IMG/VR virus record: IMGVR_UViG_3300012942_000086
Location: 1 to 37,183 of that record
Length of the DNA stretch: 37,183 nt
From: a virus
Lineage: Duplodnaviria > Caudoviricetes
Direction: 5' to 3' (one strand)
Shown here: positions 1 through 37,183 of the stretch, piece by piece
Layout: every line of letters begins with the position of its first letter
How positions within the stretch are numbered: the first letter of the stretch is position 1
Notes under the pieces: model-generated
What the model was told of the DNA's origin: nothing
Seen by the model: the letters and a program-made list of their open reading frames with translations, nothing else
The model's database searches: none
Translations under genes and position numbers: made by a program

Positions 1-123
1 CCGCCGCAGCGACGGCGGCCGGGCCGGTCACGCTGCACATCAACCTCGGCGGCCAGAAGATCGCCGAGGTCGTCCTCGACCCGCTGCGGAAGGCCATCGC
101 GACCCGCGGCGGCAACGTCCAAG
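1..123 (+). repeat. 123-bp terminal direct repeat (circular assembly overlap), left copy
   Basis: 1-123 is identical to 37061-37183 and lies inside the tape measure gene. Confidence 0.97.
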
Positions 124-140
124 CCGTACTCGGCCGATAG
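3..140 (+). CDS. C-terminal end of tape measure protein (...LHINLGGQKIAEVVLDPLRKAIATRGGNVQAVLGR*)
   Basis: Frame 3 has high-GC3 codons and ends TAG at 138-140, just before the SD (GAGGAG) of the next gene. Confidence 0.75.
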   Translation, partial: AAATAAGPVTLHINLGGQKIAEVVLDPLRKAIATRGGNVQAVLGR

Positions 141-153
141 AGAGGAGACCGGC

Positions 154-3100
154 GTGGGACTGCTCCCTGTCACCGTCGAACTCCAGCTCGGCGGCGTGTG
201 GACCGACGTGACCCAGTGGGTGTACCGACGCGACGACATCCGGATCACGCGCGGCCGGTCGGACTGGGGAACCGAGCCCGACCCCGGGCAATGCACCCTG
301 ACGCTCGACAACCGCGACGGCCGGTTCAGCCCGCGCAACCCGGCGGGCGCCTGGTACGGGCAGCTCGGCCGCAACACCCCGATGCGCGTCTCGGTGACGG
401 CGGGCTCGCCGCGGCTGTACGGCGGCACCGCGACCGCCGCCCGGCCCGCCTCGTGGACCGTCGCGACCGGCCTGGACGTGCGCGTCGACCTCGACACCAG
501 CGTCCTCTACGCCCCCACCGCTGTGATCGCGCAGCAGTCGGCCAGCAGCACCACCGACTACGGGTGGTCCCTGGACGTCTCCGCCGGCATCATCTGGTTC
601 CGGTGGACCTCCGACGGCACCCCCGCGACCGCGCACTACGTAGGCGCCTACCTGCCGTCCGACCTGCCGTCGCGGTGCGCGATCCGCGTCGTAGCGGTCC
701 CCAGCAGCTCCGGCACCACGGCCACCATCTCGTGGGCCACCTCGGTCGACTCCGACGCCTGGACGTCGATCCCGACTGGGACCTCTACCGCTACGTCCAT
801 CCACGCGTCGGCCGGCCCGATCGCCGTGGGCACGGCGGGCGGCACGCTAGCGGCGCGCCGCATCCAGCTCCTCACCCCCAGCGGCACCGTGCTCCTCGAC
901 GAGGACTTCACCGCGGTGCCGGCGGGGGCGACGGCGTGGACGGGGACGGGCGGCATCGCGTGGACCGCGGACCCGGGCGCGATCACGGCGCGCCGGGTGC
1001 GGTTCGTCGGCGAGGTGTCGGAGTGGCCGTCGAGCTGGGACGCCTCGGGCACCGACGTCTACGCCACCGTCACCGCCTACGGGCGCAAGCGCAGGATGCA
1101 GCGTGCGGGGGCGCCGCTGGAGTCAGCGGTGCGCCGGGACCTGACCAGCTCCGGCCGCACGGACATCTTGGCGTATTGGCCGCTGGAGGATTCCGCGGGC
1201 TCGACCTCGGCGGCGTCGGCGCTGCCGGGCGGACAGCCGATGCAGGTGATCCACCCGGGGATCACGTGGGCGGCGACTACGGGCATCCCGGGATCGGGGC
1301 CGCTGCCGACGATGGGCACCGGCACCCTGCGCGGCAGCGTGCCGTCCGCGGCCCCGGGAGTCTTCGCGATCCGCGTGGTCGCCGAGATCCCCAGCACCGG
1401 CGTGCCCTCGTTGCAGCAGCTCATCCGCCTGGACTGCGGCGGCTCCCTCCCCAGGTGGGAGCTGAACATCGGCCCGAGCGGGACGCTCCAGCTGGTGGCC
1501 TACGACCAGACGACGACGCGTGTCCTCGACACGGGCGCCGAGTCCTTCCCGATGCTGGTCGGCGGCGGCCGGTTCGTGATCGGCGTGGATCTCCAGGTGA
1601 CGGCGCCCTCGGCGACGTCGTATCGGGTCTACACGATCGCGCTGGCGGATGCCGCCACGGTGAGCACGCCGCTGGATCTGTGGCAGTATCCGGCGCCGGG
1701 GACCACGATGACGGCGCCCGGTGCCGTGCACGGGCCGGGGACGATCACGATCGGCGGCGGTCAGGGACTCGGCGATCAGGTCACCCTCGGCCATGTGTCG
1801 GTGGCGGACTCGACCAGCGCCTACTCCAACACGGGGACGGCGCTGCTCGGGTGGCTGGGCGAGGCCGCGACCGCGCGGGTCCGTCGGGTGGCCGCCGAGA
1901 ACGCGCTGCCGGTGTGGGTGCGGGGCGCGGATGCGGACTCGCAGCCGGTGGGTGTGCAGGCCGTCGACACCGCGCTGACCGTCCTCACGGACGCCGCGGA
2001 GGCCGATGGCGGTGTGCTCGGCGAGGTCCGCGACGCCCTCGCGACCTCGTACCGGTCGCGGGCGACGCTGTACAACCAGCAGCCGGCCGTGACGCTGGAC
2101 TACGGCACGCCGGGTCTGGTGCCGCCGCTCCAGCCGACCGACGATGACCAGCACATCGCCAACGATGTGACGGTGACCCGCACGAACGGGTCGAGCGCGG
2201 TCGCGGTGCTCGCCGACGGCTCGCCGATGAGCGTCGCGGACCCGCCGGTCGGCGTCGGCGACTACCCACAGTCCGTCAGCCTGCTCCTCGCGACGGACGA
2301 TCAGGCGGCGACCGCCGCCGGGTGGCTCCTGCACCTGGGCACGGTGGACGAGGCCCGCTGGCCGCAGGTCACGGTGGACATGGAGCGTGTCGCCGATGTG
2401 GAGGCCGCCGCGGCGGTCGACATCTGGGACGCGCTGCGGCTGTCCGGGCTGCCGGCGTGGGAGGGCGTCACCACGGCCGATCTCGTCGTGGAGGGCTACT
2501 CGGAGACGCTGCCGGGCTACGGGCACTGGACGGTCACGTACAACTGCACGCCGGGCAGCGTGTGGCGGGTGGCTGAGGTGGGGGATGCGGAGTTGGCGCG
2601 CGCGGATGTGGAGGGCTCGACGCTCGCCGCGGCGGCGTCCGCGTCGGCGACGACGTTGAGCGTGGCGTGCTCGGGCGCCCTGTGGGCCACCAGCGCCAAG
2701 CGCCTCACGCCGAACCCGGATTTCGAGCTCGGGCTGACGGGCTGGACCGGCGTGGGCGGCACGCTGACGCGGGTGCCGACGCCGGAGGGCGCCCCGTTCT
2801 CTGGGGACTGGTCGGCGCAGCTGGTCAGCGACGGCTCGTCGGGGTCGCCGCACATCGAGTCGGCTCAGGTGGCGGTGACGCCGGGCGGGACGGTGATCGC
2901 GCATGCCGCGATGCTCACGGCGGGCTCGGCCGGCCTCGGAGTGAACTGGTTCAACGCCTCCGGGGGGTACCTGTCGACGACGTCGATCGCGGTTCCGGGC
3001 GCGCCGGGCTGGCAGGAGGTCACGGCGACCGTCACCGTGCCCAGCACGGCGCACTTCGCCACGATCAACCCGACGTTGGGCATCACGTCGGCCGGGTCGA

Positions 3101-3321
3101 CGCTGGTCGCGGACGTCGCCTACCTCGCGAGCGCGGCGGACAGCGCGGCCGACTTCCCCTTCGACCTGGCGGTCGCGGGCGAGGTGGTGCGGGTGACCGG
3201 CTGCACGGGCACCAGCTCGCCGCAGTCCCTCACCGTCATCCGCGCCATCAACGGCGTGAGCAAGCCGCTCCCGGCTGGCGCCTCGGTGGCGCTGGCGCAG
3301 CCCGCGATCGTCGCCATCTGA
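154..3321 (+). CDS. Minor tail/baseplate protein with LamG-like region and C-terminal carbohydrate-binding (CBM4/9-like) domain
   Basis: 1055 aa, follows the TMP. N-terminal VELQLGGVWTDVT..ITRGR..LTLDNRDGRFSP, internal LAYWPLED, and LTPNPDFELGLTGW CBM-like motif. Confidence 0.8.
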   Translation: MGLLPVTVELQLGGVWTDVTQWVYRRDDIRITRGRSDWGTEPDPGQCTLTLDNRDGRFSPRNPAGAWYGQLGRNTPMRVSVTAGSPRLYGGTATAARPASWTVATGLDVRVDLDTSVLYAPTAVIAQQSASSTTDYGWSLDVSAGIIWFRWTSDGTPATAHYVGAYLPSDLPSRCAIRVVAVPSSSGTTATISWATSVDSDAWTSIPTGTSTATSIHASAGPIAVGTAGGTLAARRIQLLTPSGTVLLDEDFTAVPAGATAWTGTGGIAWTADPGAITARRVRFVGEVSEWPSSWDASGTDVYATVTAYGRKRRMQRAGAPLESAVRRDLTSSGRTDILAYWPLEDSAGSTSAASALPGGQPMQVIHPGITWAATTGIPGSGPLPTMGTGTLRGSVPSAAPGVFAIRVVAEIPSTGVPSLQQLIRLDCGGSLPRWELNIGPSGTLQLVAYDQTTTRVLDTGAESFPMLVGGGRFVIGVDLQVTAPSATSYRVYTIALADAATVSTPLDLWQYPAPGTTMTAPGAVHGPGTITIGGGQGLGDQVTLGHVSVADSTSAYSNTGTALLGWLGEAATARVRRVAAENALPVWVRGADADSQPVGVQAVDTALTVLTDAAEADGGVLGEVRDALATSYRSRATLYNQQPAVTLDYGTPGLVPPLQPTDDDQHIANDVTVTRTNGSSAVAVLADGSPMSVADPPVGVGDYPQSVSLLLATDDQAATAAGWLLHLGTVDEARWPQVTVDMERVADVEAAAAVDIWDALRLSGLPAWEGVTTADLVVEGYSETLPGYGHWTVTYNCTPGSVWRVAEVGDAELARADVEGSTLAAAASASATTLSVACSGALWATSAKRLTPNPDFELGLTGWTGVGGTLTRVPTPEGAPFSGDWSAQLVSDGSSGSPHIESAQVAVTPGGTVIAHAAMLTAGSAGLGVNWFNASGGYLSTTSIAVPGAPGWQEVTATVTVPSTAHFATINPTLGITSAGSTLVADVAYLASAADSAADFPFDLAVAGEVVRVTGCTGTSSPQSLTVIRAINGVSKPLPAGASVALAQPAIVAI

Positions 3322-3334
3322 CCGAGGAGGACAT

Positions 3335-3874
3335 GTGTCCGGACTGGCGCTCCCCGCCGAGCTGACGTGGGCGGGCGGTAATCGGATTACCGCCGACAAG
3401 CTGAATGCGAATTTGCGGGATGCCGTCAATTTCCTGCTGAATCCGCCCAGGTTCATAGCGCGGTCGAATACGGGAACCAGCATTAACAGCGGCGGTAATT
3501 CCCCGTATACGACTGTCCCTCTGGAAACCATCGCCCTGGACCCGTATGGCGGCTGGAATTCGTCCACGAGCGCGTGGACGGTTCCGGTCGCCGGGTGGTA
3601 CGAGGTCAAGGGATTCGTGAATTACGCGGCCAACTCGGCCGGGTCCCGGGCCGTCGCATTCAGCCTGAATACCGCCGGCTCGACGATGACCGGCTCGGAG
3701 ACGTGGAACTCGGGCGGCCCTGGCCTGGTGTCCGTGAGGTCGACTACGTGTGTCCAGCTCAACGCTGGTGACACGATCTGGATGTGGACCTACCAGAACA
3801 GCGGGAGCGCCCTCGCGCTGAACTCCACCGGCGGAGTAACAGCCACTTTCTCCGCTCGATTCGACCACGCCTAA
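3335..3874 (+). CDS. Tail fibre/receptor-binding protein with C1q/TNF-like beta-sandwich
   Basis: N-terminal TWAGGNRITADKLNANLRD tail motif; DPYGGWNSSTSAWTVPVAGWYEV is C1q-like. SD GAGGAGG. Visibly lower GC. Confidence 0.65.
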   Translation: MSGLALPAELTWAGGNRITADKLNANLRDAVNFLLNPPRFIARSNTGTSINSGGNSPYTTVPLETIALDPYGGWNSSTSAWTVPVAGWYEVKGFVNYAANSAGSRAVAFSLNTAGSTMTGSETWNSGGPGLVSVRSTTCVQLNAGDTIWMWTYQNSGSALALNSTGGVTATFSARFDHA

Positions 3875-3883
3875 AGGGGAATC

Positions 3884-4126
3884 GTGGCAAATACCTCTAC
3901 TGACACCGTCTATCAGCTCCTCGTGCAGCTCCCGAACGGAATGACTCAGTGGTCGGGCTCTCTCGATGGCGGGGATGGGATAGACGACGCCCTCGCCGTG
4001 GAAATCCTCACCGCGCTCAAGGGCTGTGCGTGGCCGGATGGCACCGAGATCACGATCACCAAACAGGTGATCTCCTACGACTCGACCCTTGCGAGCGTGA
4101 GCACCGACCCCATCGCATTCCAGTAG
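3884..4126 (+). CDS. Hypothetical tail-associated protein (80 aa)
   Basis: ORF with SD AAGGGG, co-oriented, same lower-GC segment. Confidence 0.65.
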   Translation: MANTSTDTVYQLLVQLPNGMTQWSGSLDGGDGIDDALAVEILTALKGCAWPDGTEITITKQVISYDSTLASVSTDPIAFQ

Positions 4127-4143
4127 CCGCGCCCGCTCGCCCC

Positions 4144-4173
4144 GCCCCCGTGCCGTCCGGCCGGGGGCTTCTT
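4144..4173 (+). terminator. Putative intrinsic terminator
   Basis: GCCCCCG...CGGGGGC stem followed by TTCTT. Confidence 0.5.
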
Positions 4174-4191
4174 CATGCCCTGGAGGCACCC

Positions 4192-4884
4192 GTGCAGTTC
4201 CGCCGCTTCACCGAGCGCCCCGACAACCCCTACCGCCTCGGCCGGCACCAGGTGCACGACGCGCTCCCCGCGCACCTGGCCGCGGTCGAGGATCTGTTCT
4301 CGCCGATCCGCTCCGCCTCGCACGCGGAGGCTCAGCCGTGCTTCGACCAGGGCCAGATCGGCTCCTGCACCGCCAACGCGGCGCTCGGCACCCTGGTAAC
4401 GGAGCCGTTCGCGGTCGCCGGCCGGACGTTCACCGAGGCCGACGCGGTCGCGCTCTACACGCTGGAGACCCAGCTCGACGACTCGCAGATCCCCGGGCAG
4501 TACCCGCCGGACGACACCGGCAGCTCCGGGGCGTGGTCGATGCAGGCACTCCAGCGCAAGGGCCTGATCAGGAGCTACCGGCACACCACCTCGGTGCACA
4601 CGGCGCTGCGCATGCTCGCCCGCGGCCCGATCAGCATCGGCGTCCCGTGGTACCAGTCGATGTTCCAGGTCGGCCCGGACAACCGCATCGTGGTCAACCC
4701 CGCCTCGGGCCTCGCGGGCGGCCATCAGGTGTGCGTGGTGGCGGTCGACGCCGAGGCGCAGACCGTCCGCATCCGGAACTCCTGGGGGACCGGTTGGGCC
4801 GACCAGGGACACGCGCTCCTCTCCTGGGCCGACCTGGAGACCCTGTTCGCGCAGGGCGGCGACGCCGTCCAGCCGGAGGTGTGA
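4192..4884 (+). CDS. Papain-like (C1A) cysteine peptidase
   Basis: DQGQIGSCTANA (Gln oxyanion, catalytic Cys), GGHQV (His), IRNSWGTGW (Asn). GTG at 4192 after GGAGG. Confidence 0.85.
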   Translation: MQFRRFTERPDNPYRLGRHQVHDALPAHLAAVEDLFSPIRSASHAEAQPCFDQGQIGSCTANAALGTLVTEPFAVAGRTFTEADAVALYTLETQLDDSQIPGQYPPDDTGSSGAWSMQALQRKGLIRSYRHTTSVHTALRMLARGPISIGVPWYQSMFQVGPDNRIVVNPASGLAGGHQVCVVAVDAEAQTVRIRNSWGTGWADQGHALLSWADLETLFAQGGDAVQPEV

Positions 4885-4886
4885 CC

Positions 4887-5672
4887 GTGGCCCGGACGAT
4901 GTACGACTCCGTCAACGTCGCTGGCATCCCCGCCTCGGCGGCGATGGTCGCCGGGTACGTGGACGGCAACTACGCCAACATCCCCGCGCTCCGGGCCCGC
5001 TTCCCGCACGCGACGGTCGTCGAAATCGCCATCGCGCACACCACCCGCGCCCAGGTGCTCGACGTCGAGACCGGCGACGCCACGCCCGCGGGGGCGGTGC
5101 TGTGGTGCACGCAGACGATGGCCGACACCCCCAACACCGAGCTGACCGTGTACTGCAACAGCTCGACGTGGCCGGCCGTCCGTGCCGCCTTCGCCGCGGC
5201 GGGCGTCTCCGAGCCGCAGTACTGGATCGCCGACTACGACCACTCGGCCGTGATCCCGGCCGGCGCGGTCGCCAAGCAGTACACGAACACCGCCAGCTAC
5301 GACATCTCGGTCGTGGCGGATCACTGGCCGGGCGTCGACCCGGACCCGACCCCGGAGGCCGACGTGCCGCTGACCCCTGCCGACGCCCGGACCGTGTGGG
5401 CGTACAAGAACACCGCCTCGAAGACGCCGGACACGGAGGACATGCATCAGGTCCTCCTCGACGCGCGGGCGCAGGCGACCGCCGCCGTGGCGGGCGTGAA
5501 GGCGCTCACGGCGCAGCTCACGGCCGCGCAGGCGGCGATCGCCACGCTGGCCGGGAAGCTCGGCGCCGAGGTCGACACGGACACCGTCGTCGCCGCGGTT
5601 GAGAAGGCCATCGCCGACGCGCTCGCCGCGGACGTCGTGCACGTCGAGGTCTCCGGCCCGTCCGGCTCCTGA
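4887..5672 (+). CDS. Endolysin, GH25-like muramidase with C-terminal extension
   Basis: MYDS...AGYVDG...VLDVETGD...TVYCN...YWIADYD...AKQY...YDIS motifs. SD GGAGG. Upstream of the holin. Confidence 0.75.
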   Translation: MARTMYDSVNVAGIPASAAMVAGYVDGNYANIPALRARFPHATVVEIAIAHTTRAQVLDVETGDATPAGAVLWCTQTMADTPNTELTVYCNSSTWPAVRAAFAAAGVSEPQYWIADYDHSAVIPAGAVAKQYTNTASYDISVVADHWPGVDPDPTPEADVPLTPADARTVWAYKNTASKTPDTEDMHQVLLDARAQATAAVAGVKALTAQLTAAQAAIATLAGKLGAEVDTDTVVAAVEKAIADALAADVVHVEVSGPSGS

Positions 5673-5702
5673 CCACCCACCCTCTACCGGCCGGAGGCCA
5701 TC

Positions 5703-5915
5703 GTGACCCTGAACCTGAGAGCCCTCAAGGCGTGGCTGACCAGCGACAATGCGCGGCGGGCGTACTGGACGCTGGCGCAGGCTGCCGTGGGCTACGGCAT
5801 CACCGTCGTGTCCGGGATCGACGCGGTGTGGTCGGCGCCGATCGCCGCCGTTCTGAGCGCGGCGAAGAGCTGGATCGGGCAGCGCATCGCCGCGGCGAAG
5901 GCACTGCGCCGGTGA
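5703..5915 (+). CDS. Holin
   Basis: 70 aa with two hydrophobic segments, RAYWTLAQA motif and basic C-terminus; follows the endolysin. Confidence 0.75.
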   Translation: MTLNLRALKAWLTSDNARRAYWTLAQAAVGYGITVVSGIDAVWSAPIAAVLSAAKSWIGQRIAAAKALRR

Positions 5916-6226
5916 CGCCGCCGGAGTCAACGCAGGTGTCCCTCGCGGTGCAACTCACCGAGCTGAGGGGGGATTTCCGCACGGGCCTCGCGGACATCAA
6001 GGGCTCGCTCCAGGTGCTCGTGGAGCGCTCGGAGCGGCAGGCGACCGACATCGATCGGGAGCGCGCGGAGCGGGAGGCGGGTGACCGCATGCTCGGCGAG
6101 CGCCTCGACGAGATCGAGCGGGAGCAGCATCGGCAGCAGCGCACGCGGTGGCAGGCGCCGGGTCTGGCGTCGGTGGCGGCTGTGGCCGGCGGCGCCGCCG
6201 CGCTGTGGGATGCCCTCCGGCACTGA
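5912..6226 (+). CDS. Lysis-cassette membrane protein (coiled coil plus C-terminal hydrophobic helix)
   Basis: GTGA overlap with the holin stop; typical actinophage lysis-cassette architecture. Confidence 0.65.
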   Translation: MTPPESTQVSLAVQLTELRGDFRTGLADIKGSLQVLVERSERQATDIDRERAEREAGDRMLGERLDEIEREQHRQQRTRWQAPGLASVAAVAGGAAALWDALRH

Positions 6227-6234
6227 TCGAACTA

Positions 6235-6277
6235 CGCCCCCGTCTGGCCGCGAGTGCGGCTGGGCGGGGGCGCTTTC
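6235..6277 (+). terminator. Intrinsic terminator between convergent genes
   Basis: About 17-bp stem (with G-U pairs), GAGT loop, followed by CTTTC. Confidence 0.7.
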
Positions 6278-6290
6278 GTCGTCTCCGGGG

Positions 6291-6635
6291 TCAGGAGCGG
6301 AGGCAGACGTGGAGGATCTTGTGGCCGACGCAGCTCCCGACGGTGACGTGGTGGTGGCTGCTTCCGCCGCCGGTGGTGGTGGCGGGGGCGGTGTCGGCGG
6401 GGTCGGGCGTATCAGTGTCGGATGGGGCGGGGGTCTCGGGCGTGGCCGAGCTGGGCACGGGCTGCGCCGGGGTGCTGCTCACGGTCGCGGCCGGCGTCGC
6501 CGAGCTGGGCGGGGTGACGTGGGCGCCGATGATGCCGCACACGATCAGGAAGCCGATCACGGCCCCGAGGATGATCATGGGGCGCATGTTGGGGCGTGGC
6601 GCGGTGGTGGGCGGTTGGTAGGGCTGGCGCGGCAT
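6291..6635 (-). CDS. Membrane-anchored Pro/Thr-rich hypothetical protein (moron)
   Basis: TM segment IILGAVIGFLIVCGIIG; SD GAGGGGGA; C-terminal Cys pair. Confidence 0.65.
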   Translation of the reverse strand: MPRQPYQPPTTAPRPNMRPMIILGAVIGFLIVCGIIGAHVTPPSSATPAATVSSTPAQPVPSSATPETPAPSDTDTPDPADTAPATTTGGGSSHHHVTVGSCVGHKILHVCLRS

Positions 6636-6754
6636 CGGGTCCCCCTCGGTGGTGTCGGGCTGACGGTACGCCAGGTGCGCGCCGTGGTGGTGCTGGGGTG
6701 CGGGGGCTGTGACGGTCCTGTGACAGACCCGGGCCCCGCGGGTACGGTACGGGA

Positions 6755-6787
6755 GCGGCCCCCGCCACTTGCTCTGGCGGGGGCCGC
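6755..6787 (-). terminator. Hairpin terminator after the 184-aa ORF
   Basis: Perfect 13-bp stem GCGGCCCCCGCCA / TGGCGGGGGCCGC with a 7-nt loop. Confidence 0.7.
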
Positions 6788-6803
6788 GCTGCGCCGCGCT
6801 ACA

Positions 6804-7358
6804 TCAGTCGAGCATCCGCCGGCGCGCCGCGGCCGCCAGCTCGGACTCCTCGCCCGCGCGGATCTCCGGGTGCTCCGCGTCGAACTCGGCGAGGGCCTGG
6901 CGGGCGGCGGCCTCGCGGGCCGCGTACTCGGCCTCCTCGCCCTGGTGCCAGCGCTGCGGCACCCCGTCCTCGTAGGCGCGGGCTTTCGCGTCGGCCGCGC
7001 CCTCCAGCACCGCGGCGACGGCCTCCGCCAGGCCCCGGCGCTGCGACCCGAGCCGGATCACCTGCGCCTCCGGATTCGCCGCCCGCACGCGCTCGATGGC
7101 GGCCGCCACGGCGGCCGCGTGCTCCGCGGTGAGGACGACCTGGCCGATGTGGTGCGTGCGGTCCGGGAGGTCCACGCCGGCGCGGACCATCCGGGCGCGG
7201 TAGAAGTCGTCGATCTCGGCGAGGACCTTGTCGCGGGTGACGACCTCGCCAGCGCGGCGGACCTCGAGGCGCACCCCGTACCCGCTCAGTTGGGGCTTCA
7301 CGGTGACGGTGATGTCGCCGCTGTCCAGGGGGATGGTGACGGTCTCGGTGGTGCTCAT
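6804..7358 (-). CDS. Hypothetical protein, 184 aa (candidate anti-CRISPR/anti-defence protein)
   Basis: SD AGGAG, good codon usage, has its own operator-bearing promoter. Function inferred from context only. Confidence 0.75.
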   Translation of the reverse strand: MSTTETVTIPLDSGDITVTVKPQLSGYGVRLEVRRAGEVVTRDKVLAEIDDFYRARMVRAGVDLPDRTHHIGQVVLTAEHAAAVAAAIERVRAANPEAQVIRLGSQRRGLAEAVAAVLEGAADAKARAYEDGVPQRWHQGEEAEYAAREAAARQALAEFDAEHPEIRAGEESELAAAARRRMLD

Positions 7359-7406
7359 GGTGTGCTCCTGGGGTGTGGGGCCGGCGGTGTGCTGTCCCGA
7401 TGGCAG

Positions 7407-7438
7407 TAACTTTGCCGCACGTGCGGCAAAGTGTCAAG
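7407..7438 (-). promoter_or_regulatory. Sigma70-type promoter with 24-bp perfect palindromic operator, copy 1
   Basis: Minus strand TTGACA (7437-7432), 17 nt, CAAAGT. Palindrome ACTTTGCCGCACGTGCGGCAAAGT at 7409-7432. 31/32 identical to 8324-8355. Confidence 0.85.
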
Positions 7439-7471
7439 GGGATTCGGCGAGTCGACTTCGGCGGGGAAAAC

Positions 7472-7501
7472 GGAACGGCCGCCCCGGAGGACGGCCGTTC
7501 C
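7472..7501 (-). terminator. Hairpin followed by GTTTT, ending the repeat cassette; its core resembles a type I-C repeat stem
   Basis: GGAACGGCCG-N10-CGGCCGTTCC then GTTTT on the minus strand. Confidence 0.65.
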
Positions 7502-7648
7502 CACACCCTGCATCGGCAGGGACTACCTGCATGTCCGCGATCGGGACCGGGCCCGAGCCGGAACACCCCCACAGCGGCGGGGAGATCGTGCGCGCGTGGG
7601 ACCTGGATCGGGCCTACGCCGGTACACCCCCGCGACGGCGGGGAATCC
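7498..7648 (-). CRISPR. Degenerate type I-E-like mini-array: 3 repeats, 2 spacers, no cas genes
   Basis: Minus-strand repeats GGATTCCCCGCCGTCGCGGGGGTGTACCG (7648-7620), GATCTCCCCGCCGCTGTGGGGGTGTTCCG (7587-7559) and GTAGTCCCTGCCGATGCAGGGTGTGGGAA (7526-7498). Both spacers are exactly 32 nt (7588-7619, 7527-7558). Confidence 0.85.
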
Positions 7649-7710
7649 CCGCGGGCGCGGGGAGCATGCGGTGCTCCATCTGGAGCCATCCCCGCGGGCG
7701 CGGGGAGCAG
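7639..7710 (-). CRISPR. Two type I-E repeats of a second sequence family, separated by a 14-nt pseudo-spacer
   Basis: CTGCTCCCCGCGCCCGCGGGGATGGCTCC (7710-7682) and ATGCTCCCCGCGCCCGCGGGGATTCCCCG (7667-7639). They resemble Streptomyces I-E repeats as I recall them. Confidence 0.85.
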
Positions 7711-7718
7711 TGGTACGG

Positions 7719-7757
7719 ATTGAGATCCTCGGCCGCCCCCGAGAGGGCGACCGCCAC
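7719..7757 (-). CRISPR. Solitary type I-C-like repeat
   Basis: GTGGCGGTCGCCCTCTCGGGGGCGGCCGAGGATCTCAAT versus the recalled Streptomyces I-C repeat GTGGCGGTCGCCCTCCGGGGTGACCGAGGATCGCAAC. Confidence 0.75.
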
Positions 7758-7775
7758 TCCGCCTTGCGGCGGCGT

Positions 7776-8030
7776 CTACGACGGTAGCCCACCGGGGCCG
7801 GCACTGTCTCGCGTTTCGCGGAGATCGGTGCGCGCGCCGCGGCCGGGGGCGGCGGCGTGGGCCGCGCGGACCTGGTCGGCGTCGTAGACGGAGCCGATCC
7901 GGCCGGACTCCAGCCGGCGCTCCCCGCAGGCGCGCACTTCCCAGCGCGAGAGGGTGCGGCGGGCGGCGGCTGGAGTCTGGCCGAGGTGGGCGGCTACCTG
8001 GTTGATGTCCCAGGTCTCGGGGTCGGGCAT
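7776..8030 (-). CDS. Small HTH DNA-binding protein, 84 aa (candidate Aca-like repressor)
   Basis: WDINQVAAHLGQTPAAARRTLSRW HTH; YDADQVRA; C-terminal PGRGARTDL motif; SD GAGAGGA. Confidence 0.75.
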   Translation of the reverse strand: MPDPETWDINQVAAHLGQTPAAARRTLSRWEVRACGERRLESGRIGSVYDADQVRAAHAAAPGRGARTDLRETRDSAGPGGLPS

Positions 8031-8052
8031 GGCGGCGTATCCTCTCGTGGCG

Positions 8053-8089
8053 GCGGCCCCGCCCCCGGTTCGGTCGGGGGCGGGGCCGC
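8053..8089 (-). terminator. Strong intergenic hairpin (attenuator or stabiliser)
   Basis: 15-bp stem GCGGCCCCGCCCCCG / CGGGGGCGGGGCCGC. Confidence 0.6.
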
Positions 8090-8100
8090 TGGCGTGCTGG

Positions 8101-8274
8101 TCAGGCGCGGTAGACGCCGTCCTCGGTGTGGTCGAGGACGTCGCGGAGCTCCTGCTCGACGCGCTCGGGGAGCTCGTCGCTCTGGCCGATGCCGTCGAGG
8201 AGGGGGCCGCCGAACGCCTCCAGCTCGTGGGGCTGCATGCGGTACTCGGCGGCGATGCTGGCGATGGTGGCCAT
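8101..8274 (-). CDS. Small acidic protein, 57 aa (candidate anti-CRISPR/DNA mimic)
   Basis: ATG 8274 after SD GAGGAG; 13 D/E versus 4 R; first gene behind the promoter. Confidence 0.75.
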   Translation of the reverse strand: MATIASIAAEYRMQPHELEAFGGPLLDGIGQSDELPERVEQELRDVLDHTEDGVYRA

Positions 8275-8323
8275 GTGGGGCTCCTCTGGTCTGTGCGGCG
8301 GGGCCTGTCCCTGCCGACACCCA

Positions 8324-8355
8324 TAACCTTGCCGCACGTGCGGCAAAGTGTCAAG
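8324..8355 (-). promoter_or_regulatory. Promoter with palindromic operator, copy 2
   Basis: TTGACA (8354-8349), 17 nt, CAAGGT. Palindrome TTGCCGCACGTGCGGCAA at 8329-8346. Confidence 0.85.
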
Positions 8356-8357
8356 CC

Positions 8358-8606
8358 CTATCCGCGCCCCGGCTTCGGCCCGACGAAACTCCCCAGCCCC
8401 GGCACGGTGTACGTCCACCCGTCCTCGCGGAGCGCGCGGAGGGCTTTCTGCGCGGTGGCCGCAGCCACGCCGAAATCGGCGTGGAGCGCGACGACGGAGG
8501 GGACGCGCTCCCCGCGCGAGTAGGTGCCGTCCTCGATCCGCGCCACGATCAGGTCGCGCAACTGCTGCCATCGCGGCACGTCAGAGGCCCAGTCGATCTC
8601 ATCCAC
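8358..8606 (-). CDS. GntR-family winged-HTH regulator (DNA-binding domain only)
   Basis: PRWQQLRDLIVARIEDGTYSRGERVPS...FGVAAATAQKALRALREDGWTYTVPGLGSFV. Confidence 0.9.
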   Translation of the reverse strand: MDEIDWASDVPRWQQLRDLIVARIEDGTYSRGERVPSVVALHADFGVAAATAQKALRALREDGWTYTVPGLGSFVGPKPGRG

Positions 8607-8762
8607 ATGGTCACCGTGGCACGCGGCGGCGCACGTCGCGAGCGAGGAATGCTGCGCACGCTATGTATTCCACGGCGTACTAGAGGTACCGTGGCCAGAA
8701 ACGCGAGTGCCCCGGCGCCGCTGTCACGGCCCGGGGCTGGCAGACCAGATGAGGTGGTCCAC

Positions 8763-9227
8763 GTGAGGGATGCTACGGCCCCCGCAGGGTTCTACGCGAG
8801 AGCCCGAACCGGCGTCGACGACGACCCGCAGCCGGATCCGGACCTGCCGCCGGTGTGGCGGCTGGACGCGGTCCCGGAGTCCGTGAGCGCGGCCCGGCGC
8901 GCGGTCGCCGCCCACCTGGACGCCATCGAGATCCTGCCGCCGGAGCGCGCGGCCGAGCTGGTGCTGCTGGTCTCCGAGATGACCACCAACGCCATCAGGT
9001 ACGGGTCCGAGCCGGGCGACTGCATCCAGATCATCTTGATGTCCGACGAGACGGGCGTGCGGGTGGAGGTCCACGACACCAACCGCCGGCCCCCCAGGTT
9101 CAAGCCGGAGTCGGAGGAGCGGCAGCGTGGTCGCGGCCTATACCTGCTCCAGGCGCTCGCGGACAGGTGGGGGACGGGCCCGCGGGTGTTCGGGAAGTAC
9201 GTGTGGGCGGAGATCGACCGCCGATAG
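8763..9227 (+). CDS. HATPase_c (RsbW-like anti-sigma/ATP-binding) protein
   Basis: SVSAARR, LLVSEMTTNAIRYG (N box), VEVHD (G1), RGRGLYLLQALADRWG (G2), GKYVWAE. The start position is approximate. Confidence 0.88.
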   Translation: MRDATAPAGFYARARTGVDDDPQPDPDLPPVWRLDAVPESVSAARRAVAAHLDAIEILPPERAAELVLLVSEMTTNAIRYGSEPGDCIQIILMSDETGVRVEVHDTNRRPPRFKPESEERQRGRGLYLLQALADRWGTGPRVFGKYVWAEIDRR

Positions 9228-9315
9228 AGGCGTCTGCGGGCCCCTCCCCGGGTGTGCCCGCAGATGGCGGCCCCGGGCGCGCGGCGCGTCCCGGGGCCGC
9301 AGCATGTCCCGGCGC

Positions 9316-9582
9316 CTACTCCTCCGGGTGCTCGATCTCCTCGCCCGCGGGCTCGACCGGGTCGGGGTCGCCGCGGACCCATGCGCCGGTCTGGAGGACG
9401 TCGACCAGGCCGCGCGCGTGCAGCTCGACCAGGGCCCGCGCGATGGTTTTCGTCGACACGCCGTGTTCGGCCGCGAGGTCGTAGCGGTTCGGCAGCCGTC
9501 CGCCCGGCCGGAGCCGCCCGGATCGGATGCCGGCCTCGATCGTGTCCGCCACCCGCTCGTACAGGTACCTGGTCTGCCGCAT
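9316..9582 (-). CDS. GntR-family winged-HTH regulator (DNA-binding domain only)
   Basis: YLYERVADTIEAGIRSGRLRPGGRLPNRYDLAAEHGVSTKTIARALVELHARGLV. Confidence 0.9.
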   Translation of the reverse strand: MRQTRYLYERVADTIEAGIRSGRLRPGGRLPNRYDLAAEHGVSTKTIARALVELHARGLVDVLQTGAWVRGDPDPVEPAGEEIEHPEE

Positions 9583-9630
9583 GACCGGAGCGTATGGGCG
9601 CGGGGCGGGATGCGGACGAGTGATCCCGAC

Positions 9631-9723
9631 ACCGGCCGCGACCGGCCGCTACCGGTCGCTACCGGCCGACCGGTAGCCAGAGGTGGCCAGAGGTAGCCGA
9701 TGGGCACCAAGGGTAGCCAGAGG
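9631..9723. repeat. Two opposed arrays of 10-bp tandem repeats
   Basis: ACCGGYCGCT-like x4 (9631-9670), then NGGTRGCCAG-like x5 with one degenerate copy (9671-9720). They share a GGTAGC core in opposite orientations. Confidence 0.8.
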
Positions 9724-9837
9724 ACTACCCGAGCGCATACGATCAAGAGGTCGACTCGGGCGTGTCGTCTCATCACCCCGGGCCGGCGAATGGCCCCCGC
9801 CAGCGCGTCTGGCGGGGGCCTCTTTCGCGCCTCCGGG

Positions 9838-9885
9838 CACTCGTTTTACACGCCTTATCGAGTGTGAAGGCTGATAAAAGGAGTG
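9838..9885. other. attP site of the large serine integrase
   Basis: 48-bp AT-richer imperfect inverted repeat CACTCGTTTTACACGCCTTATCGA|GTGTGAAGGCTGATAAAAGGAGTG (16/24 symmetric), central AG at 9861-9862, 33 bp from the integrase stop. Confidence 0.75.
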
Positions 9886-9918
9886 GCTACGCCCAGTGTC
9901 TATGCGCAGGTCAGGGGG

Positions 9919-11577
9919 CTACTCCGCCCAGGGGTCCGGCTCCCACACCGGGTGAATCTCGATCCGGGTCTGTCCGGAGCCCTCCACGCCCTTCTGGCCG
10001 GCGGCGCCGCGGGTCAGCACGACCCTGCGCACCAGCTCCCGGAGCAGGCGGTTCTTCTCCTCCGCGGTCATGATCTCCCAGGCGTCGAGCAGGCCGAGCA
10101 TGACCGGGCGGACGTCGAGCCGGACCACCTCGGCCGGCGTCTCGCCGAGGCTCGCGAGAGCCTGCCGGGCCTGGTCGCGGCGCTGCATGATCTCGCGCTG
10201 CGCCGCCTCGTACACCTCCGGCGGCATCGCGTCCGGGTGCATGGCGTGCTCGACGGCGAGCCGGGTAAGGGCCTGCCCGGCCCGCTCGACCTCGGCGACC
10301 AGCTTGCCGCGCTCGGCGGCGGCGCGCCGCAGCTGCTCCTCCGGGACGCGGCGTTGCGCGGGGATCGTGGTGGCGGGGGTGGCGTCGATGCCGGCGGCGG
10401 CCTCGCGGGCGAGCCAGATCCTCAGCTCGTCCTCGACGATGGCGCGCTGCACCCACACCGGGGAATCGCAGACGGTCCGGCCGGTGCTGTGGCCCTGGCC
10501 GCAGGACAGGGCGTAGCCGGGGACCTGGCCGCCCTTGCGCCGGGCGCTGGTGGCGTTCGCGCCCCCGCGGCAGTTGCCGCAGCGGGCGAGCCCGGTGGTC
10601 GGGTAGATCGGGTTGCGGGCGCGGGGCGCGGTGCCGCGGATCTCTGCGCGCAGGTCGAGCCAGCGTTCCCAGGTCTCGGGGGTGATCAGGGCCTCGTGCC
10701 TGCCCTCTATGTAGGTCCAGCGGGTGCAGGTGCCCCCGTTGGCCTTGTAGTCGCAGTGGCATTCGGGGTCGTGGATGCGGAGGAGGCCGGCGGGGAATCC
10801 GGTGCGCATGTAGCGGCGTAGGCCGTCGAATTTCCAGAGGCGGCCCCAACCGTTGCGGAGGCCTGCGGCGTTGAGGCGGGCGACGAGGGCGGCGTAGCCG
10901 GTGCGGTGGTCGAGCTGGTCGGTGTAGAGGGCGGCGACGATCGGCGCGGTCTCGGGGTCGGGCTCGTACCACTCGGGCTGGAGAATCCATTTGCCGGGCC
11001 GGGCGGGGTCGGGGATGCGGCGGCGGTGCCAGATGTAGCCGAGGCGCTGGCCGCCGGTGGCGGGGATGCCGTGCTGGCGCCGGAGCGCGTGGGTCTCGCG
11101 CCACTGCTCCCCGGCCCGGTCGGACTCGAAGGCGGCGACCTCAAGGAGCATGCCGCGGGTGAAGCGGCCGGTGGCGGTGCGGGCGTCGACGGCCTCGGTC
11201 GCGGACTGGAGGACGCCGCCGACGCGCTCGACGCGCGCGAGGTTGAGGGCGACGCCGGCCCGGTCGCGGCCGAAGCGGCTGAACTTCCAGACGGCGATGC
11301 CGGCGGCGGCGCCTTCCTCGATGGCGGTGATGCCCTGCATGATGCGGCGCTTGAAGTTCCGGCCGGTGGCGTCGAGGTCGGTGATCCAGCCGATGATGCG
11401 GTGCCCGTTGCGGTTGGCCCAGGAGGTGATTGCCTCGGCCTGGATTTCGGGACTGATGGCCTCCTCGCGCCAGGTGGAGACGCGGACGTAGCCGATGTAC
11501 GGGGTGCCGTCGGGGGGGCCGGCGGGCGGCCCCTCGATGGCGTACTGGGACAGGTCGGGCGGTAGGTGGATGGTCAC
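9919..11577 (-). CDS. int: Large serine recombinase (integrase)
   Basis: YIGYVRVST catalytic Ser, VWKFSRFGR, recombinase domain, CGNC..C..C zinc ribbon, coiled coil. GTG 11577 overlaps the upstream stop. Confidence 0.95.
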   Translation of the reverse strand: MTIHLPPDLSQYAIEGPPAGPPDGTPYIGYVRVSTWREEAISPEIQAEAITSWANRNGHRIIGWITDLDATGRNFKRRIMQGITAIEEGAAAGIAVWKFSRFGRDRAGVALNLARVERVGGVLQSATEAVDARTATGRFTRGMLLEVAAFESDRAGEQWRETHALRRQHGIPATGGQRLGYIWHRRRIPDPARPGKWILQPEWYEPDPETAPIVAALYTDQLDHRTGYAALVARLNAAGLRNGWGRLWKFDGLRRYMRTGFPAGLLRIHDPECHCDYKANGGTCTRWTYIEGRHEALITPETWERWLDLRAEIRGTAPRARNPIYPTTGLARCGNCRGGANATSARRKGGQVPGYALSCGQGHSTGRTVCDSPVWVQRAIVEDELRIWLAREAAAGIDATPATTIPAQRRVPEEQLRRAAAERGKLVAEVERAGQALTRLAVEHAMHPDAMPPEVYEAAQREIMQRRDQARQALASLGETPAEVVRLDVRPVMLGLLDAWEIMTAEEKNRLLRELVRRVVLTRGAAGQKGVEGSGQTRIEIHPVWEPDPWAE

Positions 11578-11885
11578 AGGCTGTTCCGCTGGGTTTCGGG
11601 TGGGGCGGGGCGCTGGATGGGGGTGACGGTGGCGCTGGCCATGTGCTGCACGGCCTGGGCGTAGCCGGTGGCCTGGTCGCGGTCGCGGCGGGCGTCCATG
11701 CGGCGGACGGTGTAGCGCCACCATGCGGCGAACAGGGCGGGGACGGTGGGGGTGAGTGCGAGGACTCCCAGGGTCATGGGGCCGGTGAGGTGGAGCGCTG
11801 CGCCGGTGAGGGCGAGGGTGATGGCGGCCGTGAGGATTCCGCTGAGGGCGAGGCAGAGGTGGTGGAGGTGGCGCGCGCTCATCAT
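11574..11885 (-). CDS. Two-TM membrane protein in the repressor-integrase operon
   Basis: MMSARHLHHLCLALSGILTAAITLALTGAAL...; SD AGGAG. Confidence 0.65.
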   Translation of the reverse strand: MMSARHLHHLCLALSGILTAAITLALTGAALHLTGPMTLGVLALTPTVPALFAAWWRYTVRRMDARRDRDQATGYAQAVQHMASATVTPIQRPAPPETQRNSL

Positions 11886-11899
11886 GGGTGGGGAGGCTC

Positions 11900-12286
11900 C
11901 TAGCTGGGTGGGGCGTCTCGCGCGGCTGCGAGCGCTTGGATGAGGTGGAGTACGGCGGGGCGGTCGTCGGGGTCGACGCCTAGTGCTTCGAGTGCCTGGC
12001 TGGTGGTGACGGGCGGCGGGGTGGTGGGGTGGTGGGGGTCGTGGATGATCCCGGCCTGGGTGAGCATTGCGGTGGCGGGGATGCCGGTGGCGGCGGCGAG
12101 GGCGTGGATGGTGGCGGGGGCTGGGGTGGTGCCGTCGCTGAAGATGCGGGTGATGGCGGCGCGGGGGATGCCGGCCTTGCGGGCGAGGTCTGCGCGCCAG
12201 CCGCGGGCGTCGAGGTCCCATCCGCGGTCGGCGAGTTGGTCGGCGAGCCATTCGGCGAACGCGCTCGGCCAGCTACTTTGTCTCAT
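11900..12286 (-). CDS. XRE-family immunity repressor (cI-like)
   Basis: WRADLARKAGIPRAAITRIFSDGTTPAPATIHALAAATG HTH; divergent from a Cro-like gene. Confidence 0.85.
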   Translation of the reverse strand: MRQSSWPSAFAEWLADQLADRGWDLDARGWRADLARKAGIPRAAITRIFSDGTTPAPATIHALAAATGIPATAMLTQAGIIHDPHHPTTPPPVTTSQALEALGVDPDDRPAVLHLIQALAAARDAPPS

Positions 12287-12298
12287 GTGCCAAACGTA
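12276..12298 (-). promoter_or_regulatory. Operator-like site and -10 (TACGTT) overlapping the repressor start
   Basis: Minus strand GTTTGGCACATGAGACAAAG is 16/20 identical to 12573-12592. Confidence 0.55.
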
Positions 12299-12546
12299 TC
12301 GCGCGCGGGACTAGCGCGTCCCCCCGTCGCGCGCGGTTGGCGGATTCCCACCTCCCCCTCACAGCGTGTCTACGCGCGTGCGCCCGGCGCACTACGGCGT
12401 ATGCACCATTCCTAGCAGGTACGTGCGACAGGCGGGGCCAGTTCGCACACATCCCCTCATGCAATCCTCACAAGATCAACACGGCTTGTTTGTCACGTGC
12501 ACGTAACTTGACGGCCGGTTTCAGCCTCACCCTATCCCAGATTGTC

Positions 12547-12595
12547 TTGCGCGCCGAACAATCATGGTCTATGTTTGTCACGTGAGACGAACTCC
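12547..12595 (+). promoter_or_regulatory. Early lytic promoter (TTGCGC-17-TATGTT) with operator GTTTGTCACGTGAGACGAAC
   Basis: The -10 is 6 nt before GTG 12582 (leaderless). The motif recurs at 12276, 12488 (partial) and 18419. Confidence 0.65.
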
Positions 12596-12839
12596 AGCAC
12601 CCGCCTGGGACCACCAGGCGCTCATCGACGCAGCGACCCGCGCCGGCCACGTCCACACCCGCGGCCCCAACCGCCGCGGCAACGTGCACGTCCGCCAGGT
12701 CGCCCAGCACCTCGGCATCAGCCCGTCCAGCGCGAGCCTCCTCCTCGCCGGACGCACCACCCCCTCGCACACCACGGTCGACGCGATCGAGCGGGTCTAC
12801 GGACTCAGCTACGACCGGCTGCGGCGAGGCCCCCAGTGA
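12582..12839 (+). CDS. Cro-like HTH protein
   Basis: VRQVAQHLGISPSSASLLLAGRTTPSHTTVDAIERVYG. Alternative start at 12564. Confidence 0.8.
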   Translation: MRRTPAPAWDHQALIDAATRAGHVHTRGPNRRGNVHVRQVAQHLGISPSSASLLLAGRTTPSHTTVDAIERVYGLSYDRLRRGPQ

Positions 12840-13000
12840 CCCGCGAGGACGCCTACGCGGCGGCCCGCGCCGAACTCGACATGGCGCTGGCCCGTATCGC
12901 CGCCGATCTCGCGGCCGGCCGCCTGACGCCGGAGCAGGCCGCGCATGTGCGGCGCTGCGACCGCTCGACGGCGCCCCGCCCGGCCGCGCTCGCGGCCTGA
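12836..13000 (+). CDS. Hypothetical protein
   Basis: GTGA overlap; high-GC3 frame. Confidence 0.6.
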   Translation: MTREDAYAAARAELDMALARIAADLAAGRLTPEQAAHVRRCDRSTAPRPAALAA

Positions 13001-13071
13001 CGCACGAGCGCCCGCCCCAGGTGACAGCTGGGACGGGCGCGACACGGCACACCACAGAGAGAGGACACGCC

Positions 13072-13209
13072 GTGCACCACCACCGTATCCCCGACGTCCC
13101 GGCCATCGAATGCCCGGACCTCCTGGCCTACCTGCGCCGGTTCCCGGCCCGGGACCGCATCCGCATCCTCGGCGAGTGCTGCGACCAGCTGATGGAGGCG
13201 ATGGCCTGA
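13072..13209 (+). CDS. Hypothetical protein
   Basis: SD GAGGA before GTG; TGATG coupling to the next ORF. Confidence 0.55.
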   Translation: MHHHRIPDVPAIECPDLLAYLRRFPARDRIRILGECCDQLMEAMA

Positions 13210-13364
13210 TGGACACCGCCCTCATGATCGTGCTCGCCATCGGCGCCGCCCTGTACCTGGGCGTCCTGGCCGTCGGCGAGTGGACCGCCTCGCGCGAGGA
13301 CACCGCGGCCGACACCATCCGCCCGGCGCGGCCGGCCAACCAGGGCGGGAGGCACGCCCGATGA
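13209..13364 (+). CDS. Small membrane protein
   Basis: MDTALMIVLAIGAALYLGVLAVG TM segment; coupled overlaps. Confidence 0.6.
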   Translation: MDTALMIVLAIGAALYLGVLAVGEWTASREDTAADTIRPARPANQGGRHAR

Positions 13365-13633
13365 CCGGGACCTCCCTGAGCGCCGTGCGCATCGCGGCCC
13401 GCGCCTGGACGCGGCCCCTGCTCGCCCGGATGCCGCGCGTGCGGTACGTCGCCCTGCCGCGCCCCGCCGTCGAGCTGGTCACCGCCACCGGCGGGCACCT
13501 CCTGTGCCTCGTCCCCGCGCTCGTCGCCGTGTGGCTGCGCGAGCCCACCGATGCCGAGCGCCTGGAGTGGCCCGACCGGCCCGACTACCTCGCCGACCTC
13601 GCCGCCCTGGCGGCCGAGGGGTGTGCGGAGTGA
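13361..13633 (+). CDS. Hypothetical protein
   Basis: ATGA overlap, SD GGAGG. Confidence 0.6.
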   Translation: MTGTSLSAVRIAARAWTRPLLARMPRVRYVALPRPAVELVTATGGHLLCLVPALVAVWLREPTDAERLEWPDRPDYLADLAALAAEGCAE

Positions 13634-13839
13634 CCGCCGCCGTCCTCGACGCCGTCGCCTCGGCCTACGCCGACGACCCGCGCGCGGTCGCCGCCGGCCT
13701 GCGGGCTCTGGCCGACGCCCTCGACCACCTGCCGGACGCACCCGGCACCACCGACCTCGGCCACGAGCACGCCGCCGCTGCGGCGGACGCGGCCCGCGAC
13801 CACCTCGCCGCACTCCTCGATCTGGAGGCATCCGCATGA
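13630..13839 (+). CDS. Hypothetical protein
   Basis: GTGA overlap, codon usage. Confidence 0.6.
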   Translation: MTAAVLDAVASAYADDPRAVAAGLRALADALDHLPDAPGTTDLGHEHAAAAADAARDHLAALLDLEASA

Positions 13840-14966
13840 CCGTCAGCACCCTGCCCGTCCGCCCCGCCGAGCAGCAGTACGCCGGGGCGCTCGCCATCCG
13901 CCCCGACCAGACCACGTGGAGCCCGGAGCAGGCCGCCGTGCTCCGGCAGACCGGCATCGACGACGACGTCGCCCCGGCCGAACTGTCCGCGTTCCTGCAC
14001 CTGTGCCAGCGCACCCAGCTCGACCCGTTCTCCCGTCAGATCTACCTGATCGGCCGCTGGGACAAGAAGCAGAAGCGGAAGGTCTACACCCCCCAGACCG
14101 GCATCGACGGGTACCGCGTCATCGCCCACCGCGTCGCCTCCGAATCCCGGCAGTCGTTCGGCTACGAGGACACGCTGTGGTGCGACCAGTCCGGCCGCTG
14201 GCGCGATGCGTGGCTGGCGGATACGCCGCCGGCCGCGGCGAAGGTGACTGTGCTCCGCAACGGCGAGCGGTTCTCGGCTGTGGCCCGCTTCTCCGAGTAC
14301 GTGCAGACCTTCCCGGACGGCAACCCCTCGGGGCTGTGGGGCCGGATGCCGTCCGGGCAGATCGCGAAGTGCGCCGAGGCCCTGGCGCTGAGGAAGGCGT
14401 TCCCGCACGACCTGGCGGGGATCTACACCGCCGAGGAGATGGCGCAGGCCGACACCCCGGACATGGCCGAGATCGAGCGTCTGACTCCGCAGGGCGCCCG
14501 GCAGGTGCAGCACAGCAACCGCGCCGAGCCAGGCCCGTGGGAGCAGCCCCCGGCCGAGCTCGCGCCGGAAGGGGAGCCGGAGCACCCGGACTACCTCGCG
14601 AAGGCGCGGGCGTGCCGCACCGTCGCCGAGGCGCGCGCGGTGTGGCAGAAGGCGAAGGCGGACGGGGCGCCCGGCGACTACCTCGCGCAGATCGCGGAGA
14701 TCGGCAGCTCGCTCCCGGACGCCGAGCCCGAGGCCGCCCCGGCCGAGCCGGTGGCCGAGCCGATCGAGCCCGCGGCGGTCGTCACCTCGGCCGAGCGCCA
14801 GCCGAGCCCGCGCGAGCGCCTCGCCGCCCTCGCCAAGCGCGCCGGCCTCACCCGCGACGACGTCGAGCAGGAGTGCCAGACGCTCTACGCCACGCCGCTG
14901 GCCGAGACCACCGACGCCAACCTCACCGCGCTGGCCGACACGATCGAGCGGGGGATGGGCAAGTGA
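13836..14966 (+). CDS. bet: Phage recombination protein Bet (RecT/Redbeta family annealase)
   Basis: FLHLCQRTQLDPFSRQIYLI, QTGIDGYRVIA, WGRMPSGQIAKCAEALALRKAFP. Confidence 0.92.
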   Translation: MTVSTLPVRPAEQQYAGALAIRPDQTTWSPEQAAVLRQTGIDDDVAPAELSAFLHLCQRTQLDPFSRQIYLIGRWDKKQKRKVYTPQTGIDGYRVIAHRVASESRQSFGYEDTLWCDQSGRWRDAWLADTPPAAAKVTVLRNGERFSAVARFSEYVQTFPDGNPSGLWGRMPSGQIAKCAEALALRKAFPHDLAGIYTAEEMAQADTPDMAEIERLTPQGARQVQHSNRAEPGPWEQPPAELAPEGEPEHPDYLAKARACRTVAEARAVWQKAKADGAPGDYLAQIAEIGSSLPDAEPEAAPAEPVAEPIEPAAVVTSAERQPSPRERLAALAKRAGLTRDDVEQECQTLYATPLAETTDANLTALADTIERGMGK

Positions 14967-15514
14967 CCGAGCCGACTCTGAGCCTCACCGAGGCCGTCAC
15001 CCGCGAGGCCGTGCTGAAAGCGCTCCTGGACGAGGTCCGCGCGGCCTACGAGGAGGCGCGCGCCGAGGTCCAGCACGTCATCGACACGACTGGCGCGACC
15101 GGGGGGAAGGCGGTGCTGCCGGACGGCGCCGAGATCGCCAAGGCCAGCCTCACTGACCCGAAGCCCGCGGCGGTCGTGGTCGACAAGGCGGCGTTCGCCG
15201 AGTGGGTGCGCGAGCACTACGAGACCGAGATCGAGCGGCAGTTCCTCTGGGTGGTGCAGCCGGCGTCGGAGGCGAAGTGGCTCTCCGAGATGACCGCGGC
15301 GGGCGTGCCGCGCGTCGTCGATGACCAGACGGGCGAGGTGCTGGACGTGCCGGGCGTGGAGATCCGCGCCAGCCGGAGCCGGACGCACTCGGTGCGGTTC
15401 GCCAAGGACGGCCGCGAGCGGGTTGCGGAGGCGTGGCGGGCTGGTCGGCTCGGCGCGCTGGTGCTGCCGGAGTTGGCCCCGGCCGCGCCCGAGACGCCCG
15501 AGGCTGCGGCGTGA
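14963..15514 (+). CDS. Hypothetical protein next to Bet
   Basis: GTGA overlap; VDDQTGEVLDVPGVE motif. Confidence 0.7.
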   Translation: MTEPTLSLTEAVTREAVLKALLDEVRAAYEEARAEVQHVIDTTGATGGKAVLPDGAEIAKASLTDPKPAAVVVDKAAFAEWVREHYETEIERQFLWVVQPASEAKWLSEMTAAGVPRVVDDQTGEVLDVPGVEIRASRSRTHSVRFAKDGRERVAEAWRAGRLGALVLPELAPAAPETPEAAA

Positions 15515-15846
15515 CGGCCGACGCCCTGTTCGAGATGGAGGCCGCCCCGTCTGGGGCGGCCCCGTCCGCCGACGCCTACAGCACATGGGTTGCCGAGGTG
15601 CTGCCCGCCTTCGAGCGGGCCGCCCGGTCCGGCGAGGTGTTCATGTTCGCCGACGTGGCCAAGCGCGAGCAGCTCCCCGACCCGCCCAACCCGCGCTCGC
15701 ACTGGGGGCGCCTCGCCCGCCGCCTGGCCGACACGGGCCTGATCGAGCGCGCCGGATTCGGCCAGACCCCGCGCCCGAGCGGCAAGGACTCCGCCGTCCG
15801 CACCTGGCGCGGCGTGCCGGATCGGCATCTCGGAGCCGCCGCATGA
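15511..15846 (+). CDS. Hypothetical protein (possible winged helix)
   Basis: GTGA overlap; PPNPRSHWGRLARRLADTGLIE. Confidence 0.7.
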   Translation: MTADALFEMEAAPSGAAPSADAYSTWVAEVLPAFERAARSGEVFMFADVAKREQLPDPPNPRSHWGRLARRLADTGLIERAGFGQTPRPSGKDSAVRTWRGVPDRHLGAAA

Positions 15847-16079
15847 CCCGCCTCGACGCCCCCGGCAAGGGCTCCGACCAGATCCACCGGATGCGGACGT
15901 ACTGCCGCCCCTGCGGCAAATGGGCCTACTGCTCGCGGCGCGTCGCCAAGAGGGCCGCGCGCGCCTACAACCCGGGCGAGGTGCTCCGCACCTACCTGTG
16001 CCCGGAGCCGTCCGGCGGATACCACATCGGCCACACCCCCCGCCCCATCGTCCGGGGAGAGGCGGACCCCTGGTGGTGA
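15843..16079 (+). CDS. Small Cys/His zinc-binding protein
   Basis: CRPCGKWAY...YLCP....YHIGH. Confidence 0.65.
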   Translation: MTRLDAPGKGSDQIHRMRTYCRPCGKWAYCSRRVAKRAARAYNPGEVLRTYLCPEPSGGYHIGHTPRPIVRGEADPWW

Positions 16080-16240
16080 CCTGCCGCCACTGGGACGGCC
16101 CGGCCGGCGCGCACTGCGACCGGCCGGGCGCCCGTCCCTACCCCTGCGGCTGGCGCTGCCCCGAGCACACCCCAGCCGCCCTCGCCGGGCGCCCCGAGGC
16201 GCCCGCCACCGCCACTCGACCGGAGAGGACCAGCAGATGA
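16076..16240 (+). CDS. Small Cys-rich protein
   Basis: CRHWDG...C...YPCGWRCPEH; coupled overlaps. Confidence 0.6.
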   Translation: MTCRHWDGPAGAHCDRPGARPYPCGWRCPEHTPAALAGRPEAPATATRPERTSR

Positions 16241-16668
16241 ATGCAGCCATCACCCGCATCGTCCATGCGCACTCCCGCGCACGGAACCGCAGTCGCCTGG
16301 TGCTGCTCGCCCTCGCGGACGCCGCCGGGCCGTTCGGGGGCGCAGAGCTGACGGTCGCCGAGATCGCCGAGCGTGCGCACCTGTCGCGCCGGGGGGTGCA
16401 GACCGCCATCCGCGACCTGTGCGCCCTCGGTGAGCTGCTCGTGTTCCCCGGGGGCGCGCAGGGCCAGCCGAACCGGTACTGGGTCATGCCGCCCGCCGAT
16501 CGCCCCGGGCGCACGACCCGGCGGCCGACGCCGACCAGACGTGCACCCCCACCGAGCACGCCGTGCGCACCCCCGCGCAGCCGTGCGCCCCCACCGAGAG
16601 CGAGTAGCACGTGCCCTGGGTCCGATTCGAGGACAGGTTCCCTGCCCACCCGAAGGTCGCGCGGCTGA
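16237..16668 (+). CDS. HTH replication-module protein (possible frameshift; natural stop may be 16607)
   Basis: RLVLLALADAA...TVAEIAERAHLSRRGVQTAIRDLCALGEL...NRYWV. Confidence 0.7.
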   Translation: MNAAITRIVHAHSRARNRSRLVLLALADAAGPFGGAELTVAEIAERAHLSRRGVQTAIRDLCALGELLVFPGGAQGQPNRYWVMPPADRPGRTTRRPTPTRRAPPPSTPCAPPRSRAPPPRASSTCPGSDSRTGSLPTRRSRG

Positions 16669-17582
16669 GCGACAAGGCGTTCCGCATCCACGTCGCCGCG
16701 ATCTGCTGGTGCTCCGCCAACCTGACGGACGGCCACATCACCGCCGACCTCCTGCCGCTGGCCATCGGCCGCCAGCGCGTCCCGAAGGCGGCCGTGGCCG
16801 AGCTGGTGACGGCCGGCCTGTGGGAGCCCGACGGCGCCAACGGGTACCGGGTGCATGACTTCACCGACTACCAGCCGAGCCGGGAGCGGGTGCTCGCGCA
16901 GCGCCGCGCGGACGCCGATCGGCAGGCCCGGCAGCGCGCCCGCGACACCGCCCCGGAGGGCCGCGCGCACCCCGCTCCGGGCGATCTCCGACCGGACTCC
17001 GAGCGAAGTCCGCACGAAGTCCGGGCGAAGTCCGACCGGACATCGCCCGGAGAAAACTCCGAGTTTCCGGAGTATCCGCAGGTCAGCGGCGACCGTCACG
17101 GCGTGAGTCACGGCGCCCCGACCCGACCCGACCCGTATAGCTCTATCCCTACCGGGATAGAGCAGCAGCAGCGGGCGCGCGCGAGCGAGGCCGCCCTGAT
17201 CCCCGACCTCCGGCCGCTGGCCGAGGCGATGCGCGACGCCGGGGTCCCGGTCATGTGGTCGCTCGGCCTCGGCGAGCAGCGCGACCTCGTCCGCCTCGCC
17301 CAGCAGTACGGGCCCGGCGCGATGGCCGAGGCCGCCGCCCACCGCTGGGTGCCCGGCACCGACCCGAAACCGGCCCGCTACTGGGCGCGCGTCTGGGCCG
17401 ACCCCCGCGCCTACCCGGCCGCCGCCGTCCCCGCGGTCTACGACGCGCCGCTGCCCGGCATGCCCGGCCCCGCCCCCGTGATCCCGCTCGCCGCCGCCCG
17501 CCGCCCATCCACCACCGACCAGCGCGTCGCCGACGGCCTCGCCCTCGCCGCCCGACTCCGCGCCCAGGAGGCAGCCCAGTGA
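16611..17582 (+). CDS. Replication initiator (O-like) protein
   Basis: MPWVRFEDRFPAHPKV..WCSANLTDGHI..GLWE..GYRVHDFTDYQPSRE; PTRPDP; internal iterons. Confidence 0.75.
   Translation: MPWVRFEDRFPAHPKVARLSDKAFRIHVAAICWCSANLTDGHITADLLPLAIGRQRVPKAAVAELVTAGLWEPDGANGYRVHDFTDYQPSRERVLAQRRADADRQARQRARDTAPEGRAHPAPGDLRPDSERSPHEVRAKSDRTSPGENSEFPEYPQVSGDRHGVSHGAPTRPDPYSSIPTGIEQQQRARASEAALIPDLRPLAEAMRDAGVPVMWSLGLGEQRDLVRLAQQYGPGAMAEAAAHRWVPGTDPKPARYWARVWADPRAYPAAAVPAVYDAPLPGMPGPAPVIPLAAARRPSTTDQRVADGLALAARLRAQEAAQ
16971..17045 (+). repeat. 11-bp-period iterons, putative replication origin
   Basis: CGAAGTCCG at 17004, 17015 and 17026; degenerate copies at 16971, 16982, 16993 and 17037. Confidence 0.6.
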
Positions 17583-18178
17583 CCCCCGCCGATGCCGCCC
17601 AGCTCCTCGCGTACATCGCCGCGTTCGACCGCCGCACCATCGGCGAGGCCGACGCCCACGCCTGGTCCGAGGCCCTCGCCGACATCCCCCTCGACGGCGA
17701 CGTGCGCGCCGCGGTCGCCGCGCACTACGGCACCACCGACCAGTGGTTGACGCCCGCGCTGGTGCGCGCCGGACGCCAGCGCATCCGCAACGCGAGGGTC
17801 GACGCCGCCGTGCTGGTCGACTCCGGCCGGCCGGACGAGACCGGCGCCGAGTGGGCCGGCCGCCGCCGCCTGGAGGTGCGGGCGGCGGTTGACGGCGCCG
17901 TCCCGGCCCGGACGCCGGTGGCGGCGCTCGACCCGGCGCCGGCCGGACGTCGCGGCGCGCAGGAATTCGCGCAGCAGGTCGGCCGGTCGCTTGACGACCT
18001 GTTCCCCGGCCGGGCCCAGCGGCGCGCGGAGCGGCCGGAACTGGCGGTCGACTGCCCGGTGGGGACGTGCCGGGCGCGGGCGTGGCGCCGCTGCCGTACC
18101 CCGTCCGGCCGCGAGATCCGCACGGACGTCCACGCGAGCCGCCGTGACGCCTACCAGGCGCAGGGCGGCACCCGGTGA
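17579..18178 (+). CDS. Helicase loader/inhibitor (G39P-like) with C-terminal zinc finger
   Basis: AAQLLAYIAAFDRRTIGEADAHAWSEALAD; CPVGTCRA...C...H. Confidence 0.65.
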   Translation: MTPADAAQLLAYIAAFDRRTIGEADAHAWSEALADIPLDGDVRAAVAAHYGTTDQWLTPALVRAGRQRIRNARVDAAVLVDSGRPDETGAEWAGRRRLEVRAAVDGAVPARTPVAALDPAPAGRRGAQEFAQQVGRSLDDLFPGRAQRRAERPELAVDCPVGTCRARAWRRCRTPSGREIRTDVHASRRDAYQAQGGTR

Positions 18179-18360
18179 CCCGCGAGCCGAGATCGCCCGC
18201 GAGCGGGGCTGTGCGCGCGGTTCTCGCGGCTGCCCTGGTCGACGCCGCGCCCGGCCGCTACAACCCCGGCGCGCACCCCGTGGACCCTGGAGCCGTCCGC
18301 GACGCCGAGCACCTGTTGAGCCGCCTCGCCGAGGCCGGCTACCACATCACCCACGTGTGA
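18175..18360 (+). CDS. Hypothetical protein
   Basis: GTGA overlap. Confidence 0.55.
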   Translation: MTREPRSPASGAVRAVLAAALVDAAPGRYNPGAHPVDPGAVRDAEHLLSRLAEAGYHITHV

Positions 18361-18418
18361 CCGACGCCACAAGACGGGGGTGGCGGAAACGCAGACACCC
18401 CACCCCCGGACACGCTAA

Positions 18419-18441
18419 GTTCGTCACGCGAAACGAACTCC
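18419..18441 (+). promoter_or_regulatory. Remote copy of the immunity operator upstream of ssb
   Basis: GTTCGTCACGCGAAACGAACTCC is 20/23 identical to 12573-12595. Confidence 0.6.
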
Positions 18442-18454
18442 CGGAGGAACTTGT

Positions 18455-18937
18455 ATGGCAGGCGAGACGCAGATCAGCATCGTCGGGAACCTCGTAGAGG
18501 ACCCGCAGCTGAGGTTCACCCCCTCTGGCGTGGCCGTCGCGAACTTCCGCATCGCGTCCACCCCCCGCACGTTCGACCGGCAGGCCAACGAGTGGAAGGA
18601 CGGCGACAGCCTGTTCCTCACCTGCAACGCCTGGCGCCAGCTCGCCGAGAACGCCGCCGAGTCCCTCCGCCGCGGCATGCGCTGCATCGTCACCGGCCGC
18701 CTCACCCAGCGCTCCTGCGAGACCCGCGACGGCGAGAAGCGGACGGTGTTCGAGGTCGAGGTCGACGAGGTCGGCCCGTCCCTGCGCAACGCCACCGCCA
18801 CCGTCAACAAGGCCAACCGGCTCGCGCAGGGGGCGAACGGGGCGCCGCAGGGCGGCGGTTGGGGCCAGCAGCAGCCGGCCGCCAACGCCAACCCCTGGGC
18901 CACGCAGCCGGGCGCCCCCGACGAGGCGCCGTTCTGA
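18455..18937 (+). CDS. ssb: Single-stranded DNA-binding protein
   Basis: [31 protein letters not shown]...; C-terminal DEAPF. Confidence 0.97.
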
Positions 18938-18966
18938 CCTGCACCTACTCACCGAGAGAAGCCCTC

Positions 18967-19251
18967 ATGATCTTCGAACCACTCCCCGGCGACCGCGGCG
19001 CTGCCTTGAGGCAGCAGCACCAGGCGAACGCCGCTGAACTCCGCAGCCGCCCCGGCGAATGGGCGCGCGTCTCCAGCCACCCGAACCCCGAAGCAGCCGC
19101 GTGCGCTGCCGCCGGGATCCGCGGCAATGGTCGCCGCCGGATCCGCGCCTACTCCGACGGCCCCGGCCGCTTCGAGGCGACCGCCCGCACCGTCGACGGC
19201 GAGCACCGGGTGTACGCCCGCTACATCGCCCCCGACGCGCCGCAGCAGTAG
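18967..19251 (+). CDS. Hypothetical protein
   Basis: AELRSRPGEWARV...FEATARTVDGEHRVYARY. Confidence 0.65.
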   Translation: MIFEPLPGDRGAALRQQHQANAAELRSRPGEWARVSSHPNPEAAACAAAGIRGNGRRRIRAYSDGPGRFEATARTVDGEHRVYARYIAPDAPQQ

Positions 19252-19286
19252 CCCCCGCCAGCCCTCAACCACCAGGAGGCCCCGCC

Positions 19287-19796
19287 ATGGCCGACATCGA
19301 GACCCTGTACACCGACTACGAGGACGACCGAGTCACCGTCGCCGATGGCGCCACCAACGGAATGCGGCTGCTCTACGCCGACCGTCAGGGCGTGTACGTG
19401 CCCGCCGACCGCATCCCGTCGATCCGCGCCGCCCTCAACGGCCAGCCCACGCCCGCCGAGGCGACCGCCCGCGCCGACGCCCTCCGCGAGGCCGCCGAGG
19501 CCGCCGCCTTGCTGGGCTCCGCCTGGACGATCTTCGCCGGATGGCTCATCCACCGCGCCACCAACCCCGAGGAAGCCGCCCAGCTCCGCGCCGAGGACGC
19601 CGACATCCGCACCTGGGCCGAGGCCGAGCGCGCCGCCATCGAGCAGCCCCGCACGTGGGCCGACCCTGCGCCGGCCGCCGACGCCGAGCCCGTCCCGTGC
19701 CAGACCTGCGGCAGCCCGTACCCCAACGACCACGCGCCCGGCTGCCCCATCTCCTGGTCCCACGCCGTCCCCGCGCCGCGCCCGGCCGCCGGGTGA
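19287..19796 (+). CDS. Hypothetical protein with C-terminal Cys/His motif
   Basis: SD AGGAGG; CQTC...H..GC. Confidence 0.7.
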   Translation: MADIETLYTDYEDDRVTVADGATNGMRLLYADRQGVYVPADRIPSIRAALNGQPTPAEATARADALREAAEAAALLGSAWTIFAGWLIHRATNPEEAAQLRAEDADIRTWAEAERAAIEQPRTWADPAPAADAEPVPCQTCGSPYPNDHAPGCPISWSHAVPAPRPAAG

Positions 19797-19915
19797 CCTG
19801 GCACCTCGCCCGCGCCATCGCCGAGGACACGCTCGCCCTCCTGGCCGTCCTCGGCGGTGCCGCCGCCCTCCTCGCCCTCCTCCTGACCGCACTCGCCCCA
19901 CGGAGGCGACCATGA
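19793..19915 (+). CDS. Small membrane protein
   Basis: GTGA/ATGA overlaps; hydrophobic stretch. Confidence 0.5.
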   Translation: MTWHLARAIAEDTLALLAVLGGAAALLALLLTALAPRRRP

Positions 19916-20835
19916 GCCCCCGAGCCGCACAGATCCGCCACACGCCCCACCTCGACACCCACCGCGACGGCGACTGGCGCGACTACGCTGCCTGCGCGGC
20001 AGCGGTCGCCCGCGGCGAAGCGCAGCACGACTGGTGGTTCGCCACCGGCGGCCAAGAACAGGCCGACGCCCTCGCCATCTGCGACAGCTGCCCCGTCCGC
20101 GCCCAGTGCCGGCAGTGGGCCGAGCAGATCGAAGACCGCGACGCCACCCTCGGCGGCCTCACCCCCGACCAGCGCCTCACCGGCCACATCCGCCCCGAAT
20201 GCGGCACCGGCCGCGGCATGTACCTCCACCAGCTCAACCGCGAATCCCCCTGCGTCCAGTGCGAACGACACCGTGAGGAAGCGCGGATCGAGCGCATCCG
20301 CGCCAACCGCCTGCCGCCCCGTCACCGCGAGGTCGCCGCCGCTTGCCGAGGCATGCAAACCGTCGCCGACGTCGTCGAGCGCACCGGCAAATCCCGGCAG
20401 CGCGTCAGCGAGATCCTCCGCGACTTCCGCCGCGCCTGGGATCTCCCCACCGACGCCAAGCCGATCACGATCCACGCCGAGGGCCGGCGCCGCGGCGCCC
20501 TCGAACCCCCCGCGCCCACACCGCCATCCCCCATCCGCAGCACCGTCACCGCCGAGCACGGCACCTACGCCGCCTGCCAGCAGCACCGGCGCCGCCGCGA
20601 GCCCATGTGCCCGCCCTGCAAGGAGACCTACCGCGCCTACAACCGCGAGCAGGCCGCCCGCAAGCGCGCCGGAATCCCCCGGAAGCCGCCACGCCGCGTC
20701 AAGGCGCCCTGCGGCACCCGCTCTGCCTACAAGCGGCACCTGGCCCAGGGCGAGGAGCCGTGCGCGGCGTGCCGGGAGGCGAATGCCGCCGCGTCGAGCC
20801 GGTGGCGCAACCGGAAGGCGGCGGTGCCCGCGTGA
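19912..20835 (+). CDS. WhiB-family regulator fused to an HTH-like segment and three HGT/CGT zinc-ribbon repeats
   Basis: DWRDYAAC...ICDSCPVRAQC...LGGLTPDQR, then ECGT..CVQC, EHGT..CPPC and PCGT..CAAC. Confidence 0.8.
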   Translation: MSPRAAQIRHTPHLDTHRDGDWRDYAACAAAVARGEAQHDWWFATGGQEQADALAICDSCPVRAQCRQWAEQIEDRDATLGGLTPDQRLTGHIRPECGTGRGMYLHQLNRESPCVQCERHREEARIERIRANRLPPRHREVAAACRGMQTVADVVERTGKSRQRVSEILRDFRRAWDLPTDAKPITIHAEGRRRGALEPPAPTPPSPIRSTVTAEHGTYAACQQHRRRREPMCPPCKETYRAYNREQAARKRAGIPRKPPRRVKAPCGTRSAYKRHLAQGEEPCAACREANAAASSRWRNRKAAVPA

Positions 20836-20987
20836 TCCCCGCCCCGTCCGTCCGGCCGCTGCCCGCGCCCGCCCGGGTGCTGCCGGTCAGCCTGCCGGAC
20901 CCCGACCACCACCAGCACGTCACCGGCCCCGGCCGCGCCTGCCGGTGCCCGCACTGCCACCCCGACACCTGGGAGACCGCCGCATGA
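20832..20987 (+). CDS. Small Cys/His-rich protein
   Basis: GTGA/ATGA overlaps; CRCPHCH. Confidence 0.5.
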   Translation: MIPAPSVRPLPAPARVLPVSLPDPDHHQHVTGPGRACRCPHCHPDTWETAA

Positions 20988-21775
20988 CCCAGCCCCGCAT
21001 CCTCCGCGTCCACGGCACCATCACCGCCCACCTCCAGGACGCCCCCGACGTTGAGCTGCACGACGGCGCCCGCATGAAGCCGCACGCCATCGAGGTCCGC
21101 TACCCCGACCCCGCCAACACCGACCCGCTCGACCAGGAGCCGACCGTCACCATCGACGGCCACGCCTACAAGACGGACGGGACCCTCGGTCGCCGCCCCC
21201 GCTGGCGGAAGTGGGACCCCGCCCTCGGCCAGACGCCGCCCGCGTGGGCGATCCGCCTCGTCGAACAGCTCCGGCCCACCACACCCGGCGGCGACCGCCT
21301 GAGCCGCGACGACTACCCGTGCCGCATCCGCACCGAACACGGCCCGATCTGGCACATGGCCGCCAGGCGGAGCACAGGCGACAGCCCGCAGGCCACGTAC
21401 CGCACGGCGTGTGGCCTGCGGACGGTCCCTGCTGCCGAAACCACCACCAACCCGTACCCGACACCGCTGTGCCGCGCCTGCATTGCCCAGCCGTGGCGCC
21501 AGGACAGCGACCGCCCCCCGACGACCGCCGAGACCCTCGCCCCGATCGTGCGCCTCGAATACCCGGACGCACTGACCATGACCGCCGAGGACGTTGCCCG
21601 CACGCTCACCGAGATCGCCTCCGTCGCCGACGACCCGGAGGCCGCGCACGGCGGGGAGGACTCGCTTCACCGCACCGTGCTCGCGGCCGTCGCCGCCGGG
21701 CACCCCGACGCGCAGGTGCTCGCCGCCGCCGCGCTGCGCACCCGCCACATCCCCGGCGACCGCTGGTACGCCTGA
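20984..21775 (+). CDS. Hypothetical multidomain protein
   Basis: ATGA overlap; C-terminal DPEAAHGGEDSLHR...RWYA. Confidence 0.65.
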   Translation: MTQPRILRVHGTITAHLQDAPDVELHDGARMKPHAIEVRYPDPANTDPLDQEPTVTIDGHAYKTDGTLGRRPRWRKWDPALGQTPPAWAIRLVEQLRPTTPGGDRLSRDDYPCRIRTEHGPIWHMAARRSTGDSPQATYRTACGLRTVPAAETTTNPYPTPLCRACIAQPWRQDSDRPPTTAETLAPIVRLEYPDALTMTAEDVARTLTEIASVADDPEAAHGGEDSLHRTVLAAVAAGHPDAQVLAAAALRTRHIPGDRWYA

Positions 21776-21845
21776 CCCCGCTGCTGTGCCCGCCCGGCCG
21801 CAGCACCCCACCGGCACCCGCCGGGACACGAGAGGACCGAGACCG

Positions 21846-22244
21846 ATGGGCTACTACACCAGCGTCAGCGGCGAATTCGCCATCGAACCGCCGCTCACCT
21901 GGGCGGAGTTCAAGGACAGCCCGTTCAACGGGCGTTCCCTGGACGCCTACGACGGCATCAAGGAGGTCGCGCTGCGCAGCGTTGAGGAGCGCGTCGACAC
22001 CGAGGAGGGCACCCTGACCCGGGTCACCGCCACCGCGCTGGTCCCGGAGTCCGAGGAGGCGCGGCGGTACTACAACCTCGTCGAGCACCTCCAGGAGGCG
22101 ATCGACGCCTTCCCCGGCCACACCTTCACGGGCCGCTTTCACTGCGAGGGCGAGGACACCGGCGACCTGTGGCGGGTCATCATCCGCAACGGCCGCGCGG
22201 TGAAGGTCGAGCCCGAGATCGTGTGGCCCGACGACGCTGTCTGA
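21846..22244 (+). CDS. Hypothetical acidic protein
   Basis: SD GAGGA; MGYYTSVSGEFAIEPPLTW. Confidence 0.75.
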   Translation: MGYYTSVSGEFAIEPPLTWAEFKDSPFNGRSLDAYDGIKEVALRSVEERVDTEEGTLTRVTATALVPESEEARRYYNLVEHLQEAIDAFPGHTFTGRFHCEGEDTGDLWRVIIRNGRAVKVEPEIVWPDDAV

Positions 22245-22356
22245 CCCGCTGTCGTGGCGTGGTCGTCCCCGCGCCGGCCACGCCACCGGACTCGCACCCC
22301 AGACGACTCCCCACACGGCCCCCATGACGCACCCCACACCACGGAGGAATGACCCG

Positions 22357-23367
22357 ATGGACCCGATCGAGCTGCCCCACCGCGTCCCCGACGCCTCTGG
22401 CACGAGCACGCTCACCATCACCCGCGGCGACGGCATTGCCGCCCTGGACATCGCCGAGCCCCACAGCAGCGGCGGCGCCGGCGTCGCCATCGCCACCGAG
22501 CAGGTCGACCAGGCGTGTGACGCCATCCGCGCCGCCGCCGGCCTCGACAGCACCGAACGCGCCGCCGTCCGCCGCGCCGTCGAGTACATCGCCTCCGCGC
22601 CCAGCAACGGCGACGTGTGGGCCCGCATCGGCATGCGCCTCGGCTGGACCCCGGAGCAGGCCGGGATGCGCGCCCGCAAGATCCGGACCGCCGAGGAGCG
22701 CGTCGCCCGCCGGGACGCCGAGGCCGCTAAGCAGCACGCCGACGAGGTCTACCGGCAGCTCGCCGCCGTCCGTGACGCCCTCGGCCTGCCCGACGTCGAC
22801 CCCGTTCCGCACGTGCGGCAGCTCCGCGACGAGCTGGCCGCCGCGCAGGCCACCGTGCAGCGGCAGGCCGCCGTCATCGACCGGCTGCTCGCCGAGCCCG
22901 ACCACGACCCGCGCGGCGACGACCCCGCCGACACCGAGCCCAGCCCGACCGAGGCCGACGAGGACACCGACGCGCTCCGCGACGAGCTGGAGCGCGGGCG
23001 CGCCGAGCTCAACACCGCCCAGGAGGTCGCGAAGCGGTACGCCGACGTGGTCGACCGCTTCCGCAAGGCGCTCCACCGCTACGACGACGACACCGACAAG
23101 CTCCACCGCGACCTGGCGACCGCCCGCGAAGAGCTGGAGGAGGCCCGCGCCAAGCTCGACCGCCTGAGCGGGCCACCCACCACCCGCGCCGCCGCCCCAC
23201 GCGCCACCACCCCGGCGCCGGACCTGGGAACACAGCTCACCGCCGCCCTCCAGCAGGCCGCCACCAGCTACGCCAACTCCGTGCTGACGCGCGCCCTCAC
23301 CGCCGCCCGGGTGCTCGACCACGTCACCCGCGCCACTACCCCGACCAACACCGAGCAGGAGGCCTGA
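22357..23367 (+). CDS. Coiled-coil hypothetical protein
   Basis: SD GGAGG; heptad-rich. Alternative start at 22324. Confidence 0.7.
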   Translation: MDPIELPHRVPDASGTSTLTITRGDGIAALDIAEPHSSGGAGVAIATEQVDQACDAIRAAAGLDSTERAAVRRAVEYIASAPSNGDVWARIGMRLGWTPEQAGMRARKIRTAEERVARRDAEAAKQHADEVYRQLAAVRDALGLPDVDPVPHVRQLRDELAAAQATVQRQAAVIDRLLAEPDHDPRGDDPADTEPSPTEADEDTDALRDELERGRAELNTAQEVAKRYADVVDRFRKALHRYDDDTDKLHRDLATAREELEEARAKLDRLSGPPTTRAAAPRATTPAPDLGTQLTAALQQAATSYANSVLTRALTAARVLDHVTRATTPTNTEQEA

Positions 23368-23369
23368 CC

Positions 23370-23708
23370 GTGGCCGAGCACGACCCCGCCGAGCAGCCCG
23401 AGCGCGAGCACGACATCACCCTCACCGTCCGCATCCAGGCCCGCGGCGACTACTACTTCGACGCCGACGACCTCGCCGCCAACGCCCGCCAGTGGATCGA
23501 CGCCGCGCTGGAGGACCGCGACGACATCCACACCGTCACCATCACCGAGGCCGAGCCCGTCCCCGTGCTGGGGCCGCCCGCGTGCGGCGAGACCGTCACC
23601 GCCCACGGCGTCGACTACCAGTGCCCGCTCCCGATCCGCCACCACGGCGCATGCACCCCGCCCGTCACCATCACCGCCCACACCATGCCCGAGGAGGCCG
23701 GACGATGA
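23370..23708 (+). CDS. Hypothetical protein
   Basis: SD GGAGG; codon usage. Confidence 0.65.
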   Translation: MAEHDPAEQPEREHDITLTVRIQARGDYYFDADDLAANARQWIDAALEDRDDIHTVTITEAEPVPVLGPPACGETVTAHGVDYQCPLPIRHHGACTPPVTITAHTMPEEAGR

Positions 23709-24166
23709 CCCGACAGGACCGCGTCTACGCCCAGCACGCCGACCTCCTCGGCACCGCCCCCCGCACACCCGAGCTGGAGGCCGACATCCGCCGCGACCTC
23801 CGCGCCGCACGCCGCTCCCACCGCCGCCGCCCCACCATCGCCGTCTACGCCGGAGCCATCGCCCACGGCCTCCGCGCCGGCACCAGCGTCCTCCTCGGCC
23901 GCCACCCCGAGCCCACGCCCGCGGACCCGCAGCCGGGCAGGGAGATGCTGCACCTCTTCCACCGCCCCGGCCCCGACGACCCCGACACCCGCCGATCCCT
24001 TGTCGTCTCCCGCCCCTGGACCGACGGCCGCGTCTGCCTCCACTCCGTCGACCTCGACGGCTTCAACGGCCCCACGCAGGTGGTGTTCGCGGTCGCGCCC
24101 GAGGACGTGCAGCGCCTCGCCGACCAGCTCCACTACTACGCCGGCCGCCCCACCCTGCCGCGCTGA
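23705..24166 (+). CDS. Hypothetical protein
   Basis: ATGA overlap, SD GAGGAGG. Confidence 0.6.
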   Translation: MTRQDRVYAQHADLLGTAPRTPELEADIRRDLRAARRSHRRRPTIAVYAGAIAHGLRAGTSVLLGRHPEPTPADPQPGREMLHLFHRPGPDDPDTRRSLVVSRPWTDGRVCLHSVDLDGFNGPTQVVFAVAPEDVQRLADQLHYYAGRPTLPR

Positions 24167-24233
24167 CCCACCCCGGCCGGGCGCCACCACCACGGCGCCC
24201 GGCCACACACCGACCAGTCGGTATGCTGAGATC

Positions 24234-24812
24234 ATGGCCCTCGACGAAACCGCCGCCCGTCGTCTCCGCCGCCACCTCGACCAGCTCACCGACCTCCTCG
24301 CCGCAGCCGACGACGACGCCCAACACCCCCGCCTCAACCGGCCCCTCACGGTCGTCCCCCGCCGCGCCACCACCACCGACGCACCCGCACCCATCGACCT
24401 CAACCTCTGGTCGATCATCGGCCCCGGCGACTACCTCGCCCACCCCGACCCCCACAACGACCAGATCGGCACCCCACCAGCCCGCGCCATCATCGGCGCC
24501 TGGTGCCTCGCCCTCACCGGCCAACCCGGCGGCATCCCCCAACTCCTCGCCGCCCACACCCAGATCATCGAGCACCCCGACGCCGACCAGTTCGCCGGAG
24601 ACGTCGCCCAGCTCCACGCCGCCCTCAGCCACACCGTCGGCAGCGTTGAACCCGGGTGGGAACCGCTCGCCGCGCCCTGTCGACGCTGCAACGTCCCGGC
24701 CCTCGGCCGGCTCCTCGGCAACGACCCTGAGTGCGAGAACTGCCACGCCATCGAGCGCTGGGAGGACTACCAGCGCCGCGCCGACGCGGTCGCTAACGTC
24801 CTCGCCGCTTGA
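24234..24812 (+). CDS. Zinc-ribbon protein, putative late transcription regulator
   Basis: CRRC...CENC at the C-terminus; last early gene; TATGCT 6 nt upstream of ATG. Confidence 0.65.
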   Translation: MALDETAARRLRRHLDQLTDLLAAADDDAQHPRLNRPLTVVPRRATTTDAPAPIDLNLWSIIGPGDYLAHPDPHNDQIGTPPARAIIGAWCLALTGQPGGIPQLLAAHTQIIEHPDADQFAGDVAQLHAALSHTVGSVEPGWEPLAAPCRRCNVPALGRLLGNDPECENCHAIERWEDYQRRADAVANVLAA

Positions 24813-24860
24813 CGGTAGCGCGCGGCCGTGAAACGCTGATGCAGCGCCATAAGTGTGCCT

Positions 24861-24891
24861 AGGCTCGGAAGTCCCCCGCTTCCGGGCCTTT
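24861..24891 (+). terminator. Hairpin in the late-operon leader
   Basis: AGGCTCGGAAG-N7-CTTCCGGGCCT-TT, downstream of a TTGACG at 24809. Confidence 0.55.
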
Positions 24892-24917
24892 CGCATGCCT
24901 GGGAGGAGGTCTCGCCC

Positions 24918-25106
24918 GTGGCCAGACTCCTCCCAGGCCCCGTCGCCGCCCAGCATTTCGGCATCAACCCGACCCGCATCCGCGTCTGGAAGACCCGAGG
25001 GCTCATCGCCCCCGCCGGCCTCGACGCACGGAACCGGCCGCTGTACGACTACGCCGAGCTGGCGCGCCTCATCCACCGCATGCAACCCCGGGAGGCCGCC
25101 GCTTGA
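24918..25106 (+). CDS. MerR-like HTH protein
   Basis: AAQHFGINPTRIRVWKTRGLI...RPLYD; SD GGAGGAGG. Confidence 0.75.
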   Translation: MARLLPGPVAAQHFGINPTRIRVWKTRGLIAPAGLDARNRPLYDYAELARLIHRMQPREAAA

Positions 25107-25459
25107 CCCCCGAACAGCGCGCCGCCCTCGCCGAACTCCGCCGCGCCGGTTTCACCGAGATCTATCGCGACGACACCCGCGTCATCATGCGTAACGAGAC
25201 CCGCGACCACACCGAATCCCTCACCTGGGACCAACTCGGCCCCCGTACCGCGCGCCAGGTCCGCGACCGCCTCCAACACCGCCAGGTCCGCCGGGCTCGC
25301 GCCGCCGCCGACCTCAAGCGCGCTATCCGCACCGGCGCCGGCCGACCGCATCTCACCGGCCGCGAACGCGACGCCATCGCGCGCCTTCGCGCCCAGGAGA
25401 AGGCCGAGCAGAACTACCGGTTCTGGGACCGCCTCATGCGCTCCACCCCTGGATTCTGA
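25103..25459 (+). CDS. Hypothetical basic protein
   Basis: TTGA overlap, SD GGAGG. Confidence 0.65.
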   Translation: MTPEQRAALAELRRAGFTEIYRDDTRVIMRNETRDHTESLTWDQLGPRTARQVRDRLQHRQVRRARAAADLKRAIRTGAGRPHLTGRERDAIARLRAQEKAEQNYRFWDRLMRSTPGF

Positions 25460-25713
25460 TGCGCAGCCGCGAATGGGAGCGGCACCGCCCGCATCAGGCA
25501 CGGATCGACGGCTGGAGCCTCACTCCGCACGCCTACGCCCGCTGCCGCGACCGCCTCCCCGACGCCGACGACCTCCGCGCCGCCCTCCGCCGACCGGCCG
25601 AGACCCGCGCCCAGAGCGACGGCCGCGAGTACCGCGTGCACGGCACTGTCGCCCTCGTTGTCGACCCGACGGCCCGACGCATCATCACCGTGATGCAGCA
25701 CCAGCCCCACTGA
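25459..25713 (+). CDS. RelE/DUF4258-like small protein
   Basis: LTPHAYARCRDR...LVVDPTARRIITVM pattern. Confidence 0.55.
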   Translation: MRSREWERHRPHQARIDGWSLTPHAYARCRDRLPDADDLRAALRRPAETRAQSDGREYRVHGTVALVVDPTARRIITVMQHQPH

Positions 25714-25730
25714 TCGGAGGCGAGCGCGTT

Positions 25731-26228
25731 GTGCCCAAGCCACTCGCCGACGACATCCGCGCCGCCATCCTCGACGACATCCGCGCAGGCAAGCTCTCCG
25801 CCCGCGCCATCGCCAAGCACCACGGCGTAGCACCCTCGACCGTCTCCAAGCTCGCCGCGGACTCCGGTGTTGCGGGCGCGTTCGAACGTGCCCAGACCGT
25901 AAAAGCCACGGCCGCGCGCAAGGCCGACACCGACGCCAAGCTCGCCGAACAGCTCGCCGAGATGATCGACGACGTCGGCCGCCTCCGCGCCCGCATCTGG
26001 GGCCCCTACGACCAGGTCGCATCCGGCCGCGAAGGCGCCGAAGTCGTCACCCTGCCCATGCCGCCCCTCCGCGACGTCCAAGCCGGGTACACGTCCATCG
26101 GGATCATCCTCGACAAGTACTGGAAGCGGCAGGACCGCACCGCGGGCGGCGGACACGACGAACTCCGCGAGGTGCTGCGGAACCTCGGCCGCTCCCTCGG
26201 CGTCGGCGAGCAGCAGGCGGGCGAGTGA
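25731..26228 (+). CDS. Terminase small subunit (N-terminal HTH)
   Basis: LSARAIAKHHGVAPSTVSKLA; overlaps the terL start. Confidence 0.75.
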   Translation: MPKPLADDIRAAILDDIRAGKLSARAIAKHHGVAPSTVSKLAADSGVAGAFERAQTVKATAARKADTDAKLAEQLAEMIDDVGRLRARIWGPYDQVASGREGAEVVTLPMPPLRDVQAGYTSIGIILDKYWKRQDRTAGGGHDELREVLRNLGRSLGVGEQQAGE

Positions 26229-27478
26229 GCGCCGCCGGCCTCATGTCGGCGAAGCAGGCCCGCTCGTTCCGCGAGGCCACGGCGCGCATCAACCTCTGGC
26301 ACGGCGCCGTCCGGTCGGGGAAGACGATCTGCTCGCTGTGGGCGCTGCTCCGCGGCATCGCCGACGCCCCCGCCTCCGGCCTGGTGCTGATCGTCGGCCG
26401 CTCGCTCCAGACCATCGAGCGCAACGTCCTCGAACCGCTCATGGACCCGGAGATCTTCGGCCCGTTCGCCACCGCCGTGCAGCACACCCGCGGCGCGACG
26501 ACCGCCACGATCCTCGGCCGGACGGTGCACCTGATCGGCGCAGCGGACTCCCGCGCCGAGGGCCGCCTACGCGGACTGACGGCGTGCCTGGCCTACGCCG
26601 ACGAGGCGACGCTGTTGCCGGAGGCGTTCTGGACGCAGCTCCTCGCCCGCCTGTCGGTTCCGGGCGCGCGGCTGCTCGCCACCACCAACCCCGACAGCCC
26701 GCGGCACTGGCTCAAGGTCGGATACCTCGACCGGCAGCACGAGTTGGACATGCGGTCGTGGCACTTCTCGCTCCGCGACAACGAGACCCTGTCGCCCGAC
26801 TACGTCGCCTCGCTCTCCGCCGAATACACCGGCCTGTGGCGCCGCCGCATGATCGACGGCGCATGGGTCGTCGCCGAGGGCGCCGTCTACGACATGTGGG
26901 ACGACACCCGCCACGTCGTCGACACCCTGCCGCCCATGACCCGCCTGTGGGTCGGCCTCGACTATGGCACCGTCAACCCCCTGCACGCCGTCCTCCTCGG
27001 CCTCGGCAGCGACGGGCGGCTGTACGCGTGCGCCGAGTACCGGCACGACTCCCGCGCCACCCACCGGCAGATGACCGACACCGAGTACGACCGGGCGCTG
27101 CGCGAGTGGCTTGCGGCGCAGCACGTCGACCCCGAATGGGTCATCGTCGACCCCTCGGCCGCCTCGTTCATCGAGCAACTCCACAGCACCGGCGGCCTCC
27201 CCGTCGTCGCCGCCGACAACACCGTGCTGGACGGCATCCGCACCACCGCGTCGCTGCTCTCCACCGGCCGCCTCCTCGTCCACACCTCCTGCACCGCACT
27301 CATCGACGAGATGACCGGCTACTCGTGGGACCCGAAAGCCGCCGAGGCCGGCATCGACCGCCCGCTCAAGACCGCGGACCACGGCCCCGACGCGCTCCGC
27401 TACGCCATCCGCACCACCGAATCCCTGTGGCGCCCAGCCCTCACCCCGGAGGTCACCCATGCCGCTGCCCACAGCTGA
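26225..27478 (+). CDS. terL: Terminase large subunit (PBSX-like)
   Basis: Walker A GAVRSGKT, Walker B LAYADEA, TTNPD, GLDYG, DHGPDALRY. Confidence 0.95.
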   Translation: MSAAGLMSAKQARSFREATARINLWHGAVRSGKTICSLWALLRGIADAPASGLVLIVGRSLQTIERNVLEPLMDPEIFGPFATAVQHTRGATTATILGRTVHLIGAADSRAEGRLRGLTACLAYADEATLLPEAFWTQLLARLSVPGARLLATTNPDSPRHWLKVGYLDRQHELDMRSWHFSLRDNETLSPDYVASLSAEYTGLWRRRMIDGAWVVAEGAVYDMWDDTRHVVDTLPPMTRLWVGLDYGTVNPLHAVLLGLGSDGRLYACAEYRHDSRATHRQMTDTEYDRALREWLAAQHVDPEWVIVDPSAASFIEQLHSTGGLPVVAADNTVLDGIRTTASLLSTGRLLVHTSCTALIDEMTGYSWDPKAAEAGIDRPLKTADHGPDALRYAIRTTESLWRPALTPEVTHAAAHS

Positions 27479-29102
27479 CATGGCCTGGCCCCCGCTCGAC
27501 CACCGCGTCATCACCGCCATGGCCGACTGGTCCACCTGGTGGGCCGGAGACCCGATCGAGCTCGCCGAGCGGTACGGCCTGTACGGGATGCGGCACGGCG
27601 CCATGTCCCGGGAGGAGCCGCGCGCTCGGGGTCTGCTCGGGTGGGCGCAGCGCTGGTGGTGGGGCGCGAGGACGGCGCCGGGCGAGCAGCTGACGAAGTA
27701 CCACCTGCCGGTGGCCGGCGACCTCGCGCGCGTGTCCGCTGACCTCCTGTTCTCCGAGCCGCCCGCGCTCCACATCGACGACTCGATGACGACGCAGACC
27801 GCCGTGGACAACCTGATCGACGACGGCCTCCACGTCGCATTCCTGGAGGGCGCCGAACTGGCCGCCGCCGTGGGCGGCTGCTACCTCCGCGTCGTCTGGG
27901 ACGACAGCGTCCGGGACACGCCGTGGATCGACGTGGTCGGCCAGGACACCGCCATCCCCGACCTCGTCGCGGGCGTCCTCAAGGGCGTGACGTTCTGGAC
28001 CGAGGTGCAGCGTCAGGGCCAGATCGTGTGGCGGCACCTGGAGCGCCACGAGCCCGGCCGTATCCTCCACGGCCTGTACCAGGGGACGCCCACCAACCTC
28101 GGCCAGGCGGTGCCGCTGGCGGACGTCGAGCAGACCGCCGGCCTCGCCGACCAGGCCAACGCCGAGGGCGCGATCCTCACTGGCATCGATACGCTGACGG
28201 CCGCCTACGTGCCGAACATGCGCCCCGCCAGGGCGTGGCGGCACATCCCGGCCGTCAACGGCTGGGGCCGCTCCGACTTCCAGAGCCTCGAATCCACGTT
28301 CGACGCGATCGACGAGGTCTACTCCTCGTGGATGAGGGACATCCGCATCGGCAAAGGCCGCATCATCGTCCCGCAGGGCTACCTCGACCAGCACGGGCCC
28401 GGACGCGGCGCGTCGTGGAACGAAGACCGCGAGGTGTACAGCACCGTCAACGCGCTCCCGCGCTCCGGCGATGGCGGGATGCAGCTCACGTCCACGCAGT
28501 TCGCGATCCGCTACCAGGAGCACACGGCCACCCTGACCGACCTCATGGAGCACGCCGTCAGGCTCGCGGGCTACAGCGGCGCGACGTTCGGGTTCGCCCA
28601 GGACGGCAGCGCCATGACCGCGACGGAGATCCGCAGCCGCGAGCGCCGCTCCATGACCACCCGCGCCCGCAAAACCCTGTACTGGGGACCGGCGGTGCGC
28701 TCGATCGTGCTGGCGTGGCTGGGCATCGCGCAGGCGAAGTTCGGCATGCAGGTCAAGCCGTGCGAACCCTCGGTCGAGTTCCGCGACAGCGTCGCCCCGG
28801 CGCCGCAGGAACTCGCGCAGACCGCGCAGCTGCTCCGCGCGGCCGAAGCCATCTCCACCGACCAGGTCGTGCGCCTCGTCCACCCGGACTGGGACGAGGA
28901 CCAGACCGCCGACGAGGTGATCCGGATCCAGGGCGAGTACGGCCGGAGTCTGGCGGATCCGACGCAGGTCGGTGACGAGCAGCCGGCGGGGCCGCAGCCG
29001 CTCGACCCGCAGCTGTACGGCACCTACCCGGGCGAACCGGACGGCGACGAAGGCCCGATCGTGCCCATGGGTCCGGCAGCAGCGGGCGGCGGCAGCAAGT
29101 AG
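27459..29102 (+). CDS. Portal protein (SPP1/A118-like)
   Basis: Follows terL; SADLLFSEPP, GRSDF, TATEI motifs. Confidence 0.9.
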   Translation: MPLPTADMAWPPLDHRVITAMADWSTWWAGDPIELAERYGLYGMRHGAMSREEPRARGLLGWAQRWWWGARTAPGEQLTKYHLPVAGDLARVSADLLFSEPPALHIDDSMTTQTAVDNLIDDGLHVAFLEGAELAAAVGGCYLRVVWDDSVRDTPWIDVVGQDTAIPDLVAGVLKGVTFWTEVQRQGQIVWRHLERHEPGRILHGLYQGTPTNLGQAVPLADVEQTAGLADQANAEGAILTGIDTLTAAYVPNMRPARAWRHIPAVNGWGRSDFQSLESTFDAIDEVYSSWMRDIRIGKGRIIVPQGYLDQHGPGRGASWNEDREVYSTVNALPRSGDGGMQLTSTQFAIRYQEHTATLTDLMEHAVRLAGYSGATFGFAQDGSAMTATEIRSRERRSMTTRARKTLYWGPAVRSIVLAWLGIAQAKFGMQVKPCEPSVEFRDSVAPAPQELAQTAQLLRAAEAISTDQVVRLVHPDWDEDQTADEVIRIQGEYGRSLADPTQVGDEQPAGPQPLDPQLYGTYPGEPDGDEGPIVPMGPAAAGGGSK

Positions 29103-29114
29103 CGGAGGCGCAGC

Positions 29115-30233
29115 GTGCCCGTGTCGCCGGATCTCGCCTACGACCTCGCCCGCCAGGTCGCCGACCTGTACAGCAGCGCCGAGGACGCCCTACTCCGGCT
29201 GCTCCGTCGCTCCCTGTCCGGGGACATGGACGCGCCCGGCTGGGCACGGCAGAAAGCCGCGGCGATCGGGGACGTGCGGCGCGGGGCGCAGCGCATCGCC
29301 TCCGCGCTGGAGCACGACGCCTCCGGCGCCCTCGCGGCGGCTGTGGCCGAGGCGTACCGGCGCGGGGATCAGGCGGCGGTCGCCGAGCTGGGCGCGCTCG
29401 CCGAAGGCCAACGCCACGCGGCGGCGGTGTGGCTGCCGCAGGCCCGCTCCGTCGACCGCCTCGCCGCCTCCGCCGTCCACGACCTGCGCCCCGTCTACAC
29501 CCGCATCGTGCGGGCGGTCGTGGACGTGTACCAGCAGGTCACCAACCGCGCCGTCAGCCCCGTGCTGCTCGGCGCGCTCACCCGCCGCCAGGGCGCACAA
29601 CAGGCGCTCGACGCCTTCGCCGCGCGCGGCATCACCGGCTTCACCGACCGCGCCGGCCGCAACTGGCAGGTCGCCAGTTACGCCGAGATGGCCGTGCGCA
29701 CAGTCACCGGCCGCGCCGCCATCGACGGCCACACCGACCGCCTCGCCCAACTCGGGCAGCGGTACGTCGTCGTGTCGTCGTCGCCGTTGGACTGTCCGCG
29801 CTGCCATCCCTGGGAGGGCGCCGTGCTCCGGCTGTCGGGGCCGCCCGGCCCCGCGACCGAGCACGCCAAGTCCGCCGTGTCGCCTGCCACCGTGGCCGTG
29901 CACGTCGCCGGGAGCGTCGAGGAGGCGCGCGCCGCCGGCCTGCTCCACCCCAACTGCCGGCATTCGCTCTCGGCCTACCTGCCGGGCGTCACCCGCCGGC
30001 CCGAGTCCCCGCCGCACCCGCACGGCGCCACCTACGACGACACGCAGACCCAGCGCTACTACGAGCGCCAGGTCCGCGCGTGGAAACGCCGCGCCCTGGT
30101 CGCCCTGGACGACGACGCGCGGCGCAGCGCCGAGCAGCGCGTGCGCGCCTACCAGGCCAAGATCCGCGCCCTGGTCGCCGACAAGGGCCTCAAGCGCAAG
30201 CCGGTCCGGGAGCAGCTCGGTACCGCCCGATGA
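29115..30233 (+). CDS. Phage minor capsid protein (MuF-like)
   Basis: FTDRAGRNW..SYAEMAVRT, CPRCHPWEG, LLHPNCRH. Confidence 0.85.
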   Translation: MPVSPDLAYDLARQVADLYSSAEDALLRLLRRSLSGDMDAPGWARQKAAAIGDVRRGAQRIASALEHDASGALAAAVAEAYRRGDQAAVAELGALAEGQRHAAAVWLPQARSVDRLAASAVHDLRPVYTRIVRAVVDVYQQVTNRAVSPVLLGALTRRQGAQQALDAFAARGITGFTDRAGRNWQVASYAEMAVRTVTGRAAIDGHTDRLAQLGQRYVVVSSSPLDCPRCHPWEGAVLRLSGPPGPATEHAKSAVSPATVAVHVAGSVEEARAAGLLHPNCRHSLSAYLPGVTRRPESPPHPHGATYDDTQTQRYYERQVRAWKRRALVALDDDARRSAEQRVRAYQAKIRALVADKGLKRKPVREQLGTAR

Positions 30234-30249
30234 CCACCAGGAGGACGCC

Positions 30250-30393
30250 GTGAGCGCCAAGTTCGCCAAGCTCACCGCCAAGCTCGCCGCCAAGGGAGCC
30301 ACCGACCCGTCCGGGCTCGCTGCCTTCATCGGCCGCAAGAAGCTCGGCAAGAAGGTCTTCCAGGCGAAGGCCGCGGCCGCCCGGAAGGGCTGA
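30250..30393 (+). CDS. Small Lys/Ala-rich basic protein (47 aa)
   Basis: SD AGGAGGA; MSAKFAKLTAKLAAKGATDPSGLAAFIGRKK. Confidence 0.7.
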   Translation: MSAKFAKLTAKLAAKGATDPSGLAAFIGRKKLGKKVFQAKAAAARKG

Positions 30394-30396
30394 CCG

Positions 30397-30591
30397 ATGC
30401 CGGGACCCGTGCACCTGACCCGCAAGGGCCACCCGTGGAACTGGGACAAGCTCGTCGGCCAGGTCTCCGGCCACGCCAAGGGTGACCCGAAGGCGCTCGC
30501 CGCGTGGATCTCCAGGCGCGCGCTCCCGCCCGGCGAGTTCAACCGCCTGGCCGCGAAGGGCCGCCGCAAGGCCGCCGCCGCGCGCCGCTGA
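30397..30591 (+). CDS. Small basic protein, paralogue of the preceding gene
   Basis: GDPKALAAWISRR...AAKGRRK. Confidence 0.65.
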   Translation: MPGPVHLTRKGHPWNWDKLVGQVSGHAKGDPKALAAWISRRALPPGEFNRLAAKGRRKAAAARR

Positions 30592-30701
30592 GCCCGCAGA
30601 CTTCCCCGCCGTAGGACGGCGGGGCGCACCACCCGCACCACCGCACCACGTAGAGCCCGCCAGGTAGCGGGACACCCCAGCATGCCCAGGAGGCACGCAC
30701 C

Positions 30702-31325
30702 ATGCCCGAGAACACCACCGATCCCGAGGTCGAGCCGACCGGCGCCGCGACCGAGGAGCAGCAGACCGAGACCGGCGAGCAGGGCTCGCCCGAGGTCATC
30801 CGGCTGCGCCGCGAGGTCGAGAAGGCCCGCAAGGACGCCGCCCGCGCGAGGACCAGCGCCCGCGAGGCCGCCGTCCAGGAGGCGCGCGACGCACTCGCCA
30901 AGGAACTCGCGCGCACGCTCGGCATCCAGGGTGAGGAGATCACCCCCGAGCAGCTCCAGAAGCAGCTCGCCGACGCCCAGGCCGGACGCGAATCCGCCAT
31001 GGGCGACGCCCTCGCCGCACAGATCGAACTCACGGTGTACCGCACGGCCGCCGCGGCCGGCGCCGACGCCGAACGCCTCCTCGACTCGCGGGCGTTCTGC
31101 TCGGCCGTCGATGAGCTGGACGTCGACCCCACCGACCGCAAGGCCTTCACCGCCGCGGTCCGGCAGCTCATCACCGAACACCTCGACGCCCACCCGACGC
31201 TGCGCGCCACACCGGCCGCCGGGCGGTCGTCCACCACCACCCCGCCCGCCGGAGCGCCCCAGGCGCGCAAGCGCGCGGGCTCCCTCTCCGAGGCCGTGGC
31301 CGCCCGACTGGCAGGCCGCGGCTAA
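30702..31325 (+). CDS. Capsid scaffolding protein
   Basis: Acidic N-terminus, coiled coil, RLLDSRAF; precedes the major capsid gene. Confidence 0.85.
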   Translation: MPENTTDPEVEPTGAATEEQQTETGEQGSPEVIRLRREVEKARKDAARARTSAREAAVQEARDALAKELARTLGIQGEEITPEQLQKQLADAQAGRESAMGDALAAQIELTVYRTAAAAGADAERLLDSRAFCSAVDELDVDPTDRKAFTAAVRQLITEHLDAHPTLRATPAAGRSSTTTPPAGAPQARKRAGSLSEAVAARLAGRG

Positions 31326-31350
31326 CCCCCGAACATAGGAGCGTGGCCCG

Positions 31351-32415
31351 ATGGCCATCACCCTCGCCCAGGCGCAGGTCAACACCCAGGACGACATCAA
31401 CTTCAACGTCATCGACAACCTGCGCCGCTACTCGTGGCTGCTCGACAACATGGTGTGGGACGACACCGTGACCCCGGGGACCGGCGGCGGCTCCCTCACC
31501 TACGGCTACACCCGGCTCACGACTCCGGCCCCGGCCGCGTTCCGCGCGCTCAACAACGAATACCAGCCCAACCAGGCGACCCGGTCCCGGTTCACCGTGG
31601 ACCTCGTCCCGCTCGGCGGGAGCTTCCAGATCGACCGTGTCCTCGCCAACCTCGGCCCCGCGGCGAGCAACGAGGTCAACTTCCAGATGCAGCAGCTCAT
31701 GACCTCGGTGCGGACGAAGTTCGAGGACGCCTGCATCAACGGCGACACCTCCGTGGACGCGAACGGCTTCGACGGCCTCGACAAGGCCCTGACCGGCACC
31801 GACACCGAGTACCTGCCGATCAACAACGGCGCCAGCACCGGCTACTTCGACTGGACCGCCGCCACCATCAACGACGAGAACAAGGGCATGGGCTGCCTGG
31901 ACATCCTCGACGACTTCCTGTCGAAGATCGTCCCCTCGAAGACCGGCGGCGGCGACCTCGGCGAGCCCGGCGCGCTCCCCCCGGGCGTCAAGGCCATCCT
32001 CGGCAACACCAAGAGCATCACCCGCATCCGCTCCCTGGCCCGCCGCGCCTCGCTCTACACCCAGACGACCGACTCCCTCGGCCGCGAGATCCAGCAGTAC
32101 GGCCAGTGGGTGCTGGTCGACCTCGGCGACGCGGCCGACGGCGCGACCCCGATCGTCCCGATCGAGACCCGCGACGCGGACGGCTCCGGCTCCGGCGGCA
32201 ACATCACCGGCCTGACCGACCTGTACGCCGTGACCTTCGGCCTGGACAGCTTCCACGGCGCCTCGGTCGCCGGCACCGAGCTGGTGCACACGTGGATGCC
32301 GCCGATGGACCTGCCCGGCGCGGTGAAGAACGGCGAGATCGAGATGGGCCCGGTCGCTCCGGTTCTGAAGAACACCCGGTCGGCCGCCGTGCTCCGCAAC
32401 ATCAAGGTCCAGTGA
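31351..32415 (+). CDS. Major capsid protein
   Basis: MAITLAQA.., LGGSFQIDRVLA, NGFDGLDKALTG, AAVLRNIKV; strongly biased codons. Confidence 0.92.
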   Translation: MAITLAQAQVNTQDDINFNVIDNLRRYSWLLDNMVWDDTVTPGTGGGSLTYGYTRLTTPAPAAFRALNNEYQPNQATRSRFTVDLVPLGGSFQIDRVLANLGPAASNEVNFQMQQLMTSVRTKFEDACINGDTSVDANGFDGLDKALTGTDTEYLPINNGASTGYFDWTAATINDENKGMGCLDILDDFLSKIVPSKTGGGDLGEPGALPPGVKAILGNTKSITRIRSLARRASLYTQTTDSLGREIQQYGQWVLVDLGDAADGATPIVPIETRDADGSGSGGNITGLTDLYAVTFGLDSFHGASVAGTELVHTWMPPMDLPGAVKNGEIEMGPVAPVLKNTRSAAVLRNIKVQ

Positions 32416-32416
32416 C

Positions 32417-32656
32417 GTGGGCCGGTACCGCGTGACGGCGCCCGCGGGCGGCTACTCCGGCGTGAGCGTCGGCGTGCCGTTCCGCGACGGCGTCGCCCTG
32501 GTCGACAGCAGCGAGCACGGCGCGGCTCTGGCGTACTTCCGGCGGCGCGGCTACCGCGTGGAGCCGGAGGCGCCGGCCGAGCCGGAGCAGCCCGCGAAGG
32601 CACCGACCCGGGCGCGCCGGGGCGCGGCGAAGAGCAGCCCGAGCAGCGAGGAGTAG
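32417..32656 (+). CDS. Head-associated hypothetical protein
   Basis: GVPFRDGVA...LAYFRRRGYRVE; synteny. Confidence 0.7.
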   Translation: MGRYRVTAPAGGYSGVSVGVPFRDGVALVDSSEHGAALAYFRRRGYRVEPEAPAEPEQPAKAPTRARRGAAKSSPSSEE

Positions 32657-32660
32657 CGGC

Positions 32661-33128
32661 ATGGCAGCCCGTGTGTACGCGACTGCGGAGGACCTGGAGA
32701 CGTACACCGGGCAGCCCGCCCCGGCGACGGCCGCGGCGCAGCTCGCGCAGGCCTCGCGGTTCCTCGACGCGACCGTGTTCCGGCAGTGCCGGTACGCGGC
32801 GGACTCCGACACCGGCCTGCCGGTCGACGAGCTGGTGGCCGACGCGTTCCGGGACGCCACCTGCGCGCAGGTCGCCTGGTGGACCGAGCTGGGCGACTCG
32901 ATCGGCGCGTTCGGGGCCGGCTACTCCTCGGTCTCGATCGGCGGCGCGTCGCTGTCCCGCACCGGCCGGTCCGGGCCCGTGGCGGCCGACGGCACGGACT
33001 CCCCGGCGCGGCAGGTGGCGCCGCAGGTGTGGGACGTCCTCGCCGACCCGGCGCTGACCCCGCGTCACCTGATCGTGGGCGAGGTCCGCACCTGGGGCGG
33101 CCCGTGGCCGATCGGGGCGGTCATCTGA
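32661..33128 (+). CDS. Head-to-tail adaptor
   Basis: YATAEDL, DATCAQVAWW, SVSIGGASLS; synteny. Confidence 0.8.
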   Translation: MAARVYATAEDLETYTGQPAPATAAAQLAQASRFLDATVFRQCRYAADSDTGLPVDELVADAFRDATCAQVAWWTELGDSIGAFGAGYSSVSIGGASLSRTGRSGPVAADGTDSPARQVAPQVWDVLADPALTPRHLIVGEVRTWGGPWPIGAVI

Positions 33129-33445
33129 TGGCGGGGATCCCGGCGTGGCTGCTCCGCCAGCAGGTGACGATCAGCCCGTACCTCGGCGACACCGGCTATG
33201 GCCCCGCGTGGGGAGAGCCGGTGACGGTCCGGGCGTACACGGTGCGCGAGACGCACACGGTGCTGGACGCGCAGGGCAAAGAGGTCATCTCCGGGTCGAC
33301 GGTGTTCGTGCCACCCGGCACCGTCGCCCCGGCGCTCTCCCGCCTGGCCCTGCCGGACGGCACCACCACGACCGTCCTCGTCCGGATGGACCGGGACGGC
33401 GGCGGGATGCCGACGCCGGATCACGTCGAGCTCCACGTGCAGTAG
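33128..33445 (+). CDS. Head-to-tail stopper
   Basis: TGATG coupling; VTISPYLGDTGYGPAW...PDHVEL. Confidence 0.75.
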   Translation: MAGIPAWLLRQQVTISPYLGDTGYGPAWGEPVTVRAYTVRETHTVLDAQGKEVISGSTVFVPPGTVAPALSRLALPDGTTTTVLVRMDRDGGGMPTPDHVELHVQ

Positions 33446-33455
33446 GGAGACCACC

Positions 33456-33812
33456 GTGCCGCAGCGCACCACGTTCCGGTGGGACGGCGCCGCAGCCCTG
33501 GCGGCGATCCGCGAGGGCGCCGCGACCGGCCTCGAACTCGGCATGGAGCACCTCCTCGGCGAGTCCAACCGGTTGGTCCCGCTGGACGAGGGCACGCTCG
33601 AACGCTCCGGCCGGGCGCAGGTCGACCGGGCCGAGCTGGTCGGCGCCGTCTCCTACGACACGGTGTATGCGATCAGGCAGCACGAGGAGATGACCTGGCG
33701 TCATCTGCCCGGCCGCCAGGCGAAATACCTGGAGCAGCCGGCGCACAGCGAGGCGCCGACCATTCAGGCGATCATCGCCGAGTCCATTCGCACCGCGACC
33801 GAGGGGGGCTGA
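33456..33812 (+). CDS. Neck/tail-completion protein (HK97 gp10-like)
   Basis: VPLDEGTLERSG, YAIRQHE, AKYLE. Confidence 0.8.
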   Translation: MPQRTTFRWDGAAALAAIREGAATGLELGMEHLLGESNRLVPLDEGTLERSGRAQVDRAELVGAVSYDTVYAIRQHEEMTWRHLPGRQAKYLEQPAHSEAPTIQAIIAESIRTATEGG

Positions 33813-33813
33813 C

Positions 33814-34230
33814 GTGGCGCTGCTCGACGGCCTCGCCCAGTACCTCGACGGCCTCGGCCTGGTCGACTTCCGCCCGGACAGCACGGGCGGGGACTGCTTC
33901 ATCGAGACCCTGCCGGCCAGCCCCGATGAGGCCGTGGCGCTCACCCTGTACGGCGGCACCCAGCCCGACAGCCGCCTGGGCTACGACATGCCGTCGCTCC
34001 AGGTGCGGGTGCGCGGCACCACCGACCCCCGCGTCTCCCGCGCCCGCGCCGAGGCGATCTACGCGGCGCTGCACGGCCTCGACGCGATCACCCTGCCCGA
34101 CGGCACCCGCATGATCTCCTGCACCGCCCAGCAGACCGTCACGTCGATGGGCCAGGACTCCCAGCAGCGATTCGAGCACGTCTGCAACTACGCGCTCGAG
34201 GTACGCAACCAGACCGGCCGCCGCGAGTAG
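33814..34230 (+). CDS. Tail terminator protein
   Basis: PASPDEAVALTLYGG, LQVRVRG; synteny. Confidence 0.8.
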   Translation: MALLDGLAQYLDGLGLVDFRPDSTGGDCFIETLPASPDEAVALTLYGGTQPDSRLGYDMPSLQVRVRGTTDPRVSRARAEAIYAALHGLDAITLPDGTRMISCTAQQTVTSMGQDSQQRFEHVCNYALEVRNQTGRRE

Positions 34231-34308
34231 CGGCCCCACCACACCACCCCGCAGCCCGCCGGCACGCCGCCGCGCGGGCATCCCAGCATGCCCAGAGGAG
34301 GGCCCGCG

Positions 34309-34761
34309 ATGGCCACGGAGAAGTACGACGCGCGCGGATGCACGTTCGAGATCGCGGTCGGCGCGACGCCGTCGTGGACCGCGATCGGCGGGATCAACAC
34401 CTTCACCAAGTCGAACGCGAACGAGAAGGACACCGACGTCACCGACTACTCGTCCAACGGCGAGTACGAGGGCCAGATGATGCAGCGCGGCCAGTCCCTC
34501 AAGCTGGAGGGCTTCCGCCTGCTCGACCCGACGACGGGTGCGGGCGACCCCGGCCAGGCGGCCGTGGAGACCCTGGCCAAGGGCATCGGGAACGCCTCGC
34601 TCGGGCAGATCCGCTTCTGCGCGCCAGGCGACACCGAGTACGAGGTGTGGACCTGCTACGCCTCCATGGGCGACCAGGGCGGCGACCAGAACGCCAAGGT
34701 GTCGTGGAGCGTGACGTTCACCCGCTCCGGCGCGGCGTCCTCGATGGCGGTCGGCGCGTGA
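34309..34761 (+). CDS. Major tail tube protein
   Basis: WTAIGGINTF, DVTDYSS, DPGQAAVE, WSVTFTRSG; SD GAGGAGG. Confidence 0.85.
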   Translation: MATEKYDARGCTFEIAVGATPSWTAIGGINTFTKSNANEKDTDVTDYSSNGEYEGQMMQRGQSLKLEGFRLLDPTTGAGDPGQAAVETLAKGIGNASLGQIRFCAPGDTEYEVWTCYASMGDQGGDQNAKVSWSVTFTRSGAASSMAVGA

Positions 34762-35246
34762 CCGCGCCCGACCCGGTCGAGACCGACCACCAGTCCTGGG
34801 ACCAGTTCTGGCAGGAGATCGGCGGCGCCGCCCGCACGGAGACCGTGCGCGGCGTCACCATCACCGTCCCCACCGACCTGCCTCTCTCGATTCAGGCGCG
34901 CCTCGACGCGGCGATCGAGGACGAAGAGCAGGTACAGAGCCTCGCCGCGGACCTGTTCGGCCCCGGCAAGCTCGACGAGCTGATCGCGGCCGGTGTGGGC
35001 GCGCAGGAGTTCGTGACGCTGGTGGCGTGGGCGATCGCCCAGGTCGAGCGCCCCGACCTGACGTTCCGTGAGGCGTGGGAGCAGGTCCAGGCGCAGCGGG
35101 AGCGTGCCCGCGCGGGAAACCTGCCGGGCCCGGCGAACCGGGCCGCCCGACGCGCCTCCACTACGCGATCCGCCACTGGTGGTGGGCCATCGAAGCGGAC
35201 TACCGCCGCGAGTACGGGCTCCGCCCGGAAGACATCGCGGCGCTGA
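34758..35246 (+). CDS. Tail assembly chaperone (gpG-like)
   Basis: GTGA overlap with the major tail gene; contains the slippery site. Confidence 0.8.
   Translation: MTAPDPVETDHQSWDQFWQEIGGAARTETVRGVTITVPTDLPLSIQARLDAAIEDEEQVQSLAADLFGPGKLDELIAAGVGAQEFVTLVAWAIAQVERPDLTFREAWEQVQAQRERARAGNLPGPANRAARRASTTRSATGGGPSKRTTAASTGSARKTSRR
35114..35120 (+). other. -1 programmed ribosomal frameshift site G GGA AAC
   Basis: X XXY YYZ heptamer in frame with the chaperone; the -1 frame is open to 35371. Confidence 0.85.
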
Positions 35247-35371
35247 CGTCCCGCCAGTTCCGGGCGCTCCTCGCCGGGCTGTCCCCGGACTCGGCGTTCC
35301 GCCGGGCGGCCGGTTCCTACCTCGCCACTGTCGACGACCCACACGCCGTCCGCGCGGCACTGCACAGCTGA
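35114..35371 (+). CDS. Tail assembly chaperone -1 frame extension (gpT-like)
   Basis: WWAIEADYRREYGL...FRALLAGLSPDSAF; no independent start with SD. Confidence 0.8.
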   Translation, partial: GKPAGPGEPGRPTRLHYAIRHWWWAIEADYRREYGLRPEDIAALTSRQFRALLAGLSPDSAFRRAAGSYLATVDDPHAVRAALHS

Positions 35372-35395
35372 CCCCAGCACAGGGAGGAGCCTGCC

Positions 35396-37183
35396 GTGGG
35401 AATGACCGTCGGCGACCTGGTCGCGTATTTCCGGGTGGACACGAGCGCGGGGGACGCCGGTATCGCCGCCGCCGGGGCCGAGATGGCCGCCCTGGCCAAG
35501 TCGGCCGACGGCAACATGGCCGCCATCGAGAAGTCGTCCGGGGGCGCGGGGAAGGCGCTGGGGGACGCGCTCACGCAGGGCGCGAAGGCGGCCGGCCGCG
35601 CGGTGGATGGGGCGGCGCGGGACATCGCCCCGACGCTCGGCCGCGGCCTGGATGACGCGGCGCGGGACACGGCGCAGGGCGCAGAGCGGCTCGGCGCGGG
35701 CCTCGGCCGCACCCTCCTGGACAGCCTCGGCGGGGCGCTCAAGGGCATCGGCAGCAGCGTGACGGGGGCGCTGGGCACGGTCGGCGGCAAGATCGGCTCC
35801 GGTATCACCGACGCCGCCAAGGCAGCCCTCACCAAGGGGCTACCGGACGCGGCGTCGAGCGTCCTCGGCGCGATGAAGATCCCCACGGGGGCCATGTCGT
35901 CCAACCCGTATGTGGCCGCGGCGGGCGTGGCGCTGGCCGCCGCCATCGTGACCACCGCCGCCCCCGCGATCGGCGCGCTCCTTTCCGCGGCGACGATCTC
36001 CCTTGCGGGGATCGGCGTGATCGGCCTCGGCGCGGCGCTGCTCAAGGACAAGCCGGAGATCCAGTCGGCGATCAAGAAGCTGACCAGCACCGCCAAGAGC
36101 GAGTTGACGGCGGACGCGCAGCCGATGGTGAAGCCGCTCAAGGACGCCATCAACGGAGCGATGGGCGTCTTGAAGGACCCGACCGTCACGGCCGAGCTGA
36201 AGCAGGCTTTCCAGAGCGCTGCGGGGGACATCAAGCCGCTGTCCGACGGCCTCGACAACTTCGTCAAGAACGTCTTGCCCGGCTTCACGGCCGCGGTGCA
36301 GAACTCCGGCCCCGTCTTCCAGGCGATCGGCCAGGCGATGGGCAGCCTCGGCAGGTCGCTGGGGACAGCCCTGTCGATCATCAGCAAGGACGGCCCCGGC
36401 TCGGCGCAGATCATCGGCGACATCGCCACCGTCCTCGGCGGCCTCGTCGTTGCCGCCGCCGAGACCATCTCCGGCCTGACTCGCGCCTACACCACCGTCC
36501 GCGGCTGGATCATGGACGTCTACGGCCTGTTTGTTTGGCTCTACGACGAGTTGGTCGGGCACAGCGTGGTACCCGACATGGTCAACGCCATCATCCGCTG
36601 GATCGCGAGCCTGCCGGGGCGCGCGGCGGGGGCGCTTGCCGGCCTCGGCGGCGCCGTCCTCGGCAAGGTCTCCTCGGCGATGTCGTCTATGGTGTCCTCG
36701 GTGTCGTCGCACCTGTCGAGCGCGGTCCGCACCCTCGCCGGGCTCCCGGGCCGGGCCGTCTCTGCGATCGGCAACCTCGGCGGCCTGCTCTGGTCGGCCG
36801 GGTCATCGCTGATCGGCGGCCTGATCAACGGCATCGAGTCCGAGGTCGGCAACCTGCGCGGCCTGCTCGGCAGCATCACGAGCTGGATCCCGGACTGGAA
36901 GGGGCCGGCGGACCTCGATGCCCGGCTCCTGACGCCGAACGGCCGCCTGATCATGAAGGGCCTCACGACCGGCATCGCGGCTGGCGTGCCCGACGTCCGC
37001 GCGCAGCTCGGCGGATCACCGCCGGCATCCCCGGCATGGTCGGCACCGGCAGCCCCGCGGCCGCCGCAGCGACGGCGGCCGGGCCGGTCACGCTGCACAT
37101 CAACCTCGGCGGCCAGAAGATCGCCGAGGTCGTCCTCGACCCGCTGCGGAAGGCCATCGCGACCCGCGGCGGCAACGTCCAAG
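35396..37183 (+). CDS. Tape measure protein; continues across the circular junction; apparent 1-bp deletion near 37014
   Basis: GTG at 35396 after SD GGAGGAG. Ala/Gly-rich helical sequence (MTVGDLVAYFRVDT...WIPDWKGP) directly after the tail chaperones. No stop before the window end. Confidence 0.88.
   Translation, partial: MGMTVGDLVAYFRVDTSAGDAGIAAAGAEMAALAKSADGNMAAIEKSSGGAGKALGDALTQGAKAAGRAVDGAARDIAPTLGRGLDDAARDTAQGAERLGAGLGRTLLDSLGGALKGIGSSVTGALGTVGGKIGSGITDAAKAALTKGLPDAASSVLGAMKIPTGAMSSNPYVAAAGVALAAAIVTTAAPAIGALLSAATISLAGIGVIGLGAALLKDKPEIQSAIKKLTSTAKSELTADAQPMVKPLKDAINGAMGVLKDPTVTAELKQAFQSAAGDIKPLSDGLDNFVKNVLPGFTAAVQNSGPVFQAIGQAMGSLGRSLGTALSIISKDGPGSAQIIGDIATVLGGLVVAAAETISGLTRAYTTVRGWIMDVYGLFVWLYDELVGHSVVPDMVNAIIRWIASLPGRAAGALAGLGGAVLGKVSSAMSSMVSSVSSHLSSAVRTLAGLPGRAVSAIGNLGGLLWSAGSSLIGGLINGIESEVGNLRGLLGSITSWIPDWKGPADLDARLLTPNGRLIMKGLTTGIAAGVPDVRAQLGGSPPASPAWSAPAAPRPPQRRRPGRSRCTSTSAARRSPRSSSTRCGRPSRPAAATSK
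37061..37183 (+). repeat. 123-bp terminal direct repeat, right copy
   Basis: Identical to 1-123. Confidence 0.97.

Follow-up and report, generated by a model that had tools for sequence, protein, structure and literature searches.

The locus analysed here raises two linked questions: whether a small phage island, in which an HTH gene and a repeat cassette lie between two copies of one promoter, is a counter-defence locus of the acr-aca type, and whether its HTH protein can be used to find others. The window, the whole viral contig of 37,183 nt, has 73% G+C and encodes a serine integrase (9919-11577), RecT, SSB, WhiB, a terminase and a portal protein. Its terminase is 68-69% identical to those of the Streptomyces phages SV1, ToastyFinz, Ignacio and their kin, and the contig is likely a temperate Streptomyces-type phage. 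The island occupies the minus strand, with putative lysis genes on one side and, on the other, a GntR-HATPase-GntR trio that precedes the integrase; this would be a usual site for accessory genes. The original prediction described an acr-aca-like architecture around the repeat cassette. All the parts that it listed are present on the minus strand, in the order promoter/operator, 57-aa ORF, hairpin, HTH gene, array, terminator, second promoter/operator, 184-aa ORF and terminator (Table 1), and the cassette is richer than was described. GC3 reaches 0.98 in the 57-aa ORF, 0.88 in the 84-aa HTH ORF and 0.97 in the 184-aa ORF. An Rfam scan returned no family at gathering level and three matches at chance level. 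The reading preferred below, held with reasonable confidence, is that of a counter-defence island in which the HTH protein would shut two promoters through a shared palindrome, and in which a type I-E mimic array, probably with a promoter of its own, would steer Cascade onto the cas locus.

Table 1. Features of the island, in the order of the minus strand (positions in the window)
Feature	Position	Strand	Remarks
Promoter/operator, copy 1	8324-8354	minus	TTGACA, 17 nt, CAAGGT; 24-nt palindrome at 8326-8349; predicted HTH site
57-aa acidic ORF	8101-8274	minus	net charge -9; candidate Acr by position only
Hairpin between 57-aa ORF and HTH gene	8052-8090	minus	long, GC-rich, -40.3 kcal/mol, without U tail
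84-aa winged-helix protein (HTH)	7776-8030	minus	family without a name, from actinobacterial phages and plasmids; PGRGARTDL conserved in the tail
Candidate array promoter	7781-7810	minus	GAGACA and TACCGT 18 nt apart; extended GCTAYNRT motif; lies where the HTH gene encodes its non-conserved tail
Structured leader ahead of R1	7711-7775	minus	three hairpins
Repeat R1, type I-E-like	7682-7710	minus	27/29 identical to a repeat from type I-E arrays of Streptomyces hosts
Spacer S1	7668-7681	minus	14 nt (32 minus 18)
Repeats R2 and R3, fused	7620-7667	minus	R2 at 7639-7667, R3 at 7620-7648; without spacer
Spacer S2	7588-7619	minus	32 nt
Repeat R4	7559-7587	minus	
Spacer S3	7527-7558	minus	32 nt
Repeat R5, terminal, degenerate	7498-7526	minus	two-sided change preserves stem pairing
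Terminator-like hairpin closing the array	7466-7502	minus	-27.9 kcal/mol, TTTT tail
Promoter/operator, copy 2	7407-7437	minus	perfect 24-nt palindrome at 7409-7432
184-aa protein	6804-7358	minus	about 35% identical to genes within HTH operons of L043 and L048
Terminator-like hairpin at the island end	6757-6785	minus	-26.2 kcal/mol

The two promoter/palindrome copies head the unit of the 57-aa ORF and HTH gene and the unit of the 184-aa ORF. Both copies read TTGACA-17 nt-CAA(G/A)GT with the palindrome spanning the end of the -35 box, the spacer and the -10 box, and the 18-nt operator core occurs twice in the whole window, at these copies. A generic sigma-70 scan of the island called 0 promoters and 0 terminators, the -10 boxes agreeing at 3/6 and the T tails being short; what speaks for promoters is a -35 box without mismatch, a fitting distance between the boxes and conservation in relatives. 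The hairpin that precedes the HTH gene is likely an attenuator or a partial terminator.

The 84-aa HTH protein is predicted to be an autorepressor. It has 20 near-length relatives with 46-64% identity, and its family comprises 441 clusters at E<=0.001 and 147 at 1e-10 (among 50%-identity representatives), in many members of which the domain is fused to the C-terminus of a longer protein. Residues past the RTDL of the tail are not conserved. The structure model is a winged helix with a mean pLDDT of 79 whose best matches, all sub-threshold, are BldC, Pukovnik Xis and RacA, and the protein accordingly models as a MerR/Xis/BldC-like winged helix. No Pfam or NCBIfam family was found above cut-off, no solved Aca was matched at E<=5 when the HTH profile was compared with PDB sequences, and the single sequence used as a query gave no match in viral contigs, from which relatives were recovered with an alignment-based query. 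A role as an excisionase or terminase subunit, compatible with the fold, was set aside because the family retains its operator and cargo on plasmids and also where no integrase is near. Two features by which an Aca is recognized are present: a small DNA-binding protein ends a short operon in a mobile element, and a conserved inverted repeat overlaps the promoter of that operon.

The original prediction had also proposed the HTH as an Aca-like marker, to be examined through guilt by association. From 181 collected loci, 173 of which contain the HTH by profile, 115 non-redundant representatives were retained, i.e., the window's own copy and 114 others. Of these 114 relatives, 42 have the same promoter and palindrome ahead of the HTH and in its orientation, as do 37 of the 63 that have a profile score of at least 60 and at least 600 nt of upstream DNA. 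The operator matrix, trained on 29 of the relatives' sites, had 0 matches in 843 kb of control DNA and detected the operator in 4 of 6 plasmid loci outside the training set (6 of 20 plasmid matches were examined). The ORFs that separate operator from HTH are small, mostly acidic and belong to several unrelated families, and in phage Ignacio the operator and HTH are present with no cargo in between.

Type I-E mini-arrays were found in 21 of the 114 relatives. They concentrate within 1.5 kb of the HTH, with 24 arrays in 302 kb compared with 0 in the 244 kb farther out (p=7e-7, an association p-value that, like the others, is optimistic and overstates independence because the loci are related). 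Among the 94 loci with enough upstream DNA, arrays are present in 16 of 39 with the operator versus 2 of 55 without it, and all 13 loci that carry an acidic cargo family of about 100 aa have an array, versus 8 of the 101 others. Since the HTH family travels with the operator, with variable small acidic genes and with I-E mini-arrays, it is usable as an Aca-like marker, as had been proposed: the small acidic genes are swappable, the mini-arrays lie far above background, and the neighbours vary and include repeats. Among these neighbours, none of 30 proteins searched in NCBIfam and 28 in Pfam, which are general family libraries and not Acr-dedicated ones, matched a named Acr family; hence 'acr' and 'Aca' remain candidate designations.

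The same survey bears on a broader explanation, in which the HTH cassette is a general self-limiting module for early expression, its cargo acts against other defences or host processes, and the mini-array is a passenger of the hot spot. Such a module would agree with the 93 relatives that have no array, with the lack of matches to known Acrs, with the other contexts seen at plasmid HTH loci and with the promoter-like motif that the array itself possesses (see below). However, a passenger would not be expected to be confined to the 1.5 kb around the HTH, tied to operator loci and present in 13 of 13 loci of one cargo family, and this explanation is considered unlikely.

The window does not carry the array-linked family of about 100 aa, in whose place stands the orphan of 57 aa. 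The 57-aa ORF retrieved only itself among near-length proteins, had no Atlas match and showed no profile match to the family of about 100 aa, for which fold searches gave no clear match (best Z 6.1) but which may still have a known fold. The 184-aa protein belongs to a family of 9 proteins, itself included, and has no Pfam, PHROG or NCBIfam family above cut-off. Its homologues in L043 and L048 occupy the slot between operator and HTH. The presence of these homologues within HTH operons elsewhere supports co-regulation by the second operator, which plausibly acts on the 184-aa gene. The original prediction of a co-regulated protein-plus-RNA island therefore stays plausible for the protein unit. 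By their position, the 57-aa and 184-aa proteins might each be an anti-CRISPR or other anti-defence protein, an assignment that is tentative for either and slightly short of an even chance.

The cassette itself (7498-7710) has the structure R1-14 nt-R2/R3 (10-nt overlap)-32 nt-R4-32 nt-R5, with five type I-E-like repeat hairpins, and no second array of this kind occurs elsewhere in the window. The fused R2/R3 junction recurs in the relative L108 and was not found in IMG/VR, L108 coming from another collection. Judging from the sequence upstream of R1, the array is probably transcribed from its own promoter. The candidate promoter, a part absent from the original prediction, includes a GCTAYNRT motif (7781-7788) that is separated from R1 by 70 nt and preceded at 18 nt by GAGACA, an arrangement shared with L087 and L137. 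This motif, picked by eye from the same loci in which it was counted, precedes 13 of 21 array starts (window included) by no more than 130 nt, compared with 0.5% of random windows. Of 19 relatives' loci, 12 have the array upstream and divergent, i.e., outside the operator-controlled transcript, and 4 have it downstream of the HTH, as in the window. Control of the array RNA by the HTH is doubtful because the array probably has its own promoter, and on this point, with the divergent arrays and the promoter-like motif, the RNA half of the co-regulated island fares poorly. Some read-through into the array from the operator promoter may occur.

A single HTH-controlled transcript comprising an Acr, the HTH and a Racr decoy that soaks up Cas6e/Cas7, all switched off jointly, would account for the same-strand order of the parts and for its recurrence in those 4 loci. 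In such a transcript the spacer-less R2/R3 pair, shared with L108, would give a guide-less fragment, and the facts that S2 and S3 self-fold and that no target was found for the window's spacers would also suit a decoy. This scheme has a low probability: the array's own promoter-like motif, the strong hairpin that precedes the HTH gene, the predominance of divergent arrays and the seed matches of two relatives to their own hosts all speak against it. Decoy and guide roles are in fact compatible, as Cracrs do both (10.1101/2024.10.29.618823).

Spacer lengths and targets bear on the guide role that belongs to the preferred reading. Of 38 distinct spacers (the long arrays of L110 excluded), 18 are shorter than 30 nt, and 14 of these 18 are exactly 14, 20 or 26 nt long, lengths that follow the 6-nt steps of the Cas7 backbone. 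Cascade loses one Cas7 per 6 nt of spacer, and Cascades shortened by 6-18 nt formed unlocked R-loops and did not support cleavage (PMC6859484). Cascade was also shown to repress Streptomyces genes with a 5'-AAG PAM (PMC11560957). One L061 spacer agrees with an AAC-PAM site of G005, its own host, at positions 1-17 except for the flipped position 12 (p=0.002). This site lies about 580 nt upstream of the cas3 HD domain, between a short hydrophobic ORF that precedes cas3 and a mini-array of the host in which a similar spacer occurs. In L063, a distant HTH relative without the window's operator, a 26-nt spacer matches an AAC-PAM site inside cas8e of its own host, with mismatches at positions 6, 18, 22 and 26; a search with this pattern matched only the cas8e site and the array itself, the control giving 0.

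Similarity to host mini-arrays was observed as well. A 20-nt spacer of phage ZL12 matches, at positions 1-14 except 6, a self-targeting mini-array spacer of host G199, and a spacer of L043 resembles a host mini-array spacer in L340. Among host mini-array spacers, 16 of 140 have a PAM-flanked self-target (230 cas regions, 1.79 Mb), a count that has no null and in which two rows are one locus; these self-targeting spacers are 14, 20 or 30-38 nt long. Over 48 spacers, p<=0.05 was reached by 3 when non-coding sites were considered and by 2 when all sites were, which is about chance expectation, and among the spacer matches only those of L061 and L063 stand, on own-host evidence. Own-host target tests failed for L165 and L056, and the matches of L016 and L165 were rejected as not robust across tests. 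Nothing claimed here depends on the unpublished genome G135. In 3 of 5 host genomes tested cas8e was not found; Cas8e is above cut-off in 182 of 371 Streptomycetaceae genomes.

For the window's own spacers, comparison of S1-S3 with the 230 cas regions gave best p values of 0.18-0.94. Matches of a 9-base seed of S2 near two cas3 regions (L279 and L386) were rejected (p=0.23). Within the phage no self-targeting was detected, the best run being 4. Its degenerate repeat-like units, separated by spacers and carried by a phage at a distance from cas genes, make the array a candidate Cracr. Cracr-like targets were found for the relatives L061, L063 and L079, and the matches of S1-S3 were not above chance. 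The AAC-PAM matches of two relatives to the cas loci of their own hosts argue for Cracr-type guides over plain Racr decoys. The Racr label of the original prediction finds no support here: this is a multi-spacer array, and the two own-host cases resemble Cascade guides against cas loci, as in Cracrs.

The full 32-nt length of S2 and S3, and the fact that most long spacers of the relatives also have no cas match, could suggest a weapon between phages, by which 32-nt spacers would direct the host Cascade-Cas3 at rival phages or plasmids. No protospacer for the window's spacers was found in IMG/VR or among cultured phages (50,697 phage records), and 401 genomes contained 0 matches of S2 and 1 of S3 compared with 3 control matches. 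Moreover, spacers of 14-26 nt would not support cleavage and the matches that were found sit in cas loci, making this use very improbable. That the elements are functionless, decayed remnants of a captured host array, as differences among the repeats and the absence of one spacer might imply, is scarcely credible given that all stems pair (R5 through its two-sided change), that the 14- and 32-nt spacing is exact, that a promoter-like motif and a terminator are present and that such arrays recur in 21 relatives.

With the counter-defence island as the preferred reading, a course of events can be proposed in which HTH binding, RNA processing, repression and Acr activity are predictions from sequence and co-occurrence. 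Upon entry of the phage DNA, both promoters would be free of repressor, and the 57-aa and 184-aa proteins would be made in a burst. The HTH would then very likely bind the palindrome and repress both promoters, limiting the cargo to that burst. Transcription of the array would start from its own promoter, perhaps in the lysogen too. Because the I-E stem is intact in each of the five hairpins and the spacers measure 14 and 32 nt, it is quite likely that host Cas6e would cut the array at each hairpin. The RNAs would be loaded into host Cascade; the fused R2/R3 pair would yield an extra, guide-less fragment. On the evidence of the relatives, there appears to be a slightly better than even chance that the RNAs of this window guide Cascade, by partial match and with no cleavage, to promoters or genes of the cas locus and compete with real crRNAs. 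Such RNAs would both occupy Cascade and direct repression of the cas locus.

The design has close parallels among known systems. Like Cracrs (10.1101/2024.10.29.618823), the window has a phage-borne degenerate multi-spacer array with a terminator, short spacers and adjoining small protein genes. The PAM-proximal matches of Cracrs to host cas loci, which mirror host CreR/CreA spacers, have their likeness here in the relatives, and the same preprint reports Cracr arrays with untraced spacers. In contrast to those arrays, the present ones belong to type I-E of Streptomycetaceae; their spacer lengths differ by steps of 6 nt (14/20/26/32), two repeats are fused, an HTH/operator marker accompanies them, and in one relative the target lies within cas8e. 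With the acr-aca operons of Aca1-Aca14 (PMC13551039) the island shares a promoter overlaid by an inverted repeat, small genes that vary, a regulator in last position, and a second site ahead of the next operon with control of neighbouring operons. It differs from them by a regulator modelled as MerR/Xis/BldC-like, with no sequence match to a solved Aca, predicted binding and no known acr adjoining. The four actinobacterial Aca families of AcaFinder all accompany AcrIC5 (PMC9765179). As in Racrs (PMC10651486), a cas-less repeat mimic is found in a phage beside candidate acr genes; however, a Racr is a solitary unit, and the five repeats and three spacers of the window fall outside that definition, mini-arrays being kept separate from Racr candidates in the same work. 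Host CreR mini-arrays are likewise degenerate and have spacers with a partial match to a site that lies near cas genes and is flanked by a PAM (10.1101/2023.03.10.532045, 10.1101/2023.03.03.530964), but the window's array is phage-borne and has no cas gene nearby. Mini-arrays with 14-, 20- and 32-nt spacers are present in the Streptomycetaceae cas regions examined. Further background on the field is given in 10.1101/2024.01.05.574328.

The known design of acr-aca plus Cracr thus has in this island an actinobacterial variant, whose function is predicted and for which the HTH and operator serve as marker. Aca autoregulation, Cracr guides and the pairing of Acr and RNA are already published principles. 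In the literature covered, no Aca, Acr or Cracr is described for Streptomyces phages, nor is this regulator; the main text of the Cracr preprint (10.1101/2024.10.29.618823) contains neither 'Streptomyces' nor 'HTH', and its candidate tables include Actinomycetota and may hold some of these arrays. A more far-reaching reading, possible but doubtful, is that the MerR/Xis-like family marks the first large actinobacterial anti-CRISPR pool, made of new I-E Acrs and of 14/20/26-nt guide arrays that would silence cas through shortened, non-cleaving Cascades, as the I-E counterpart of the AcrIF24-Cracr pairing. Used together, the HTH and its 33-nt operator make a sharp handle for searches, which brings up several cargo families without a name as well as guide arrays, for some of which a target is predicted. 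Type I-E is common in Streptomycetaceae, and the handle makes the escape of actinophages from I-E immunity testable; I-E inhibitors and compact repressor guides would be useful for Streptomyces engineering. A cultured representative already exists in phage ZL12, which carries the entire set of HTH, operator, cargo and array, unannotated.

A mini-array of type I-E-like CRISPR repeats is present at each of the 13 loci in the set that encode the unnamed family of ~100-aa acidic proteins (13 out of 13). Fold searches with this family returned no clear match, and it is the best candidate for a type I-E anti-CRISPR (Acr) partner.

Phage ZL12 and a Streptomyces anulatus plasmid each carry an operator, small cargo, a relative of the island's predicted winged-helix HTH protein and an array (see the table). 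Comparison of the spacers revealed that the starts of two spacers of the plasmid array resemble those of two ZL12 spacers. In the ZL12 record, the operator, the ~100-aa cargo gene, the HTH gene and the array are all left without annotation. The arrays at a further HTH locus, L110, are built from a distinct repeat variant. In phage Ignacio, the operator and its HTH gene lie directly behind the lysis genes. In addition, profile searches matched many family members in which the HTH is fused to the C-terminus of proteins of 120 to 310 aa, that is, chains which would each combine cargo and regulator.

Around the island itself, the 114-aa ORF contains a run of hydrophobic residues, its tail is rich in Pro and Thr, and family search assigned it to no family; the 263-aa protein encoded after the papain-like peptidase had no match in Pfam or PHROG.

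CreR-like mini-arrays, i.e., degenerate host arrays with a spacer partly matching a PAM-flanked site near the cas genes, occur in Streptomycetaceae; their self-targets lie close to cas3 or cas8e and their spacers are 14 to 38 nt long. The arrangement at L292, the cas region of host genome G005, seems to resemble a toxin-antitoxin unit repressed by CRISPR and lying within a Streptomyces I-E locus.

Positions of the features at related loci, at host cas regions and around the island
Feature	Location	Strand	Context
~100-aa acidic protein	L061:3129-3428, plus 12 further loci		
Operator, ~100-aa cargo gene, HTH, divergent three-repeat array	L079, cultured phage ZL12, GQ919031.1, about 83,100-84,000		
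Operator, three small genes, HTH, four-repeat array	L480, S. anulatus plasmid NZ_CP108572.1		
HTH	L110		flanked by ten-repeat array (31-32-nt spacers) and second short array
HTH	L078, phage Ignacio gene 23		operator immediately 5′, without intervening cargo
GntR HTH, HATPase_c_2 protein, second GntR HTH	window 8358-9582		between integrase and island
Hairpin	window 9792-9820		83% identity to final island terminator (6757-6785)
114-aa ORF	window 6291-6635	-	downstream of island, same strand
Papain-like peptidase, then 263-aa protein	window 4192-5672	+	lysis region
Host mini-array, AAC-PAM target, ~54-aa hydrophobic ORF, hairpin, cas3 (in this order)	L292 (G005), about 3250-3780	-	
CreR-like host mini-arrays	L299, L300, L207, L363, L378, L392, L395, L419, L452, L456, L457, L462, L472		Streptomycetaceae

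Follow-up and report, generated by a model that had tools for sequence, protein, structure and literature searches.

A cas-less chain of type I-C and type I-E repeat mimics in a temperate phage: a candidate broad RNA anti-CRISPR

INTRODUCTION

Why would a phage in which no cas gene can be detected encode a closely packed series of CRISPR-like repeats, each different from the next and drawn from more than one CRISPR subtype? We asked this of a cassette that packs six repeat units into 260 nt and lies in a phage contig analyzed over its whole length of 37,183 nt, which we call the window.

Several kinds of RNA bear on this question. Solitary repeat units (Racrs), including RacrIC1, RacrIE1 and RacrIE2, act as RNA anti-CRISPRs (Camara-Wilpert et al. 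2023, PMC10651486), and the search reported in that study excluded repeats associated with other repeats (PMC10651486). Polycistronic viral arrays of crRNA-like units, the Cracr arrays, repress cas genes and titrate Cas proteins (Liu et al., bioRxiv 10.1101/2024.10.29.618823); by the main account given there, co-encoded Cracrs always address one CRISPR type or subtype, and the mapped targets are promoters. Mini-arrays have also been described in hosts, as CreR/crlRNA units, and in viruses (Shmakov et al., bioRxiv 10.1101/2023.03.03.530964).

Our reading, to which we give an even chance, is that we are dealing with a series of imitation repeats for type I-C and two type I-E lineages, unaccompanied by cas genes, that serves as a broad RNA anti-CRISPR made of decoys and guides. 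It starts from what can be observed directly, namely the anatomy of the cassette, the families of its repeats, the lack of detectable cas genes and the fact that mixed cassettes turn up again in viruses unrelated to this one.

RESULTS AND DISCUSSION

The cassette lies in a temperate phage without detectable cas genes

The window is an entire circular contig, its start sequence recurring at about position 37061, and belongs to a temperate siphophage with a GC content of 73%. Its terminase is 66 to 69% identical to those of the Streptomyces phages ToastyFinz, SV1 and Picard, and its capsid relatives are named mostly from Streptomyces; from this kinship we infer a host in the Streptomycetaceae. 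A Pfam scan of the ORFs placed a serine integrase at 9919-11724. The cassette occupies the minus strand between the lysis region and the integrase, behind a 57-amino-acid ORF (ORF57) and an ORF of the helix-turn-helix (HTH) type, and has identical promoter/operator-like sites of 26 nt on both sides (Table 1). The preliminary description of this DNA, made from the letters and a list of ORFs, had called the genome cas-less, and our searches agree: tblastn with 12 Cas proteins gave no match at E ≤ 1e-3, and none of the 25 phage ORFs put through Pfam fell in a Cas family. The cassette is encoded on a mobile element together with the terminase, capsid and serine integrase, away from cas genes.

Other features of this part of the phage were noted. 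Between the cassette and the integrase (8358-9582), a divergent ORF that resembles ATP-binding proteins of the anti-sigma type has a small GntR-family HTH gene on either side. A 114-amino-acid membrane-anchored ORF at 6291-6635 has no reliable family match. The terminator-like stretch after the lysis genes (6235-6282) is 81% identical to positions 2620-2663 of locus L177, directly behind the mimic array found there.

Table 1. Features of the cassette and its surroundings in the window
Feature	Position	Strand	Remarks
Candidate promoter P1 (TTGACA) with palindromic operator-like site	8324-8354	minus	Upstream of ORF57 and the HTH ORF
ORF57, 57-aa acidic ORF	8101-8274	minus	Acr candidate by position only
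HTH-type ORF, 84 aa, predicted DNA-binding	7776-8030	minus	PHROG 597 "DNA binding protein," E 4.7e-5
Cassette leader	7759-7815	minus	Candidate internal promoter, -10-like TACCGT at 7786-7781
C1, type I-C repeat mimic	7757-7719	minus	2-nt insertion and 2 changes in the 11-nt handle
Linker, 8 nt	7711-7718	minus	Too short for a guide; about 0-1 nt at this place in L402
E1, type I-E repeat mimic, lineage alpha	7710-7682	minus	27/29 to host arrays
14-nt spacer	7668-7681	minus	Equals 32 minus three Cas7 steps
E2, alpha-lineage I-E repeat	7667-7639	minus	24/29; handle replaced by start of E3
E3, I-E mimic, lineage beta	7648-7620	minus	24/29 to beta arrays; near-canonical 8-nt handle
Spacer S1, 32 nt	7619-7588	minus	Antisense reading WDLDRAYA
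E4, beta-lineage repeat	7587-7559	minus	25/29; perfect handle, G-U pair in stem
Spacer S2, 32 nt	7558-7527	minus	Antisense reading RDRDRARA; 19/32 identical to S1
E5, degenerate terminal repeat	7526-7498	minus	20/29 at best; 6-bp stem fold
13-bp hairpin followed by GTTTT (likely terminator)	7501-7467 (hairpin 7501-7472)	minus	-27.9 kcal/mol
Second promoter/operator copy	7407-7437	minus	Ahead of a 184-aa ORF at 7358-6804

Six different repeat units are packed together with their stems kept

All repeats in the cassette differ, and the gaps between successive units are 8, 14, -10, 32 and 32 nt, unlike a canonical CRISPR array with its leader, cas genes and identical repeats at constant spacing. 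The positions and the shared minus-strand orientation of the units are as the preliminary description had them, and its remark that the stems are kept was borne out: every stem is retained, with compensatory or G-U pairs. A type I-C handle is 11 nt long, and C1 carries an altered one. The negative gap is the 10-nt overlap of E2 with E3, which makes these spacer-less tandem hairpins; overlapped repeats are also present in loci L161 and L195. The last three I-E repeats had been described as divergent and separated by 32-nt spacers, and this stands for the divergence and for S1 and S2, but E5 can be called a repeat only in a degenerate sense: its handle is lost, and its stem is retained through a compensatory pair.

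I-E stem motifs occur five times in the 37-kb window, always inside the cassette, while 100 Markov simulations averaged 0.32 and never exceeded 2. The region 7455-7790 folds with a z score of -3.24, and none of 100 shuffles was as stable. Special self-folding of S1 and S2 was considered and dropped, as 41% and 17%, respectively, of GC-matched host spacers fold as well. Contigs from four other runs match 7172-7595, 7449-7662, 7678-7831 and 7710-7907 with 0 to 1 differences, positions 7663-7677 lying outside the cassette pieces so listed. An Rfam search of the cassette returned no relevant family, and the terminator scanner made no call at the hairpin at 7501-7472, which by its stem and GTTTT tail is nevertheless likely to be a terminator.

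The units copy host repeats of type I-C and of two type I-E lineages

We compared E1-E5 with 48 distinct consensus repeats taken from 71 host loci, and C1 with a profile of host I-C repeats. C1 matches repeats of I-C arrays from Streptomycetaceae at 35 of 37 positions (profile E 1.7e-6), and because a host array that resembles it adjoins cas5c, cas8c and cas7c, we assign C1 to type I-C. Against the host I-E profile, E values were 3.8e-5 for E1, 1.8e-4 for E2, 0.006 for E3 and 0.24 for E4; E5 was not reported at E ≤ 10. Thus, the proposal that the repeats belong to real I-C and I-E families was confirmed with families whose cas genes adjoin the arrays. However, the I-E repeats, described at first as a single kind, are of two: E1 and E2 are nearest to a lineage that we call alpha, whose arrays flank cse1, cas7e and cas1e in one host locus (L243), and E3 and E4 are nearest to a second lineage, beta, one of whose arrays adjoins a complete I-E operon. 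Cas7 proteins are 35% identical between alpha and beta and 67 to 71% identical within beta. The closing hairpin had been credited with an I-C-like core; the hairpin, the GTTTT and an identity of 20 of 22 positions to the I-C stem are there, yet the I-C profile scores it at only E = 3, so we treat it as a terminator of uncertain origin.

Cse1 scored above cut-off in 136 of 301 Streptomycetaceae genomes (about 45%), and Cas5c was matched in 16 of the 301, 13 of which have Cse1 as well. With I-E in about 45% of genomes and most I-C carriers also holding I-E, a phage of these hosts faces several CRISPR systems together, and a 300-nt RNA cassette that covers them all would be a compact answer. In the host loci themselves, CreR-like units were seen between cas3 and cse1 on the opposite strand, at 10194-10290 in L246, 5816-5912 in L247 and 7522-7620 in L249.

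A leader and twin operator-like sites accompany the cassette

The 26 nt at P1 are identical to 7437-7412, a match reached by 0 of 100 shuffles; P1 was read by eye, and a sigma-70 scanner called no promoter there. ORF57 has no Pfam or PHROG family and no match to an Acr family. Among 1.84 billion representatives it has 10 other matches, two of which are probably spurious long proteins, and one homologue is fused to an HTH domain that scores above the Aca2/YdiL cut-off. The 84-amino-acid HTH protein, for which we found 20 homologues, likely binds both operator copies. Taken by sequence, ORF57, the HTH ORF and the twin operators resemble an acr-aca layout, a likeness for which the one ORF57 homologue fused to an Aca2-like HTH is the sole support. 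The 184-amino-acid ORF behind the second copy belongs to no known family. A viral mimic-array locus (L195) carries a homologue of the HTH ORF, and a motif scan found the repeat cassette in none of 77 loci that encode such homologues.

The cassette leader holds a GCAA-loop hairpin (7772-7759) and aligns with the leader of a mixed cassette in another virus (L402), with 0 of 2,000 shuffles scoring as high; the flanks of the two phages gave no blastn match to each other. A motif of the form TGTCRG-N10-TA, which we take to be a promoter type of the actinobacterial DNA-damage response, was seen upstream of host cas genes (L122 and L245-L249) and upstream of the L195 array (near 2670-2640). The window leader has a looser version of it at 7802-7781, with a spacing of 11 nt.

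Mixed cassettes recur in unrelated viruses

The cassette belongs to a wide family of mimic arrays in actinophages. Scanning IMG/VR for two I-E hairpins 3 to 33 nt apart gave 117 loci, many of them cas-less arrays of all-different repeats; others, REP-like or ordinary arrays, were then removed by GC content and handle shape. The lengths of the 117 filtered family spacers peak at 14-15 nt (16 spacers), 20 nt (51) and 32 nt (22), in a scan that selected for spacers of up to 20 nt, and fall on 6-nt steps. On such Cas7 steps Cascade assembles without cleaving, and shortened or partly matched I-E guides neither lock nor cleave, as reported in PMC6859484.

By eye, mixed I-C/I-E cassettes are present in at least five unrelated viruses (L156, L220/L402, L393, L396 and L397), with I-C units inside I-E arrays in L156 and L220, the latter being the same element as L402. 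A scan for an I-C handle next to an I-E stem gave 12 viral matches, of which those in L393, L396, L397 and L402 are real by eye and the other 8 were discarded as coincidental; applied to 301 host genomes, the pattern gave 3 matches, none of them a cassette by eye. A motif tally of 87 GC-rich loci found 6 with an I-C handle no more than 150 nt from an I-E stem, L157, L169 and L178 being counted by motif alone. The preliminary description had advised looking for cassettes in related prophages. Locus L402, in an unrelated phage, has the homologous leader and the order of the window cassette: a promoter-like leader, the GCAA hairpin, an I-C repeat, almost no spacer and an I-E repeat. The 77 loci with HTH homologues yielded none by motif scan. 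Searches of IMG/VR for exact or near-exact cassette patterns found none, flanking proteins led to no viral loci (HTH alone, and the 184-amino-acid ORF) or to three weak ones (GntR), and profile searches of the cultured relatives ToastyFinz and SV1 returned no real I-C unit.

Six of 114 family spacers match cas loci over at least 13 positions beside AAG or AAC, where shuffles gave 0.25 with a maximum of 3; the other 108 have no cas match. By the account of Cracr arrays in bioRxiv 10.1101/2024.10.29.618823, matches of this kind are their signature. Five of the six (from L230, L164, L177, L181 and L138) match non-coding parts of cas loci. The sixth, a 20-nt spacer of L229, agrees at 18 of 20 positions with cas7 codons for NLNRDD in a host locus (L260), beside an AAC PAM, and in a comparison with L260, L263, L264, L272 and L249 its flipped positions fall on codon wobble. 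Judged by sequence, L229 offers a clear example of a virus-encoded guide directed at cas coding sequence.

Other regularities of the family were noted. Chimeric units, in which an 11-nt I-C handle directly joins an I-E stem or tiny hairpin and leads into a spacer and then an I-E terminal hairpin, occur in L151 (near 206-240), L396, L397 and L393 (near 3001). One recurring spacer family of 14-15 nt (GCTTGnTACT-like) is shared by L151, L156, L157, L165, L169, L175, L177, L178 and L230, and another of 20 nt (nnnnnnAGGGGYGT-like) by L137, L157, L164, L177, L181, L194, L195, L215 and L236; neither has a target among 146 cas loci. The idea that the 14-nt family has one target common to all hosts was rejected (4 of 81 genomes versus 4 controls).

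Spacer target searches give a lead to cas3

No full-length protospacer of S1 or S2 was found in 50,697 phage records (best E 0.9-3) or in 72,556 plasmids (best E 0.2-0.7), and the genome of the phage itself contains no PAM-flanked seed for any spacer. In 146 I-E loci, the non-coding parts gave the window spacers a single 10-position match, at chance level, and the cas promoters of 31 I-C loci gave none; the 14-nt spacer had no target in these searches, and six I-C units tested in the 31 I-C loci had none either. Partial spacer matches in 301 genomes looked like chance and were set aside. AAG followed by the seed occurred at chance in 121 genomes (for S1 and S2, 6 versus 3 and 4 versus 4 controls), and an 18-position match beside AAG falls outside any cas context (L382). 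Reading the S1 and S2 antisense peptides as glyoxalase/VOC, prompted by what we presumed to be a motif of that family, was not supported either: there was no Pfam match at E ≤ 10, for peptides too short to make a profile test fair, and no seed enrichment in 121 genomes.

S1 and S2 are related to each other, their identity being reached by 19 of 20,000 shuffles. A scan without masking gave, as the best of about ten tests, a match of S2 to a site in L316 flanked by AAC, equaled by 1% of shuffles. This site is antisense to cas3 and falls in the stretch for the HD domain, immediately ahead of the HD motif. Beta-lineage Cas3 has D-L-D-R-A-R-A before the HD motif, and the antisense peptides of both spacers stand in the same register: that of S1 resembles ELDRARA/DLDRARA in Cas3, and that of S2 resembles ERDRARA/DRERARA. 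Both spacers follow beta repeats, and the Cas3 that they resemble is that of the beta lineage. Across five other full beta operons, the peptide score of S2 was reached by 0.8% of 500 shuffles and by 5 of 337 real host spacers, and that of S1 by 15% of shuffles and by 82 of 337, which is not significant alone.

We also scored the matches with wobble positions ignored, using the 14 non-wobble positions of the first 20, a score chosen after the match was seen. On this score S2 fits the L316 site at 14 of 14 positions, which 0 of 1,000 shuffles and none of the other 99 spacers reached, and it fits the cas3 of L475 (ERDRARA, PAM AGC) equally well; at the cas3 of L470 and L474 (ELDRARA), S1 fits at 12 of 14 and S2 at 13 of 14, with S1 mismatched at seed positions 4-5. 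The best result among 37,950 PAM sites in 230 non-cas loci was 11 of 14. Of five further plasmid cas3 genes examined, two fit S1 and S2 poorly, and L and R variants across the five track the difference between S1 and S2 at position 16.

Several features weigh on the other side. No cas3 locus has a perfect seed with a canonical PAM: at beta-lineage sites the PAM is AGC, ACC or GTG, with one AAC beside a poor seed; the AAC site of L316 is part of a system whose repeat is a different one, and S2 is mismatched there at seed position 3; and S1 is mismatched at positions 4-5 in every cas3 seen. Cascade tolerates mismatches at every sixth position, not every third, and does not ignore those at positions 3 and 9, so wobble scoring is looser than the biology. 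In addition, helices rich in R and A are common in GC-rich proteomes. We therefore regard cas3 targeting by S1 and S2, a post hoc observation, as a good lead and not as a result; granted that the cassette is an anti-CRISPR, the case for a cas3 target is about evenly balanced.

How the cassette may act

We propose that the cassette functions in the manner of a Cracr array to which Racr-like units have been added. A single RNA would be made, either from a start in the internal leader (about 7815-7759) or by transcription that continues from the promoter at 8354, which bears the operator. At the 3' base of each stem it would be cut by the host enzymes Cas5c and Cas6e, as expected from the known behavior of both, with the Cas6 rule taken from PMC10651486. 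The C1-E1 piece, which joins an I-C handle, 8 nt and an I-E hairpin, would tie up Cas proteins, and the piece with the 14-nt spacer and the 19-nt E2/E3 hairpin would trap them likewise, so that Cas5c, Cas6e and Cas7 would be held in complexes unable to cleave DNA, as with Racrs. Two 61-nt RNAs (E3-S1-E4 and E4-S2-E5) could load beta-lineage Cascade, which in the weakest step of the scheme would park on the non-template strand of cas3 with about 20 matched bases, before the HD-motif codons, and block cas3 transcription without triggering cleavage. In L110 the site lies some 180 nt inside the ORF. The I-E Cascade of Streptomyces represses with spacers on the non-template strand (PMC11560957); a match of about 20 bp is too short to lock and cleave (PMC6859484), yet its position is one from which repression can occur (PMC11560957), in so far as these reports describe it. 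A fuller version, to which we lend tentative credence short of an even chance, is that actinophages use one-transcript multi-subtype cassettes in which I-C and alpha decoys cut by Cas5c and Cas6e, chimeric RNAs and allele-matched CRISPRi guides on cas codons (cas3 here, cas7 in L229) would together disarm the nuclease across strains.

Could the units simply be stacked Racrs that only soak up Cas5c, Cas6e and Cas7, the likeness to cas3 being chance? Three of the five junctions (8 nt, 14 nt and the overlap) are incompatible with a normal guide, the I-C unit is spacer-less in L402 as well, no perfect target was found, and a non-targeting crRNA alone lowered interference in the experiments of PMC10651486. 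Nonetheless, E3 and E4 have near-perfect handles at an exact 32-nt spacing, the codon-like relation of S1 to S2 tracks natural Cas3 polymorphism, and family spacers match cas loci above chance, and we consider a pure decoy cluster unlikely, although worth keeping in mind. An ordinary Cracr array, in which S1, S2 and the 14-nt spacer mimic CreR RNAs and repress the cas promoters of an unsampled host lineage, would fit the CreR-like two-repeat units of beta loci, in which, by eye, spacers of 32-33 nt match the sequence upstream of cse1 in the same locus next to AAG, and the viral spacers of the five loci named above, which match such regions. For the window spacers, however, the non-coding parts of I-E loci hold just one chance-level match, and a search of a metagenome collection for the repeat joined to the shared seed returned this contig alone, so to us this possibility looks decidedly unlikely.

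An interviral mini-array, with S1 and S2 guiding host Cascade-Cas3 to cut competing phages or plasmids, has for it their canonical length and handles and the precedent of virus-targeting viral mini-arrays (bioRxiv 10.1101/2023.03.03.530964); it is improbable given the lack of a full-length protospacer in the phage and plasmid collections, repeats that all differ, unlike those of an acquiring array, and I-C, 14-nt and overlapped units that it leaves unexplained. That the cassette is what decay has left of captured arrays and no longer has a function, as degenerate repeats and mostly targetless spacers might suggest, is very hard to credit, with all stems kept through compensatory or G-U pairs, the leader, hairpin and I-C/I-E order conserved in an unrelated phage, and family spacer lengths on 6-nt steps.

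Relation to known systems

Our preferred reading, an RNA anti-CRISPR of decoys and guides, borrows from several described systems. With Cracr arrays as they are presented in bioRxiv 10.1101/2024.10.29.618823, the cassette shares being cas-less, phage-borne and multi-unit, degenerate repeats with stems kept, a degenerate last repeat with a terminator, partial matches to cas loci, examples of type I-E and hosts in the Actinomycetota. At least two of its repeat-like units match host CRISPR repeats. It differs from them in mixing I-C with two I-E lineages (C1 against E1-E4), in having spacer-less units, and in that its best target lead is the cas3 coding sequence, with no promoter target found. 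Cracr targets are recognized by at least 9 PAM-proximal matches to a CreR/CreA spacer of the host or to a cas promoter, and here the one candidate was the 10-position chance-level match among 146 I-E loci, from sampled hosts that may not include the phage's own.

Like Racrs as reported in PMC10651486, the cassette offers phage mimics of I-C and I-E repeats that follow small ORFs in what may be an acr-type locus, and its spacer-less units C1, E1 and E2/E3 look like decoys; unlike them, it is not solitary, and two of its units are complete crRNA-shaped guides. CreR/crlRNA mini-arrays as described in bioRxiv 10.1101/2023.03.03.530964 likewise have repeat-spacer-degenerate-repeat units, which bind without cutting, but these lie inside cas loci and belong to one subtype, whereas the window cassette is on a phage. 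Phage proteins called CasPRs bind cas coding regions and block RNA polymerase, according to bioRxiv 10.64898/2026.02.23.707548. Roadblock silencing within cas coding sequence is what we propose for S1 and S2, except that the roadblock would be host Cascade steered by phage RNA in place of a protein.

The preliminary description knew of no polycistronic, multi-subtype cassette. Polycistronic viral arrays are known as Cracr arrays, and that half of the claim falls away; the Cracr text gives one type or subtype per array, and subtype mixing is therefore the part not described there. We found no mixed I-C/I-E viral array and no RNA guide to cas coding sequence in the literature that we searched, and the Cracr supplementary tables could list such cases.

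If guides of this kind land on conserved cas coding motifs, Cracr biology would extend from promoter mimicry to coding-region roadblocks. A search rule would also follow for targetless spacers of viral mini-arrays, which is to translate the spacer and compare it with Cas proteins, and endogenous I-E tools in Streptomyces would gain a small off-switch. A cas-less mini-array with divergent I-E repeats and spacers of about 20 nt was also seen beside a tRNA-like gene in a Streptomyces genome (L080, G001:C486, positions 1450-1640), where it is probably part of a prophage or island.
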